Source of the DNA: Escherichia phage vB_EcoM_MM02
Sequence record: MK373784.1
Strand: one strand, 5' to 3'
DNA length: 64,000 nt
Shown here: one piece after another, positions 1 to 64,000 of the stretch
Layout: every line of letters starts with the position of its first letter
Position numbering within the stretch: position 1 is the stretch's first letter
Notes under the pieces: model-generated
What the model was told of the DNA's origin: nothing
The model's input: only the letters and a program-made list of their open reading frames with translations
Database searches by the model: none
Program-made: the position numbers and the translations under genes

Positions 1-1
1 A

Positions 2-640
2 AATAGTTCAGCAATAAATGACATTAATCTTGAGCTCAATCAATCCGGTGGTATTAAACCTCGTTTGACTACAGTAGAAACTGCCATTGGCGCTGATGAT
101 TTGCCTACTACAATCCAAGGACGTATTAAACTCAATACTGATGCTATCGGAGCATTGAACACTGTTGTCGGCTCTGATTCTTCGTCAGGACTGCGTTTTA
201 ATGTGTCATGGTTAAATAACGTAGTAGGTGTTGACGCTTCAGGTGGGAAACCGGAACCAGACGGCTCTTTGCTTTATCGTACTCGAGAGCTTGAAGGAAC
301 TATCAGTGGGATGAGTAATGACATCCAGAACATTCAAACTGATGTTGGGACTAATTCCACAGGAATTAAGGGTTCTGTAAACACATTAAATACTCTTATA
401 AACGGCACCAACCCAAATGGTTCGACTGTTGAAGAACGCGGTATATTGCCTACAGTTAAAAGTCATGATACGACAATTAATGGTTTAACTTCTAGAATTG
501 CTACTCTTGAAACTGATTTGGCCGCTGCAGAAGCTGAAATCCAAACTCTTAAGGACGCTGGATATATTGAAGATGCTCCTTCAGACGGTAAATTCTATGT
601 TCGCAAAGATGGTGCATGGGTTGAACTTCCTACAGCTTAA
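2..640 (+). CDS. wac: fibritin (whisker antigen), C-terminal part; 5' end upstream of window
   Basis: Frame open from position 2 to TAA at 638-640; C-terminus GYIEDAPSDGKFYVRKDGAWVELPTA is a foldon-type trimerisation motif; followed by neck genes in T4 order. Confidence 0.85.
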   Translation, partial: NSSAINDINLELNQSGGIKPRLTTVETAIGADDLPTTIQGRIKLNTDAIGALNTVVGSDSSSGLRFNVSWLNNVVGVDASGGKPEPDGSLLYRTRELEGTISGMSNDIQNIQTDVGTNSTGIKGSVNTLNTLINGTNPNGSTVEERGILPTVKSHDTTINGLTSRIATLETDLAAAEAEIQTLKDAGYIEDAPSDGKFYVRKDGAWVELPTA

Positions 641-646
641 TGAAAA

Positions 647-660
647 GGGCCTTCGGGCCC
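647..660 (+). terminator. hairpin (gggcc-ttcg-ggccc) after wac
   Basis: GC stem with UUCG tetraloop between wac and 13. Confidence 0.5.
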
Positions 661-672
661 TAAAGGATTTAT

Positions 673-1599
673 ATGTCAGGTTATAATGCACAAAACCCTA
701 AAGAATTAAAGGATGTAATATTACGTCGTTTAGGCGCTCCTATTGTAAATGTTGAATTAACTACAGACCAAATTTATGATTGTATTTCACGAGCGTTAGA
801 ACTTTATGGCGAATACCATTTTGACGGGTTGAATAAAGGTTTCCATGTATTTTTTGTTGACGACGAAGAAAAATACCGTCACGGCATATTTGATATGCGT
901 GGTTCTAATGTATTTGCTGTAACAAGAATTATAAGAACAAACGTTGGCTCTATTACTTCAATGGATGGTAATGCAACTTATCCATGGTTCACTGATTTCC
1001 TTTTAGGAATGGCAGGTGTTTCAGGTGGTATGGGTAGTAATTGTGGTAAATTCTACGGTCCGAACGCTTTTGGCGCTGACCTCGGGTATTATTCTCAATT
1101 AGTATCTTATATGGGTATGCTTCAAGATATGATTGCTCCTCTTCCAGATTTTTGGTTTAACTCTGCAAACGAGCAATTAAAAGTAATGGGTAACTTTAGA
1201 CAGAAAGATGTCATTATCGTTGAATCGTATGTTCGCTCTTATATCGAGACCCATAAGATGGTAGGAAATACAGTAGGGTACGGTCAGGTTGGTCCTCGTG
1301 ATTCATGGTCTATTTCTGAACGTTATGATAATCCAGACCATAATTTGGTAGGACGTCGAGTTGGTGAAGACCCTGCAACTAAACAAGGCGCATATAACAA
1401 CCGCTGGGTTAAAGATTATGCAACTGCATTAGCTAAAGAGCTTAATGGACAAATTCTTGCTAAACATCAAGGTATGATGTTACCTGGTGGCGTCACTGTT
1501 GATGGTGTTCGATTAATTGAAGAAGCTCGTTTAGAGAAAGAAGCTTTACGAGAAGAGTTATATTTACTGGACCCTCCTGCAGGTATTTTGGTAGGTTAA
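673..1599 (+). CDS. 13: neck protein gp13
   Basis: 308 aa (T4 gp13 about 309 aa); position between wac and 14. Confidence 0.85.
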
Positions 1600-1600
1600 T

Positions 1601-2365
1601 ATGGCAACTTATGATAAAAATCTTTTCGCCAAGCTAGAAAATCGTGGTGGGTATTCTCAGACAAATGAGACCGAAATCCTCAATCCATTTGTCAATTTTA
1701 ATAATTATGAGAATAGTCAGACATTAGCCGATGTTCTAGTGGCAGAAAGCATACAGATGCGCGGTATTGAATGTTTTTATGTTCCACGTGAATATGTTGC
1801 CGTGGACCTTATCTTTGGTGAGGACCTTAAAAATAAATTTACTAAAGCATGGAAATTTGCTGCATATCTGAACTCTTTTGAAGGTTATGAAGGAGCGAAA
1901 TCGTTCTTCAGCAACTTCGGAATGCAAGTTCAAGACGAAGTTACATTATCTATTAACCCAGGTCTTTTCAAACACCAGGTCAACAATCAGGAGCCTAAGG
2001 AAGGTGATTTAATATACTTCCCAATGGACAACAGTTTGTTTGAGATTAACTGGGTTGAACCATATGACCCATTCTATCAAGTAGGTAAAAATGCGATTCG
2101 TAAAATTACTGCAGGCAAGTTTATTTACTCTGGCGAAGAAATCAATCCGGTGCTTCAGAAAAATGAAGGTATCAATATACCTGAATTTAGTGACTTGGAA
2201 CTTAACCCTGTTAGAAATCTTGACGGTATCCATGACATTAATATCGATGAATATTCTGAAGTTGAGCAAATCAATTCAGAGGCAAGTGAATACGTTGAAC
2301 CGTATGTAGTAGTTAACAACCGTGGTAGACAAAATTCACCATTTGACGATGGGTTTATGAATTAA
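1601..2365 (+). CDS. 14: neck protein gp14
   Basis: 254 aa; starts 2 nt after gene 13 stop; T4 synteny. Confidence 0.85.
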
Positions 2366-2414
2366 TAAATAGATAAGATAAAGCAAACACCGGTCGAAAG
2401 GCCGGTTAGGAGAA

Positions 2415-3239
2415 ATGATGTTTGGTTATTTTTACAACTCGTCGTTCAGGCGATATATCACAATGATGGGCGATTTGTTTTCAAATATCCAAGTTAACCG
2501 TCAATTGTCTACAGGCAATAAATTAATTAGAGTTCCTATTACGTATGCATCTAAAGAGCACTTTATGATGAAACTTAATAAATGGACCTCTATAAACTCA
2601 CAAGAAGATGTGGCTAAAGTCGAAACTATTCTACCACGTATAAATCTCCAAATGGTAGATTTCGTTTATAACCCAACGTTTAAAACGAATATATTGAATA
2701 ACTCTCTTTTGAGTAAATCGACTAAGGATATTGTAGACCAATACAACCCATCACCAATTAAAATGATTTTTGAACTGAGCATCTTTACTCGTTATGAAGA
2801 TGATATGTTCCAAATCGTTGAGCAAATTATTCCATATTTTCAGCCGCATTTTAATACGACTATGATTGAGCAATATGGGCAGGATATTCCATTTGAAAGG
2901 GATATTAAAGTCGTATGGATGGCAGCAGCAATGGATGAACAAATAGACGGTGATAATTTATCTCGTCGACGTTTAGAGTGGTCATTAACATTTGAAGTAA
3001 ATGGATGGATGTATCCTCCGGTAGGCGCAGCTGAAGGCCTTATTAAAACGACTTATCTTGATTTTCATGCTAATGAACGAGACCTTCAAACAGCCGCCAG
3101 TGTTTTTGAATCAGTTGATACAGAAATTAAACCGAGAGACGTTGAAGCACAAGATTGGAATGGCGAAGTTGAACAAACTTATACTCATGATATTCCAATC
3201 CCGACTCCACCAACCCCTCCTGGTCCTAGAAAACAATAA
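2415..3239 (+). CDS. 15: tail sheath stabiliser / tail completion protein gp15
   Basis: 274 aa; T4 synteny between 14 and 16. Confidence 0.8.
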   Translation: MMFGYFYNSSFRRYITMMGDLFSNIQVNRQLSTGNKLIRVPITYASKEHFMMKLNKWTSINSQEDVAKVETILPRINLQMVDFVYNPTFKTNILNNSLLSKSTKDIVDQYNPSPIKMIFELSIFTRYEDDMFQIVEQIIPYFQPHFNTTMIEQYGQDIPFERDIKVVWMAAAMDEQIDGDNLSRRRLEWSLTFEVNGWMYPPVGAAEGLIKTTYLDFHANERDLQTAASVFESVDTEIKPRDVEAQDWNGEVEQTYTHDIPIPTPPTPPGPRKQ

Positions 3240-3248
3240 GAGGTAAAT

Positions 3249-5565
<2,317 letters not shown>

Positions 5566-5592
5566 AAATAAAGCAAATTAAGAGGAATTAAA

Positions 5593-7575
5593 ATGTCACT
5601 TCTCTCTCCGGGCGTTGAGCTCAAAGAAACTACCGTACAGAGTACTGTAGTTAATAACTCCACTGGTACTGCTGCCCTGGCCGGAAAATTCCAATGGGGA
5701 CCTGCATTCCAGATTAAACAAATCACTGATGAAGTTGCATTAGTTGATATGTTTGGTACTCCTAATACGGATACAGCAGATTATTTCATGTCTGCTATGA
5801 ACTTCCTTCAATATGGTAATGACCTTCGTGTTGTACGCGCAGTTGACCGTGATACTGCTAAGAACTCATCTCCTGTAGCAGGCAATATTGAATTCACAAT
5901 CTCTGCTGCTGGTAGTAACTATGCAGTTGGTGATAAAATTATCGTTAAGTATTTGACCGAAACTGTTGAAGCAGATGGTTATGTCACTTCGGTTGATGTC
6001 GATGGTAAAATTCTTAACATTTATATCCCAACCGGTAAAATTATTGCTCGTGCAAAAGAAATTAATGAATATCCGGCATTGGGTTCTAACTGGACCGCCG
6101 AAGTTGCCAGTTCTTCTTCTGGACTTTCTGGCGTTATTACAATTGGTTCTATCGTAACCGATTCGGGTATTCTGTTAACTGAAGTTGAAACTTCTGAAGA
6201 AGCTATTACTTCTCTAACTTTCCAAGAATCTATTAAAAAATATGGTGTCCCAGGCGTAGTTGCTCTTTATCCTGGTGAACTTGGCGACCAGCTCGAAATT
6301 GAAATCGTATCTAAAGCAGACTACGACAAAGGTGCTTCAGCCCAGTTAAAAATTTATCCTGATGGTGGTACTCGTGCATCTACTGCTAAAGCAATCTTTG
6401 GGTACGGCCCACAAACTGATGACCAATATGCAATTATCGTTCGTCGTAACGATGCTGTAGTCCAGAGTGTGGTTCTTTCTACTAAACGTGGTGAACGCGA
6501 TATTTATGGTAGTAATATCTTTATTGATGATTTCTTTGCTAAAGGCGCAAGCAATTATATTTTCGCTACTGCACAAGGTTGGCCAAAAGGTTTCTCTGGC
6601 GTAATCAAACTGGGTGGCGGCTTATCATCTAATGAAACGGTTGACGCTGGTGATTTAATGGAAGCTTGGGATTTGTTTGCTGACCGCGAATCTGTTAATG
6701 CGCAGTTGTTTATTGCCGGTTCTTGTGCAGGTGAATCTTTAGAAGTTGCTTCTACAGTTCAGAAACATGTTGTAGCAATTGGTGATTCTCGCCAAGATTG
6801 CTTGGTTCTTTGCTCACCGCCACGTGCAACTATAGTCGGTATTCCTGTTAATCGTGCAGTTGATAATCTGGTTGATTGGCGTACTGCGTCAGGAACTTAC
6901 ACTGATAATAACTTTAATGTAAGTTCTACTTATGCCGCTATTGACGGTAACTATAAATATCAATATGATAAATATAATGATGTGAATCGTTGGGTTCCGT
7001 TAGCTGCCGATATCGCCGGTCTTTGTGCTCGCACAGACAATATTTCTCAGCCTTGGATGTCTCCTGCTGGTTATAATCGTGGACAAATTCTTAACGTTAT
7101 TAAGCTTGCAATTGAAACTCGTCAACCACAGCGTGATCGTTTGTATCAGGAAGCTATTAACCCTGTTACTGGTACCGGTGGTGATGGGTATGTTCTGTAC
7201 GGTGATAAAACTGCCACTTCTGTTCCTTCACCATTTGACCGTATTAACGTTCGTCGTTTGTTCAATATGGTTAAAACGAACATTGGTTCAGCATCCAAAT
7301 ATCGCCTGTTTGAATTGAACAACGCATTTACCCGTTCTTCTTTCCGTACAGAGACTTCTCAATATCTACAGGGTATTAAAGCTCTCGGTGGTGTATATAA
7401 CTTTAAAGTTGTTTGTGATACTACCAATAACACCCCAGCAGTTATCGACCGTAATGAATTTGTAGCTACTTTCTACTTACAACCTGCCCGCTCGATAAAT
7501 TATATTACGTTGAACTTTGTAGCAACAGCAACTGGTGCCGATTTCGACGAACTGATTGGTGCTGTAGGTGGTTAA
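5593..7575 (+). CDS. 18: contractile tail sheath protein gp18
   Basis: 660 aa (T4 659); TATAAATA late promoter 28 nt upstream. Confidence 0.92.
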   Translation: MSLLSPGVELKETTVQSTVVNNSTGTAALAGKFQWGPAFQIKQITDEVALVDMFGTPNTDTADYFMSAMNFLQYGNDLRVVRAVDRDTAKNSSPVAGNIEFTISAAGSNYAVGDKIIVKYLTETVEADGYVTSVDVDGKILNIYIPTGKIIARAKEINEYPALGSNWTAEVASSSSGLSGVITIGSIVTDSGILLTEVETSEEAITSLTFQESIKKYGVPGVVALYPGELGDQLEIEIVSKADYDKGASAQLKIYPDGGTRASTAKAIFGYGPQTDDQYAIIVRRNDAVVQSVVLSTKRGERDIYGSNIFIDDFFAKGASNYIFATAQGWPKGFSGVIKLGGGLSSNETVDAGDLMEAWDLFADRESVNAQLFIAGSCAGESLEVASTVQKHVVAIGDSRQDCLVLCSPPRATIVGIPVNRAVDNLVDWRTASGTYTDNNFNVSSTYAAIDGNYKYQYDKYNDVNRWVPLAADIAGLCARTDNISQPWMSPAGYNRGQILNVIKLAIETRQPQRDRLYQEAINPVTGTGGDGYVLYGDKTATSVPSPFDRINVRRLFNMVKTNIGSASKYRLFELNNAFTRSSFRTETSQYLQGIKALGGVYNFKVVCDTTNNTPAVIDRNEFVATFYLQPARSINYITLNFVATATGADFDELIGAVGG

Positions 7576-7586
7576 TAAGACGCCTG

Positions 7587-7608
7587 ATGGGCTATTTCGG
7601 TAGCCCAT
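7587..7608 (+). terminator. hairpin after gene 18
   Basis: atgggcta / tagcccat stem 12 nt after gene 18 stop. Confidence 0.5.
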
Positions 7609-7615
7609 ATAAATA
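7608..7615 (+). promoter_or_regulatory. late promoter (TATAAATA) upstream of gene 19
   Basis: Exact TATAAATA in the 18-19 intergenic region. Confidence 0.6.
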
Positions 7616-7687
7616 TACTATATCGTTTAAAAATTAATTCTATGGGCATCCGGTTAATCCTAAGCCCATATTACTACAGAGGCTAAT

Positions 7688-8179
7688 ATGTTTGTAGATG
7701 ACGTAACTCGTGCCTTCGAATCAGGTGATTTCGCTCGCCCTAACCTGTTCGAAGTAGAAATCTCTTATCTTGGGCAAAACTTTAGCTTCCAGTGTCGTGC
7801 TACGGCTCTTCCTGCTGCGATCGTTGAAAAGGTTCCTGTTTCTTATATGAACCGTAAAATTAACGTGGCCGGTGATCGTACATTCGATGATTGGACTATT
7901 ACAGTAATGAACGATGATGCTCATAGCATTCGTCAGAAATTTGTTGATTGGCAAGGTATTGCAGCAGGACAAGGTAATGAAATTACCGGTGGTAAACCTG
8001 CTGAATATAAAAAGTCTGCTATCGTTCGTCAATTTGCCCGTGATGCTAAAACGGTCACTAAAGAAGTTGAAATTGTCGGCTTGTGGCCTACTAACGTTGG
8101 CGAAGTATCTCTTGACTGGGACAGCAATAACGAGATTGAAACGTTCGAAGTAACTCTTGCTCTTGATTGGTGGGAATAA
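7688..8179 (+). CDS. 19: tail tube protein gp19
   Basis: 163 aa as in T4 gp19; late promoter upstream. Confidence 0.9.
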   Translation: MFVDDVTRAFESGDFARPNLFEVEISYLGQNFSFQCRATALPAAIVEKVPVSYMNRKINVAGDRTFDDWTITVMNDDAHSIRQKFVDWQGIAAGQGNEITGGKPAEYKKSAIVRQFARDAKTVTKEVEIVGLWPTNVGEVSLDWDSNNEIETFEVTLALDWWE

Positions 8180-8182
8180 TCT

Positions 8183-8204
8183 GGTTGGGGAGAAATCCCC
8201 AACC
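8183..8204 (+). terminator. hairpin after gene 19
   Basis: ggttgggg / ccccaacc stem with 6-nt loop. Confidence 0.55.
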
Positions 8205-8227
8205 TCCCGTGATGACGGAGAAGTCCA

Positions 8228-8235
8228 TATAAATA
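8228..8235 (+). promoter_or_regulatory. late promoter (TATAAATA) for gene 20
   Basis: Exact TATAAATA 29 nt before gene 20 ATG. Confidence 0.7.
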
Positions 8236-8263
8236 TAACTATAATTCCCATTCGGAGAATACA

Positions 8264-9835
8264 ATGAAATTTAATATCTTAAGTTTGTTTGCTCCATGGG
8301 CAAAAATGGACGAACGTGATTACAAAGACCAAGAAAAAGAAAATTTAGAATCTATCACCGCACCAAAATTAGACGACGGCGCTAAAGAATACGAAGTATC
8401 TGAAAATGAAGCACAGCAAACATATAATGCTATGTTTCAGAGAATGTTCGGTAGTCAAGAACCAGGGCTCAAATCAACCCGTGAATTAATCGATACGTAT
8501 CGAAATTTGATGACGAACTATGAAGTGGATAATGCAGTCTCTGAAATAGTTTCCGATGCTATCGTGTATGAAGATGATACAGAAGTCGTTTCTATAAATT
8601 TAGACAACACAAAATTTAGTCCAAATATCAAATCAATGATGTTGGATGAATTTAACGAAGTGTTAAATCATTTATCTTTCCAACGTAAAGGTTCAGACCA
8701 TTTTAGGCGTTGGTATGTAGATTCTCGAATTTTCTTCCATAAAATTATTGACCCTAAACGCCCTAAAGAAGGTATTAAAGAGCTTCGTCGTTTAGATCCA
8801 CGTCAAGTTCAATATGTCCGTGAAGTTATTACAACCACTGAAGCCGGTGTTAAAATAGTCAAGGGTTATAAAGAATATTTCATTTATGACACATCACACG
8901 AATCTTACGCTTGTGATGGTCGCATATATGAAGCTGGCACAAAAATAAAAATCCCTAAAGCCGCGATTGTTTATGCCCATTCTGGTTTAGTTGATTGTTG
9001 TGGTAAAAATATCATTGGTTATTTGCATCGGGCTATTAAGCCGGCGAACCAATTAAAACTTCTTGAAGATGCCGTCGTAATTTATCGTATTACTCGTGCT
9101 CCTGATCGTCGTGTATGGTACGTTGATACAGGTAATATGCCTTCAAGAAAAGCAGCAGAACATATGCAACATGTTATGAATACGATGAAAAACCGTATTG
9201 CATATGATGCTACTACAGGCAAGATTAAAAACCAGCAGCATATTATGTCGATGACCGAAGATTATTGGTTACAACGACGTGATGGTAAAGCAGTAACAGA
9301 AGTTGATACATTACCAGGTGCAGATAATACCGGAAATATGGAAGATGTACGTTGGTTCCGTAATGCGCTTTATATGGCTTTACGTATTCCTATTACCCGT
9401 ATTCCAAGTGACCAAGGTGGTATACAGTTTGATGCTGGTACTTCTATTACACGAGATGAATTATCATTTGGTAAATTTATTCGTGAGCTGCAACATAAAT
9501 TTGAAGAGATATTCCTAGACCCGCTTAAAACTAATTTAATTCTTAAAGGAATTATTACAGAAGATGAGTGGAATGATGAAATAAATAATATTAAGATAAA
9601 ATTTCATCGGGATAGTTATTTCTCGGAATTAAAGGATGCTGAGATTCTGGAGCGTCGCATTAATATGCTTCAGATGGCCGAACCATTTATTGGTAAATAT
9701 ATTTCTCACAGAACAGCTATGAAAGATATTCTTCAGATGTCTGACGAGGAAATTGAACAAGAGGCTAAGCAAATTGAAGAAGAGTCGAAAGAGGCTCGTT
9801 TCCAAGACCCCGACCAAGAACAAGAGGATTTTTAA
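8264..9835 (+). CDS. 20: portal vertex protein gp20
   Basis: 523 aa (T4 524); late promoter at 8228-8235. Confidence 0.92.
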
Positions 9836-10065
9836 TGGACGATTTAATTCAAGCTATTAAATCAAACGACCTCGTTGCTACTCGAAAGTTTTTTGAAAGT
9901 GCAATGGCAGAAAAAACGGTTCGTTTGATTGAAGCACGCAAAGCAGAAATCGCTTCTCAATTTTTGATTGAAGGCGAAGAACCTGAAGAAGAAAAGAAAG
10001 CTTCGGAAGACGACGCTGATGAAGGCGATGACGACGAAGACGAAGATGATGAGGACGACGAATAA
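9835..10065 (+). CDS. 67: prohead core protein gp67 with acidic C-terminal tail
   Basis: 76 aa; ATGA overlap with gene 20 stop; poly-Asp/Glu C-terminus; T4 synteny. Confidence 0.8.
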
Positions 10066-10490
10066 TGTATCTTATCCCTGAATCTTATGAATTGGTACTC
10101 GAAAATGTCGAAGCACTTATTCCTGAAGCACAGGGCCGAATCGATGCATTGTCTTCTGCTCTCGATATTGACGATATAAATACTATTATCGAGAACATGC
10201 TTGAAACTGAAACGGATTTAGCTGTTGCAATGGCTTCCATTATTAATGAAGAACAGTTAAATGAGTTTATCGTTAAACATGTTTCTTCTCGTGGTGAAGT
10301 CACCCGCACTAAAGACCGTAAAACTCGTGAACGTAACGCGTTCCAAACAACTGGTCTTTCTAAAGCAAAACGTAGACAAATCGCTCGTAAGGTCGTTAAA
10401 GCTAAAAAAGCTAACCCTTCAGGCCAAGTTAAAGGCTTGCGTAAGCGTAAAAAAGCTCTTAAACGTCGTAAAGCATTAGGATTAAGCTAA
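10065..10490 (+). CDS. 68: prohead core protein gp68
   Basis: 141 aa as in T4; basic C-terminus; synteny. Confidence 0.8.
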
Positions 10491-11131
10491 TGAATAAACC
10501 CGAGTTACTTATTGAAACTTGGGGTCAACCCGGTGAGATTATTGATGGCGTTCCAATGTTGGAATCTCATGATGGAAAAGATTCTGGCTTAAAACCAGGG
10601 CTTTATATAGAAGGTATTTTTCTTCAGGCAGAGGTTGTTAACCGAAATAAACGTTTATATCCTAAACGCGTTTTGGAAAAAGCAGTAAGTGACTATATTA
10701 AAGAACAAGTCGCAACCAAACAAGCCCTTGGAGAATTAAACCATCCACCTCGTGCAAATGTTGACCCTATGCAAGCCGCTATCATTATTGAAGATATGTG
10801 GTGGAAAGGAAACGATGTATATGGACGTGCTAGAATTATTGAAGGCGACCATGGTCCCGGTGATAAATTAGCTGCTAATATACGAGCTGGTTGGATTCCA
10901 GGTGTTTCCTCTCGTGGTCTTGGTTCTTTAACCGACACCAATAAAGGGTACCGTATCGTGAACGAAGGATTTAAATTAACCGTCGGTGTAGATGCCGTAT
11001 GGGGACCTTCTGCTCCAGATGCTTGGGTTACTCCTAAACAAATATCAGAATCAGAAAATTCGGTGGAAATCACCAAAAACAGTGCTGATGAAGCATTTAA
11101 AGCTCTCGCAGAGAGTTTAAAAGCATTATAA
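10490..11131 (+). CDS. 21: prohead core protease gp21
   Basis: 213 aa (T4 212); synteny 68-21-22. Confidence 0.9.
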   Translation: MNKPELLIETWGQPGEIIDGVPMLESHDGKDSGLKPGLYIEGIFLQAEVVNRNKRLYPKRVLEKAVSDYIKEQVATKQALGELNHPPRANVDPMQAAIIIEDMWWKGNDVYGRARIIEGDHGPGDKLAANIRAGWIPGVSSRGLGSLTDTNKGYRIVNEGFKLTVGVDAVWGPSAPDAWVTPKQISESENSVEITKNSADEAFKALAESLKAL

Positions 11132-11134
11132 ATA
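11127..11134 (+). promoter_or_regulatory. late promoter (TATAAATA) for gene 22
   Basis: Exact TATAAATA 31 nt before gene 22 ATG. Confidence 0.7.
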
Positions 11135-11164
11135 ATAATGTAATCTAAACCACAGGACACTAAA

Positions 11165-11977
11165 ATGATCAAAGAACAACTTTTGAAAGAAGCTCAGAAC
11201 ATCGAGACTTCAGTTGCTCTTAATAGTGTTTTCGAATCAGTAGAACTGTCTCCGGACGTTAAAGCTAATTTCAGCACTGTATTCGAAGCCACCGTTAAGC
11301 AGGAAGCAGTCAAACTGGCTGAATCTCATATCAAAGCCATCGCCGAAAAAGCCGAAGAAGAAGTTGAAAAGGCTAAAGAAGATGCTGAAGAGAAAGCTGA
11401 TAAAAAATTGGCTGAACAAGCTTCTAAATTCCTAGACCATCTTGCAAAAGAATGGCTCGCAGAAAACCAAATCGCAGTTGATAAAGGCATTAAAGCTGAT
11501 TTGTTCGAATCCATGCTTGGTGGTCTGAAAGAACTGTTTGTTGAACATAACGTTGTTGTTCCAGAAGAATCTGTAGATGTTGTAGCAGAAATGGAAGAAG
11601 AGCTGGCCGAACATAAAGAAGAAACCGCTCGTTTGTTCGAAGAAGTTACCAAACGTGATGCATATATCAATTACGTTCAGCGTGAAACCGCTATTAATGA
11701 AAGCGTAAAAGACCTGACTGAATCTCAGAAAGAAAAAGTTATTGGCCTGGTTGAAGGTATGGATTATTCTGACGCATTTGGTACTAAGTTAACTGCTATT
11801 GTAGAAATGGTTAAAGGTTCTACTAAAGAAGAAGCCGCTATTACCGAAAGTATAAATACAGTTGACAATGACGCTGCCGGTCTTAATTTTATTGCCGAAG
11901 CAGTTGACACTACCACAACTCAGGTAGAACAGAATTCTAATGTAAGTTTATATGCGAAAGTCGCATCTCGTTTCTAA
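11165..11977 (+). CDS. 22: prohead core scaffold protein gp22
   Basis: 270 aa, Glu/Lys/Ala-rich coiled-coil composition; late promoter at 11127-11134. Confidence 0.88.
   Translation: MIKEQLLKEAQNIETSVALNSVFESVELSPDVKANFSTVFEATVKQEAVKLAESHIKAIAEKAEEEVEKAKEDAEEKADKKLAEQASKFLDHLAKEWLAENQIAVDKGIKADLFESMLGGLKELFVEHNVVVPEESVDVVAEMEEELAEHKEETARLFEEVTKRDAYINYVQRETAINESVKDLTESQKEKVIGLVEGMDYSDAFGTKLTAIVEMVKGSTKEEAAITESINTVDNDAAGLNFIAEAVDTTTTQVEQNSNVSLYAKVASRF
11851..11858 (+). promoter_or_regulatory. candidate late promoter for gene 23 inside the 3' end of gene 22
   Basis: Exact TATAAATA about 137 nt upstream of gene 23 start. Confidence 0.4.
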
Positions 11978-11994
11978 TTTAAAGGTTAACACAA

Positions 11995-13563
11995 ATGACT
12001 ACTATCAAAACTAAAGCTCAGCTCGTAGACAAATGGAAAGAACTGCTGGAAGGTGAAGGCCTGCCGGAAATCGCTAATAGCAAGCAGGCTATTATCGCTA
12101 AAATCTTCGAAAACCAGGAAAAAGATTTCGAAGTATCCCCTGAATATAAAGACGAGAAAATCGCTCAGGCATTTGGTTCTTTCTTGACCGAAGCTGAAAT
12201 TGGTGGTGACCATGGTTATAATGCTCAGAACATCGCAGCAGGTCAAACCTCTGGTGCAGTAACCCAAATTGGGCCGGCAGTTATGGGTATGGTTCGTCGT
12301 GCTATTCCTAATCTGATCGCTTTTGATACTTGTGGTGTTCAGCCTATGAACAGCCCGACCGGTCAGGTATTTGCTCTCCGTGCAGTATATGGTAAAGACC
12401 CTATCGCTGCTGGCGCTAAAGAAGCTTTCCATCCGATGTATGCTCCAGATGCGATGTTCTCTGGTCAGGGTGCTGCTAAGAAATTCCCAGCTCTGGCTGC
12501 TGACACTACTACTGTTGTAGGTGATATCTATACTCACTTCTTCCAAGAAACTGGTACTGTATATCTGCAAGCTTCTGCTGTCGTAACACTTGATTCTGGT
12601 GCAACTGATGCAGCTAAATTAGATGCAGAAGTTAAGAAACAAATGGAAGCTGGTGCACTGGTAGAAATCGCTGAAGGTATGGCTACTTCTATCGCTGAAC
12701 TCCAGGAAGGTTTCAACGGTTCTACCGATAACCCATGGAATGAAATGGGCTTCCGTATCGATAAACAAGTTATCGAAGCTAAATCTCGCCAGCTGAAAGC
12801 TGCTTACTCTATCGAATTAGCACAAGACCTCCGTGCAGTACACGGTATGGATGCTGATGCTGAACTGAGCGGTATTCTGGCTACAGAAATTATGCTAGAA
12901 ATCAACCGTGAAGTTGTTGATTGGATTAACTACTCTGCACAGGTTGGTAAATCTGGTATGACCCTGACTCCGGGTTCTAAAGCTGGTGTATTTGACTTCC
13001 AGGACCCGATTGATATCCGTGGTGCTCGTTGGGCCGGTGAAAGCTTTAAATCTCTGTTGTTCCAGATTGATAAAGAAGCAGTTGAAATTGCTCGTCAAAC
13101 CGGTCGTGGTGAAGGTAACTTCATTATCGCTTCCCGTAACGTAGTTAACGTACTGGCTTCAGTTGATACTGGTATTTCTTACGCTGCACAGGGTCTGGCT
13201 TCTGGTTTTAATACCGACACTACTAAGTCTGTATTTGCCGGTGTACTTGGTGGTAAATACCGCGTATACATCGACCAGTATGCTAAACAGGATTACTTCA
13301 CCGTTGGTTACAAAGGCGCTAACGAAATGGATGCAGGTATTTACTATGCTCCTTACGTTGCACTTACCCCGCTGCGTGGTTCCGATCCTAAGAACTTCCA
13401 GCCGGTAATGGGCTTTAAAACTCGTTACGGTATCGGTGTTAACCCGTTTGCTGAAAGTTCCCTGCAGGCTCCAGGTGCTCGCATCCAGTCCGGTATGCCA
13501 TCTATCCTGAACAGCCTTGGTAAGAACGCTTACTTCCGCCGTGTATATGTAAAAGGCATCTAA
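11995..13563 (+). CDS. 23: major capsid protein gp23
   Basis: 522 aa (T4 521); strong terminator hairpin immediately downstream. Confidence 0.95.
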   Translation: MTTIKTKAQLVDKWKELLEGEGLPEIANSKQAIIAKIFENQEKDFEVSPEYKDEKIAQAFGSFLTEAEIGGDHGYNAQNIAAGQTSGAVTQIGPAVMGMVRRAIPNLIAFDTCGVQPMNSPTGQVFALRAVYGKDPIAAGAKEAFHPMYAPDAMFSGQGAAKKFPALAADTTTVVGDIYTHFFQETGTVYLQASAVVTLDSGATDAAKLDAEVKKQMEAGALVEIAEGMATSIAELQEGFNGSTDNPWNEMGFRIDKQVIEAKSRQLKAAYSIELAQDLRAVHGMDADAELSGILATEIMLEINREVVDWINYSAQVGKSGMTLTPGSKAGVFDFQDPIDIRGARWAGESFKSLLFQIDKEAVEIARQTGRGEGNFIIASRNVVNVLASVDTGISYAAQGLASGFNTDTTKSVFAGVLGGKYRVYIDQYAKQDYFTVGYKGANEMDAGIYYAPYVALTPLRGSDPKNFQPVMGFKTRYGIGVNPFAESSLQAPGARIQSGMPSILNSLGKNAYFRRVYVKGI

Positions 13564-13587
13564 TCTTAATTGATTAAATCTTATTTT

Positions 13588-13605
13588 GGGAGACTTCGGT
13601 CTCCC
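13588..13605. terminator. intrinsic terminator between convergent gene 23 and the minus-strand small gene
   Basis: gggagacttcggtctccc followed by T-run. Confidence 0.75.
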
Positions 13606-13615
13606 ATTTTTGGTT

Positions 13616-13885
13616 TTATTTCTGTGCAATTTCGATGTAAGTTTTCAAAATATTTTGCCAATTAGGCATACCTTCTTGGACATATGCCGGAGAACCGTCT
13701 TTGTTTTTGAATGATGCAAGTTTATCAGTGGCCCAATAGCCTTTAGCTCGAGCTTCAGAATCAATTTTCATCCATACTTTGTTGAAGGCATTACCATTAA
13801 CTTTTGCACCATATTTTTCTACTAACTTAACTGCTTCAGCTTCCAGAACTTTTAAAGTATCTCGTAAGAAACGTGCTTTAGTCAT
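13616..13885 (-). CDS. hypothetical small early protein on opposite strand between genes 23 and 24
   Basis: 89-aa ORF with ATG at 13885, GAGGAG ribosome-binding site and canonical early promoter (GTTTAC-18-TACTAT) upstream on minus strand. Confidence 0.6.
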   Translation of the reverse strand: MTKARFLRDTLKVLEAEAVKLVEKYGAKVNGNAFNKVWMKIDSEARAKGYWATDKLASFKNKDGSPAYVQEGMPNWQNILKTYIEIAQK

Positions 13886-13915
13886 TTTGTTTACTCCTCT
13901 GTAGTTGATAAGTCT

Positions 13916-13945
13916 ATAGTATCACATACCAAATACGTTGTAAAC
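13916..13945 (-). promoter_or_regulatory. early promoter (-35 GTTTAC, -10 TACTAT) for the 13616-13885 gene
   Basis: minus-strand GTTTACAACGTATTTGGTATGTGATACTAT. Confidence 0.6.
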
Positions 13946-13951
13946 AATCTT

Positions 13952-13959
13952 TATAAATA
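13952..13959 (+). promoter_or_regulatory. late promoter (TATAAATA) for gene 24
   Basis: Exact TATAAATA 28 nt before gene 24 ATG. Confidence 0.7.
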
Positions 13960-13986
13960 ATCTATATCACATAAGGAAAAAATGCA

Positions 13987-15270
13987 ATGAGTAAAATCCA
14001 AAAATTATTGCGTGAATCTACAACGTCTACTAGCAACTCAATCGGTCGCCCAAATCTCGTTGCTTTGACTCGCGCTACGACTAAATTAATATATTCTGAC
14101 ATTGTAGCAACACAAAGAACTAATCAACCTGTTGCTGCTTTTTATGGTATCAAATATCTTAACCCAGATAACGAATTCACATTTAAAACCGGTGCTACTT
14201 ATGCTGGCGAAGTTGGATATGTAGACCGAGAAAAAATTACTGAACTCACAGAAGAATCAAAAGTCACACTAAATAAAGGTGATTTTTTCAAATATAATAA
14301 TATCGTCTATAAAGTGTTAGAAGATACACCATTTGCAGATATTCAAGAAAGTGATCTAGAATTAGCTCTTCAGATTGCAGTCGTTCATTTAAAGGTACGG
14401 TTATTTTCAGATGCAGCGGTAACAAGCAAATTTGAAAGCTCTGATAGCGAAATTTCTGATGCAAGATTCCAGATTAATAAATGGCAAACTTCAGTCAAAT
14501 CTCGTAAACTTAAAACTGGCCTCACGGTTGAATTAGCGCAAGATTTGGAAGCGAATGGATTTGATGCCCCTAACTTCTTAGAAGATTTGCTTGCTACTGA
14601 AATGGCTGATGAAATTAATAAAGATATTCTTCAGTCTTTAATTACTGTATCGAAACGTTATAAAGTTACTGGAATTACTGACACCGGATTTATTGACTTG
14701 AGCTATGCATCCGCTCCAGAAGCAGGTCGTTCATTATATCGAATGGTGTGTGAAATGGTATCACACATTCAAAAAGAGACAACTTATACTGCAACGTTTT
14801 GTGTAGCCTCAGCTCGTGCAGCTGCTATTCTTGCTGCTTCTGGTTGGTTAAAACATAAGCCAGAAGATGACAAGTATCTTTCACAAAATGCTTATGGATT
14901 CTTGGCAAATGGATTACCTCTTTACTGCGATACCAACAGTCCGTTAGATTATGTTATTGTGGGTGTTGTAGAAAATATCGGCGAAAAAGAAATTGTAGGG
15001 TCCATCTTTTATGCTCCATACACTGAAGGAGTAGATTTAGATGACCCGGAACATGTTGGTGCATTTAAAGTTGTAGTTGATCCAGAAAGCTTGCAACCGT
15101 CTATCGGATTATTGGTTAGATATGCTTTATCAGCAAATCCTTACACAGTAGCAAAAGACGAAAAAGAAGCGAGAATAATTGATGGTGGGGACATGGATAA
15201 AATGGCAGGACGTTCAGACTTGTCTGTTTTACTCGGTGTTAAATTGCCTAAAATTATTATAGATGAATAA
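13987..15270 (+). CDS. 24: capsid vertex protein gp24
   Basis: 427 aa as T4 gp24; late promoter at 13952-13959. Confidence 0.92.
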   Translation: MSKIQKLLRESTTSTSNSIGRPNLVALTRATTKLIYSDIVATQRTNQPVAAFYGIKYLNPDNEFTFKTGATYAGEVGYVDREKITELTEESKVTLNKGDFFKYNNIVYKVLEDTPFADIQESDLELALQIAVVHLKVRLFSDAAVTSKFESSDSEISDARFQINKWQTSVKSRKLKTGLTVELAQDLEANGFDAPNFLEDLLATEMADEINKDILQSLITVSKRYKVTGITDTGFIDLSYASAPEAGRSLYRMVCEMVSHIQKETTYTATFCVASARAAAILAASGWLKHKPEDDKYLSQNAYGFLANGLPLYCDTNSPLDYVIVGVVENIGEKEIVGSIFYAPYTEGVDLDDPEHVGAFKVVVDPESLQPSIGLLVRYALSANPYTVAKDEKEARIIDGGDMDKMAGRSDLSVLLGVKLPKIIIDE

Positions 15271-15281
15271 ACAAAAAAAAA

Positions 15282-15297
15282 GGGACCTTACGGTCCC
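15282..15297. terminator. bidirectional terminator between convergent 24 and rnlB
   Basis: gggaccttacggtccc flanked by A-run and T-run. Confidence 0.75.
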
Positions 15298-15304
15298 TTT
15301 TTCG

Positions 15305-16303
15305 TTATGATACTAATTCAATCCATGCAGGACGCAGAACATCTTGCACCATTCGGACTAATTCTTTCTTAACAAGATTCGGATTATCGGATGATGTTAA
15401 TACAATACCTTCACGAGAAGTTTCTTCCAGAATATCTTGAACAGTCAATCCCATCACTTTGCCAAAATCTTTTGGCGTTACAGTCCCAATCTTAGAAATC
15501 ACATTATTAACACGGTTTAATGTAACATAACAAGCTAGGACATCAAGCAAGTTTTTGTCAATTTCGGTTAATGGAACCTGAGTTTTAATAGGCTTATCAG
15601 ACTTTTTCTTTTCACTGAATTTAGAGTTCTTACACTTAATAGCTACACGAGTACCGTTTGGCAGCCATTTAGGGAAACAAGGCTTCAGAACATAACCTTC
15701 TGCCGTATTATCGCCAATAACATTAGCATCAAATACGCAATTATTTGCTTCGACAAGGTCTTCCGATGCCGTGGCGTTATAAGCGGCTAAGACAGAATCA
15801 AGGTCGTTTGGAATCATGATAAGAGCATCAAATGTGCCACGACCAAGCATTGGTGCCATTTTAAAACCGAATTCATTACAGAAATCTTGCATTTCGTAAT
15901 CGGTCAAATACGTATTATCACCACTTTCTGTATTGATAAGGATATCGAACACATAAAAATCTTTTTCACCGTAGTCAACACCTTTCTGGATTCCACCACC
16001 AGCGAATTCACCAAAGACCTGATATGATACAGCTCGAGAACTACCCATTACTTCTTGAACGTTTTTAATAGCTTTATCATACTTCTTGAGTACAATTTCA
16101 TAACCATAAAAATCTTCTGCTGGAAGAATAGGGCCTGTGCGCTTGGCGCATGTGACGTTGTCACGTTCAATTATTAACGAGAAGTTAGTCCCATGGATTT
16201 TCTCACGTGCTACCCAAACACCAGTAGTCAAACCATTAGTGTAGAGTTTTTCAATAAACTTAGAGTTGTAGTGGTTTTCAAGACTGCTGTATTTCTTAAA
16301 CAT
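15305..16303 (-). CDS. rnlB: RNA ligase 2 (Rnl2)
   Basis: 332 aa; N-terminus [16 protein letters not shown] and nucleotidyltransferase motif KIHGTNF match T4 Rnl2. Confidence 0.93.
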
Positions 16304-16394
16304 AAATCACCATTATAAATAATAATATCAAAATAATTAGCAGAGACTCTGTCTCTGACCAGATGTTTAATTTGAATGGATAGAACCTAGATTC

Positions 16395-16420
16395 ATTATA
16401 CCATCAAAAAATGTAAAGCA
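16395..16420 (-). promoter_or_regulatory. MotA-dependent middle promoter for rnlB
   Basis: minus-strand MotA box TGCTTTA, 13-nt spacer, then TATAAT. Confidence 0.55.
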
Positions 16421-16422
16421 TA

Positions 16423-16674
16423 TTAGAACTTGATTTCTATCCAATGACCATCACGCTGGTCGTGATTAATTTTGTACTGAAAGCCGTTATCACGAAGCCA
16501 TTGACCGACTTGTTCAGTTATAGTTAAATCGTTCTTTGACGGGTAGTATGTGAATTGTGTCTGGCCTTTGTCAGCGGCTTTCTCTGCCATCACAGAGAAG
16601 TTAGTAATAAAATCACTCAACAAATTAGCTTTAGTGGCCAGTGCCCTTTCTCTTAATTCCTGTGCAAAACTCAT
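16423..16674 (-). CDS. hypothetical protein (24.2-like position)
   Basis: 83-aa ORF, ATGA overlap with upstream gene stop. Confidence 0.55.
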   Translation of the reverse strand: MSFAQELRERALATKANLLSDFITNFSVMAEKAADKGQTQFTYYPSKNDLTITEQVGQWLRDNGFQYKINHDQRDGHWIEIKF

Positions 16675-16865
16675 TTCTTCACCTTTTTGTTAATCAAACG
16701 TTTACGGTATACAACTTTTTCTTTTGCTTTAAACTTTGACCGAGCTGTCTCGGCTTTAGTCCATAGTAATCCAACTTCTTTAGGTTGTAAACCAATTTTT
16801 TGAGCAATTTCTACGAATGAAAATCCCGCCTCATGTAATGTATAAACTTCAACTTCAGCTCTCAT
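16671..16865 (-). CDS. hypothetical small protein with helix-turn-helix-like segment and basic tail
   Basis: First ATG at 16865 (track start 16871 is TTG); EAGFSFVEIAQKIGLQPKEVG resembles an HTH; Lys-rich C-terminus. Confidence 0.5.
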   Translation of the reverse strand: MRAEVEVYTLHEAGFSFVEIAQKIGLQPKEVGLLWTKAETARSKFKAKEKVVYRKRLINKKVKK

Positions 16866-16945
16866 AATCAATCCCGTATTATTTGGTTTGTGCCATTATA
16901 TACATCAATCTCAAGTTGTGTTTTGTATGCTTTAAAAACGAAGAA

Positions 16946-16959
16946 AGGGGCCGAAGCCC
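16946..16959 (-). terminator. hairpin downstream of hoc
   Basis: ggggc-cgaa-gcccc just beyond the hoc stop. Confidence 0.5.
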
Positions 16960-16966
16960 CTTACGA

Positions 16967-18097
16967 TTATGGATATGTATAGATGATACCAGTTTCCAAA
17001 GCAGTTTTATGGATGATGTATCCATTACGTGATTCTTGAACATCAACTTCCGGATAGTCTTTCATCATCTTCTGAAGAGTGTAACGATGCAGGTAGTATT
17101 TACTATCTGGATCTTCAGTTTTCCAATCTTTACCTTCTTCAGTCATTTTTTGGATTTCATCCATAACCCACCAACCGCACCAGATGTAAGCCGAAGTACG
17201 ATGTGGAAGAGGATGAACATAAGGTAGTTCACCTTCTGGTTCTGGAGCAACTTTATCAGTCACTTGGACTTGACCTTCTGCTGTAATAGTTTTGCTATCA
17301 TAATCAGTAGCAGTAACAGTTGCAGTAACTTCAATAGTTTGACTTCCAATAGATGAGGTATCAACGGTATATACATTAGTTGACCCTTCTACAGGAGAAG
17401 AATCTTTCTTCCATGAATACGCAATTTGCGCTTCTTCTGGAGCATCCGTAACATTAGCCGTAAATGTAGCCGAAGCATCTTGCTGAACGTTAATAGAAGG
17501 AGGAGTCAATGTAACCTGTGGATTCATTGTCTTCTTATTAACCGTTAATGATACTTCATTCGAAGTAACTTCCTTTGCATCATAATCTGTCGCAGTTACT
17601 TGGGCTACACATTTAATTCTTTTTACTCCACTTGTAGTTGGAGTATAGCTAAATGTAGAGTTAGTTTCTCCACCAACCTGTGAATCATCTACATACCACT
17701 GATACGTAGCAGACGCTCCAGCTGGTTGAGAAGCTAAGGCAGCAGTAAATTGAACTGGGGTTCCAATTACTCCAGCTGAAGGACTAGCAGGAGTTACGGC
17801 TAAGGTAGTCGTCTGTGTCTTATTTTGAACTGTGATAGTTGTAGTAGCTTCTGCTGTTTCAGCGTCAGTATCAGGAATAGTATTTGTTGCAACAACTTTA
17901 ATTGTTTTTGTTCCAGCAGGTCCTTTTAACACGTAATCAAAAGTTTCTGCTGATCCTTCTTGGGGAGCATCGTCTACACTCCATGCATAGGTAATAGTTC
18001 CACCTCCAGTTTCACCACTGGGAGTAGCAGTAAACTGCTTAGTCTCATCTATAACTCCAGTAGATGTTTTAGGAGTTATATCAACTGTAAAAGCCAT
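16967..18097 (-). CDS. hoc: highly immunogenic outer capsid protein Hoc (Ig-like domains)
   Basis: 376 aa, same as T4 Hoc; Thr/Val-rich repeated beta-domain composition; synteny with inh. Confidence 0.88.
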   Translation of the reverse strand: MAFTVDITPKTSTGVIDETKQFTATPSGETGGGTITYAWSVDDAPQEGSAETFDYVLKGPAGTKTIKVVATNTIPDTDAETAEATTTITVQNKTQTTTLAVTPASPSAGVIGTPVQFTAALASQPAGASATYQWYVDDSQVGGETNSTFSYTPTTSGVKRIKCVAQVTATDYDAKEVTSNEVSLTVNKKTMNPQVTLTPPSINVQQDASATFTANVTDAPEEAQIAYSWKKDSSPVEGSTNVYTVDTSSIGSQTIEVTATVTATDYDSKTITAEGQVQVTDKVAPEPEGELPYVHPLPHRTSAYIWCGWWVMDEIQKMTEEGKDWKTEDPDSKYYLHRYTLQKMMKDYPEVDVQESRNGYIIHKTALETGIIYTYP

Positions 18098-18106
18098 AAG
18101 TTATCC

Positions 18107-18775
18107 TTATTTTAATGTTACGAAAGAAGAATTACGAGTTTCACGAATTAGAACTGATCCATCGCGATTAATATAATAAATTAAGCTAAATAATGTTTGG
18201 TGAGCAGAAGCGTGAACAAAACTGGTTGGACGAGATTTCCAATCTGGGGTTTCGGCTATCCATTGATAAATCCACCAAGGAACAGTAACATATCCTGGGG
18301 CTTTGCCTAATTTAATGAGTGTAGGACTAAAATTTTCAGGCAGAACAAATTTTACTTCTTTATTTACCTCTGGATCAGGCTCTTTTTCAGATTCAACAAC
18401 CTGAGTAATTGCTTCTTCGAATTTATCATGGTCGAATTCTTTTTCTTGTTCGACAACTTCTAATACTTCAACTTGTTCTGTTGGAGAATCAAACAACAGA
18501 ATAGCTTCTTCTTTAACTTCTTCGTTGGTGAAATTAACACCGTCCGCATCATCTGCGGCAGTAATTAAATCGGTGATAGATAATCCATCGGTTTCAGGTA
18601 ATGGTTCATCAGCCAGTGCGTTAAGAGCTTCTTCGATATCAATAACAATATTATCGAATGATTTTGTTTTCTTAACACTAATGCCAAATTGTTCCGCATA
18701 TTCAAACAGTTTAGCTTTGGCTTCCTTTTTATCAGAAAGAGCACGTAACTCTTCAATATAGTCTTTATCGATCAT
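18107..18775 (-). CDS. inh: inhibitor of prohead protease Inh
   Basis: 222 aa (T4 about 226); adjacent to hoc. Confidence 0.8.
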   Translation of the reverse strand: MIDKDYIEELRALSDKKEAKAKLFEYAEQFGISVKKTKSFDNIVIDIEEALNALADEPLPETDGLSITDLITAADDADGVNFTNEEVKEEAILLFDSPTEQVEVLEVVEQEKEFDHDKFEEAITQVVESEKEPDPEVNKEVKFVLPENFSPTLIKLGKAPGYVTVPWWIYQWIAETPDWKSRPTSFVHASAHQTLFSLIYYINRDGSVLIRETRNSSFVTLK

Positions 18776-18788
18776 GATATTTCCTCAT

Positions 18789-18796
18789 TATAAATA
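18789..18796 (+). promoter_or_regulatory. late promoter (TATAAATA) for uvsW
   Basis: Exact TATAAATA 30 nt before uvsW ATG. Confidence 0.65.
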
Positions 18797-18825
18797 TAAC
18801 TATATTTATTACATGGTAATTTGAC

Positions 18826-20340
18826 ATGACTGACATTAAAGTACATTTTTATGATTTTAGTCACGTGCGCATTGAATGCGACGAAAGTACGTTTTACGAA
18901 CTTCGTGACTTTTTTAGCTTTGAAGCCGATGGGTACAAATTCAACCCTCGTTACAAATATGGGCAATGGGATGGTAGAATTCGACTTTTAGATTACAACC
19001 GTTTGTTACCATATGGACTTGTAGGACAAATAAAAAAGTTCTGTAACAATATGAGTTATTCTGTATGGATTGACCCTAAAATCTTTGAGACTGAAGACCT
19101 TACCAGGGAAGATTTTGACGCATGGCTTTCTAAACAAGAAATTTATTCAGGCAACGCCAAAATCGAACCACATTGGTATCAAAAAGATGCAGTATATGAA
19201 GGACTAGTTAATCGTCGTCGAATTTTAAACCTTCCGACATCAGCAGGTAAATCACTAATCCAAGCACTTTTAGCTCGGTATTATCTAGAGAACTATGAAG
19301 GTAAAATTCTCATTATCGTCCCTACAACAGCATTGACAACCCAGATGGCTAATGATTTTGTTGATTATCGCTTGTTTAGTCATTCGATGATTAAGAAAAT
19401 TGGCGGTGGTGCCGATAAAGCGGACAGAGCTAAAAACGACGCTCCAATTATTGTTGGCACATGGCAAACGGTAGTTAAGCAGCCTAAAGAATGGTTCTCT
19501 CAGTTCGGTATGATGATGAACGATGAATGCCACTTAGCAACAGGCAAAAGTATTTCTTCAATCATCTCAGGATTAAATAATTGCATGTTCAAATTTGGTT
19601 TATCTGGCTCATTAAGAGACGGAAAAGCCAATGTAATGCAGTACGTAGGTATGTTCGGCGAAATCTTCCGTCCTGTTAGCACGTCTAAATTAATGGAAGA
19701 TGGACAGGTAACTGAGCTTAAGATTAATAGTATTTTCCTTCGTTATCCAGACGAATTCGCCACCAAATTAAAAGGTAAAACATACCAAGAAGAAGTTAAA
19801 ATTATTACTGGACTAAAACGACGTACAAAGTGGATTGCTCAACTTTCAGTCAAATTGGCTAAGAAAGACGAGAACGCCTTTGTAATGTTTAAACACGTTA
19901 CACACGGTAAAGAAATATTTGAAGCTATTAAAGAGCTTGGATACGAAAAAGTTTATTACGTATCAGGTGAAGTTGATACTGAAACACGTAACGCGCTTAA
20001 AGTCATGGCAGAAAATGGTAAAGGCATTATTATTGTCGCATCATATGGAGTATTCTCTACTGGTATTTCAGTCAAGAATCTTCATCATGTTATTTTTGCC
20101 CATGGTGTTAAATCAAAAATTATCGTACTTCAAACCGTAGGTCGTGTGCTTCGCAAGCATGGTTCTAAATCTGTTGCTACAGTTTGGGATCTCATCGACG
20201 ATGCAGGTGTAAAACCTAAATCATTAAATACTAAAAAGAAGTATACTCATCTTAATTACTTGTTAAAACACGGTATTGATCGTATCCAACGTTACGCTGA
20301 TGAGAAATTTAACTATGTAATGAAAACAATTAATTTATAA
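18826..20340 (+). CDS. uvsW: UvsW DNA/RNA helicase
   Basis: 504 aa; helicase motifs PTSAGKS (Walker A) and MNDECH (DExH); T4 position. Confidence 0.92.
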   Translation: MTDIKVHFYDFSHVRIECDESTFYELRDFFSFEADGYKFNPRYKYGQWDGRIRLLDYNRLLPYGLVGQIKKFCNNMSYSVWIDPKIFETEDLTREDFDAWLSKQEIYSGNAKIEPHWYQKDAVYEGLVNRRRILNLPTSAGKSLIQALLARYYLENYEGKILIIVPTTALTTQMANDFVDYRLFSHSMIKKIGGGADKADRAKNDAPIIVGTWQTVVKQPKEWFSQFGMMMNDECHLATGKSISSIISGLNNCMFKFGLSGSLRDGKANVMQYVGMFGEIFRPVSTSKLMEDGQVTELKINSIFLRYPDEFATKLKGKTYQEEVKIITGLKRRTKWIAQLSVKLAKKDENAFVMFKHVTHGKEIFEAIKELGYEKVYYVSGEVDTETRNALKVMAENGKGIIIVASYGVFSTGISVKNLHHVIFAHGVKSKIIVLQTVGRVLRKHGSKSVATVWDLIDDAGVKPKSLNTKKKYTHLNYLLKHGIDRIQRYADEKFNYVMKTINL

Positions 20341-20355
20341 GGGCTTCGGCCCTTA
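20339..20355 (+). terminator. hairpin after uvsW
   Basis: agggcttcggccctt. Confidence 0.45.
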
Positions 20356-20365
20356 GGAGATAAAA

Positions 20366-20596
20366 ATGGTACTTGAATTTAAACAATTTTTATACGAAGC
20401 ATCTATTGACGAATTCATGGGTAAAATTGCTAGTTGTCATACCCTAGAAGGGCTTGAAGAATTGGAAGCTTATTATAAGAAACGTATAAAAGAAACGGAA
20501 TTAAAAGATACAGATGATATTTCTGTCAGGGATGCCTTAGCAGGTAAGCGTGCCGAACTTGAAGGCGATGATGAGGATGTGGAAGAAGACTTCTAA
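20366..20596 (+). CDS. uvsW.1: UvsW.1 small acidic protein
   Basis: 76 aa as in T4; immediately downstream of uvsW. Confidence 0.8.
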   Translation: MVLEFKQFLYEASIDEFMGKIASCHTLEGLEELEAYYKKRIKETELKDTDDISVRDALAGKRAELEGDDEDVEEDF

Positions 20597-20656
20597 TTAA
20601 AAAAAAGGGCCCTTCCAAAAAGGTTGGGCCAAAAACCATAGGCAAAAAAGGTAACA

Positions 20657-20824
20657 CTATAGTAAAAGTTGGGTTTCGTTCAATTGCTCTTCTGAACTTT
20701 CTGAAACCGGCAATTGTTGGACATAATTATAACAAGGACCAGGATGTGCTGGACCTTTGTCTGTTTCAACAACCAATGCAGAATCGATTGGAGTTTTACA
20801 GACAACACAAATCTTATCTGACAT
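20657..20824 (-). CDS. small Cys-containing protein (uvsY.-2-like position); not in ORF track
   Basis: 55-aa ORF MSDKICVVCKTPIDS...PGPCY with GGAGG ribosome-binding site; below the track length cutoff. Confidence 0.5.
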   Translation of the reverse strand: MSDKICVVCKTPIDSALVVETDKGPAHPGPCYNYVQQLPVSESSEEQLNETQLLL

Positions 20825-20856
20825 GATTGCCTCCTAAGTTGAAATTACATATCTAT

Positions 20857-21081
20857 TTATACAACTCTCATATGCATATCAATGCCCATATCTTTAGAAT
20901 AAAAATATTCATCAAGATATCCGGCAAATTTTCCTTTAATATAAAGGACGTCTTCACCACACGGGTGGTCTGCCAGGATACGAATATCCTGACGACGTAG
21001 ACGATACTTTTCCATTAAGAATTTAATTTCAGTTTCAAATTCTTCGTCATTATTAAAGGCATCTTCAATTGAATAACGCAT
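20857..21081 (-). CDS. hypothetical protein downstream of uvsY (uvsY.-1-like position)
   Basis: 74-aa ORF, start overlaps uvsY stop. Confidence 0.65.
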   Translation of the reverse strand: MRYSIEDAFNNDEEFETEIKFLMEKYRLRRQDIRILADHPCGEDVLYIKGKFAGYLDEYFYSKDMGIDMHMRVV

Positions 21082-21494
21082 TATTGCCCCGCTTCAAATT
21101 CTCGCATATCCTGGATATGTTTAAGTGCAAAACTACGAGACTTAACTGCGTCAAGTGCACCACTACAGAACTCAAGTAAAATTCCCCAGTATTGTAAAGT
21201 AGTCTCTATTTTAAGCACATCTTTATCTGCAGCCAGGACAGTTTTCATTTCAGATTTCTCGTATCGGTCCATACTGAATTCATCACCGTCACCTCGTCCC
21301 GAGTAGTAGTCTAATCTTGCTTTTAGAGCAGTTTTCTTCTGAGTCTCTATACGCAACATTTCTTTACGAATAAATGAGTGCTTACGTAGCCATTTGCTGT
21401 ATAACTTAACATTATTCGCCGTCTCATATTGCAACTTTGTCATATCAATAGCTAAGTCTGCGTCTAACTCTTCCTGTAAATCTTCCAGCTTCAT
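21081..21494 (-). CDS. uvsY: recombination mediator UvsY
   Basis: 137 aa, same as T4 UvsY; MotA-box middle promoter upstream. Confidence 0.9.
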   Translation of the reverse strand: MKLEDLQEELDADLAIDMTKLQYETANNVKLYSKWLRKHSFIRKEMLRIETQKKTALKARLDYYSGRGDGDEFSMDRYEKSEMKTVLAADKDVLKIETTLQYWGILLEFCSGALDAVKSRSFALKHIQDMREFEAGQ

Positions 21495-21548
21495 AATATT
21501 CTCTCTTTAACTAATAATCTCCCGGCTGTATCGGAAGGACCTAAAACC

Positions 21549-21573
21549 ATTATACATAGGTCGCCTTGAAGCA
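21549..21573 (-). promoter_or_regulatory. MotA-dependent middle promoter for uvsY
   Basis: minus-strand MotA box aATGCTTCA, 12-nt spacer, then TATAAT. Confidence 0.6.
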
Positions 21574-21972
21574 TTACACTCTATTGCTTGACGCTAACTG
21601 AAGTTTAATTTGTTCAATATCGTCAGGGTTGTCTACGACCGAAAATCTAATCTCTACTATAACCGTATAGTCATCATATACTGGCGTTACACTTACAGAA
21701 AGTTTGTCGATGCGTGGCTCATAGTTACGAACAGCTGCCTGGATATTACGCTCAATCGTATCGGCTGTAAGTGGTGTCATGTTCTCGAAAAGTTCATCGA
21801 CCAAATCACATCCAAATTCAGGGTCGAAGGGGCGTGAGCCTTTTCTAGTTGTCACTATACCAAGAAGACTATTTTTAATAGAACGAAGTCCTACAGAACG
21901 AGCAACGTCCTTGTTCCAATCCATACGCATTTCTGGATCGATATCTGAATAAAGTTTATTGATATTAGACAT
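21574..21972 (-). CDS. 25: baseplate wedge protein gp25
   Basis: 132 aa as T4 gp25; ATGA-type overlap with gene 26. Confidence 0.9.
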   Translation of the reverse strand: MSNINKLYSDIDPEMRMDWNKDVARSVGLRSIKNSLLGIVTTRKGSRPFDPEFGCDLVDELFENMTPLTADTIERNIQAAVRNYEPRIDKLSVSVTPVYDDYTVIVEIRFSVVDNPDDIEQIKLQLASSNRV

Positions 21973-22598
21973 TATAGTAACTCAAAGAATTCTTTGAGGC
22001 CTCGTATTGTGTGAACGTGTGACGCCCCACATTTGGGACATTTAATAGGGGTTGCCAGATAAATTGACGGCGATACTAAAAGATTTTTAATATTGATCAT
22101 GTCATCTTCTGTTATAAGGCCGTAAAGGTCGTTTATTTCTGCTTCAGTTAAATCTTCAACAGGGATGGACTCTCCATTGACAAAAACGGCCTCAATACAT
22201 GAAGCAATCATTAATGCGATATTTTTATCGTCAAATAATTTAGGTTGACGGAACTTAATTTTAATACCGCTGAACGAATACCAGGGATCGGCCTGTTCAT
22301 CTAATTGAGTGTGCAATAAATTCATATAGACTTGAAATGAATGCCCACAGGAACAATTCCAGGTGTGTTCTTGATTCACTTCACCTAATGAATGGGCCCA
22401 CAGATTTACCAACAATAGCTCGGCTTCTTGTTTAGTCAAGTTTTTAGCGTTAGAGCAATTAGTGATAATATTGTTCACTGCTGATTCAATAGTACCGGTA
22501 GCCCGTGCACCTATGAGTCCTAAATATTCTTTTAAAGTAAAGGCTCTACAATTCACTTCTTTATCGCCTAAACGTACGGTAAACGTATATTTGTACAT
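21972..22598 (-). CDS. 26: baseplate hub protein gp26
   Basis: 208 aa as T4 gp26; late promoter on minus strand at 22617-22624. Confidence 0.85.
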   Translation of the reverse strand: MYKYTFTVRLGDKEVNCRAFTLKEYLGLIGARATGTIESAVNNIITNCSNAKNLTKQEAELLLVNLWAHSLGEVNQEHTWNCSCGHSFQVYMNLLHTQLDEQADPWYSFSGIKIKFRQPKLFDDKNIALMIASCIEAVFVNGESIPVEDLTEAEINDLYGLITEDDMINIKNLLVSPSIYLATPIKCPKCGASHVHTIRGLKEFFELL

Positions 22599-22616
22599 GT
22601 TAACTCCTTTATTGTG

Positions 22617-22628
22617 TATTTATAAATA
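22617..22628. promoter_or_regulatory. overlapping divergent late promoters for gene 26 (minus) and gene 51 (plus)
   Basis: tatttataaata: minus-strand TATAAATA at 22617-22624 and plus-strand TATAAATA at 22621-22628. Confidence 0.65.
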
Positions 22629-22645
22629 ATAGAAAAGGAGTAATT

Positions 22646-23398
22646 ATGGCTAATATAATTCGTTGTAAATTACCGGATGGTGTTCATCGTTTTAAGCCGT
22701 TCACCGTAGCGGATTATAGAGACTTTTTACTAGTTAGAAATGATATCGAACATCGTTCGCCGCAAGAACAAAAAGAAATAATTGCCGATCTGATTGATGA
22801 TTATTTTGGCGAGTACCCTAAAACATGGCAACCATTTATATTCCTGCAAGTTTTTGCAGGCTCTATAGGCAAAACAAAAGTTCCCGTTATTTTCACTTGC
22901 CCTAAATGCTCTAAAGAAAAAACTGCACCATTTGAGATATATCAAAAAGAACTAGTCGAACCTGAACTTGATGTTGCTGGTATAAAAATACGTTTTTCTT
23001 TCCCTGAAAAGTTTTATGACAACAAGGCATTAATGATAAGTGAAAACATAAAAGAAATATATTATAATGATGAATGGTACCCATGGAATGATTTGACTGA
23101 AGAGAACCAAATCCAAGTAATAGAAGCAATAGACATTGACTCGCTCGAGAAGGTTATTGCTTCTATGAATCCTATTAATTTGACCCTTAGATTAGGTTGT
23201 TGTGAACGACATGTTAAAACATATACTGATATCTTAGAGGTTTTTAAATTGTTAGTTAACCCTGATGAGATTTTTACATTCTATCAGATAAACCATTCAC
23301 TGGTAAAGAGTCAATACACATTGGATTCTATTATGCAAATGATTCCTGTTGAACGTGGTATTGCTTTAACATTAGTAGAAAAGGACCATAAAAAATGA
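22646..23398 (+). CDS. 51: baseplate hub assembly catalyst gp51
   Basis: 250 aa (T4 249); divergent from 26; late promoter 22621-22628. Confidence 0.85.
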
Positions 23399-24567
23399 AA
23401 GTATTCCAACGTCCAGGATATCCTAACTTAAGCGTTAAATTATACCAAGATTATTCGGCTTGGCAAGAAAATAGATACGTTGAACTCGCGGCAACAATAA
23501 CAACTTTAACCATGCGAGATTCGTTATATGGAAGAAATGAAGGGATTCTTCAATTTTATGACACTAAAAACATCCACACTAAAATGGATGGTAGACAGAT
23601 AGTCCAAATCTCTGTTTCAAATTCAAACACACCTCTCCAAGTTAGAACTCGAATTTACGGATGCAGACATTATTCTGTGTCTGTGGACTCAAAAGGTGAC
23701 AATATTATTGCAATTGAGCTTGGAACAATACATTCTATAGAGAACCTTAAATTTGGGCGTCCATTCTTCCCGGATGCAGGCGAATCTATACGTGAAATGT
23801 TAGGTGTCATATACAAAGACCGTGCGTTAATTACTCCGCCAATAAACACTATTAATGCTTATGTTCCTGATATCCCTTGGACAAGCACATTTGATGATTA
23901 TTTGGCATATGTCAGAGAATTAGGACTTGCTACAGCGAGTGATAAGTTCGTATTCGTATGGCAAGATATTTTAGGCGTAAACATGATTGACTACGATACT
24001 CTTATTGGTCAGGAAGGCATTAAGATGATTGTAGGTGAGCCAAATACTGTAGGTCAGTATATTCAAGAGCTTGAGTATCCATTAGTATGGGATTTTACCT
24101 GGATGACTAAAGCCAACCAATTTACAAGAGACCCTATTAAAAACGCCACAATATTCGCCCATTCATTTTTAGATACATCTATTCCGGTTATTGTTACAGG
24201 TGATGGTGATAATGCTATTCTTGTGTCAAGATCCGGCGGATATTCCGAAATGACCTATCGTAATGGATTTGAAGAAGCAAGTCGTCTTCAGACAATGGCT
24301 CAATATGACGGATATACTAAATGCACTACTACAGGCAATTTTAACATAACGCCTGCTACTAAAATTATATTTGTTGACCAAAAGAACCAATTCAAATCCG
24401 AATTTTACGTAGATGAAGTTATTCATGAGTTATCAAATAACAACTCACAAACTCATCTGTACATGTTTACCAACTCAATGGTGTTAGAACCTGTTAACCC
24501 AGTTAAGGTTAAAAATGAACTTAAATCTGATTCTACCTCTAAAGAAAATAATTCTACCACAATCTAA
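23395..24567 (+). CDS. 27: baseplate hub protein gp27
   Basis: 390 aa (T4 391). Confidence 0.9.
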
Positions 24568-25048
24568 TAAAAAGGTAATGATTCCCAAATTAGGGCTCAA
24601 ACATTATAATCTTTTAAAGGACGTTAAAGGCCCTGATGAAAACATGAAAATCTTAGCTGATTCTATTTGTAAAAATATGAGTCCCGCAGATTTTGATTTT
24701 GCATGTCTACACATATTGGAATTTAATAACAAACTTAAGTCTGAAGTTGAAAAAGACGGATTCACTTATAAACTAGATGACGTCTATGTATGCCAACGAA
24801 CAGAATTCCAATTCCAAGGTAATACTTTTTATTTTAGACCCCCAGGCAAATTTGAACAATTCGCTACAATCAGTGAAATGCTATCAAATTGCTTAATAAA
24901 AGTTAATGACGAAGAGAAAGAAATTTCTTTCCTTGAGATGCCTGCTTTTGTAATCAAATGGGCAGAAGACCTTTCGACAACTATTGCTATTCCAGGCCCT
25001 AATGGTCCTATTAAGGGTGTAGCAGAAATTATTGGATTGCTTGAATGA
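24515..25048 (+). CDS. 28: baseplate hub distal subunit gp28
   Basis: 177 aa as in T4. Confidence 0.85.
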
Positions 25049-26872
25049 AACCTGAAGAAATGAAATCCATGCGTAGAAATAAGGTCATTGCCGATAATAA
25101 ACCACAAAAAGTAGCTGCAACAGCAGCTACCGATTCATTAGAAGCATTGAATGACATTTCATCAAAACTAGACGATGTCCAAGCCGCGTCTGAACTCACA
25201 TCACAAAGTGTAGAAGATAAAGGCAATGGAATCATTGAATCAATTGGAGACTTAAAGAATTCGACAGATAATACAAGGCAATGGAATCATTGAATCAATT
25301 GGAGACTTAAAGAATTCGACAGATAATACTGCTGAAGGCACAGAGCTTATCGCAGAAGTTATTGAAAAACAAACTGAAGTCACTAAAAGTATAAACGAAG
25401 TTTCTAGTGCAATAAGCTCTAAGTTAGACCGATTAGCTACATTATTAGAGCAAAAATTACAAACATCTACCGCTATTCAAAATACAGGAGGCACCTCTCT
25501 TGAAGTAATTGAGAACGCAATACCTGTTAAAGTGGTTGAGAATGAAACTTCTGATGAGTTGTTTAAAGCATTCCCTACACCTGAAAAGATTGATAATAAG
25601 CCAGACGAAGATTTCTTCCCAGCACCGGTTCAAGAAAGTGCTAATTCTACTTCCGATTCTAAAGGCGGAATTAGCTTTAAATTGAGCGATAAAATTGCAA
25701 TGCTCACCAAAACAGTTCAAACCGGGTTTAATAAATCAATATCAATTTCAGACAGAATTGCTGGAATGCTTTTCAAATACACTATAACGGCTGCTATTGA
25801 AGCAGCAAAAATGGCCGCACTTATTCTTGGTATTGTTATCGGTATTGATTTATTGATAGTCCATTTCAAATATTGGACAGACAAGTTCACTTCTGCCTGG
25901 GATTTATTTGATGAAAACTTTACTAAATTCTCTGACGAAGCTAAAGAGTGGGGTAAATTCTTAAGTGATATATTCACTTCTATTGACTCTATAAAACAAT
26001 TGTGGGAAGCTGGAGACTGGGGTGGTTTAACCGTTGCTATTGTCAAAGGTGTAGGAACAGCATTAATGAATTTAGGTGAACTAATTCAATTAGGAATGGC
26101 TAAACTCTCCGCGTCTATATTGCGTGCTATAGGTTTTGGTGATACCGCTGACGAAATAGAAGGACGTGCTTTGGAAGGATTCCAAGAAACTACTGGGAAC
26201 AAATTAAAGAAAGAAGACCAAGAGAAAGTCGCTAAATATCAAATGAAGCGTGACGATGGGGAATTAGGAACCGTTTCTAAAGGCCTTGATATGTTACAAC
26301 GTGGCAAAACATTCGTTACTAACTGGGTTCGTGGTAATGACAATAAAGAAGAGTTTAGTACAAGCGATGAGCGTGCTGCGGAATCAGCAAAATTAAAAGA
26401 GTTACCTGAAGAGGAGCGTAAAGAGGCGTATATAAAAGCTAATGAAACTCGTGCGGCACTGGTTAGATTTGAGGATTATATCGATAAAATCGATATGACT
26501 AATCCAGAAAATGCTAAAAACGTCGAGAAGTCTTATGCTGATTTAAGTAAACTTATTAAAGACCCTGAACTTAATAAAACTCCTGTTGTTAAAAAGGAAT
26601 TAGATGCTAGATTTGAAAAGCTAAATAATAAAATGGCTGAAGCCAAAAAGGCTCAGACCACAGTTAAGCCTGAATCTTCGTCTAAATCTCCGGAAGCAAA
26701 ACAAGTTCAGTCAATAGAGAAAGGACGTGCTTCTGAATCTAAACAACAGCAACCGGTAGCGGCGATTAGTAACACAAATAATGTCGTCAAAAAGAATACC
26801 GTAGTCCAGAATATGACCCCTGTAACAAGTACAACGGCTCCTGGAATTTTCCATGCCACCGGTGTTAATTAA
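25045..26872 (+). CDS. 29: baseplate hub / tail length determinator gp29, reading frame interrupted by a 55-bp tandem duplication (frameshift at 25275, premature TGA at 25291-25293)
   Basis: N-terminal 82-aa ORF (frame 1) and 446-aa ORF (frame 2) are joined in one frame if one 55-bp repeat copy is removed, giving 590 aa, the T4 gp29 length. Confidence 0.8.
25220..25329 (+). repeat. perfect tandem direct duplication, 2 x 55 bp, inside gene 29
   Basis: 25220-25274 and 25275-25329 are identical (aaggcaatggaatcattgaatcaattggagacttaaagaattcgacagataatac). Confidence 0.95.
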
Positions 26873-26880
26873 GGATTATT

Positions 26881-27990
26881 ATGATTAGTGTAAAAGAAAT
26901 AGTAGTAGATGCAAAGGATTTAAATAAAGCAATCCCAGTCACAGAAAGTGCTGGGCAAAGCACTAAAACCGAAACAACTACTAAAACTTATGTTGCTCAA
27001 TTTCCTACAGGAAGAGCAGCCGGAAATGACTCCACAGGAGACTTCCAGGTAACAGACCTTTATAAGAATGGATTATTATTTACCGCGTACAATATGTCTG
27101 CACGCGATTCAGGATCCCTCAGGAATTTACGTCCGGCATACGCCGGGACTTCATCTAACGGTATCATATCAGATTTAACTGATAATGTGAAAGATGCAGT
27201 GACTAAATTCTCTAATGGGTTGCTTCCTGCTGGAGCTAATAAATCAACCATAAATAAAACTCCTGTTGCTAATATACTTTTGCCACGTTCCAAATCTGAC
27301 GTTGATACAACTTCACATCGTTTTAATGATATCGGTGATAGTCTTATTACTAAAGGTGGAGGTACTGCTACGGGTGTTTTAAGTAACATTGCTTCTACTG
27401 CAGTCTTTGGTGCATTAGATTCTATTACCCAAGGGCTTATGGCCGATAATAACGAACAGATTTATACGACTTCTCGTAGTATGTATGGCGGTGCTGAGAA
27501 CCGTACTAAAGTCTTTACATGGGATTTAACTCCGCGTTCAACTGAAGACCTTATGGCTATTATAAACATTTACCAGTATTTTAACTATTTCTCATATGGT
27601 GAGACCGGTAAATCACAGTACGCCCAAGAGATTAAAAGTTATTTAGACGAATGGTACCGTTCAACGTTTATTGAGCCTATGACGCCAGATGATGCAGTAA
27701 AAAATAAGACATTGTTTGAAAAGATTACTGCGTCATTAACAAATGTATTAGTTGTAAGCAACCCTACAATTTGGATGGTTAAAAACTTTGGTTATACGTC
27801 TAAATTTGATGGATTAACTGACGTATTTGGTCCATGTCAAATTCAAAGCGTACGTTTTGATAAAACTCCAAATGGACAATTTAATGGTCTCGCTGTTGCT
27901 CCTAACTTACCATCAACATTTACGTTAGAGATAACAATGCGAGAAATTATTACATTAAACCGTTCTTCACTTTATGCGGGGACTTTCTAA
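26881..27990 (+). CDS. 48: baseplate tail tube cap gp48
   Basis: 369 aa (T4 364); synteny. Confidence 0.88.
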   Translation: MISVKEIVVDAKDLNKAIPVTESAGQSTKTETTTKTYVAQFPTGRAAGNDSTGDFQVTDLYKNGLLFTAYNMSARDSGSLRNLRPAYAGTSSNGIISDLTDNVKDAVTKFSNGLLPAGANKSTINKTPVANILLPRSKSDVDTTSHRFNDIGDSLITKGGGTATGVLSNIASTAVFGALDSITQGLMADNNEQIYTTSRSMYGGAENRTKVFTWDLTPRSTEDLMAIINIYQYFNYFSYGETGKSQYAQEIKSYLDEWYRSTFIEPMTPDDAVKNKTLFEKITASLTNVLVVSNPTIWMVKNFGYTSKFDGLTDVFGPCQIQSVRFDKTPNGQFNGLAVAPNLPSTFTLEITMREIITLNRSSLYAGTF

Positions 27991-28952
27991 TGTACTCTTT
28001 AGAAGAATTTAATAACCAAGCTATAAATGCAGATTTCCAACGAAACAATATGTTTAGTTGTGTATTTGCTACTACACCGTCGACCAAATCGTCTTCACTA
28101 ATTTCGTCAATTGGTAGTTTTGCTTATAATAACTTAGGGTTGGATTCAGATTGGCTAGGATTGTCTCAAGGTGATATCAATCAGGGCGTAACAACCCTGA
28201 TTACAGCAGGAACACAGAAATTAATTCGAAAATCAGGTATAAGTAAATACCTGATTGGAGCAATGAGTCAACGTACGGTACAAAGCTTGTTAGGTGAGTT
28301 CACAGTAGGAGCTTATCTGATAGACTTCTTCAATATGGCATATAATAATACAGGTTTAATGATTTATTCTGTAAAAATGCCTGAGAACCGATTATCTTAT
28401 GAAACGGATTTCAACTATAACTCACCGAACATCCGAATTACCGGCCGTGAAATGGACCCGTTAGTAATAAGCTTTAGAATGGATTCTGAAGCATCTAACT
28501 TTAGAGCAATGCAAGACTGGGTAAACTCGGTCCAAGACCCTGTAACAGGTCTTCGCGCTTTACCACAAGACGTCGAAGCAGATATTCAGGTTAATTTACA
28601 CGCACGAAATGGTTTACCACATACCGCTGTCATGTTCACCGGATGTATTCCTGTTAGTGTCTCTTCTCCTGAGTTAACGTATGATGGTGATAATCAGATA
28701 ACAGTTTTTGATGTAACATTTGCTTATCGCGTTATGCAATCAGGTGCTGTAAATAGACAGGCTGCTTTAGAATGGCTGGAATCAGGACTTATTAGTAGTG
28801 TTTCAGGAATGTTTGGAAATAATCAGAATGATTCTGGACTAGGAAGTGCAGTATCAAGACTTTCTAGATTAGGTGGGACTGCTGGTGGTGTGTCTAATAT
28901 AAACACATTGACAGGTGTGGTGAATTCTGCGTCAAGAGTTTTAGGACTATAA
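27990..28952 (+). CDS. 54: baseplate tail tube initiator gp54
   Basis: 320 aa as in T4; terminator hairpin downstream. Confidence 0.88.
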   Translation: MYSLEEFNNQAINADFQRNNMFSCVFATTPSTKSSSLISSIGSFAYNNLGLDSDWLGLSQGDINQGVTTLITAGTQKLIRKSGISKYLIGAMSQRTVQSLLGEFTVGAYLIDFFNMAYNNTGLMIYSVKMPENRLSYETDFNYNSPNIRITGREMDPLVISFRMDSEASNFRAMQDWVNSVQDPVTGLRALPQDVEADIQVNLHARNGLPHTAVMFTGCIPVSVSSPELTYDGDNQITVFDVTFAYRVMQSGAVNRQAALEWLESGLISSVSGMFGNNQNDSGLGSAVSRLSRLGGTAGGVSNINTLTGVVNSASRVLGL

Positions 28953-28959
28953 GAAAAAG

Positions 28960-28976
28960 GGAGACGTTGTCTCCCT
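28960..28976. terminator. terminator between convergent gene 54 and the minus-strand early gene
   Basis: gggagacgttgtctccc followed by ttt. Confidence 0.65.
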
Positions 28977-28984
28977 TTAGGGGT

Positions 28985-29278
28985 TTATTTACGGAATGAA
29001 AGGAATGCTGGTGCTCGGAACGGAGTATCATCTTTAGAGTATTTAACTAATACGACCATTGGTACCTCTGTTTCTAAATGACCTGTCACTACACCGATAA
29101 AAATTTGATCAGTGTGCTCAGGGTCACGAAAGTTTTTAAGAGGTTCCATAGCAATATGGAATGCACCTGGGAATACTCGATTCAATTCGTCAATCACAGC
29201 TTCGTTAAAAACATCATCCGCTGGGATAGCATCTTCAACTACTAGTTCTTGACCATTAAAGCGAAGCATAGATTTCAT
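28985..29278 (-). CDS. hypothetical early protein downstream of alt
   Basis: First ATG at 29278 (track start 29350 is TTG and lies upstream of the promoter); GAGGAAA ribosome-binding site; early promoter at 29308-29337. Confidence 0.6.
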   Translation of the reverse strand: MKSMLRFNGQELVVEDAIPADDVFNEAVIDELNRVFPGAFHIAMEPLKNFRDPEHTDQIFIGVVTGHLETEVPMVVLVKYSKDDTPFRAPAFLSFRK

Positions 29279-29307
29279 AACGTTTTCCTCATGTTGTTGA
29301 TGGGATG

Positions 29308-29337
29308 ATAGTATCACACATCCATGTGTTTGTAAAC
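29308..29337 (-). promoter_or_regulatory. early promoter for the 28985-29278 gene
   Basis: minus-strand GTTTACAAACACATGGATGTGTGATACTAT, then leader CAACAACATGAGGAAA. Confidence 0.6.
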
Positions 29338-31424
29338 TATCCTTGGACAAATTTAAACGGAACTGATTCTAAATCCATTAAAGATGCTAACAATTTCAAA
29401 CCTTTAGGTGCACTAGTTTTTTCTACAAATGAGGCAAAAGATACCGGCTCATCCGATTCGATTTCACCCGTCATAGCAACCACCTCGCCTGTTTCCATGA
29501 GAACATCACCATCATAAATGACGGCTTCATCCAACTGGTCTGAGGACATGACTTCAGCTTGAATAAATTTAAGGTTGGATTCTAAACCTGCACCGGTGTC
29601 AGATGACGCATCTGTAATTTTATTTATCTGCAAGAGAATGCCTCTAGGCAAAATAATTTCTTGCTCATTAGGGTGATTACTCAACTGTCCTGGATAAATC
29701 ACGTTAACTTTATGGGCGCCATCGATAGCCCATCCAACGTTAACACGGATTTGTTCTGGTGCATGCATAGCTGTTCTTACTTGACTAGGAGAAATAGTAA
29801 CACCTTCGTCATTATTGTCAATGTTAAGCTCTTTGCGAACTTCTTCAGGAGCAAGTCCAAGGGCAACGTTCTCTTTAAACCCACCGAAAATAATAGGAGC
29901 TAGTGAAGTGGAAACATAGTTTCTGAAGTAGAATACCTTATTTTTAACCATTGCTTCGTAAATAGGCATTCTGATAGACTGAGCTCTATATAACGTTAGT
30001 CCTTCAGGTAAACGGTCTCCATTTAAAAACGCCGAATCAAGACCATCAATAGCGCGTTTAACTTCATCTTCATCCGCAACATCGTAAAAATCTGGTTTAT
30101 AACGACCTAACAACATATTATTGATATCTGTATATGCAGAAGAGGCATATTCACGAATAGCTCGTTTTTCAGCAACAGAGTATTGTTTAGGGTCCCGATT
30201 CATTGTTATATTAAAGGTGCCTCTAGCCGATTCTCGGGCATAAGTATACATCACATTAGACAAGAACGCTGATTTACTTTGTTTCCAAGTTCTTTCAGAT
30301 ACTTCAGCTAAAACGTCGTCAGGCAGTTGGAAATTATCACGTCTAAAATCTTCAAACCATTCGTCTTTAATAGAGTCTGCAATTTCATTTGCAGTTTCAA
30401 CAAAAGCAGCTAATGCTTTAACAGATGTTGTTTTTTCAGTTTTAATTTTCTTAGCAAACTTTTCTAAAGTCGGCTTAATAACACTACCATAAGAAACTTC
30501 ATCGGCAAATTTAAAGGATTCATCAATACGATTATAAATCTTATTTTCGATATCAGCAACTAAAGTGCCTTTTGCTGTGGATGATGCTTGGGCTAGTACG
30601 ATTTCATATGCTTCAGGAAGTAATTCGGCTGTAGCTGGGCCGCTAACTTCTTTAGCAGAATTTTCGTATTTCTGGAATAACTCACCTTCTTGTCGGTCAG
30701 CTTCTAAAGATTGACTTGCTGCAATAGCACGACGAGAAATTTTGGTGCGAGCAATAACAGGCTTATCTTTACGTTTTTCTTCTACCGCGGCAATAGAACC
30801 AGCGATAGCAGTTTCTTTGGTAACCGTTTCGCCAGTCTTTTTACTCACATAAACTTCGCCAACATCAGAATCTACTTTCGTGTACAACTCTGTGTTAATG
30901 TTAGGGATGCCTTTAATATCTTCAATGTTGGCATTTTTACGAACCATCATCACATAGGTGTGTTTACCTGTGAATTGATACATTGCCGACAATACTTTAA
31001 AACGACCACCGGTTTTAGTAGAAACTAAACGAGCAAGAAGAGTTTGAAGCTGTTGTCCACGTCCTTTCAATTTCTTGGTAGGGAATCGGAACAGAACTGC
31101 ATCCATACGAAGAGCTTTAACTTGTTCATATACTGTATTGAAAATGGTGTTGATTGCATCAATAGGAGCAGGACCAAGGCCATTTTTCAATTCAGCGAGA
31201 TTACCCTTTTCAGACAGACTCATAATAACAACATGAGCGTATTTGTCGCCAAGTTTAACTTGTTTTACAGCGTCGCCTTCGGAAAGGTAAGAGAATAAAC
31301 GAACTACAATATTTGTATCGATATCACCAATTTTCCAGACTTGTGGAACTTTAGCTTTAGGGTTCAAATTGACGACAGGAAGACTGCCTTCAGATTCAAA
31401 CACTTCATTTAATTGTTCAGACAT
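29337..31424 (-). CDS. alt: Alt ADP-ribosyltransferase (packaged, modifies host RNA polymerase)
   Basis: 695 aa (T4 Alt 682); position between 54 and 30. Confidence 0.85.
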   Translation of the reverse strand: MSEQLNEVFESEGSLPVVNLNPKAKVPQVWKIGDIDTNIVVRLFSYLSEGDAVKQVKLGDKYAHVVIMSLSEKGNLAELKNGLGPAPIDAINTIFNTVYEQVKALRMDAVLFRFPTKKLKGRGQQLQTLLARLVSTKTGGRFKVLSAMYQFTGKHTYVMMVRKNANIEDIKGIPNINTELYTKVDSDVGEVYVSKKTGETVTKETAIAGSIAAVEEKRKDKPVIARTKISRRAIAASQSLEADRQEGELFQKYENSAKEVSGPATAELLPEAYEIVLAQASSTAKGTLVADIENKIYNRIDESFKFADEVSYGSVIKPTLEKFAKKIKTEKTTSVKALAAFVETANEIADSIKDEWFEDFRRDNFQLPDDVLAEVSERTWKQSKSAFLSNVMYTYARESARGTFNITMNRDPKQYSVAEKRAIREYASSAYTDINNMLLGRYKPDFYDVADEDEVKRAIDGLDSAFLNGDRLPEGLTLYRAQSIRMPIYEAMVKNKVFYFRNYVSTSLAPIIFGGFKENVALGLAPEEVRKELNIDNNDEGVTISPSQVRTAMHAPEQIRVNVGWAIDGAHKVNVIYPGQLSNHPNEQEIILPRGILLQINKITDASSDTGAGLESNLKFIQAEVMSSDQLDEAVIYDGDVLMETGEVVAMTGEIESDEPVSFASFVEKTSAPKGLKLLASLMDLESVPFKFVQG

Positions 31425-31464
31425 AGTGTTTTCCTTTTAGTAATAATTTATATTTATGCCAAAA

Positions 31465-31480
31465 AGAGCCCGAAGGCTCT
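31465..31480 (-). terminator. hairpin after the 31480-31668 gene, upstream of alt
   Basis: agagcc-cgaa-ggctct, T-run on minus strand. Confidence 0.55.
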
Positions 31481-31668
31481 TAATCCACAATCGGAAGCAA
31501 AGTACGATAAACTTCAAAATTATAGCCTTTTTCGTACTTATCGAAATTGTCCATAAAAATATGATAGGAATCGTTATTAGGAAAATCTAATATAATCTGA
31601 GAGCAAGAGGTGGAAACATCTCCACCATCCTTCTTAGCTACAATAACTGTTTCTAAATAAGCTTTCAT
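31480..31668 (-). CDS. hypothetical small protein between ligase and alt
   Basis: 62-aa ORF from ATG at 31668 whose start overlaps ligase stop (TAATG); terminator directly after its stop. Confidence 0.5.
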   Translation of the reverse strand: MKAYLETVIVAKKDGGDVSTSCSQIILDFPNNDSYHIFMDNFDKYEKGYNFEVYRTLLPIVD

Positions 31669-33161
31669 TATAAACCTGTCTGGGACCACGGTCCAAATAC
31701 GTCTTCAAACGAATCCGCTTCTGTTTTATCAAAACGGAACCCTTTAATAATTGGGAGGAAAATACCTACAGTACCTTCACGGCCTTTAGAATGAACCCAA
31801 CCATTACATTCACAATCAGCGATACGTCCAATTAATTTACCTTCACGAGCTTCGGTCATTAATCGTTCACGGTCTAAATCATGACGCTCGTCTAAAGGAA
31901 TAAGAACCTTTACACCGTCAACTGTTTTATGAGTTGTATCTTTAAAACCTGAACCGCAATCGGTTGTAATACGACGACAACGTGATACGAGTTCGACACC
32001 ACCTAATTTGTTAGGGTCTTTAGAGTGTTCATAGTATCCTACAACTTCTAAAGCGATATCAATAACTTCTTTAAATTTAATTAGGTTCTTAGAACGTTTG
32101 TTTTCCCAATATGAATCACGGTTTTTAAGGATAATACCTTCAAGACCTTGGTCAACATATTTTTTATAAACCACTTTAGCTTCGTCAAGATTACGAACTA
32201 ACTGATTTTCAATTGGCTCAATTCGTTTAAAGCCTTCGGCCATATTTTCAAGAGCAGCAAAACGAACATCGTATTTCTGACCTTTAATTTTGCCATCAGA
32301 ATAGACTTCATCTAAAGGAACATAGTCCCAGGCTTGAAGAACCATACCTTCCGCTTCTTTAGGAGAAATAGTCCCTTGAAGAGATTTATTTGCTAAACCG
32401 TTTGAAGTGCTACGGTCCGCAACTTGTACTTCTTCGGATTCTTCATTATCACCAAATAAGAACGACAGATCATTTCCTGAGCTCACAGCCTTTTTAATAT
32501 CAAATGAATGGTAAACTAATTCACCGTCGATTAAAACCCCATTAGGGTGTCTTTCACGAGCTTCTTTAGTCATTTCCATTAGTTCATCCGCTAATAGGGT
32601 AAGACCATGGTATTCATTACCAGCACGAGAAAAGAATTGAACACCATCATCGCGAACTTCAGCGAAACAACGAGCGCCGTCTGCTTTTAATTGGGCAAAT
32701 GCAGGCCATTTAATATTTTTAGTAATCAATTTCTCATCATATGCAGATGCTAACATCTGTGGCTGCAATTGAATAAGTCCAGGCCACACCTTATTCGCGA
32801 TAGACACTGAAGCACCTACTTCAAGGTCTCGCATCATTACACGACGAAGGACTTCTACATCATCAGGTTTACCGTCAGCGATATAACCCATGAGCTCTTT
32901 AATTGCAGCATTACCAGTGAGTTTACGAGTGGCTAATGTGAACTCAATAAAATCCAACATGTCATCTAATTCAAGAAGACCATATGCTTGAGACCTTTCA
33001 CCTGGTCCTGGCCATTTCTTAATATAATACTGGATACCGCGTGCATATGTTAAACGATACACACGTTCAAGTAATTTGTTGTCCTTATTTTTCTTAAGGA
33101 TTTCTTGTTTTGTTTTAGTAGAACCGATCGCAGCTATTTGGTTTAAAATATCTAAAATCAT
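31668..33161 (-). CDS. 30: ATP-dependent DNA ligase gp30
   Basis: 497 aa; N-terminus MILDILNQIAAIGSTKTKQEILKKNKDN and adenylation motif KADGARCFAEV match T4 DNA ligase. Confidence 0.95.
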   Translation of the reverse strand: MILDILNQIAAIGSTKTKQEILKKNKDNKLLERVYRLTYARGIQYYIKKWPGPGERSQAYGLLELDDMLDFIEFTLATRKLTGNAAIKELMGYIADGKPDDVEVLRRVMMRDLEVGASVSIANKVWPGLIQLQPQMLASAYDEKLITKNIKWPAFAQLKADGARCFAEVRDDGVQFFSRAGNEYHGLTLLADELMEMTKEARERHPNGVLIDGELVYHSFDIKKAVSSGNDLSFLFGDNEESEEVQVADRSTSNGLANKSLQGTISPKEAEGMVLQAWDYVPLDEVYSDGKIKGQKYDVRFAALENMAEGFKRIEPIENQLVRNLDEAKVVYKKYVDQGLEGIILKNRDSYWENKRSKNLIKFKEVIDIALEVVGYYEHSKDPNKLGGVELVSRCRRITTDCGSGFKDTTHKTVDGVKVLIPLDERHDLDRERLMTEAREGKLIGRIADCECNGWVHSKGREGTVGIFLPIIKGFRFDKTEADSFEDVFGPWSQTGL

Positions 33162-33427
33162 TTGATGTCCTCGATTTTGGTTACGGTTCTATTATAAGCC
33201 ACTTCATCTAGAAGCGATTTCAACGTTTTCTGATAAGTGGTAATCCATTTACCGAGCCCTTCAACATAGTATTCTGAAATGTAGATGAACCCTTGTTCAA
33301 CACACTCTTTAAATATTTCTGCGTCTTTTACTGAACGAAATAAGGGCCAGTCTCGAAAGAACATGTTAACGTGACCGTAGTCACGCGTTGTGTTTTTGCC
33401 ATCTGTAATATCATGAACTACAAACAT
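33158..33427 (-). CDS. hypothetical protein
   Basis: 89-aa ORF, ATG start, stop overlaps ligase start. Confidence 0.55.
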   Translation of the reverse strand: MFVVHDITDGKNTTRDYGHVNMFFRDWPLFRSVKDAEIFKECVEQGFIYISEYYVEGLGKWITTYQKTLKSLLDEVAYNRTVTKIEDIK

Positions 33428-33436
33428 AATTGACCC

Positions 33437-34261
33437 TTAACAATTTATAGACCAAGTCCATTTAGACGAATCTAAAGGAAAGTTTTGAATCGTCCACCAC
33501 GGCTGCATATCAGTTGGTCCTGGGGTTCGCCAGGTATATGGAGTACGTGTTGTCGAGGGGCCACCAATTTGATTAGGCCATGCACCTGGACTTGTTGCAC
33601 CAGATTCTTTAAGCAAATCCGCCAATCGTTTTAAAAGGTCTTCATGATCTGAATCTGAATTATTCTTAGGCAGAACCAAACGAGATTCAATATCATCCCA
33701 TGTGTGTACACGTTGTGCAGTGCGAGGAATATCATCACGTTCACCACGAGCCAACCAATAAATCGGTACATTAAGAATTTCTGCCGCATGGTCACAATGA
33801 TGAGCTAAATCGTCAACGTAACAAATTACGTTATATTTTGTTTTAGCTAGTTCGAATAATTGTTCCTTTGAAGAATCATGACCACACATCATTACTTCAG
33901 AGAAAGCGCCTGGGAACAAAGCATTCAAATTAAATTGTCTATTCAATCGAGCATCAATTGAATCACCTAGCGCCGTCACGGCTACAAAATTATAGTCTTC
34001 TTTTAGTTTATTGATAACTCGAAGAGCATCAGAATAAGGCGCTAAGTAACGAATAAAATCAGAGCTATTATATTTTTCTATTAATTGTTTACCAAGGTTA
34101 TCGTCGGTATTGAACAGTTTACCAGGAGAAATAAATTTTTCGTCCTGAATCATTTTTAAAATATGTTCTAATGGAAGGTTATATTTTTGGGCAAAATAAG
34201 GAAGTCCAGATTGCCAGCTTAAACATACACCATCAATATCAGTCAAAATAGTAGGCTTCAT
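33437..34261 (-). CDS. HAD-superfamily hydrolase, NT5C-like putative (deoxy)nucleotidase, with Trp/Pro-rich C-terminal tail
   Basis: 274 aa; HAD motif I DIDGV near N-terminus, motif IV-like YVDDLAHH; unusual C-terminus AWPNQIGGPSTTRTPYTWRTPGPTDMQPWWTIQNF. Confidence 0.6.
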   Translation of the reverse strand: MKPTILTDIDGVCLSWQSGLPYFAQKYNLPLEHILKMIQDEKFISPGKLFNTDDNLGKQLIEKYNSSDFIRYLAPYSDALRVINKLKEDYNFVAVTALGDSIDARLNRQFNLNALFPGAFSEVMMCGHDSSKEQLFELAKTKYNVICYVDDLAHHCDHAAEILNVPIYWLARGERDDIPRTAQRVHTWDDIESRLVLPKNNSDSDHEDLLKRLADLLKESGATSPGAWPNQIGGPSTTRTPYTWRTPGPTDMQPWWTIQNFPLDSSKWTWSINC

Positions 34262-34716
34262 AAAGAGTCTCTTAATAGGTTTAACACGTCAATAAATTCA
34301 TCTTCAGTTAGTATTGTATCATCTTTTGTTAGGTGGCTGGCCATGCTGTGCTTCAAAATTTTTCCTTTAGAGGCTTGTAAGGCATCGCGAAACCCCTTGT
34401 TTTGGATCGCGGCTTCAAAATATGCATTTGTGTATAATTCTTTCCACGCTTCAGAGTATCTTGAAAATGGAACTCCTAACCAGAAGAGAGTCCCACGGTC
34501 CTGAGCTCTTGCGTAAGACCTTCCAGCTTGCTGTGCAACCAATCCAGACAACCCAAATATACGTCTTTGTTGTTCAACATTTTTCACCTTACATCCTTGG
34601 AGAAATCCTTCAAGACCTCCGAATTGAATACCATCCATAACAAAAGGCCATTGAGCAAAGTTACTTAATGCACATGACGGCCACTTGAAATTACTTCTTA
34701 TTTCTAATTCAGACAT
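34258..34716 (-). CDS. NADAR-domain (YbiA-like, DUF1768) protein
   Basis: First ATG at 34716 (track start is GTG at 34725); segment LSNFAQWPFVMDGIQFGGLEGFLQGCK resembles the YbiA/NADAR signature; ATGA overlap with downstream gene. Confidence 0.55.
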   Translation of the reverse strand: MSELEIRSNFKWPSCALSNFAQWPFVMDGIQFGGLEGFLQGCKVKNVEQQRRIFGLSGLVAQQAGRSYARAQDRGTLFWLGVPFSRYSEAWKELYTNAYFEAAIQNKGFRDALQASKGKILKHSMASHLTKDDTILTEDEFIDVLNLLRDSL

Positions 34717-34927
34717 CTTTAACACTTATAATTTCAACATCAGCCCAATGTCCGTATCCAGGTATACGGTCTTCGATAGATAAATTTCTGTCATTTTTAG
34801 GCATTTTAATTGACGTAACGTATGGTTCTAAACGGTTTTCCGCGTAATATGGAAAAACGTCGGTTACACGATAAGTAACTTCAATCATTTCCGTACCAAA
34901 CAATTTCTGGATTAATTTATTCAACAT
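34709..34927 (-). CDS. hypothetical protein
   Basis: 72-aa ORF with ATG start. Confidence 0.5.
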   Translation of the reverse strand: MLNKLIQKLFGTEMIEVTYRVTDVFPYYAENRLEPYVTSIKMPKNDRNLSIEDRIPGYGHWADVEIISVKDV

Positions 34928-35114
34928 GTTTCAACCCTTTAATAGGAGATAACTCTTTACCCATACGTATGTCAGAAGTCCCATCAACCCATTGAACAGC
35001 ATACGCTTCATTGATAATTCCAGCGGCAGTTTTAAATTCTTTGAGAACTTTAAAAATCATCCCAGGGATTCCAACACCTTTTAATTGGACTGTTTGTGCT
35101 ATTAAAAATTTCAT
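34917..35114 (-). CDS. hypothetical protein
   Basis: 65-aa ORF with ATG start; early promoter at 35139-35169. Confidence 0.5.
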   Translation of the reverse strand: MKFLIAQTVQLKGVGIPGMIFKVLKEFKTAAGIINEAYAVQWVDGTSDIRMGKELSPIKGLKHVE

Positions 35115-35138
35115 ATTTTTCCACTTACTAAAGAAATC

Positions 35139-35169
35139 ATTATACTCTAATCCGTCCTTGGATGTACAC
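35139..35169 (-). promoter_or_regulatory. early promoter for the 34917-35114 gene
   Basis: minus-strand GTGTACATCCAAGGACGGATTAGAGTATAAT. Confidence 0.5.
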
Positions 35170-35783
35170 TACTTAATGAAATTAATTTCTACCGGATGAA
35201 CAACAGGTTGAGCAGTGATATATTGAGTAATTGCTTTCATGACTAGAGCTTCAGAACCAGGATTTTTCTCAACGAATTCACGTGCTAGGTTATGAGCTTC
35301 GAGTTCACTCAATAAACCGGAACGCTGGCATCCACGGTCTTGAGTACCCTGTTCAGATAAAAGGACTACTACATATTTTTCATCGTCGTATGGCTTAGCC
35401 AGTTGAGCAAATGTTCCTTTACTTCCAAAAGGAGAGTTATGTCGCCACATCACGCCGTGAGGAGTTTCAACCTTCGTATATTCGTGCGGTCCATTTTTCT
35501 TAGTTTCTTGATGTGGAACTTCATAGACTTTAGGGTTAGGACATTCAATAAAATGCTCATCTAAATCGGTCGAGAATATTAAAGTAAAACAATTACTGAA
35601 TTTACCAACACCGGCCTGATAAATTTTACCTTCAGAAGTTCTAATTTCACAAACCGAGCCGGCATCAGTAACTTCTAAAACTTCAAAAGGCTCGATAAGG
35701 TCATATGAGAACATGTTTTTAAGGCGTGGAGTAATATCCCCATTTTTAAAATTCATTTTATAAAAAGTATTAACTTTAAACAT
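35169..35783 (-). CDS. hypothetical protein
   Basis: 204 aa from first ATG at 35783 with GAGGAAA ribosome-binding site; the track start at 35813 is TTG and overlaps a terminator hairpin. Confidence 0.6.
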   Translation of the reverse strand: MFKVNTFYKMNFKNGDITPRLKNMFSYDLIEPFEVLEVTDAGSVCEIRTSEGKIYQAGVGKFSNCFTLIFSTDLDEHFIECPNPKVYEVPHQETKKNGPHEYTKVETPHGVMWRHNSPFGSKGTFAQLAKPYDDEKYVVVLLSEQGTQDRGCQRSGLLSELEAHNLAREFVEKNPGSEALVMKAITQYITAQPVVHPVEINFIK

Positions 35784-35795
35784 AATTTCCTCAAT

Positions 35796-35811
35796 GGGAG
35801 CCGAAGCTCCC
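35796..35811 (-). terminator. hairpin between two minus-strand early genes
   Basis: gggagccgaagctccc. Confidence 0.5.
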
Positions 35812-35818
35812 AATTAAT

Positions 35819-36184
35819 TTAGATATCAAATTCGTTAAGAACTACATCAAAGATTGCTTCGAGATGTTCAGGTTTAGCTCGGTTACTCAGGATATGACGA
35901 ATCCAAGATTTAACCAGAAGTTTACGATTAACACCATTCCAGCAAGGATGAGTACCTAAATCACGCTGACGGAAATCATCATCTAATGCAATTTTAAAAT
36001 TTGAACCTTCCATCGTGATTGAAACCGTGATACCATTTTCAAATCGCATATAAACGTAATTAGGAGTCATGCACTGTTCGATTTCACAAACTGTACCGTT
36101 TTCGTGTTTCCATAAGCAAATAACTTCAGAAGAACCAGCAATACCGTTAGAAACATATTTACGTTCGAAGTTGGTGTAGTTCAT
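35819..36184 (-). CDS. hypothetical protein, paralog of the 36259-36627 product (shared CMTP motif)
   Basis: 121-aa ORF; own early promoter at 36225-36254; GGAGAA ribosome-binding site. Confidence 0.6.
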   Translation of the reverse strand: MNYTNFERKYVSNGIAGSSEVICLWKHENGTVCEIEQCMTPNYVYMRFENGITVSITMEGSNFKIALDDDFRQRDLGTHPCWNGVNRKLLVKSWIRHILSNRAKPEHLEAIFDVVLNEFDI

Positions 36185-36224
36185 TTTATTCTCCAGATGT
36201 TTAAGTTGTTTGTTGGTACAGGTC

Positions 36225-36254
36225 TATAATAACATAACCTGTACCAAAGTAAAC
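36225..36254 (-). promoter_or_regulatory. early promoter for the 35819-36184 gene, with inverted repeat flanking the -10
   Basis: minus-strand GTTTACTTTGGTACAGGTTATGTTATTAT; palindrome ggtacaggt / acctgtacc. Confidence 0.55.
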
Positions 36255-36258
36255 TGTT

Positions 36259-36627
36259 TTATGCAACTTTAATCCAATTGTCTAAATTTAAAACACCTTT
36301 GGCTTTCATTTTTTCTATCAGGTTATCTGCTGTAATGCGTCCATTTTGATACCATGTAACATCTTCAGAGTAACCAGTTTCTTCGTCAACATATGTTTCT
36401 GAACGAATTTTACCGGTAATAATAGTTTTTAATTCGTATGTGTCACCTGTGAAAAAGTTTGCTAACACAATTTTCCAAGAGAAATCATCAGAAGGACCTT
36501 CAGGGGTCATACAACCTACGAACTCAAATTGCTCTTTGTATAACATCCACTGGAATTCTTTAATTTCGATAGCTTTATAACCATCGTGGTCTTTACATTT
36601 GATGTATGAGTTCAGATTGATTTTCAT
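36259..36627 (-). CDS. hypothetical protein, paralog of the 35819-36184 product
   Basis: 122-aa ORF; own early promoter at 36670-36698; similar 5' leader. Confidence 0.6.
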   Translation of the reverse strand: MKINLNSYIKCKDHDGYKAIEIKEFQWMLYKEQFEFVGCMTPEGPSDDFSWKIVLANFFTGDTYELKTIITGKIRSETYVDEETGYSEDVTWYQNGRITADNLIEKMKAKGVLNLDNWIKVA

Positions 36628-36669
36628 TTTGTTCTCCAGGTTGTTTTATTGATTAGATGGTACAAGTCT

Positions 36670-36698
36670 ATAGTAACACATCCTACAGGAGAGTAAAC
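36670..36698 (-). promoter_or_regulatory. early promoter for the 36259-36627 gene
   Basis: minus-strand GTTTACTCTCCTGTAGGATGTGTTACTAT. Confidence 0.55.
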
Positions 36699-36734
36699 AT
36701 CTTTTTAAACTTTTTCTGCCCTAAACGCACAAAA

Positions 36735-36752
36735 GGGAGACCGAAGTCTCCC
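36735..36752 (-). terminator. intrinsic terminator after the small basic protein gene
   Basis: minus-strand GGGAGACTTCGGTCTCCC then TTTTGTG. Confidence 0.65.
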
Positions 36753-36757
36753 TAAAA

Positions 36758-36937
36758 TTATGCAACAACCTTTCCAAAACGAGAAGCATCATCTCGAAGA
36801 ACTGCACGTGCTCTGCGCATGATCTTCTCAACTGTTTGATTAATACGAGAGTTCGACCCACGCTTGTATCCAGCGCGTTTAGAGGTACCATCAACTTTCT
36901 TTTCAACTGCTTTCTTTGCTTTAGCTTGTTTTGCCAT
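36758..36937 (-). CDS. small basic Lys/Arg-rich protein (59 aa), not in ORF track
   Basis: ATG at 36937 to TAA at 36758; translation MAKQAKAKKAVEKKVDGTSKRAGYKRGSNSRINQTVEKIMRRARAVLRDDASRFGKVVA; terminator hairpin directly downstream. Confidence 0.5.
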   Translation of the reverse strand: MAKQAKAKKAVEKKVDGTSKRAGYKRGSNSRINQTVEKIMRRARAVLRDDASRFGKVVA

Positions 36938-37232
36938 TATAAATTCTCTTTAAATGAAAATGCAGGACTTATTGACATTGCCTGCGCAAGCCCTCAAGGG
37001 GAACATAGGTTTTGGATATTTAACGACAGGATAACCATAAACCCGTCATCATACCAACCACGACTTAGACAGATAACCTTTTTCTGACGCGTGATAGTAC
37101 AAAATACATTCAAGAGGTACACCGTAAAACTGCCGGGGCCTTAAAACTATAATGATTCGCAAATCATTAATCAGACAGTTCGACGGCTCCTCGATTTTCT
37201 AGCCGCACTTAAGGTAGCGAATCACCTAAAAC

Positions 37233-37481
37233 TTATTTAAGGGTAATAACAAAATGACGTACTGCTTTACGAGCTGCAGAAGCCAAAGGCTTAGCATATT
37301 TCAGTTCATCTTTTGCTTCCAGTTCAGAGGCCAAAGCTGCCTGTACCGGGTTCAGATGTTTGAAATAATGCAGGATTTCCAGTGCTTCGGCTTCAACATC
37401 AATCGACGCGCCGTAGTTTTCGTGACCGTTATTCCATGCGTTTCGTTGCAGTTCAAGAGCGTGTTGTAATTGTTTAATCAT
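37233..37481 (-). CDS. rIII: rIII lysis inhibition accessory protein
   Basis: 82 aa, same length as T4 RIII; N-terminus MIKQLQHALELQRNAWNNGHENYG matches my recollection of T4 RIII. Confidence 0.85.
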   Translation of the reverse strand: MIKQLQHALELQRNAWNNGHENYGASIDVEAEALEILHYFKHLNPVQAALASELEAKDELKYAKPLASAARKAVRHFVITLK

Positions 37482-37605
37482 TTTAAATTCTCAATTCGAG
37501 ATAATATTTAGTAGCCACGTTCGTCTGAATTTCACCTTCTTTCGACAAGTCTCTCAGTTGTAGGCTACCGCTTAGAAGAGTGTTCTCTTCATATAGTTAT
37601 TTATA

Positions 37606-37938
37606 TCACTTATAAAGACACGGAATAGCTTTATAGTGGCATGTTACGAATTTCTGTTTAATTTCTTTAGGTTGTTTAAGTCCCAAAGCCACAAATGGAT
37701 GTGGAACATTTCGAATTTGTCCAACTGGTAGTGGAGTCAAATCACCGACTTCAACAAAACCTTCAGGAACATCAGGACCTACAGAATGAACTACACATAG
37801 TTCAGGAACTTCACCTTGAACACGTTTACCAATCACAAGTCCTGATTCGGTAACTTCTTCATCACCTGCTTGAGCGGGTTCAGAAACCAGAATGACATAT
37901 TCACCAACAGCACGAATTGGGAGTTGTACTTCAGACAT
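37606..37938 (-). CDS. 31: co-chaperonin gp31 (GroES analogue)
   Basis: 110 aa; [54 protein letters not shown] matches T4 gp31. Confidence 0.93.
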
Positions 37939-37995
37939 CTTATTTCCTTGTTGTTTGACGATAGATTAATAATACCATACTATTCGTAAAGCATA

Positions 37996-38292
37996 TTACA
38001 TAAGAAGCAAACGTTCTACCGGAGTACCATCAACCGAAATTACTTTATCAAGGCGGAAAGAACGCCACTGACCTAACTTGGTATCGAATGCTCGAACTGA
38101 TTCACGAGGTTCAGAACGAACTTCTGTTGCCGGATTGTTATTTTCATATTTGACTTCAAGTTCATCGCGCGAAGCAAACATAGTGCGTACCTCACCGTTA
38201 GCCTTTTCAAATACAACACAATGAACGCCTACAGACAGAATAGTTTTAATACGTTCACGAAGAACCATAGTTTCTTGTTCAGTTAAAATCAT
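37996..38292 (-). CDS. hypothetical protein between cd and 31
   Basis: 98 aa from first ATG (track start is GTG); TAATATG junction with cd stop. Confidence 0.55.
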   Translation of the reverse strand: MILTEQETMVLRERIKTILSVGVHCVVFEKANGEVRTMFASRDELEVKYENNNPATEVRSEPRESVRAFDTKLGQWRSFRLDKVISVDGTPVERLLLM

Positions 38293-38293
38293 A

Positions 38294-38875
38294 TTATTCA
38301 CCACAAAAGTTTCGGATTTGTTCCCAATTCAGAGAACGAAGATTATTACGAGAGTACTGAATTACTTCAATACCGGCTTGTTTTAGAATGTCTGCCCAAT
38401 TTTCAGGAGATCTGTCATATAATTCTGCGTATACAACCTTTTTAATACCTGACTGTGTAATAGCTTTAGTGCAATCAGGACACGGAGAAAGCGTAGTATA
38501 TAACGTAGCACCTTCAATAGAATTACCTTTACGAGCTGCAAACAAAATTGCATTCAGTTCCGCATGGATTTCGTTATTAGCAGACCATGCACTATGAGCG
38601 GCCCGATGTTCTTTAGCCAAAACAAAATTATCTGCCCGTCCAAATGCTGTAGTGCCTTCTTTATGCCCAGCAACGATGACCGGGCTTGGTTTATTCTTCA
38701 ACCAACCGTTTTCGGATGCATGTTCGCAACAGTTTGTACCACCTGAAGGAGAGCCATTATAACCTGTAGAAATAATGCGTCCATCTTTTTCAATGACGGC
38801 GCCAACTTTCCATGAACAACATTTTGATTCTTGAGAAATCAGATATGCAATCTGAAGGTATGTGCTAGCTTTCAT
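38294..38875 (-). CDS. cd: dCMP deaminase
   Basis: 193 aa as T4 Cd; zinc-binding deaminase motifs HAELNAI and PCPDC. Confidence 0.92.
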   Translation of the reverse strand: MKASTYLQIAYLISQESKCCSWKVGAVIEKDGRIISTGYNGSPSGGTNCCEHASENGWLKNKPSPVIVAGHKEGTTAFGRADNFVLAKEHRAAHSAWSANNEIHAELNAILFAARKGNSIEGATLYTTLSPCPDCTKAITQSGIKKVVYAELYDRSPENWADILKQAGIEVIQYSRNNLRSLNWEQIRNFCGE

Positions 38876-39867
38876 TATTGAACCTTATTAATATAAGTTA
38901 ACAGCTCTTTAGTTTGTTCCCAACTGATGCACGCATCGGTAACGGAAACGCCATAGGACATATTATCAGAAATTTTTTGATTTCCTTCATGTAGGAATGA
39001 TTCTATCATAATTCCTTTGACCAAATCATTAGCTGCTAAATTTTTACCAATACCAATTTGATTGCTATAATGTCCATCAGCGTTTGCATGGCTACAGTCA
39101 ACCATTACATAATGATTCAGACCTACTGCACTTGCTTTGTTAGAAGCTTCTTGAATATCAGAAGAATGATAGTTCGGGCCGTTGGTCCCGCCACGCAATA
39201 CGATATGCGTATTCTGATTACCTTCAGCTTCAACAATGCCTACAGTACCATCGACGTCCATACCCATATACCGATGAGGCCAGGCGGCACTATACATCGC
39301 GTCTGTAGCTACTTTAATAGAACCATTGGTTGCGTTCTTGAAGCCTACGCACATCGGTAGACCTGAAGCAATTTCACGATGTGTCTGACTTTCAGTCGTA
39401 CGGGCGCCAATAGCAACCCATGAGAAAATACCAGAAAGATACTTAATCGTGAATGGGTCTAATACTTCAGTTGCTAATGGAAGTCCCATACGTAGAAGTT
39501 TACGACACAATGTTCGTGCAACTATAAGACCGTGGTTCATATCAAAACTTCCGTCAAGATATGGATCATTTACAAGACCTTTCCAACCTACGGTAGTTCG
39601 AGGCTTTTCAAAATAAACGCGCATCACTAACAGAACATTAGGAAGACGAGTTTGAAGTTCAGCCAGACGTTTGCCGTATTCAACAGCAGCAATAGGGTCA
39701 TGAATTGAACAAGGACCTACAACAATAAGTTTGCGTGGGTCTTCACCATTCATAATCGAATTAACTTGTTCGCGATGAGAAGCCACTTGTGATGCGTAAG
39801 CTTCCGACAAAGGAATAATCTCGGCCAGTTCTTTTGGAGAAATAAGTTTTCCGACGACAGGTAACAT
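38875..39867 (-). CDS. 3-deoxy-D-arabino-heptulosonate-7-phosphate (DAHP) synthase, class I (AroG/AroF/AroH-like)
   Basis: 330 aa; motifs VVGPCSIHD, VYFEKPRTTVGWKGL, GARTTESQTHRE, VMVDCSHAN, SFLHEGNQ and DACISWE align with E. coli AroG; stop overlaps cd start (TAATG). Confidence 0.85.
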   Translation of the reverse strand: MLPVVGKLISPKELAEIIPLSEAYASQVASHREQVNSIMNGEDPRKLIVVGPCSIHDPIAAVEYGKRLAELQTRLPNVLLVMRVYFEKPRTTVGWKGLVNDPYLDGSFDMNHGLIVARTLCRKLLRMGLPLATEVLDPFTIKYLSGIFSWVAIGARTTESQTHREIASGLPMCVGFKNATNGSIKVATDAMYSAAWPHRYMGMDVDGTVGIVEAEGNQNTHIVLRGGTNGPNYHSSDIQEASNKASAVGLNHYVMVDCSHANADGHYSNQIGIGKNLAANDLVKGIMIESFLHEGNQKISDNMSYGVSVTDACISWEQTKELLTYINKVQ

Positions 39868-39987
39868 AACAATCCTTAGGAGATATAAACAGATTCTGAT
39901 TCAACAATACCTTTAACCGGATTAGACAGGCTAAGTTGGTAGTGCTCAGATTTATGACCATTCTCGATAGTAATGAGATAGCTCTCA

Positions 39988-40224
39988 TTATAGTGTTCCA
40001 TATACTCGAGTTGCTTCAACAAGACCATCACTGCATAATTTAAGATTAGTAATTTGGTCACCATCTTTAGGATTAACGATTATGAGAAAAGAACGTGGAG
40101 ATTCTTGAATAACTCGTAATGTTGCATCTTGGAAACGTTCAGACACTTTATTGATGAGTGCTTGAGCAAATTCTTTTACTTTAATCTGAAATTCGTGTAC
40201 TGTAATTGGGTTTTCACTTAGCAT
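39988..40224 (-). CDS. hypothetical protein
   Basis: 78-aa ORF with ATG start; early promoter at 40243-40272. Confidence 0.55.
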   Translation of the reverse strand: MLSENPITVHEFQIKVKEFAQALINKVSERFQDATLRVIQESPRSFLIIVNPKDGDQITNLKLCSDGLVEATRVYGTL

Positions 40225-40242
40225 TTCTATTTCCTCATTTGT

Positions 40243-40272
40243 TGGTAGAGTTATAGTATCACAACTCTACCA
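40243..40272 (-). promoter_or_regulatory. early promoter for the 39988-40224 gene
   Basis: minus-strand GTTTACAACATGGTAGAGTTGTGATACTAT. Confidence 0.55.
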
Positions 40273-40284
40273 TGTTGTAAACCA

Positions 40285-40560
40285 TTAAATTGCTTTGCAT
40301 TCAATTTTTTGTGTACCGAAATTGATATCACATTGGATAACTAAATCGCCGTCAAGATCAAATACCACTATGACGTGTGCAGACCCAGGGAGAAGAGTAA
40401 TAGCAATAGAATCTACTTGGCCTGGGAGCAAAGCATTGAGTACATGAGTTAGTTGAGCATGAACTCTGAGTTCGGCTGCATTATCAAGCACTTCAAACAT
40501 ATTATTAGCAATAATCTGACTGAAGACTACCTTTACAATTTCAGAATAAGTTGGGAACAT
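40285..40560 (-). CDS. hypothetical protein
   Basis: 91-aa ORF with ATG start. Confidence 0.5.
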   Translation of the reverse strand: MFPTYSEIVKVVFSQIIANNMFEVLDNAAELRVHAQLTHVLNALLPGQVDSIAITLLPGSAHVIVVFDLDGDLVIQCDINFGTQKIECKAI

Positions 40561-40567
40561 AATTACC

Positions 40568-40792
40568 TCAGTGTACAGTATTTACTTTAACTCGAACAAC
40601 AAATCGCTCGGTCGGTTCACCTACAGGAACAAACTCTACATGATATTCGCCTTTGTAACGAGTATTCAGATCATTACGAATTTCGGTAAGCTTGTTGATT
40701 AATGTAGAACTCATATTAAGTCCCACTAGTTTACGAAGCATTTTGTATGCTTCATCTTCGATTTCATGATGTTTATCGTACATAGTTTTCAT
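40568..40792 (-). CDS. hypothetical protein
   Basis: 74-aa ORF with ATG start. Confidence 0.5.
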   Translation of the reverse strand: MKTMYDKHHEIEDEAYKMLRKLVGLNMSSTLINKLTEIRNDLNTRYKGEYHVEFVPVGEPTERFVVRVKVNTVH

Positions 40793-40964
40793 TTAACCAT
40801 TCAATTGCCTGGTCGACGTTATCAAATATACCACCGTCCAAACGTTCTTCATGCTCATAGTCCAGCACATCAATACCGAACTGTCCATTTACTAAAGGCC
40901 AGGCTACAAACAAATATTCTTTATGCTGTTCGATGGCCTCAATCACTTCATATAATCGTTTCAT
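40773..40964 (-). CDS. hypothetical protein
   Basis: 63-aa ORF with ATG start, directly upstream of pseT. Confidence 0.5.
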   Translation of the reverse strand: MKRLYEVIEAIEQHKEYLFVAWPLVNGQFGIDVLDYEHEERLDGGIFDNVDQAIEWLNENYVR

Positions 40965-42051
<1,087 letters not shown>

Positions 42052-42052
<1 letters not shown>

Positions 42053-42351
42053 TATTTTATTCCTAAGAAAGTTTCAAGAATATGAATGTTGTGCTCGCGC
42101 CGGTCTTTATTAATTTCAGCAACGTTTTTATTAATTGACGTACTTCTAACGTTTGAAGAAATAAATTTAATCATATGACTTTTGAGTTGTTGCAAATCCA
42201 ACCCTTTTTCTTTAGCAGCTTTACGAAGAGCTTTACCTGCTTCATCTAGTGCCTTTGCTGCATCTTCATCATAATTGTCAAGTGACATTCCACGACAGAT
42301 ATCAATATACTCATCAGAACGTTTGATGTAATTCTCTAGTAATGTTTTCAT
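42052..42351 (-). CDS. hypothetical protein
   Basis: 99-aa ORF; early promoter at 42381-42410. Confidence 0.55.
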
Positions 42352-42380
42352 TTAGATTTCCTCAATTATCCAACGAGAGC

Positions 42381-42410
42381 ATTATACTCTGCTCCCAAGA
42401 GTTTGTAAAC
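42381..42410 (-). promoter_or_regulatory. early promoter for the 42052-42351 gene
   Basis: minus-strand GTTTACAAACTCTTGGGAGCAGAGTATAAT. Confidence 0.55.
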
Positions 42411-42634
42411 TATTTTACTAAAGATTCAATATACTCATGAAGAGCTTTAGTCGCTACTGCCCACTTGTTTTGGTATTCATTTTTCAGATTAGCACGAGAC
42501 TGAACTAACAAGCGGTCATTAGTCGGAGGCAAAGATTCTAATCGTTGAATCTGGCGTCCATAAATCATAGCCGCCATTTCAGATTCATAGATAAGCCCTT
42601 TAAGGTACTCGTGTTGTTCTTTAGTCATTGACAT
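42410..42634 (-). CDS. hypothetical protein
   Basis: 74-aa ORF, ATG start. Confidence 0.5.
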   Translation of the reverse strand: MSMTKEQHEYLKGLIYESEMAAMIYGRQIQRLESLPPTNDRLLVQSRANLKNEYQNKWAVATKALHEYIESLVK

Positions 42635-42915
42635 TTTTCCTCTTTTAAACCACTACGATAATAACATAACATAGTCTTCTGGTCATGTACATATCTTTTT
42701 ACGTCGTTTAACCAGATACGAAATTCTTGAGAGTCTTCAAATGGCATTCCAACCCACGGATTACCATCAATAACCTTTACTTGCCATTTCTGGTTGTATT
42801 CGGAAATAGGCGTAGGCCATGAAGGATGTAAAGTTTCTTTAGGGCTTACTGGCACATCCTGAGTACATCCAACTAGGAGACCAATAGATAATACAGCCAC
42901 AGTTAATTTAATCAT
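42625..42915 (-). CDS. outer-membrane spanin lipoprotein (Rz1-like, T4 pseT.2 equivalent)
   Basis: 96 aa; signal peptide with lipobox LLVGC; immediately downstream of, and overlapping, the i-spanin gene. Confidence 0.7.
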   Translation of the reverse strand: MIKLTVAVLSIGLLVGCTQDVPVSPKETLHPSWPTPISEYNQKWQVKVIDGNPWVGMPFEDSQEFRIWLNDVKRYVHDQKTMLCYYRSGLKEEKCQ

Positions 42916-43268
42916 TCTGAGAGCTTCCTGAGGTCTTCTGCAAAGGAATCGAAGGACCTGTTGATTTGTTTTTCGACCAATCCTGGCTTACTTGCCACCA
43001 CGTTCTTCTTCTTCGAATCCTGACGGAGCTTTTCATTTTCAGCCTTAAGTTGGTCAACTAAAACACGGTTCTTATAAGTCATTTCTTCGATTGACTGATA
43101 TTGAATCTTGAAGTCGTCTAATACTTTAGCATTGTTTTTAGCAGTCTCTTTAACAGAAGCCAATTCAGTATTCAGCGAATCGACTTTATGGTTCAGAAAT
43201 GCTATTGTTACAGTAGCAACAACTGCAAAAGCTGCCACTACAATATATGATGCATTTACTTTAAGCAT
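42912..43268 (-). CDS. inner-membrane spanin (Rz-like, T4 pseT.3 equivalent)
   Basis: 118 aa; N-terminal transmembrane segment YIVVAAFAVVATVTIAF followed by coiled-coil-like Lys/Glu-rich region. Confidence 0.7.
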   Translation of the reverse strand: MLKVNASYIVVAAFAVVATVTIAFLNHKVDSLNTELASVKETAKNNAKVLDDFKIQYQSIEEMTYKNRVLVDQLKAENEKLRQDSKKKNVVASKPGLVEKQINRSFDSFAEDLRKLSE

Positions 43269-43756
43269 GTTTGAATAATCTCAATGATTTCGTCTCGGGA
43301 TAATCCATTGATAAGAACTGTTTTAGGCCCGTCAGTTTGGATTTTGTATGATTCAAACAATACACACAACTCTTCTGCTGTATGATATGGACTTGAAATT
43401 CCGAGACGGTTGAATTTGTCGGTAAGAGGGTCGCAAATAATGTAGAATTTTATACCTGCGATATGTACGTTTGGTTGACTAATGTTAATGAACACATTAG
43501 CGTCATATTTAGTCAAATTGTTTTGAAGAAATTCTACCATGGCATTAACTGCTTCCGGCATCGCTTCGCGTTTCTCTTCAGCGTATCGGGTTGAATACTC
43601 TTTTTGTTTTACTTTCTTTTTAAGATTTTTGGCCAGTGTAACACGGAGGTCAGTAAGATAACCAACTGGACGGCCTTTCTTAAAGACTCGGATTCCGTCA
43701 GTTGTGTCTCCAAAAGCGGTTACGACCATATCATTAGTAATCAATTGCATATTCAT
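43256..43756 (-). CDS. alc: Alc, inhibitor of host transcription (probable)
   Basis: 166 aa from ATG at 43756 with GAGGAG ribosome-binding site (T4 Alc 167 aa); the longer track ORF begins inside the early promoter; position between spanins and rnlA. Confidence 0.65.
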   Translation of the reverse strand: MNMQLITNDMVVTAFGDTTDGIRVFKKGRPVGYLTDLRVTLAKNLKKKVKQKEYSTRYAEEKREAMPEAVNAMVEFLQNNLTKYDANVFINISQPNVHIAGIKFYIICDPLTDKFNRLGISSPYHTAEELCVLFESYKIQTDGPKTVLINGLSRDEIIEIIQTCLK

Positions 43757-43786
43757 AATTTTCTCCTCGTGTTGTTGATAAAAGCC

Positions 43787-43816
43787 ATAGTAACACCATC
43801 CTTGGTGTTTGTAAAC
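43787..43816 (-). promoter_or_regulatory. early promoter for alc
   Basis: minus-strand GTTTACAAACACCAAGGATGGTGTTACTAT, then leader CAACACGAGGAGAAAATT before the ATG. Confidence 0.6.
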
Positions 43817-43818
43817 CA

Positions 43819-44952
<1,134 letters not shown>

Positions 44953-44969
44953 TCAGTTAGTTTTTTTAA

Positions 44970-44999
44970 ATTGTACCACAATCCTTGTGGTATGTAAAC
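44970..44999 (-). promoter_or_regulatory. early promoter for rnlA
   Basis: minus-strand GTTTACATACCACAAGGATTGTGGTACAAT. Confidence 0.55.
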
Positions 45000-45409
45000 T
45001 ACTTTTTCTTATGTTGGATATTCCAAGGCGGGTTGAACTTTTTGATAAAAAGCGGTTCTTCAAGGTCCATTGTTGCGATGGTCATTGAACCAAGTTCGTT
45101 GGTGACTGAAAGGTCAAAACATTGGCGGGCCCAGAATTCAACCTTTTTGCCTTGCATTAAGGCATCCAAAATCATAAGTGATTTTCTTGAATCTGAAGTC
45201 TGGTCTTTTCGATTTATGGCTGTTCGATAATAGTTAATGCGTTTCTTTAAATTCTTGGTTTTACCAATATACACAAGTTCGTCATCTATAGCAATAACAT
45301 ATATGACATTTTTCTTATTAGGGACATCAACTGTTTTAATTGTTGCATCTTCTAATAGCTCCAATTCTGTATATTTAATAAAGGAATATTCGGCGGCGAT
45401 ATCTTTCAT
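44999..45409 (-). CDS. denA: endonuclease II (GIY-YIG family)
   Basis: 136 aa as T4 EndoII; GIY-YIG-like YVIAIDDELVYIGKTKNLKKRINYY. Confidence 0.88.
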   Translation of the reverse strand: MKDIAAEYSFIKYTELELLEDATIKTVDVPNKKNVIYVIAIDDELVYIGKTKNLKKRINYYRTAINRKDQTSDSRKSLMILDALMQGKKVEFWARQCFDLSVTNELGSMTIATMDLEEPLFIKKFNPPWNIQHKKK

Positions 45410-45417
45410 AATAAAGT

Positions 45418-45431
45418 GGGACCGAAGTCCC
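45418..45431 (-). terminator. hairpin between nrdB and denA
   Basis: gggaccgaagtccc. Confidence 0.5.
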
Positions 45432-45435
45432 GTCC

Positions 45436-46614
45436 TTAGAAATATTTTTTGTATGAATTGATTACATTTTGGTCTACATCATTATCAATTTGTGCGACAA
45501 GATAAGAACTGATTTCAACTTCTTGTGGGGCTGCTTGAACCAAATCAGAGTTCAAATACTCACGAATCCATGGAATAGGATGACGAGTTGATACGTCTTT
45601 AAGAGGACATGGCAGACCACAACTACGCATACGAGACACGGTAAGATAATCCACAAATTCACTTAGGATTTTAACATTTAGACCTGGAAGAGCACCATCT
45701 TTAAACAAGTGTTCAGCCCATTCTTTTTCTTGAGCGTTAACTTCCATGAAAATATCAACTGCTTCTTGTTCACACTCTTGAGCAATTTTGACCCATTCAT
45801 CACTGTCTTCGCCATCTTGTAAAGCACGAATAATATATTGAGTACCCTTGAGGTGGAGTTGTTCGTCACGAGCAATGAACTTCATAATCTTTGCATTGCC
45901 TTCCATAATTTCCATATTTTTATGGAAGTTAAAGGTACATGCAAATGATACGTAAAAACGAATAGCTTCTAAGGCATTAATAACGTGCAAACAGAGGTAA
46001 AGAGATTTCATTAGCTCACGCTTCCAATATGTCTCATGCTCAATAGCATCTTCAATAACGTCTTCGTCTGCATTAATTTCTTTTTGGTATTCGATATCAG
46101 CTTTAGCGTTTTCCCAATAACGAGCTTTAACCAGAACATCATCATAATATCGTCCGATAGATTCGGCACGCTTCATAATAGCTTCATCTAATACAATCTC
46201 ATCAAACACCTTCGATGGATCTGTATAAAGATTTCGCATAATATGAGTATATGAACGAGAGTGAATAGTTTCACTGAAAGTCCATGTAGCAACCCATGTA
46301 TCTAATGAAGGGTCTGAAAGCAATGACATAAGTACCGCAGATGGTGCTCTACCTTGGATAGAATCTAATAATGATTGATACTTAAGGTTGTTGGTAAAGA
46401 TGTCCTGTTGGAACTGTGGAAGCTTATTAAACTGGGCCGAATCCAACATCAAGTTTACTTCCTCGGGACGCCAAAAGAACGAGAGCTGCTTTTCGATAAG
46501 CTCTTCAAAAACTTTATGACGCTGAATATCATACCGTGCGAGGCCAAGACCAGAACCAAAGAACATCGGTTCATTCAAAACATCGACTTGTTGTGTGTTA
46601 AAAACTGTACTCAT
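45436..46614 (-). CDS. nrdB: ribonucleotide reductase small subunit, uninterrupted (no intron)
   Basis: 392 aa from first ATG (MSTVFNT...); ferritin-like R2 architecture; position beside nrdA. Confidence 0.88.
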   Translation of the reverse strand: MSTVFNTQQVDVLNEPMFFGSGLGLARYDIQRHKVFEELIEKQLSFFWRPEEVNLMLDSAQFNKLPQFQQDIFTNNLKYQSLLDSIQGRAPSAVLMSLLSDPSLDTWVATWTFSETIHSRSYTHIMRNLYTDPSKVFDEIVLDEAIMKRAESIGRYYDDVLVKARYWENAKADIEYQKEINADEDVIEDAIEHETYWKRELMKSLYLCLHVINALEAIRFYVSFACTFNFHKNMEIMEGNAKIMKFIARDEQLHLKGTQYIIRALQDGEDSDEWVKIAQECEQEAVDIFMEVNAQEKEWAEHLFKDGALPGLNVKILSEFVDYLTVSRMRSCGLPCPLKDVSTRHPIPWIREYLNSDLVQAAPQEVEISSYLVAQIDNDVDQNVINSYKKYF

Positions 46615-46668
46615 TATATTTCTCACTTAGTTATTAACTCATCCATGAGTAAATTATAATAAAAAGTC

Positions 46669-48924
46669 TTAAAGCTTACAAGCAGAACAATCTTCTGCTT
46701 TAGGTGTTTCTAATTCATAGTCGTCTGTACCAGACCCATCACGAGTGTTATGATAGTAGAGGTTTTTTCCGCCAAAGTACCAGAAGTAAAGCAGATCGTC
46801 AAGCATTACTGACATTGGCACTTTACCTTTCTCAAATACTGCAGGGTCATAGTAAGTATTAGCAGAAGCAGATTGGCACACCCATTTCAACATGATAGCA
46901 ACTTGGGTCAAATAAGGTTTATTACCTTTCTTAGCAAGTTTCCACGCGTAGTCGTAAAGACTCATGTTATGTTCGATATTAGGAACAACCTGTCGGAAGT
47001 TGCCTTCTTTAGATTCTTTAATACTTACTGGACCACGTGGTGGCTCAATCCCGTTTGTAGAGTTTGATACTTGACTGCTTGACTCACAAGGCATGAGTGC
47101 AGACAACGTTGAGTTACGAATTCCATGTTCTTTGAGTTCAGCTCGAAGTTCTTCCCAGTCACAGACGTAGTTCGGGGCTGCGATTTGGTCAATCTTTTTA
47201 TTGTACCAGTCGATAGGTAATTCGCCTCTAGACCATTTAGTGTCTGAATAATACTCGCAACATCCTTTTTCTTTGGCGAGTTTGATTGAAGCTTTGATAA
47301 GGCCATATTGCAATCTCTCAAACAATTCATGAGTCAAATCGTTAGCGTCTTCATATGAAGCGAAGTTAGAAGCTAACCATGCGGCATAGTTCGTCACACC
47401 AACACCGAGGTTTCGACGCTTTTTAGCTTTTAAAGCTTCCGGAACCGGATAATCTTGATAGTCTAGCAGGTTATCAAGTGCACGTACTTGTACTTCAGCA
47501 AGTTCATTAATTTTATCTTGGTCTTGCCAATCAAATTTATCTAATACAAAAGCAGATAATGTGCATAAACCAATTTCAGCATCAGGACCATTCACATCAT
47601 TAGTTGGAATAGCGATTTCACAACATAAGTTACTCTGACGAATTGGAGCTTTTTCACGAATAAACGGAGTGTAGTTATTCGTGTTATCAACAAACTGTGG
47701 ATAAATTCGAGCAGTGCCAGAACGTTCAGTCATGAACAATTCAAAGAGTTCTAGTGCTTTGATTCTTTTCTTTCTGATTGTTGGGTCTTTTTCAGCTTTC
47801 TCATAAAGCTCACGGAATTTATCTTGATCTTCAAAGAACGAGTAGTACAGTTCGCCTGACATTTCGTGAGGGCTAAATAAAGTAATATAATCATTTTTAC
47901 CAAGGCGTTCCATCATAAGGTCATTAATCTGAATTCCGTAGTCCATATGTCGAATACGGTTTTCATCCACACCTTTGTTATTTTTCAGAACTAATAGGTT
48001 CTCTACTTCTAAGTGCCACATCGGATAATACGCTGTAGCAGCACCACCACGAATACCACCTTGAGAACAAGATTTTACTGCAGTTTGGAAATGTTTCCAG
48101 AATGGAATAACACCCGTATGTCGAACTTCACCCATACCGATCTTAGAACCTTCTGCACGAAGCATACCAACGTTGATACCAATACCAGCTCGTTTAGAAA
48201 TATATTCAATAATTGATGCTGAAGTTTTGTTAATAGATTTTAACGAATCACCGGCTTCAATAACTACACAACTAGAGAACTGGCGAGTTGGAGTACGAGC
48301 ACCTGCCATAATTGGGGTTGGCAATGAAACTTGATGAGTAGAAACGGCATCATAAAAACGAATAATATGTTTCAAACGGTCATGAGTTTCGTCTTGGTGT
48401 AAGGCCATGCCAATAGCCATGATAGCAAACTGGGGAGTTTCATAAATCTTCCCAGTTGTTTTATCTTTAACTAGATATTTTTCTTTAAGCTGCATAGCAC
48501 CAGCATAAGTCAGGTCAAAGTCTCGTTCATGTTTAATCTGTGAATCGAGATAAATGATTTCTTCTGCTGAATATTGAGACAACAGCTCAGGGTCATATTT
48601 GCCTTCATTAACACAATAAGAAATATGGTCGATAAAAGCAGGCGGTTCAAACTGCCCATATACATCTTTACGAAGTGCAAACATTAGCCCTTTGGCGGCG
48701 ACATACTGATAATCAGGTTCTTCGACAGAAATCGAGTTAGCTGCAACTTTAATACAAATCTTCTGGATATCTTTGGTGCTCATCCCGTCGACAAGATGGG
48801 TCTTAATTTCTTCGTACAATTCATATGGGTCAATTTGTGTTCCTTCACATTGCCAAGTTAAGACTTGAATAATTTTCTGTGCATCAAAATTTTGGGATAC
48901 ACCACTGCTCTTAGTTACTTGCAT
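46669..48924 (-). CDS. nrdA: ribonucleotide reductase large subunit
   Basis: 751 aa (T4 754); class I RNR large subunit; C-terminal CSACKL. Confidence 0.93.
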   Translation of the reverse strand: MQVTKSSGVSQNFDAQKIIQVLTWQCEGTQIDPYELYEEIKTHLVDGMSTKDIQKICIKVAANSISVEEPDYQYVAAKGLMFALRKDVYGQFEPPAFIDHISYCVNEGKYDPELLSQYSAEEIIYLDSQIKHERDFDLTYAGAMQLKEKYLVKDKTTGKIYETPQFAIMAIGMALHQDETHDRLKHIIRFYDAVSTHQVSLPTPIMAGARTPTRQFSSCVVIEAGDSLKSINKTSASIIEYISKRAGIGINVGMLRAEGSKIGMGEVRHTGVIPFWKHFQTAVKSCSQGGIRGGAATAYYPMWHLEVENLLVLKNNKGVDENRIRHMDYGIQINDLMMERLGKNDYITLFSPHEMSGELYYSFFEDQDKFRELYEKAEKDPTIRKKRIKALELFELFMTERSGTARIYPQFVDNTNNYTPFIREKAPIRQSNLCCEIAIPTNDVNGPDAEIGLCTLSAFVLDKFDWQDQDKINELAEVQVRALDNLLDYQDYPVPEALKAKKRRNLGVGVTNYAAWLASNFASYEDANDLTHELFERLQYGLIKASIKLAKEKGCCEYYSDTKWSRGELPIDWYNKKIDQIAAPNYVCDWEELRAELKEHGIRNSTLSALMPCESSSQVSNSTNGIEPPRGPVSIKESKEGNFRQVVPNIEHNMSLYDYAWKLAKKGNKPYLTQVAIMLKWVCQSASANTYYDPAVFEKGKVPMSVMLDDLLYFWYFGGKNLYYHNTRDGSGTDDYELETPKAEDCSACKL

Positions 48925-49011
48925 ATATTCCTCAGTATAGGTTGATAGACATTACTCCAAACGGGATAGTATTTATCCCGTTAATTTATTATACACTTTT
49001 AAACTGAAGCG

Positions 49012-49266
49012 TTAATTATCCTCAGCAATAATTTCTTCGTATTCTTTAGGTGTCAAGACTGTGATATTGAAATAAACCAACGGTTCTTTTTCTATACCGA
49101 ATCCACCACAAAATTCACGATATTCATAAATTCGTTCATGTGAATAACAAATGAATCGTTCACCTTTAACTGTGATTTCACTATTTGGTGAAGGGATATC
49201 CAGTTCACTTGGATTTTTCATTTCAAAAATTGTGGTGCCATATGAATTAATAAAACGTAAAATCAT
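49012..49266 (-). CDS. hypothetical protein (nrdA.1-like position)
   Basis: 84-aa ORF with ATG start between td and nrdA. Confidence 0.5.
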   Translation of the reverse strand: MILRFINSYGTTIFEMKNPSELDIPSPNSEITVKGERFICYSHERIYEYREFCGGFGIEKEPLVYFNITVLTPKEYEEIIAEDN

Positions 49267-49267
49267 T

Positions 49268-50128
49268 TTATACCGCCATTTTAGCTTTGATAGCTGGATG
49301 AGATTCGTAATTTTTAAGAACGAAATCAGAATGTGTCATCGTTCCAGTAACCCAGTCCATTTGGATTTTTGTAGGCCAATTCTCAAAATTACTAGGCCAA
49401 TTAATTTCAAGAGAACATAACTCTTTAGGTTCACGACGAAGAACTTCTTTGCATTGTTCTACATGATTGCTGTAGATATGCGTGTTGCCGCCTGAGAACA
49501 CTAAATCACCTGGGATAAGGTTACACATCTTCGCTACAATATGCGTCAAGGCAGCGTACGAGGCAATGTTGAATGGCAGGCCCAAGAAAACATCTACACT
49601 GCGTTGATACCATTGTAAATCAAGATGCCCATTACGCACATTAAATTGATAGAACATATGACAAGGAGGAAGAGCCATTTGGTCAATTTCGGCAGGGTTC
49701 CATGCAGAAACTATTTGACGACGATCATTAGGAAGAGCTTTAATACGGTCGATAGTTTTGACCAATTGGTCTACACCACCAAAATCACGCCATTGCTTAC
49801 CATAAATAGGACCAAGTTCGCCGCTATGATATCCAAGGTCTTTTGCCTGATTTTCATAGTTGTCGTCCCAAATAGTTTTACCTTGAATAAGACTACCATG
49901 AGTACGAATACGCAAATCATTAACATTGGTAGAACCAGACATGAACCACAGTAACTCGGCAATACAAGCTTTCCATGCTAATTTCTTAGTTGTTACTGCA
50001 GGGAATCCTTTAGTCAGATCCCAACGTAATTTAGTTCCGAACAGGGCAATAGTGCCGGTGCCTGTACGGTCGTCTGTTTCGTAGCCATTTTCTAGGATAT
50101 CATTAATCAGGTATTGGTATTGTTTCAT
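49268..50128 (-). CDS. td: thymidylate synthase, uninterrupted (no intron)
   Basis: 286 aa as T4 Td; active-site region ALPPCHMFYQF; contiguous ORF. Confidence 0.93.
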   Translation of the reverse strand: MKQYQYLINDILENGYETDDRTGTGTIALFGTKLRWDLTKGFPAVTTKKLAWKACIAELLWFMSGSTNVNDLRIRTHGSLIQGKTIWDDNYENQAKDLGYHSGELGPIYGKQWRDFGGVDQLVKTIDRIKALPNDRRQIVSAWNPAEIDQMALPPCHMFYQFNVRNGHLDLQWYQRSVDVFLGLPFNIASYAALTHIVAKMCNLIPGDLVFSGGNTHIYSNHVEQCKEVLRREPKELCSLEINWPSNFENWPTKIQMDWVTGTMTHSDFVLKNYESHPAIKAKMAV

Positions 50129-50712
50129 TTATAAACGCTCTCAGTAATTTCGGTGAGTTCATCGATTCTGTAGTAATGAGATTCTACCATAGAACGTTGA
50201 AGCATAATATCTTGGACGAAATCTTTATCAAGTTGAACATCGGAATTAACACGACATTTCTTAATGATTTTAGTCATCACGATTTCATCGGCATAAGGCA
50301 GTGCTTGTTTAAGTAGAGCAGGACCGCCGATAACAGATACATTAACATGTTCAGTAGAAAGTTTAAACGGTACATCAGTTGCAGGGCTAAACAGGTTAAT
50401 TTCACCACCTGTTACCAAGGTAATAAATTCAGATTGGGTGATATAGAACCGTGCAAGTTCATCAGTTTTAGTCCTAGGCAGTTTTCTGGCCATATCAGTG
50501 ACAACCACATGAGTACGATCTGGGAGTAGACGAGGTAATGATGCAAAAGTCTTAGCACCCATAACCATTACAGTGTTTTTAGTGCGAGCAACAAAGTTAC
50601 TCATATCTTGTTTGATATGCTTCCATGGAAGTCCATCACCTAATCCAAAAGCATATTCCAGTTTATCATCAACTGTTTTAGATGGTGCGCATGCGAATAC
50701 TAATTTAAGCAT
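50125..50712 (-). CDS. frd: dihydrofolate reductase
   Basis: 195 aa; MLKLVF...FGLGDGLPW...VMVMGAKTF pattern as T4 DHFR; ATGA overlap with td. Confidence 0.9.
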   Translation of the reverse strand: MLKLVFACAPSKTVDDKLEYAFGLGDGLPWKHIKQDMSNFVARTKNTVMVMGAKTFASLPRLLPDRTHVVVTDMARKLPRTKTDELARFYITQSEFITLVTGGEINLFSPATDVPFKLSTEHVNVSVIGGPALLKQALPYADEIVMTKIIKKCRVNSDVQLDKDFVQDIMLQRSMVESHYYRIDELTEITESVYK

Positions 50713-50953
50713 TTTTAAGTCCTTTAATAACTTTTTGGATTTGTGATTTAGACGAAACTAGTTCTGTCTGAATTTCCAAACCATCGGTTTGGTCAAATGT
50801 TGTAACACAAACGCGAGGTTTTGTTGTGTATCGCCCAGACAAATCAAATGCGTCGCCAATGAATTCGGCCAAATCCGAATGGTCTAAATTAACTGAAGTA
50901 TAAACTTCATATCCGACATCAGCGCCTTGAGAGTATTCAACAACAACATTCAT
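50705..50953 (-). CDS. hypothetical protein (frd.1-like position)
   Basis: 82-aa ORF. Confidence 0.5.
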   Translation of the reverse strand: MNVVVEYSQGADVGYEVYTSVNLDHSDLAEFIGDAFDLSGRYTTKPRVCVTTFDQTDGLEIQTELVSSKSQIQKVIKGLKNA

Positions 50954-50955
50954 AA

Positions 50956-51204
50956 TTATTTCCTCAGATTTTTCTTAACAACTTTCCAATCAACTTTAAA
51001 CGATTCAACATCAGAGTGGTGAATCCAGAATCCTGCACTTTCACCATCTTCGTAGAGTGGACATCCATCACATTCTTCGTTCCAACCCATTTCACGTAAA
51101 GCTTCTTCAGCTTGTTCAAGGAGTTCAGCGTCTTTACCGACGATGTTGAAGTACCATTTACCTCTAACTTCAGAATCTTTGATGCTCTGTCGTTGCAATC
51201 TCAT
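50956..51204 (-). CDS. hypothetical protein (frd.2-like position)
   Basis: 83 aa from ATG at 51204 with GAAGGAGA ribosome-binding site; the longer track ORF overlaps its own promoter. Confidence 0.5.
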   Translation of the reverse strand: MRLQRQSIKDSEVRGKWYFNIVGKDAELLEQAEEALREMGWNEECDGCPLYEDGESAGFWIHHSDVESFKVDWKVVKKNLRK

Positions 51205-51227
51205 TTTATTCTCCTTCACTTTTGATT

Positions 51228-51257
51228 TGATAGGGCTACTATAACATAACCCTATCT
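51228..51257 (-). promoter_or_regulatory. candidate early promoter for the 50956-51204 gene
   Basis: minus-strand GTGTAC-18-TATAGT; palindrome gataggg / ccctatc around the -10. Confidence 0.45.
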
Positions 51258-51266
51258 GATTGTACA

Positions 51267-51659
51267 CTACTTTTTAAAAGTTTTTTGCAAAAGTTCGATG
51301 ATTTCGTCGACGTTGGTTTCATCTACGATACAATGGATTTTTGTTACACCTAAAGCTATACCTTCGTTAGTAGGTTGAGGCTTTACTATATCTACCTCAG
51401 TAAAGTATTTGAACTCGTCAGGATAAATCTCAAAATAAGTTTCAATTTCACCACCGGCAGAACATACAGTACCATCTTCCATAGTTACACTTACTACGTT
51501 TGACGTATCGCTATCATAATCAGGTTCCATTCCGTTTACAACAAAACTAGGCCCGTGGAGTTCAATCAATTTTAACATCTTAGCGTTATTGTGTGGTGCT
51601 TCTTGAACAAAGTCATCTTTAAATAAAGGGTTAATGATATAAGATTTTCCGATTTCCAT
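51267..51659 (-). CDS. hypothetical protein (frd.3-like position)
   Basis: 130-aa ORF; early promoter at 51689-51717; GAGGAAA ribosome-binding site. Confidence 0.55.
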   Translation of the reverse strand: MEIGKSYIINPLFKDDFVQEAPHNNAKMLKLIELHGPSFVVNGMEPDYDSDTSNVVSVTMEDGTVCSAGGEIETYFEIYPDEFKYFTEVDIVKPQPTNEGIALGVTKIHCIVDETNVDEIIELLQKTFKK

Positions 51660-51688
51660 TTTGATTTCCTCATGTTGTTGATAGGTCT

Positions 51689-51717
51689 ATACTAACACAT
51701 CCAGGGAAGAAGTAAAC
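51689..51717 (-). promoter_or_regulatory. early promoter for the 51267-51659 gene
   Basis: minus-strand GTTTACTTCTTCCCTGGATGTGTTAGTAT, then leader CAACAACATGAGGAAA. Confidence 0.6.
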
Positions 51718-51748
51718 AACTTTTTCGGCAATTTACAGATACTCAAAA

Positions 51749-51766
51749 GGGAGACCGAAGTCTCCC
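51749..51766 (-). terminator. intrinsic terminator after gene 32
   Basis: minus-strand GGGAGACTTCGGTCTCCC then TTTTGAG. Confidence 0.7.
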
Positions 51767-51772
51767 AATTTA

Positions 51773-52675
51773 TTATAAACCAGCTAACAGGTCATCGAGG
51801 TCGCCATCATCAGAGGATGAGGTAGAGCTCATGAAGTCATCTTCAGTTTTTGCAGAACTAAAGGCTTCCATGTCTTTATCAAAATCGTCAAGGTCAGAAG
51901 CAACTTTATCTGCAACAGAAGCTGCTGCGGCTGCTGCACCACCAAGAGCGGCAGTACCAAGAACCTTAGCGAAAGATTCATTTAATTTTTCAAAGGATTT
52001 GAACTGGTCTTTAGCCGTCAAAGTAGTAAGGTCTACCATCTGGTCATATAGTTCTTTCTGGAATGCTTCATCATTAATACGAGGAATTTCAGATTGACCC
52101 AAGAATTTAGATTCGTCATAGTTGCTAAAACCGGAAACCTGCTTAGCTTTCAGAACGAAGTTGGCACCTTCAAACGGACAAGTAACATCAACTGGAGTTT
52201 CACCCATTTCGGTATCAACAGCAATCATTGCATTGATTTTGTCCCAAATCTTTTTACCGAAACGATATTTAAATACTTTACCTTCGTTATCTGGAGCTTG
52301 AGGGTCTTTAACAACCAGAATATTAGCCCAATAAGAAGTTTTACGTTTCAGTTGAGAATATTCATTTTTGTTGGTATTGTACAGGTCATTTTTACTAATG
52401 TACTGACATACAGGACAAGAGTCATAATCACCATGTGTAGAAGAGCAATTTTCAATATACCATTTACCATTTTTCTTGAAACCGTGGTTAACAAGAATTG
52501 CAAATGGTAGTGCATCATCAGTTTTTGCTGGCAAGAAACGAATTACCGCTTGACCATTACCGGATGCATCTAGCTTCAGCTTCCATTCGCCTTTATCTTC
52601 TGAAGAGAAACCTTTGTTACCATTCAGTTTAGCCATTTGAGCAGCGAGGTCAGCAGTAGATTTACGTTTAAACAT
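51773..52675 (-). CDS. 32: single-stranded DNA-binding protein gp32
   Basis: 300 aa (T4 301); zinc-site region and acidic Ser/Asp-rich C-terminus; terminator downstream. Confidence 0.95.
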
Positions 52676-52793
52676 GGATTATTACCTTTTATTTAGATTA
52701 TTTAATTTATTTACAGTTGGTTGCTACGACACTTATACCTCGTAGCTGGTATGATTTATTTATAAAGTAATTTTAACACACAAGAAATAAAGC
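52676..52793 (-). promoter_or_regulatory. gene 32 5' leader: candidate autoregulatory translational operator (hairpin plus A/U-rich tract)
   Basis: 118-bp AT-rich intergenic region; stem gctacg (52723-52728) / cgtagc (52741-52746) with 12-nt loop; T4 gp32 is known to autoregulate via its leader. Confidence 0.45.
52767..52774 (-). promoter_or_regulatory. late promoter (TATAAATA on minus strand) in gene 32 leader
   Basis: plus-strand tatttata about 92 nt upstream of gene 32 start. Confidence 0.55.
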
Positions 52794-53447
52794 TTAATAC
52801 TTACATGATTTGATTGTTTCTATGAACAATTTCTTAGCAACATTTCCATCGATTTGAAGTATTTTTCGATATGCCTTTAATTTGGTAGAATAATTTTGCC
52901 AGACTAAGTTATCGGTGAGTTCGTCGTGCTTATCTATAATATTCAAAAACGAGTCCAACAATAAGAAAGTTTCAAATGAAATTATATTGCTTTGTAGCAA
53001 TTTAAATATGTAGCTCGACTGAACGTTGTTATTATAATCAAATATCTCTTGAAGCGCACTAACTTCAACTTTCTTACTGAAATAGTAGATGTTACGTACG
53101 TCTTCAGCAAACGTCTCCTTGGCTTGTTTGAGACGTCCAATATATTCCCTATAGAAAACTAATGCATCAGCGTCTGATATCTCACCAATCCATGCGTCTT
53201 GGTTAGCAACTAAGTTGCTTATGAATATCAAGGTGAGTTCCTTCAATTTATATTTCTCTGCTAGTTTTTCAAAGAAATATTTATCTCGGCGTTTTTGATA
53301 CGCATTATCCGAAACACGCATGCACCAGTTATATTTGATTACGTCATACCGACCATTAAAATGTTGTTTGCACATCAAGTATAGTTTGTATACCGATTTT
53401 CCGTTAATATAACGTTCTCCATCAGGAGGCATGCGTATTTTAATCAT
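52794..53447 (-). CDS. 59: helicase loader gp59
   Basis: 217 aa, same as T4 gp59. Confidence 0.9.
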   Translation of the reverse strand: MIKIRMPPDGERYINGKSVYKLYLMCKQHFNGRYDVIKYNWCMRVSDNAYQKRRDKYFFEKLAEKYKLKELTLIFISNLVANQDAWIGEISDADALVFYREYIGRLKQAKETFAEDVRNIYYFSKKVEVSALQEIFDYNNNVQSSYIFKLLQSNIISFETFLLLDSFLNIIDKHDELTDNLVWQNYSTKLKAYRKILQIDGNVAKKLFIETIKSCKY

Positions 53448-53782
53448 AATAAGAAATCTAACGTATTAGTTTTTTCACCACGAGCAACTGATGGGCGAAG
53501 CATGTTTTCGTCAATTGCTTCGCTTGTAATTTTTTCAACAATTCCTGTAGGAATAAATTTAGCAAATTGTGTTTCTGGAATAGAATTTTCTTCCAAGAAA
53601 GCAGTTGTTGCTTCTAAATAAGACATACCAAATTGTTCAACCATGGATTCGATAATGAATCCGTTTTCTTGTCGGTCAAGCAATTTAGCGATATCATCTT
53701 TATCGTGTTTTACTGCTAATTCTTGTTCAGATAAACCGGCCTCATCAACCGGTTTAATATCACTTAGTGAAAACTGTGTCAT
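53444..53782 (-). CDS. 33: late transcription co-activator gp33
   Basis: 112 aa, same as T4 gp33; ATGA overlap with 59. Confidence 0.85.
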   Translation of the reverse strand: MTQFSLSDIKPVDEAGLSEQELAVKHDKDDIAKLLDRQENGFIIESMVEQFGMSYLEATTAFLEENSIPETQFAKFIPTGIVEKITSEAIDENMLRPSVARGEKTNTLDFLL

Positions 53783-54029
53783 AAAGCTCGACTACCTCTT
53801 CGTTTTCAGCTTCAAATTGGTCACGAGCGTCTTTATGATAAAGAGCTAACAAACGATTAAACATTTTTCCATCGACACCAAGCTCTTCTTTAGCACGAGT
53901 ACGAATGTCTTTAATCAGTTCATTATAACCAGAAATTTTAAGTTTGTTATCGGAAGCTTCCTTGACTAGTTTAGCCAGTTCTTCACCATGCACATCTTGA
54001 TTAAATTCAACTGCTTCTTTCTTAGCCAT
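53760..54029 (-). CDS. dsbA: double-stranded DNA-binding protein DsbA
   Basis: 89 aa from ATG at 54029 with GAGGTAAAC ribosome-binding site (T4 DsbA 89 aa). Confidence 0.75.
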   Translation of the reverse strand: MAKKEAVEFNQDVHGEELAKLVKEASDNKLKISGYNELIKDIRTRAKEELGVDGKMFNRLLALYHKDARDQFEAENEEVVELYDTVFTK

Positions 54030-54036
54030 GTTTACC

Positions 54037-54954
54037 TCAGAATTCATTAATTACACTTGTTAATTTAGAAAGACCAGATTTTACAAAGTATGAATAAATC
54101 TTGCCTTTAGGTTGTTGTTTATATGAGTTATAATACTCTATAATGGTTGAAGCAATATTATCAGGGATATAATCAAAATCAATGAGAACCAAATTTTCTT
54201 GATACCGTTTATATTCTTCAGCACTTAATAATACTTCAGCTTGAGAACGGTCGTTAGCAATTGCTTCAATAATTGATGTTTTCATGCTTGGAGTTCGTTC
54301 ACCATCAACTCTGGTAAACCAGAAGTCGCCACGAACTCGAACAGATGCAACACCATCCTTACGGTCACCTTTAAGAATTTTAGTCATGCAATCAATTTCA
54401 GCAGAACCGTTCTTAATTTTAACCCATTTTTTCTGTGGTGGCGACCACTGTTTGACATTAGGGTATTTGTGTAATTGTGTAAAGTCACCATCTGATGCAA
54501 CAATACATACTTTATGTCCAGCTAATGACAAATATTTAGTTAATACACCGATATGGTCATCCGCTTCATACTTGTCAATATCCATTACAACGTATGGCAT
54601 GTATTTCTTAATCTCATCAACAACTTGATGGAGTGCAGTAAAATATCCTTCCCAATCCCACTTTGAAGCTTCACGATCGGTTTTACGATTTTTCTTGTAA
54701 TAGTAAGCAAAATCACGTCGCCAATAACCTGAAGTAGCATTATCCATACACAATACAAATTTTGTATAGCCTTGCTTACGGAACATCACTACGTTTTTAC
54801 GAATTGAGTTCAAGATTACATGACGAACCATTGGAACAGTAATTTTATCGCCGTCTTCAAAGTTGTTTAATGCGGCTGCCAATGCAATGTTACTAAAGTC
54901 GGCAAGTGCAATACCTTCTTTGTAATCTTCATCCAACATCATTTCTAAATCCAT
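54037..54954 (-). CDS. rnh: RNase H (5'-3' exonuclease, FEN family)
   Basis: 305 aa, same as T4 RNase H; early promoter at 54987-55016. Confidence 0.9.
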   Translation of the reverse strand: MDLEMMLDEDYKEGIALADFSNIALAAALNNFEDGDKITVPMVRHVILNSIRKNVVMFRKQGYTKFVLCMDNATSGYWRRDFAYYYKKNRKTDREASKWDWEGYFTALHQVVDEIKKYMPYVVMDIDKYEADDHIGVLTKYLSLAGHKVCIVASDGDFTQLHKYPNVKQWSPPQKKWVKIKNGSAEIDCMTKILKGDRKDGVASVRVRGDFWFTRVDGERTPSMKTSIIEAIANDRSQAEVLLSAEEYKRYQENLVLIDFDYIPDNIASTIIEYYNSYKQQPKGKIYSYFVKSGLSKLTSVINEF

Positions 54955-54986
54955 ACGAACCTCTTGTTCAGTTAGTCAACTTGACT

Positions 54987-55016
54987 ATAGTAACACACTC
55001 ATTTGAAAGCGTAAAC
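54987..55016 (-). promoter_or_regulatory. early promoter for rnh
   Basis: minus-strand GTTTACGCTTTCAAATGAGTGTGTTACTAT. Confidence 0.55.
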
Positions 55017-55019
55017 TGG

Positions 55020-55027
55020 TATAAATA
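55020..55027 (+). promoter_or_regulatory. late promoter (TATAAATA) for gene 34
   Basis: Exact TATAAATA 31 nt before gene 34 ATG; abuts the rnh early promoter on the other strand. Confidence 0.7.
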
Positions 55028-55057
55028 AGTATTATTGAAACAATAAAGGAAAAACGA

Positions 55058-58000
55058 ATGGCCGACATCAAACGTAAGTTCAGAGCCGAAGACGGTCTGG
55101 ACGCCGGTGGCGACAAGATTGTTAACGTAGCATTAGCCGACCGTACAGTAGGTACTGATGGCGTAAACGTTGACTTCCTGGTACAAGAAAACACCGTTCA
55201 AGTATATGATTCTACGCGTGGATATAACAAAGGATTTGTTGTTCTTTATGACAACCGTTTATATCAAGCAATAAATGATATCGTGTCTCCTTCCGGGGCA
55301 TTTAACCTTTTACAATGGCGTGCAGTTCGTACTGATGCACAATGGATAACTGTCGCTTCTGGGACTTATCAACTTTCTTCAGGTGAATCTATTTCGGTTA
55401 ACACTGGTGCCGGCAATGATATGGTTTTCACGTTGCCAAATACGCCGGTTGATGGTGATACTGTTGTTTTGGCTGATATTGGTGGAAGAACCGGGACAGT
55501 TAAAGTACAGATTAACGCGTCTGTGCAGAGTATTTTAAACTTTAGAGGTGAACAGGTTCGTACAGTTTTAATGACGCGTCCGCGTTCACAACTATTGTTT
55601 GTGTTTAGTAATCGTTTGTGGCAGATGTATATTATCGATTATGGTAAAGAATCAATCACTGTTACACCTGCGACACCATATCAAGCACAAGCAAATGATT
55701 TTATCGTTCGTCGTTTTACTAGTGCAGCACCAATCAACATTACACTTCCACGTAATGCTAACAACGGTGATATAATCCACCTAGTTGATTTAGATAAATT
55801 AAACCCACTGTATCATACAATTGTTAAAACATTTGATGATACAACGTCTATTGGTGAAGTCGGGACTCATATTGCCGAAGGCAGAAATGACTCTGACGCG
55901 TTTTTTGTTTTTGATGCTGCAAGTAGTTTATGGCGTATATGGGAAGGCGACCAGAAATCGCGTCTTCGTATTATCCGTGCGGATTCAAATATTCGTCCAA
56001 ATGAAGAAGTTCTTATTTTTGGCACAAATAACGCTACGGCTGGAACTATTAATCTTACGCTGCCTACAGGAATTTTGAGTGGTGACACTGTTAAAATTTC
56101 AATGAACTACATGCGTAAAGGCCAAACAGTAAAAATTAAAGCTGCCGAAGGTGATACAATTGCTTCTTCTGTTGCATTGCTTCAGTTCCCTAAACGTTCT
56201 GAATATCCACCTGATGCTCAATGGGTCTCTGTTACTGAACTAGAATTCAATGGCACTACTTCATATGTTCCTGTATTAGAATTAGCGTATATCGAAGACA
56301 CTGTTGCTGGTACAAGTTATTGGGTTGTTCAACAAAACGTCCCAACTGTAGAACGTGTCGATGCTGGAACTGATACAACTAGAGCTCGTGTAGGTGTTAT
56401 TGCTCTTGCTACTCAAGCGCAAGCAAATGTTGATTTAGAGAATACTCCAGCTAAAGAAGTGGCTATTACTCCTGAAACGTTGGCAAATCGTACAGCAACT
56501 GAAGCTCGACGTGGTATCGCTAAAATTGCTACAACAGCACAAGTTAACCAGAATTCCACAGCATCATTTGTGGACGATACTATTGTTACGCCTAAAAAAC
56601 TAAATGAGCGTACAGCAACTGAAACTCGTCGCGGTCTTGCTGAAATTGCTACTCAGGCCGAAACCGATGCTGGTCTTGATGACACAACGATTATTACACC
56701 TAAGAAATTGCAGGCACGTCAGGGCTCTGAAACACTATCTGGTATAGTTAAATATGTATCAACTACTTCTGCTACTCCTGCTGAAACTCGTGGGGCCGCA
56801 GGCACTAACGTTTATAATAAAACCGTAAATAATTTAACTATTTCTCCTAAAGCCCTTGACCAATATAAAGCAACTTATGCTCAACAAGGTGCAGTAATTT
56901 TAGCTGTTGATAGTGAAGTAATTGCTGGACAATCTCAAGCAGGTTATTCTCATGCTGTAGTAACTCCTGAAACACTACATAAGAAAACTTCTACTGATGG
57001 ACGTATTGGTTTAATTGAAATTGCTACGCAAGCAGAAACTAATGCTGGGACTGATTATACACGTGCAGTAACGCCTAAGACGTTAAATGATAGGAAAGCT
57101 ACGGAAGGATTATCCGGCATAGCCGAACTTGCTACGCAAGTCGAATTTGATACTGGAACTGATGATACTCGTATCTCGACTCCACTGAAAATTAAAACTC
57201 ATTTTGATTCTTCTGACCGTACCAGTGTTAATTCTGATTCCGGACTTATTGAAGAAGGAACCTTGTGGAACCATTATACTCTTGATATTTCTAAAGCAAA
57301 TGAAACACAACGTGGTACACTTCGCGTAGCGACCCAGGCAGAATCTAATGCAGGAACTTTAGATGATGTTCTTATTACTCCTAAAAAGCTTTTAGGGACT
57401 AAGTCCACTGAAACGTCTGAAGGCGTAATTAAGGTTGCTACTCAGGCTGAAACTGTAACAGGAACTTCTGCTAATACTGCTGTATCTCCTAAGAATTTAA
57501 AATGGATTGTCCAGAACGAACCAACATGGGCTGCTACTACTGCAATAAGAGGTTTTGTTAAAACTTCATCTGGTTCAATTACATTCGTTGGTAATGATAC
57601 AGTCGGTTCTACCCAAGATTTAGAACTGTATGAGAAAAATAGCTATGCGGTATCACCATATGAATTAAACCGTGTATTAGCAAATTATCTGCCGTTAAAA
57701 GCAAAAGCTGTAGATAGTAATTTATTGGATGGTCTAGATTCATCTCAGTTCATTCGTAGGGATATTGCACAGACGGTTAATGGTTCACTAACCTTAACCC
57801 AACAAACGAATCTGAGTGCCCCTCTTGTATCATCTAGTACTGCTACGTTTGGTGGTTCAGTTTCGGCAAATAGTACATTAACTATTTCTAACTCTGGAAC
57901 AGCTACTCGACTGATTTTTGAAAAAGGACCTCAGACCGGAACAAATCCTGCTCAAACTATGACTATCAGAGTTTGGGGAAATGAATTTGGTGGTGGTTCA

Positions 58001-58933
58001 GATACAACACGTTCTACTGTATTTGAAGTTGGCGATGAAACATCTAATCACTTTTATTCTCAACGTAATAAAGCTGGGAATATAACGTTTAGCATTAATG
58101 GTACTGTGATGCCAATAAATATTAACGCTTCAGGCACGTTAAATGCGAATGGCGTTGCAACATTTGGTCGTTCAGTTACAGCCAATGGTGAATTCATTAG
58201 CAAGTCTGCAAATGCTTTCAGAGCAATTAGTGGTGATTACGGATTCTTTATTCGCAATGATGGCGGCAGCACATATTTTATGCTTACTGCATCTGGTGAT
58301 CAGACCGGTGGATTTAATGGATTACGTCCATTATCAATTAATAATCAATTCGGTCAAGTTACGATTGGTGAAAGCTTAATCATTGCCAAAGGTGCTACTA
58401 TAAATTCAGGCGGTTTAACTGTTAACTCGAGAATTCGTTCTCAGGGTACTAAAGCATCTGATTTATATACCCGTGCGCCAACATCTGATAATGTAGGATT
58501 CTGGTCAATTGATATTAACGATTCAGCCACTTATAACCAGTTCCCAGGTTATTTTAAAATGGTTGAAAAAACTAATGAAGTGACTGGGCTTCCATACTTA
58601 GAACGTGGCGAAGAAGTTAAATCTCCTGGTACACTGACTCAGTTTGGTAACACACTTGATTCACTTTACCAAGATTGGATTACTTATCCAACAACCCCAG
58701 AAGCACGTACAACCCGTTGGACTCGTACATGGCAGAAAACTAAAAATTCTTGGTCAAGTTTTGTTCAAGTATTTGATGGGGGTAACCCTCCTCAGCCATC
58801 TGATATTGGTGCTTTACCTTCTGATAATGCAACAATCGGAAACTTGACAATAAGGGATTTCTTAAGGATTGGTAATGTCCGCATTATTCCAGACCCTGTG
58901 AATAAATCTGTTAAATTCGAGTGGATTGAATAA
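55058..58933 (+). CDS. 34: long tail fibre proximal subunit gp34
   Basis: 1291 aa (T4 1289); late promoter 55020-55027. Confidence 0.92.
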   Translation: MADIKRKFRAEDGLDAGGDKIVNVALADRTVGTDGVNVDFLVQENTVQVYDSTRGYNKGFVVLYDNRLYQAINDIVSPSGAFNLLQWRAVRTDAQWITVASGTYQLSSGESISVNTGAGNDMVFTLPNTPVDGDTVVLADIGGRTGTVKVQINASVQSILNFRGEQVRTVLMTRPRSQLLFVFSNRLWQMYIIDYGKESITVTPATPYQAQANDFIVRRFTSAAPINITLPRNANNGDIIHLVDLDKLNPLYHTIVKTFDDTTSIGEVGTHIAEGRNDSDAFFVFDAASSLWRIWEGDQKSRLRIIRADSNIRPNEEVLIFGTNNATAGTINLTLPTGILSGDTVKISMNYMRKGQTVKIKAAEGDTIASSVALLQFPKRSEYPPDAQWVSVTELEFNGTTSYVPVLELAYIEDTVAGTSYWVVQQNVPTVERVDAGTDTTRARVGVIALATQAQANVDLENTPAKEVAITPETLANRTATEARRGIAKIATTAQVNQNSTASFVDDTIVTPKKLNERTATETRRGLAEIATQAETDAGLDDTTIITPKKLQARQGSETLSGIVKYVSTTSATPAETRGAAGTNVYNKTVNNLTISPKALDQYKATYAQQGAVILAVDSEVIAGQSQAGYSHAVVTPETLHKKTSTDGRIGLIEIATQAETNAGTDYTRAVTPKTLNDRKATEGLSGIAELATQVEFDTGTDDTRISTPLKIKTHFDSSDRTSVNSDSGLIEEGTLWNHYTLDISKANETQRGTLRVATQAESNAGTLDDVLITPKKLLGTKSTETSEGVIKVATQAETVTGTSANTAVSPKNLKWIVQNEPTWAATTAIRGFVKTSSGSITFVGNDTVGSTQDLELYEKNSYAVSPYELNRVLANYLPLKAKAVDSNLLDGLDSSQFIRRDIAQTVNGSLTLTQQTNLSAPLVSSSTATFGGSVSANSTLTISNSGTATRLIFEKGPQTGTNPAQTMTIRVWGNEFGGGSDTTRSTVFEVGDETSNHFYSQRNKAGNITFSINGTVMPININASGTLNANGVATFGRSVTANGEFISKSANAFRAISGDYGFFIRNDGGSTYFMLTASGDQTGGFNGLRPLSINNQFGQVTIGESLIIAKGATINSGGLTVNSRIRSQGTKASDLYTRAPTSDNVGFWSIDINDSATYNQFPGYFKMVEKTNEVTGLPYLERGEEVKSPGTLTQFGNTLDSLYQDWITYPTTPEARTTRWTRTWQKTKNSWSSFVQVFDGGNPPQPSDIGALPSDNATIGNLTIRDFLRIGNVRIIPDPVNKSVKFEWIE

Positions 58934-58941
58934 GAGGTATT

Positions 58942-60069
58942 ATGGAAAAATTTATGGCTAAGTTTGGACAAGGATACGTCCAAACGCCATTTTTATCGGA
59001 AAGCAATTCAGTACGATTTAAATTAAGCATAGCGGGCTCTTGCCCGCTATCAACATCTCCTGCTTATATTAAGTTCCAGGATAATCCACTTGGGTCCCAG
59101 GTTTTTTCCGTTGGATTAAACGTTCGTGTAATAAATCCTACAACGGGTGCAGTAGTTGAATCTAAGACATATAATTTCTCTACTGAAAACGACGCCACGT
59201 CAAGTGCATTTGTTACTTTCATGGACACATATGCTTCAAATTTTATATTTGCTCTTGTTACTAACGCTAAAACAAACTTTCCGCCAGAAGTTCTTGCATG
59301 GTTTAATAAAGCCGGAAGTTCTGCTATTCCATTAGCTCAACAAGTTTTAAATATAGTGGACATTTCTTATTCGGCATTTTATATTTCTGGTAAGAATGCT
59401 ATAGCACTAGAACATATTAAGTATAGTAATAAGAAAACTTCAACCGACTATAGTACACCACTTGATGTTGTGTACGACACGATCGATGATATTGGTGCTA
59501 CCGGCTTCCCTAGTCGTACGTACGAATCGACAGACACATTTTTATCTGCTGTTGGAGGTACTAATAATGAAATTAAAAGGATGCCTACAACATCCATTAT
59601 TACACCTCTCGCTGGGTATAAATTGAAGCCTGGAGATTTCCTTTATATGAAATTCCAACTAATTGCCGATGCTGATTTGTTAGCACAAGGGACGACACGA
59701 CTTTCTATTCGTTTCTTTAAATCTCCTTCTACTTCACCTATTTCATTTAAGGATATAAACTTTGATGGGGCTGCAGGTGAATGGAAGATATATGAAGACT
59801 ACATAGAAATTCCTGCTGGTGCTGACGGGTTCACGATTTATTGTTATCGTACAGCTCCAGTCGGGCAAGGTGGATTAAGAAACGTTATATTTACTGAAGT
59901 ATCATGTAATGGAAGCGTTTCAAAACCTGCCGAGTTTGGTATAAATGGTATTCGTGTAAATTATGTTTCAGAATCTTTAAGTGCTCCAGACATAATGACA
60001 TTACCTACTCAATCTTCAACTGATACTGGTAAGGTATTTGGACAAGAATTTAAAGAAGCATCAGAATAA
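58942..60069 (+). CDS. 35: long tail fibre hinge connector gp35
   Basis: 375 aa (T4 372). Confidence 0.88.
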   Translation: MEKFMAKFGQGYVQTPFLSESNSVRFKLSIAGSCPLSTSPAYIKFQDNPLGSQVFSVGLNVRVINPTTGAVVESKTYNFSTENDATSSAFVTFMDTYASNFIFALVTNAKTNFPPEVLAWFNKAGSSAIPLAQQVLNIVDISYSAFYISGKNAIALEHIKYSNKKTSTDYSTPLDVVYDTIDDIGATGFPSRTYESTDTFLSAVGGTNNEIKRMPTTSIITPLAGYKLKPGDFLYMKFQLIADADLLAQGTTRLSIRFFKSPSTSPISFKDINFDGAAGEWKIYEDYIEIPAGADGFTIYCYRTAPVGQGGLRNVIFTEVSCNGSVSKPAEFGINGIRVNYVSESLSAPDIMTLPTQSSTDTGKVFGQEFKEASE

Positions 60070-60074
60070 ATTTA

Positions 60075-60092
60075 GGGAGACTTCGGTCTCCC
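60075..60092 (+). terminator. intrinsic terminator after gene 35
   Basis: gggagacttcggtctccc followed by atttttg. Confidence 0.7.
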
Positions 60093-60099
60093 ATTTTTG

Positions 60100-60107
60100 T
60101 ATAAATA
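60100..60107 (+). promoter_or_regulatory. late promoter (TATAAATA) for gene 36
   Basis: Exact TATAAATA 26 nt before the gp36 ATG at 60133. Confidence 0.65.
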
Positions 60108-60132
60108 TGGGTATACATATAAGGAGACAACT

Positions 60133-60798
60133 ATGGCCGATTTAAAAGCTGGTAGTACAACTGGCGGTGCCGTTATATGGCATCAAGGTAATTTCCCTTT
60201 AATGCCAGCAGGTGATGACGTCCTGTATAAAACGTTTAAACTCTATTCAGAATATAATAAACCACAGGCAGCTGATAACGATTTCGTTTCTAAAGCAAAT
60301 GGTGGTACTTACGCTTCAAAGGTAACATTTAACAGTGGCGTGCAAATACCATATGCTATAAACAATACAAACCAAAGCGGTATTTTTCCTGGTAACGGTG
60401 ATGCAGCTACTTTTGTTACAGCAAATATTGATATTGTTTCATGGTACGGTATTGGTTTTAAATCATCACAAGGAACAGCTGGTAGAACTGTAGTAATCAA
60501 TACACGTAATGGTGATATTAATACAAAAGGCGTTGTGTCGGCAGCTGGTCAAGTAAGAAGCGATGCGACTTCTCCTATAGCAGCGAATGATCTCACAAGA
60601 AAAGATTATGTTGATGGACGAATAAATATTGTTACGGATAACGCAAATTCCCGTGTATTGCGTAAAGGCGATACCATGACTGGTACTTTAACAGCACCAA
60701 ACTTTTTCTCACAGAATCCGGCGTCTGAGGCTAATCATGTTCCTCGTTTCGACCAGATTGTAATTAAAGATTCTGTTCAAGATTTCGGCTATTATTAA
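60133..60798 (+). CDS. 36: long tail fibre distal connector gp36
   Basis: 221 aa from ATG at 60133 ([12 protein letters not shown]...), preceded by AAGGAGA ribosome-binding site and late promoter at 60100-60107; the track start at 60097 precedes the promoter. Confidence 0.85.
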
Positions 60799-60806
60799 GA
60801 GGACTT

Positions 60807-63800
60807 ATGGCTACATTAAAACAGATACAATTTAAAAGAAGCAAAGTGGCAGGAGTTAATCCTACTGCAGCACAATTAGCCGAAGGCGAATTAGCGATAA
60901 ACTTAAAAGACCGAACTCTTTTTACTAAAGATGACCTCGGTAATATTATTAGCCTAGGCTTTGCTAAGGGTGGGGATATTAACGGTAATGTAACTCAAAC
61001 TGGTGATTATTTACAAAACGGCACGTATAATCTCAATGGAAATCAGTTTGTTTATGCAGGAAAATACATTGAATTTTTACCTAAAACCACTGGAAATGGC
61101 GCTTGGGCTAACCAACATTCGAATAAAGCCCCTATCTTTACAGATTTAAGTTCAACTACTTCTGTTTCAGAATACCATCCACTGATTAAACAACGCTATA
61201 AAGATGGAACTTTTTCTGCTGGTACATTAGTAAACGAAGGTAGTTTTAAATTCCATTATATTGATGAAACCGGGACTTCAAAATACTGGACTTTTAATCG
61301 AAACGGTAATTTTCAAGTTGATTCCGGAAGTTTATTAGTATCTAATGGATATTTAGTTACTCAAAGTAATATTGAAACTAAAGCTGGTTCTTTAATTGGT
61401 CCTAAAGTTATTACCAAAAATATCAATGTGAGCACTAAATCTTGGGACACTAATATTGATACTGCATATGATTTAGTTTCATTACCGACTTGGCACTATA
61501 CTCCAACCGAAACAGATTTGGATACTAATGGTATAAACTACCTTCGTAAATTCCGCGGACATGTTTCTTCTGCTATTTTCCATGAAGTTGCTGATGCTCG
61601 TTCAGGTAAACCACAGAATATTTCGTATTGGACGGGACGTAATGCCGAAGTTTATCAATGGTCTTATACCACAGATGGGCGTATGTCTGTTGCTAATTCG
61701 ATAGGTATAGGTCTTGCTGATGTTGGTGACCAAGGACGTTATCCATTGGTTTCGTTTGGTAAAGGTATTGCAATTGGTGACAATGATACTGGTATTAAAT
61801 GGGTTCGTGACGGCGTTATTGATTTGATTGCTAACGGGGTTTCGACCGGTACAATAAACAGTACTGGTGTTAATAGTACAAAGAAATTAACAGTTGGGTA
61901 TAGCCGTGATTCTGGATCTACTTGGGATTATCCGAATACCAACCAGGCAATGTTCAGCGCTAGAACAGAAGTTGATGGTAATAATAACGGTGATGGTCAA
62001 ACTCACATTGGTTATAGTTCTAATGCTAAGATGTATCATTATTTCCGTGGCGCTGGCCGCATGGCCATCAGCATGGGTGAAGGTCTTATTGTCGAACCAG
62101 GAATTCTTGATATTAAAACCGGTTCAAATTCGTTAAATTTGCGTGCTGATGGTACCATCGCTTCTGTTCAAACGTTAAAACTTAATAATGGATTATATTT
62201 TAATGGTGATGGAACTAATGCTTCTCTAATTTTTAAAGCAGCTTCAGGTATTGATGGTACTAAGCAAATTTTGTGGGAAGGCGGTACTCGTGCAGGTCAG
62301 AACAAAAGTTATGTGACCGTGAAAGCATGGGGTAACTCATTTAATGCTACTGGTGATAAAGCTCGAGAAACCGTATTTGAGGTTTCTGATGGCCAAGGTT
62401 ATTATTTCTATTCTCAACGCGTAGCTCCGACCGGTTCTGAAACTACAGGCCCTGTTGTAACTCAGTTCAATGGACAGGTTAATGCTAGAGGAAGCTTAAT
62501 AACCGACGGAAGTCTTAGAGTTAACGGATTAAGCACTCTAGTTGGCAACGTTACAATGAATAATGGATTGTTTGTTCAAGGTGGTGCCTCAATTACCGGA
62601 CAGGTTAAAATTGGCGGGACTGCTGATGCTTTCCGTATTTACGATGCTGAATATGGTGCTATTTTCCGTCGTTCTGAAGATAAGTTTTATATTATCCCTA
62701 CACCTAAAGATACAGGTGAATCTGGCGGTATTTCCAACCTTCGACCATTTACCATGACATTAAGCACTGGTAAAATGGAATTTAAACACGATGTTGGTAT
62801 GGGCGATAATGGTTCAGGTGGGAGTATTCTTTTTGTAGATAATACTAATAAAGCTACTACTAATAATGGGCGTATTATTGTTAATATGGCGTCAGATGCT
62901 ATTGTTTTGAACGCCCCTAACCAAGAATCATCTAACTTTATTCAAGGACGTAAAGCCAATGTAACCAAATGGTACCTTGGTATTGGCGATGGCGGCAACG
63001 TCGTTCGTATGCACAACTACACGTATGCGCATGGAATAGCTTTAAACTCTGATTCTGTTGATATCACTAAACCATTGAAAGTTGGTTCTATCCAGTTAGG
63101 TACGGACGGTAACATCACTGGCGGTACTGGTAACTTTGCCAACTTGAACACCACAATAAATAACCTTAAGACGGATATCGTCTCAAGTTATCCAATTGGC
63201 GCTCCGATTCCTTGGCCTACTGATACACCTCCTGAAGGTTATGCCATCATGGAAGGTCAAACATTTGATGTCGACTTGTATCCTAAGTTAGCTGCAGTGT
63301 ATCCTTCCGGCTCTCTGCCTGATATGCGCGGTCAGACGATTAAAGGTAAACCATCCGGACGTGCAGTATTAAGTACAGAAGCAGATGGTGTTAAGTCACA
63401 TAGCCATAGTGCAAGTGCATCAAGCACAGATTTGGGTACTAAGACCACTTCTAGTTTTGATTACGGAAGCAAAACGACTTCAAGCTTTGATTATGGTACT
63501 AAGACCAGTAATACCACTGGCAACCATAACCATACAGTGAGTGGTAATACTAGTTCCGCTGGTGCGCACCAACACGCGCGTTCAGGTCCTCAGATACAAG
63601 CCGGCATACCCAATAACATATTCTATGACGGATATAATAGTGTAGGTGCAAACGCCAACGCTAAATTCACTGGAACCGTGAACGGTGCTACTGCAGGGTC
63701 GAATATAGCCAAAACTTCTTCAGACGGTGCCCACACCCATAGTTGGTCAGGAACTACTAGCGCTACTGGTAACCATGCTCATACTGTGGGTATTGGTGCT

Positions 63801-63944
63801 CATACCCATTCGGTAGGTATTGGTGCTCATTCTCATACTGTTGCAATTGGTTCCCATGGACATACAATAACTGTAAATGCCACAGGAAATACAGAAAACA
63901 CAGTTAAAAACGTTGCTTTTAACTATATCGTTCGTTTAGCATAA
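60807..63944 (+). CDS. 37: long tail fibre distal subunit gp37 (receptor-binding tip with His-x-His repeats)
   Basis: 1045 aa; C-terminal repeats GNHNHTVSG / GAHTHS / GAHSHT / GSHGHT and ending NYIVRLA as I recall for T4-type gp37. Confidence 0.9.
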
Positions 63945-63950
63945 GGAGAA

Positions 63951-63964
63951 GGGACTTCGGTCCC
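63951..63964 (+). terminator. intrinsic terminator after gene 37
   Basis: gggacttcggtccc followed by ttttta. Confidence 0.7.
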
Positions 63965-64000
63965 TTTTTATAATATGAAACTCTATCACTATTATTTTGA

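What the first reader, a model, noticed from the sequence alone, without database searches (positions are those of the whole stretch)
38875..39867. Class I DAHP synthase (AroG-like) translationally coupled to dCMP deaminase
The 330-aa minus-strand ORF carries the hallmark blocks of the shikimate-pathway entry enzyme (VVGPCSIHD, VYFEKPRTTVGWKGL, GARTTESQTHRE, VMVDCSHAN, SFLHEGNQ, DACISWE), aligning along its length with E. coli AroG as I remember it. Its stop overlaps the cd start (TAATG), so it looks like an integral part of the early nucleotide-metabolism operon rather than a recent unexpressed insertion. A shikimate/aromatic amino acid enzyme is not part of the canonical T4 gene set, so this is an auxiliary metabolic gene. 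The N-terminus is about 8 residues shorter than AroG, where the feedback-inhibition determinants lie, so altered allosteric control is possible but speculative.
Basis: partly seen in the sequence, partly recalled or inferred. Interest (0 to 1): 0.8.

Follow-up and report, generated by a model that had tools for sequence, protein, structure and literature searches.

The report
Phage DAHP synthase feeding DNA modification
A T4-like (Mosigvirus) phage carries an intact copy of the enzyme that opens the aromatic (shikimate) pathway, apparently stripped of its feedback brake, and its distribution suggests it supplies prephenate for an oxygen-independent step in making the phage's modified cytosine DNA rather than simply making amino acids.

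Summary
Window 38875..39867 (-) encodes a 330-aa type I-alpha DAHP synthase. All metal, PEP and E4P residues are intact, and its stop overlaps the cd start (TAATG). It is closer to AroF (51%) than to AroG (47%).

The gene is not new. It is annotated in about 190 Straboviridae genomes and has its own PHROG family. I found no functional study of it.

Three things appear undescribed:
1. The whole phage clade has a shortened N-terminus. It also replaces the inhibitor-binding Gln151 and Ser180, which all 98 bacterial homologues examined keep. This predicts a feedback-insensitive enzyme.
2. The gene occurs only in phages that carry a peptidase-U32 protein inside the arabinosyl-5-hydroxycytosine DNA-modification cluster: 191 records have both, and no complete Straboviridae genome seen has DAHPS without U32. 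A chorismate mutase often sits between U32 and the 5-hydroxy-dCMP synthase.
3. In unrelated metagenomic phages, non-orthologous I-beta DAHP synthases, DAHPS-chorismate mutase fusions or lone chorismate mutases lie directly next to U32 homologues.

Bacterial U32 proteins (RlhA, TrhP) hydroxylate pyrimidine C5 using prephenate. My best explanation is that the phage enzyme drives prephenate supply for such a step. RB69 lacks the gene, so it is dispensable aerobically.

The parts
38875..39867 (-). Type I-alpha DAHP synthase gene (330 aa), AroF-like, phage clade with an altered allosteric site
   Evidence: ORF. Pfam, NCBIfam, PHROG and PDB matches. All catalytic residues conserved: C53, H260, E289, D311, R83, K88-P-R-T91, G154-A-R156, K177, R225. 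Allosteric-site changes: I141-K142 for Pro150-Gln151 and P171 for Ser180.
39873..39877 (-). Shine-Dalgarno AAGGA, 5 nt upstream of the DAHPS ATG
   Evidence: Read directly from the sequence.
38873..38877 (-). TAATG overlap: DAHPS stop (38877..38875) and cd start (38875..38873)
   Evidence: Read directly from the sequence.
38294..38875 (-). dCMP deaminase (cd), 193 aa, immediately downstream
   Evidence: Pfam dCMP_cyt_deam_1 1.6e-26. PHROG 174.
38879..39978 (-). 1,100-bp segment present here but absent from RB69 (the DAHPS cassette)
   Evidence: blastn against RB69: the flanks 41000..39979 and 38878..37927 align at 97.3% and 96.0%, and nothing aligns in between. RB69 has cd.2 directly abutting cd.
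39979..39991 (-). Upstream copy of the 13-bp direct repeat ATAATGAGAGCTA (a copy of the cd.2-stop/cd-start junction)
   Evidence: Both flanks align to the same 13 bases of RB69. Sequence.
38866..38878 (-). Downstream copy of the direct repeat ATAATGAAAGCTA at the DAHPS-stop/cd-start junction
39876..39990 (-). Remnant half-copy of a cd.2-like (DUF7320) gene between cd.2 and DAHPS. It is the 3' part of a 62-aa ORF (39876..40064).
   Evidence: Pfam DUF7320 matches residues 26-61 to profile positions 43-76. PHROG 15876. Not annotated in phage moskry.
39988..40224 (-). cd.2 homologue (DUF7320, 78 aa), upstream neighbour
   Evidence: Pfam 7.1e-35. Annotation in moskry and RB69.
40253..40281 (-). Sigma-70-like promoter candidate (TTTACA-17-TACTAT, TG extended) upstream of cd.2. 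No minus-strand terminator candidate was found anywhere in the scanned 37000..43000.
   Evidence: Consensus scan. Weak evidence: the number of sites is not above shuffles.

Best explanation
The ORF encodes a catalytically competent type I-alpha DAHP synthase, which condenses PEP and erythrose-4-phosphate to DAHP. It is expressed from the early pseT-cd transcription unit.

The enzyme belongs to an old, phage-specific clade whose feedback-inhibitor site has been rebuilt. The N-terminal strand is missing, Gln151 is replaced by Lys, and Ser180 by Pro. It therefore probably keeps working when Phe, Tyr and Trp have shut down the host isoenzymes.

Its most likely purpose is to push carbon through the host shikimate pathway to chorismate and then prephenate. 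In many related phages that last step is made by a phage chorismate mutase; in Mosigvirus it would fall to host PheA/TyrA. Prephenate would serve the phage's peptidase-U32-family protein (RB69 gp50 homologue). That protein lies in the arabinosyl-5-hydroxycytosine DNA-modification cluster, next to the O2/flavin-dependent 5-hydroxy-dCMP synthase. By analogy with RlhA and TrhP, it would carry out a prephenate-dependent, O2-independent C5 hydroxylation of cytosine.

Shown here: enzyme identity, residue conservation, the clade-specific allosteric changes, co-occurrence and gene adjacency. Inferred: feedback insensitivity, the flux purpose, and the U32 reaction and its substrate.
For: Identity and intactness.

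Long residence under selection:
- The gene sits in the same pseT-cd slot in six genera at 58-77% identity.
- GC is 41% against 38% for the window.
- There are 4 synonymous and 0 non-synonymous differences to phage moskry.

Allosteric site:
- 30 of 30 phage-clade proteins have 48-52 residues before the catalytic Cys. 28 carry I-K...P at the AroG 150/151/180 positions (two variants: IRP, PKP); none keeps Gln151 or Ser180.
- All 98 bacterial homologues examined keep Gln151 and Ser/Thr180, with 58-95 N-terminal residues.
- Q151/Q152 and S180/S181 contact the inhibitor, and P150L and S180F are feedback resistant (PMC9529685).

Link to U32:
- tblastn finds DAHPS in 212 phage records and U32 in 221. 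The union is 242, so 191 carry both.
- The 21 DAHPS-only records include 17 distant (<60% identity) hits outside the Straboviridae DAHPS clade. Of the four others I identified one partial record (CEV1) and suspect a second; I did not list the rest.
- About 150 phage records have a 5-hydroxy-dCMP-synthase-like gene but no U32 (57 Acinetobacter, 20 Rhizobium, Dhakavirus). They have no DAHPS match of the phage-clade type.

Link to prephenate:
- A Pfam CM_2 chorismate mutase (40.9 bits, cut-off 27) lies next to the TS-homologue gene (beside U32) in every one of the 51 phage records that have it.

Independent replication in IMG/VR, ENA and Logan viral contigs:
- Homologues of this U32 at 46-55% identity are directly flanked by something from the same pathway.
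- Non-orthologous type I-beta DAHPS cores: L024, L043.
- DAHPS-CM fusion proteins: L054, L055, L057, L058, L067.
- Lone CM genes: L061, L064, L065, L076.
- This covers 5 of 24 non-Straboviridae U32 lineages.

Literature:
- U32 proteins RlhA and TrhP need prephenate for ho5C and ho5U formation, and TrhP is the O2-independent partner of O2-dependent TrhO (PMC5727448, PMC6599085).
- The phage U32 family keeps the motif Glu and 10 invariant Cys.
- The known phage 5-hydroxy-dCMP synthase uses O2 and flavin (PMC13326640). That leaves anoxic hosts without a route.
Against: - RB69 lacks DAHPS yet is reported to replace all its cytosine (PMC13326640). The gene is therefore dispensable, at least aerobically.
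- The TS homologue with its dNMP kinase suffices for 5hoC in E. coli.
- No experiment shows that the phage U32 hydroxylates anything. The published annotation calls it a 'sugar or heterocycle reductase'.
- In Straboviridae, DAHPS lies roughly 60 kb or more from the U32 cluster. The co-occurrence could therefore reflect shared ancestry of a single clade.
- Mosigvirus itself has no recognisable chorismate mutase.
- Dhakaviruses infect E. coli without U32, DAHPS or CM.
- Tegunavirus, PM2 and Thanatos have U32 and CM but no DAHPS.
- Some phage DAHPS genes (Aeromonas HJ05, fecal contigs L018 and L077) have no U32 in the flanks examined.
- Feedback insensitivity is inferred from residues only.
Confidence: 0.55

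Rival explanations
1. Generic auxiliary metabolic gene. The enzyme simply boosts aromatic amino acid (Phe/Tyr/Trp) supply for phage protein synthesis after host shut-off, with no link to DNA modification.
For: This is the canonical role of DAHPS. PHROG 5045 is filed under 'moron, auxiliary metabolic gene'. A deregulated entry enzyme would raise flux to all three amino acids. Some phage DAHPS genes have no U32 nearby.
Against: - Hundreds of T4-like phages with the same pseT-cd region lack the gene: 888 records match the region but only 212 have DAHPS.
- Within Straboviridae it is confined to U32-bearing genomes.
- The only other shikimate-related phage gene is chorismate mutase. That enzyme commits carbon to prephenate and diverts it from Trp, and it sits inside the DNA-modification cluster.
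- No prephenate dehydratase, dehydrogenase or aminotransferase was seen.
- Unrelated phages place DAHPS or CM next to U32.
Confidence: 0.2
2. Carbon-flux sink. By consuming erythrose-4-phosphate and PEP, the enzyme pulls the non-oxidative pentose-phosphate pathway toward pentose phosphates (ribulose-5-P). This would feed nucleotide synthesis and the phage UDP-arabinose pathway.
For: The phages carrying it also encode arabinose-5-phosphate isomerase and make UDP-arabinose from Ru5P (PMC13326640). L024 has SIS, kinase-like and epimerase genes beside U32 and DAHPS.
Against: - Phages with a gp48-like 5-hydroxy-dCMP synthase but no U32 (57 Acinetobacter records; Dhakavirus), members of which are reported to arabinosylate their cytosine, show no DAHPS of the phage-clade type, so DAHPS tracks U32 rather than the modification pathway.
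- A sink would not explain the chorismate mutase or the DAHPS-CM fusions.
Confidence: 0.08
3. Supply of another chorismate-derived cofactor, such as p-aminobenzoate/folate for thymidylate synthesis, or quinones or siderophore, during infection.
For: The gene lies among nucleotide-metabolism genes: cd, and further on nrdAB, td and frd. Folate is needed by td.
Against: - Tequatroviruses have the larger folate demand (folate-dependent hydroxymethylation of all dCMP) yet lack DAHPS.
- The DAHPS-bearing phages use a flavin/O2 enzyme instead.
- Chorismate mutase diverts chorismate away from pABA, 4-hydroxybenzoate and isochorismate (established pathway knowledge), yet it is the phage's companion gene.
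Confidence: 0.05
4. The altered effector pocket is retuned rather than lost. The enzyme is still allosteric but answers to a different ligand, for example prephenate, chorismate or a modified nucleotide.
For: The substituted pocket residues (I141, K142, P171, S193, Y200, G202) are essentially invariant across phage genera that are only 55-77% identical overall. The beta6a/6b insertion that forms the pocket is retained.
Against: No ligand can be inferred from sequence. Loss of the N-terminal strand removes part of the known site. Invariance may instead reflect structural packing.
Confidence: 0.25

Closest known systems
E. coli AroF (Tyr-sensitive type I-alpha DAHP synthase; PDB 6AGM) and its paralogues AroG and AroH
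   Same: Same family and length class. Identity is 51% to AroF, 47% to AroG and 44% to AroH. The metal ligands (Cys/His/Glu/Asp), PEP ligands and KPRT motif are identical, and the beta6a/6b insertion is present.
   Different: The protein is 8-10 residues shorter at the N-terminus. Pro150-Gln151 becomes Ile-Lys, Ser180 becomes Pro, Ala202 becomes Ser and Phe209 becomes Tyr (AroG numbering). It fails the AroG and AroH equivalog cut-offs. It is encoded by a lytic phage.
Engineered feedback-resistant DAHP synthases (AroG P150L, S180F, Q151 variants; AroF N-terminal and P148L variants)
   Same: The phage clade naturally carries substitutions at the same inhibitor-contact positions that confer resistance in the laboratory (PMC9529685; AroF N8K and delta-Ile11 from my own knowledge).
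   Different: This is a natural, ancient and clade-wide combination rather than single point mutations. Resistance has not been measured.
Prephenate-dependent U32 hydroxylation systems: RlhA (ho5C2501 in 23S rRNA), TrhP (ho5U34 in tRNA), and UbiU/UbiV (O2-independent ubiquinone hydroxylation; my own knowledge)
   Same: The phage partner protein is a Peptidase_U32 family member with the conserved motif Glu and many invariant Cys. It lies next to a cytosine C5 hydroxylation gene and next to prephenate-forming enzymes. RlhA and TrhP need the host shikimate pathway up to prephenate.
   Different: The phage U32 is a separate, divergent subfamily: only 42 bits to the Pfam model and 18.5 bits to the UbiU model. 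The spacing of the motif Cys residues differs. Its substrate is unknown (dCMP, dCTP or DNA). In cells the pathway enzymes are not genetically linked to the U32 gene, whereas the viruses bring DAHPS and/or CM with it.
Bifunctional DAHPS/chorismate mutase enzymes of bacteria (Bacillus AroA(G) type with N-terminal CM; Porphyromonas type with C-terminal CM; my own knowledge, and NCBIfam NF009239)
   Same: The metagenomic phage loci carry DAHP_synth_1 + CM_2 fusion proteins. This is the same two activities that Straboviridae encode separately.
   Different: The window's enzyme is type I-alpha and unfused. The fusions are type I-beta, with CM C-terminal, and sit beside a U32 gene in viral contigs.
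Classical phage auxiliary metabolic genes (e.g. cyanophage talC, zwf and psbA; my own knowledge)
   Same: A host-derived central-metabolism enzyme, kept by a lytic phage to redirect host flux during infection.
   Different: Here the proposed purpose is supply of a co-substrate for DNA base modification, not energy or bulk nucleotide supply.

Membership tests
Type I-alpha DAHP synthase (Pfam PF00793; NCBIfam TIGR00034 aroFGH) | Significant full-length match above curated cut-offs | tested here: met
   PF00793 at 251.9 bits (cut-off 25.5). TIGR00034 at 427.2 bits (cut-off 173.2). NF009395 at 454.7 bits (cut-off 343).
Type I-alpha DAHP synthase | Metal ligands Cys61, His268, Glu302, Asp326 (AroG numbering) | tested here: met
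   C53, H260, E289 and D311 are present in the window protein and in all 128 aligned homologues.
Type I-alpha DAHP synthase | PEP and E4P binding residues (Arg92, Lys97-Pro-Arg-Thr100, Gly163-Ala-Arg165, Lys186, Arg234) | tested here: met
   All are identical: R83, K88-P-R-T91, G154-A-R156, K177, R225.
Type I-alpha DAHP synthase | Catalysis of PEP + E4P condensation | not testable with these tools
   Needs an enzyme assay or complementation of an aroF aroG aroH mutant.
Feedback-regulated AroF/AroG/AroH isoenzymes | Inhibitor site: N-terminal strand plus Pro150-Gln151 and Ser180 contacts | tested here: not met
   The N-terminus is 8-10 residues shorter. Positions are I141-K142 and P171. All 98 bacterial homologues examined keep Gln and Ser/Thr. 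The role of these residues is described in PMC9529685.
AroG (Phe-sensitive) equivalog NF006723 | Score above the curated equivalog cut-off | tested here: not met
   363.1 bits against a cut-off of 568. The AroH model scores 385 against 463.
Phage auxiliary metabolic gene family PHROG 5045 | Full-length match to the family profile | tested here: met
   605 bits, E = 5.1e-182, residues 1-330 on profile positions 8-337 of 341.
Proposed phage prephenate-supply/U32 module | Co-occurrence of DAHPS with a U32 gene in the same genome | tested here: met
   191 records carry both. The DAHPS-only records are mainly distant (<60% identity) hits, and the one high-identity case I identified is a partial record. 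The nearest relative of the window (vB_EcoM_WFK, 99.1%) has U32 at 26321..27487.
Proposed phage prephenate-supply/U32 module | Chorismate mutase in the same genome | tested here: not met
   Mosigvirus has a non-homologous 79-aa ORF at the position where other genera have CM. CM is present in 51 records of other genera.
Proposed phage prephenate-supply/U32 module | U32 protein performs prephenate-dependent hydroxylation of cytosine | not testable with these tools
   There is only family membership, conserved Glu/Cys residues and gene context. Biochemistry is needed.

The most novel reading that the evidence does not exclude
Many phages carry a portable 'prephenate module': a deregulated DAHP synthase and/or a chorismate mutase, together with a U32 Fe-S protein. 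This module would give them an oxygen-independent way to hydroxylate cytosine C5 for glycosylated 5-hydroxycytosine DNA. It would be the anaerobic counterpart of the recently described O2/flavin-dependent 5-hydroxy-dCMP synthase, mirroring the TrhO/TrhP duality in tRNA. The window's gene would be the flux-driving entry enzyme of that module.
Probability: 0.4. Interest if true: 0.85.

Novelty: new variant of a known kind. Interest (0 to 1): 0.65.

Why it matters
Arabinosyl-5-hydroxycytosine DNA was worked out only in 2025-2026, and the published pathway depends on molecular oxygen. Yet these phages prey on gut Enterobacterales, which often live without it.

If the DAHPS/chorismate-mutase/U32 genes form an anaerobic hydroxylation route, three things follow. 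It would explain an unassigned gene (RB69 gp50) in the modification cluster. It would give the first case of a virus rewiring the shikimate pathway to make a nucleic-acid modification. It would also predict oxygen- and amino-acid-dependent differences in the fitness of therapeutic Mosigvirus phages.

Independently of that, the phage clade is a natural source of probably feedback-insensitive DAHP synthases, a trait sought in aromatic-compound bioproduction.

Tried and rejected
- **Literature.** Ten full-text searches found no functional study of a phage DAHPS and no paper linking DAHPS, chorismate mutase, U32 and prephenate in phages. Only a genome note lists the domain (PMC8022965). Two key papers could not be read: Mahler et al., Cell Host Microbe 2025, and He et al., Nat Chem Biol 2026. 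They may already discuss U32.
- **Direct role in arabinose synthesis.** I first considered this because of '3-deoxy-D-arabino'. I rejected it because the published UDP-arabinose route starts from Ru5P and needs no DAHPS.
- **Is the Mosigvirus 79-aa ORF between U32 and the TS homologue a cryptic chorismate mutase?** There is no Pfam, NCBIfam or PDB signal and no similarity to the Entb_45 CM. Yersinia phage TG1 has both proteins. I treat it as a different protein.
- **PDB sequence search with the phage U32.** No hits.
- **MAFFT alignment to E. coli RlhA, TrhP, UbiU and UbiV.** It aligns the motif Glu but leaves the two motif Cys residues ambiguous.
- **Promoter and terminator scan.** Not above shuffled expectation.
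- **Non-Straboviridae phage DAHPS genes.** Aeromonas HJ05 and fecal contigs L018 and L077 showed no U32 in the flanks examined. The link is therefore not universal.
- **tblastn of the DAHPS-CM fusion against GenBank phages.** It found almost nothing reliable.
Full report
**What is there**

Window 38875..39867 (minus strand) is a 330-aa ATG-initiated ORF. It has an AAGGA ribosome-binding site 5 nt upstream. Its TAA stop shares one base with the ATG of the dCMP deaminase gene cd, giving TAATG.

The protein matches the expected families far beyond chance:
- Pfam DAHP_synth_1 at 6.8e-75.
- NCBIfam aroFGH equivalog at 427 bits against a cut-off of 173, and subfamily model NF009395 at 455 bits against 343. 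It fails the AroG-specific model (363 against 568) and the AroH-specific model (385 against 463).
- Its best solved relative is E. coli AroF (6AGM, 354 bits), ahead of AroG (309 bits).

In a MAFFT alignment it is 51.1% identical to AroF, 47.1% to AroG and 43.8% to AroH. Every catalytic residue is present: the Cys/His/Glu/Asp metal ligands, the PEP-binding Arg/Lys/Gly-Ala-Arg residues, and the KPRT motif. The enzyme is AroF-like rather than AroG-like.

**Where the window comes from, and whether the gene is known**

The surrounding 7 kb is 97-99% identical to Mosigvirus phages (vB_EcoM_WFK, JK45, JS09-like). The DAHPS protein is found by tblastn in 212 of 50,697 phage records:
- 139 records at 95% identity or more (Mosigvirus).
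- Lower identities in Kanagawavirus (77%), Kagamiyama-, Winkler- and Marfavirus (67-69%), Bragavirus (58%) and Providencia phages (about 55%).

Many records already annotate it as phospho-2-dehydro-3-deoxyheptonate aldolase/AroF, and it has its own PHROG family (5045, class 'auxiliary metabolic gene', 605 bits). The existence of the gene is therefore not new. I found no functional study. One genome note merely lists the domain, and the other searches were empty.

**History of the locus**

In six genera the gene occupies the same slot between pseT/cd.x and cd. Mosigvirus and the Kanagawavirus Entb_45 have it abutting cd. The others have one or two small ORFs in between.

Several features indicate a long residence under purifying selection:
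- GC is 41.1% against 38.1% for the window.
- There are 4 synonymous and 0 non-synonymous differences to phage moskry.
- There is no close bacterial donor. The best bacterial hits reach about 54% identity and come from many phyla.

RB69, the type Mosigvirus, lacks the gene altogether. Relative to RB69 the window has a clean 1,100-bp extra segment (38879..39978). It is bounded by a 13-bp direct repeat, ATAATGA(G/A)AGCTA, which is the cd.2-stop/cd-start junction, and its flanks are 96-97% identical to RB69. Because the gene is ancestral in the wider clade, RB69 most likely lost it by deletion between these repeats. That last point is inference.

**A rebuilt regulatory site**

All phage-clade proteins share a derived allosteric signature. 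This covers 30 clusters from a search of a 5.8-billion-protein database plus six genus representatives.
- They have 48-52 residues before the catalytic Cys. The 98 bacterial homologues examined have 58-95, with a median of 61.
- AroG Pro150-Gln151 is Ile-Lys in 28 of the 30 (Ile-Arg and Pro-Lys in the other two), and Ser180 is Pro in all.
- All 98 bacterial proteins keep Gln151 and Ser/Thr180.

Gln151/152 and Ser180/181 contact the bound Phe or Tyr, and P150L and S180F abolish inhibition (PMC9529685). N-terminal changes in AroF (N8K, delta-Ile11) do likewise (my own knowledge). The enzyme is predicted to be insensitive to Phe, Tyr and Trp. Because the substituted residues are themselves invariant, a retuned effector site cannot be excluded.

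**What the enzyme is probably for**

Mosigvirus DNA carries arabosylated 5-hydroxycytosine, not hydroxymethylcytosine (PMC13390438; PMC13326640). The modification cluster lies between gene 43 and uvsX. It encodes a thymidylate-synthase homologue that makes 5-hydroxy-dCMP with flavin and O2. It also encodes the UDP-arabinose enzymes, glycosyltransferases and an unexplained protein, RB69 gp50. gp50 is a Peptidase_U32 family member (Pfam 7.4e-11) that the authors label 'sugar or heterocycle reductase'.

In bacteria, the U32 proteins RlhA and TrhP are required for C5 hydroxylation of cytidine (23S rRNA) and uridine (tRNA). Both need the shikimate pathway up to prephenate. TrhP is the oxygen-independent partner of the O2-dependent TrhO (PMC5727448 and PMC6599085). 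That gave a testable idea: the phage DAHPS feeds prephenate to the phage U32.

**Test 1: co-occurrence in sequenced phages**

- U32 occurs in 221 phage records.
- A tblastn with the two proteins concatenated gives a union of 242 records. So 191 carry both, 21 carry DAHPS only, and 30 carry U32 only.
- Of the 21 DAHPS-only records, 17 are distant (<60% identity) hits outside the Straboviridae DAHPS clade. Of the other four I identified one partial record (CEV1) and suspect a second; I did not list the rest.
- The U32-only records seen include RB69, six Yersinia phages, Pectobacterium PM2 and partial records.
- The 5-hydroxy-dCMP-synthase-like gene is much wider, at 373 records. It includes 57 Acinetobacter and 20 Rhizobium phage records and the E. 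coli Dhakaviruses, which have no U32 and no DAHPS match of the phage-clade type.

DAHPS thus tracks U32, not the hydroxylase or the arabinosylation genes. This argues against the 'E4P sink for arabinose' idea.

**Test 2: a second shikimate enzyme in the cluster**

In Entb_45 the 79-aa gene between U32 and the TS homologue is a chorismate mutase. It scores 40.9 bits against Pfam CM_2 (cut-off 27) and keeps Arg11, Arg28, Lys39 and Glu52. Its start and stop overlap both neighbours.

The same gene is found in 51 phage records, always at that position: Klebsiella, Serratia, Yersinia, Enterobacter, Edwardsiella, Erwinia, Pectobacterium, EcS1, Shewanella, Providencia and Morganella phages. It is also present in a Proteus phage.

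Chorismate mutase commits chorismate to prephenate and diverts it away from folate, quinones, siderophore and Trp. This disfavours the folate/cofactor rival. Mosigvirus lacks it and carries an unrelated 79-aa ORF there, so this phage would depend on host PheA/TyrA.

**Test 3: independent replication in unrelated viruses**

The phage U32 subfamily has 46-58% identical homologues in many metagenomic viral contigs. They typically sit among DnaE-type polymerase, dCMP deaminase, thymidylate-kinase-like, radical-SAM and glycosyltransferase genes.

A scan of 56 such loci (±7-10 kb) found shikimate-pathway genes immediately beside U32 and on the same strand:
- Stand-alone type I-beta DAHPS cores lacking any regulatory domain: L024, L043.
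- DAHPS-chorismate mutase fusion proteins: L054, L055, L057, L058, L067.
- Lone chorismate mutases: L061, L064, L065, L076.

At 70% U32 identity, this covers 5 of 24 non-Straboviridae lineages. That is a lower bound, given the short flanks. The I-beta enzymes are not orthologues of the window's I-alpha enzyme, so viruses have recruited the same pathway steps next to U32 more than once. The phage U32 family keeps the motif Glu and ten invariant cysteines, including a C-terminal CX4CX3CX2C. This is compatible with Fe-S chemistry like that of RlhA and TrhP.

**Synthesis**

The best-supported reading is an active, probably deregulated DAHP synthase. It keeps the shikimate pathway running when aromatic amino acids would normally close it. 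This would give the phage U32 enzyme enough prephenate for an oxygen-independent hydroxylation belonging to the 5-hydroxycytosine modification pathway.

A rough scale estimate (inference): 38% GC over about 169 kb gives about 64,000 cytosines per genome. That is about 10^7 hydroxylations per burst of 100-200 phage. This would be a substantial demand if prephenate is used stoichiometrically.

**Caveats**

- RB69 modifies its DNA fully without DAHPS.
- The TS homologue with its dNMP kinase suffices for 5hoC in E. coli.
- Dhakaviruses manage without U32.
- DAHPS and U32 are unlinked in Straboviridae, so shared ancestry contributes to their co-occurrence.
- Not every phage DAHPS has a U32 nearby.
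- No biochemical data exist for the phage U32.

I put about 0.9 on an active DAHPS, about 0.65 on feedback insensitivity, and about 0.55 on the prephenate/U32 purpose.

**Verdict**

The gene itself is already catalogued. What appears new is the clade-wide rebuilt allosteric site and the repeated genomic coupling of DAHPS and chorismate mutase with a U32 protein in phage DNA-modification clusters. Together these turn an unexplained 'metabolic' gene into a concrete, testable hypothesis about anaerobic DNA hypermodification.

Noticed in passing
window 39979..39991 and 38866..38878 (minus strand): A 13-bp direct repeat, ATAATGA(G/A)AGCTA, brackets the 1,100-bp DAHPS cassette. It is a copy of the cd.2-stop/cd-start junction. 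RB69 has exactly one copy and no cassette, which suggests deletion between the repeats in RB69, or an illegitimate insertion.
   Followed up: partly
window 39876..40064 (minus strand): A 62-aa ORF overlaps the end of cd.2. Its last ~37 residues are a second, partial DUF7320 (cd.2-like) copy with no N-terminal half. It matches PHROG 15876, is not annotated in phage moskry, and is probably a gene remnant at the cassette boundary.
   Followed up: partly
L002:9743-10252 (RB69 cd) versus window 38294..38875: The RB69 cd gene is annotated as 169 aa and diverges from the 193-aa window protein after '...ADILK'. This looks like a frameshift or sequencing error near the 3' end of the RB69 record.
   Followed up: no
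L005:8167-8406 (vB_EcoM_WFK; equivalent to RB69 gp49): Mosigviruses carry a 79-aa ORF of unknown function exactly where other genera have the 79-aa chorismate mutase, between U32 and the 5-hydroxy-dCMP synthase. The two are not detectably homologous. Yersinia phage TG1 and Serratia phage 92A1 have both.
   Followed up: partly
L054:8399-9430, L055:3-968, L057:7290-8354, L058:8323-9384, L067:11076-12194: Viral metagenome contigs encode DAHP synthase (N-terminal) fused to chorismate mutase (C-terminal), adjacent to a U32 gene. This fusion type is almost absent from GenBank phage genomes.
   Followed up: partly
L021:7447-9086 and L025:6504-8083: In a 466-kb and a 60-kb viral contig the U32 homologue directly follows a dCMP deaminase gene (overlapping it in L021), next to a DnaE-type polymerase. 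This links the U32 subfamily to dC nucleotide metabolism outside T4-like phages.
   Followed up: no
L027:4777-13179: Another U32 locus carries a Gly_transf_sug glycosyltransferase, a TAGT-like glycosyltransferase, dUTPase/DCD and a UDP-galactopyranose mutase-like gene. This suggests a different glycosylated base built on the same hydroxylation step.
   Followed up: no
L017:6257-7904 (Aeromonas phage HJ05): This is an independently acquired type I-alpha DAHPS (38% identity, 387 aa with a long N-terminus). It lies next to an Acb2/Tad1-like anti-defence sponge and a methyltransferase, with no U32 in the flanks.
   Followed up: partly
L019 / L020 (NC_054940.1, Shigella phage JK45): RefSeq files JK45 under Tequatrovirus. 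However, it is 98.7% identical to this Mosigvirus window and carries the Mosigvirus U32 and DAHPS genes, so the genus label looks wrong.
   Followed up: no
A1 (alignment of 29 phage-type U32 proteins; WFK numbering): Ten cysteines are invariant: C158, C177, C192, C203, C209, C233, C340, C345, C349 and C352. The last four form a C-terminal CX4CX3CX2C motif, which suggests one or two Fe-S clusters.
   Followed up: no
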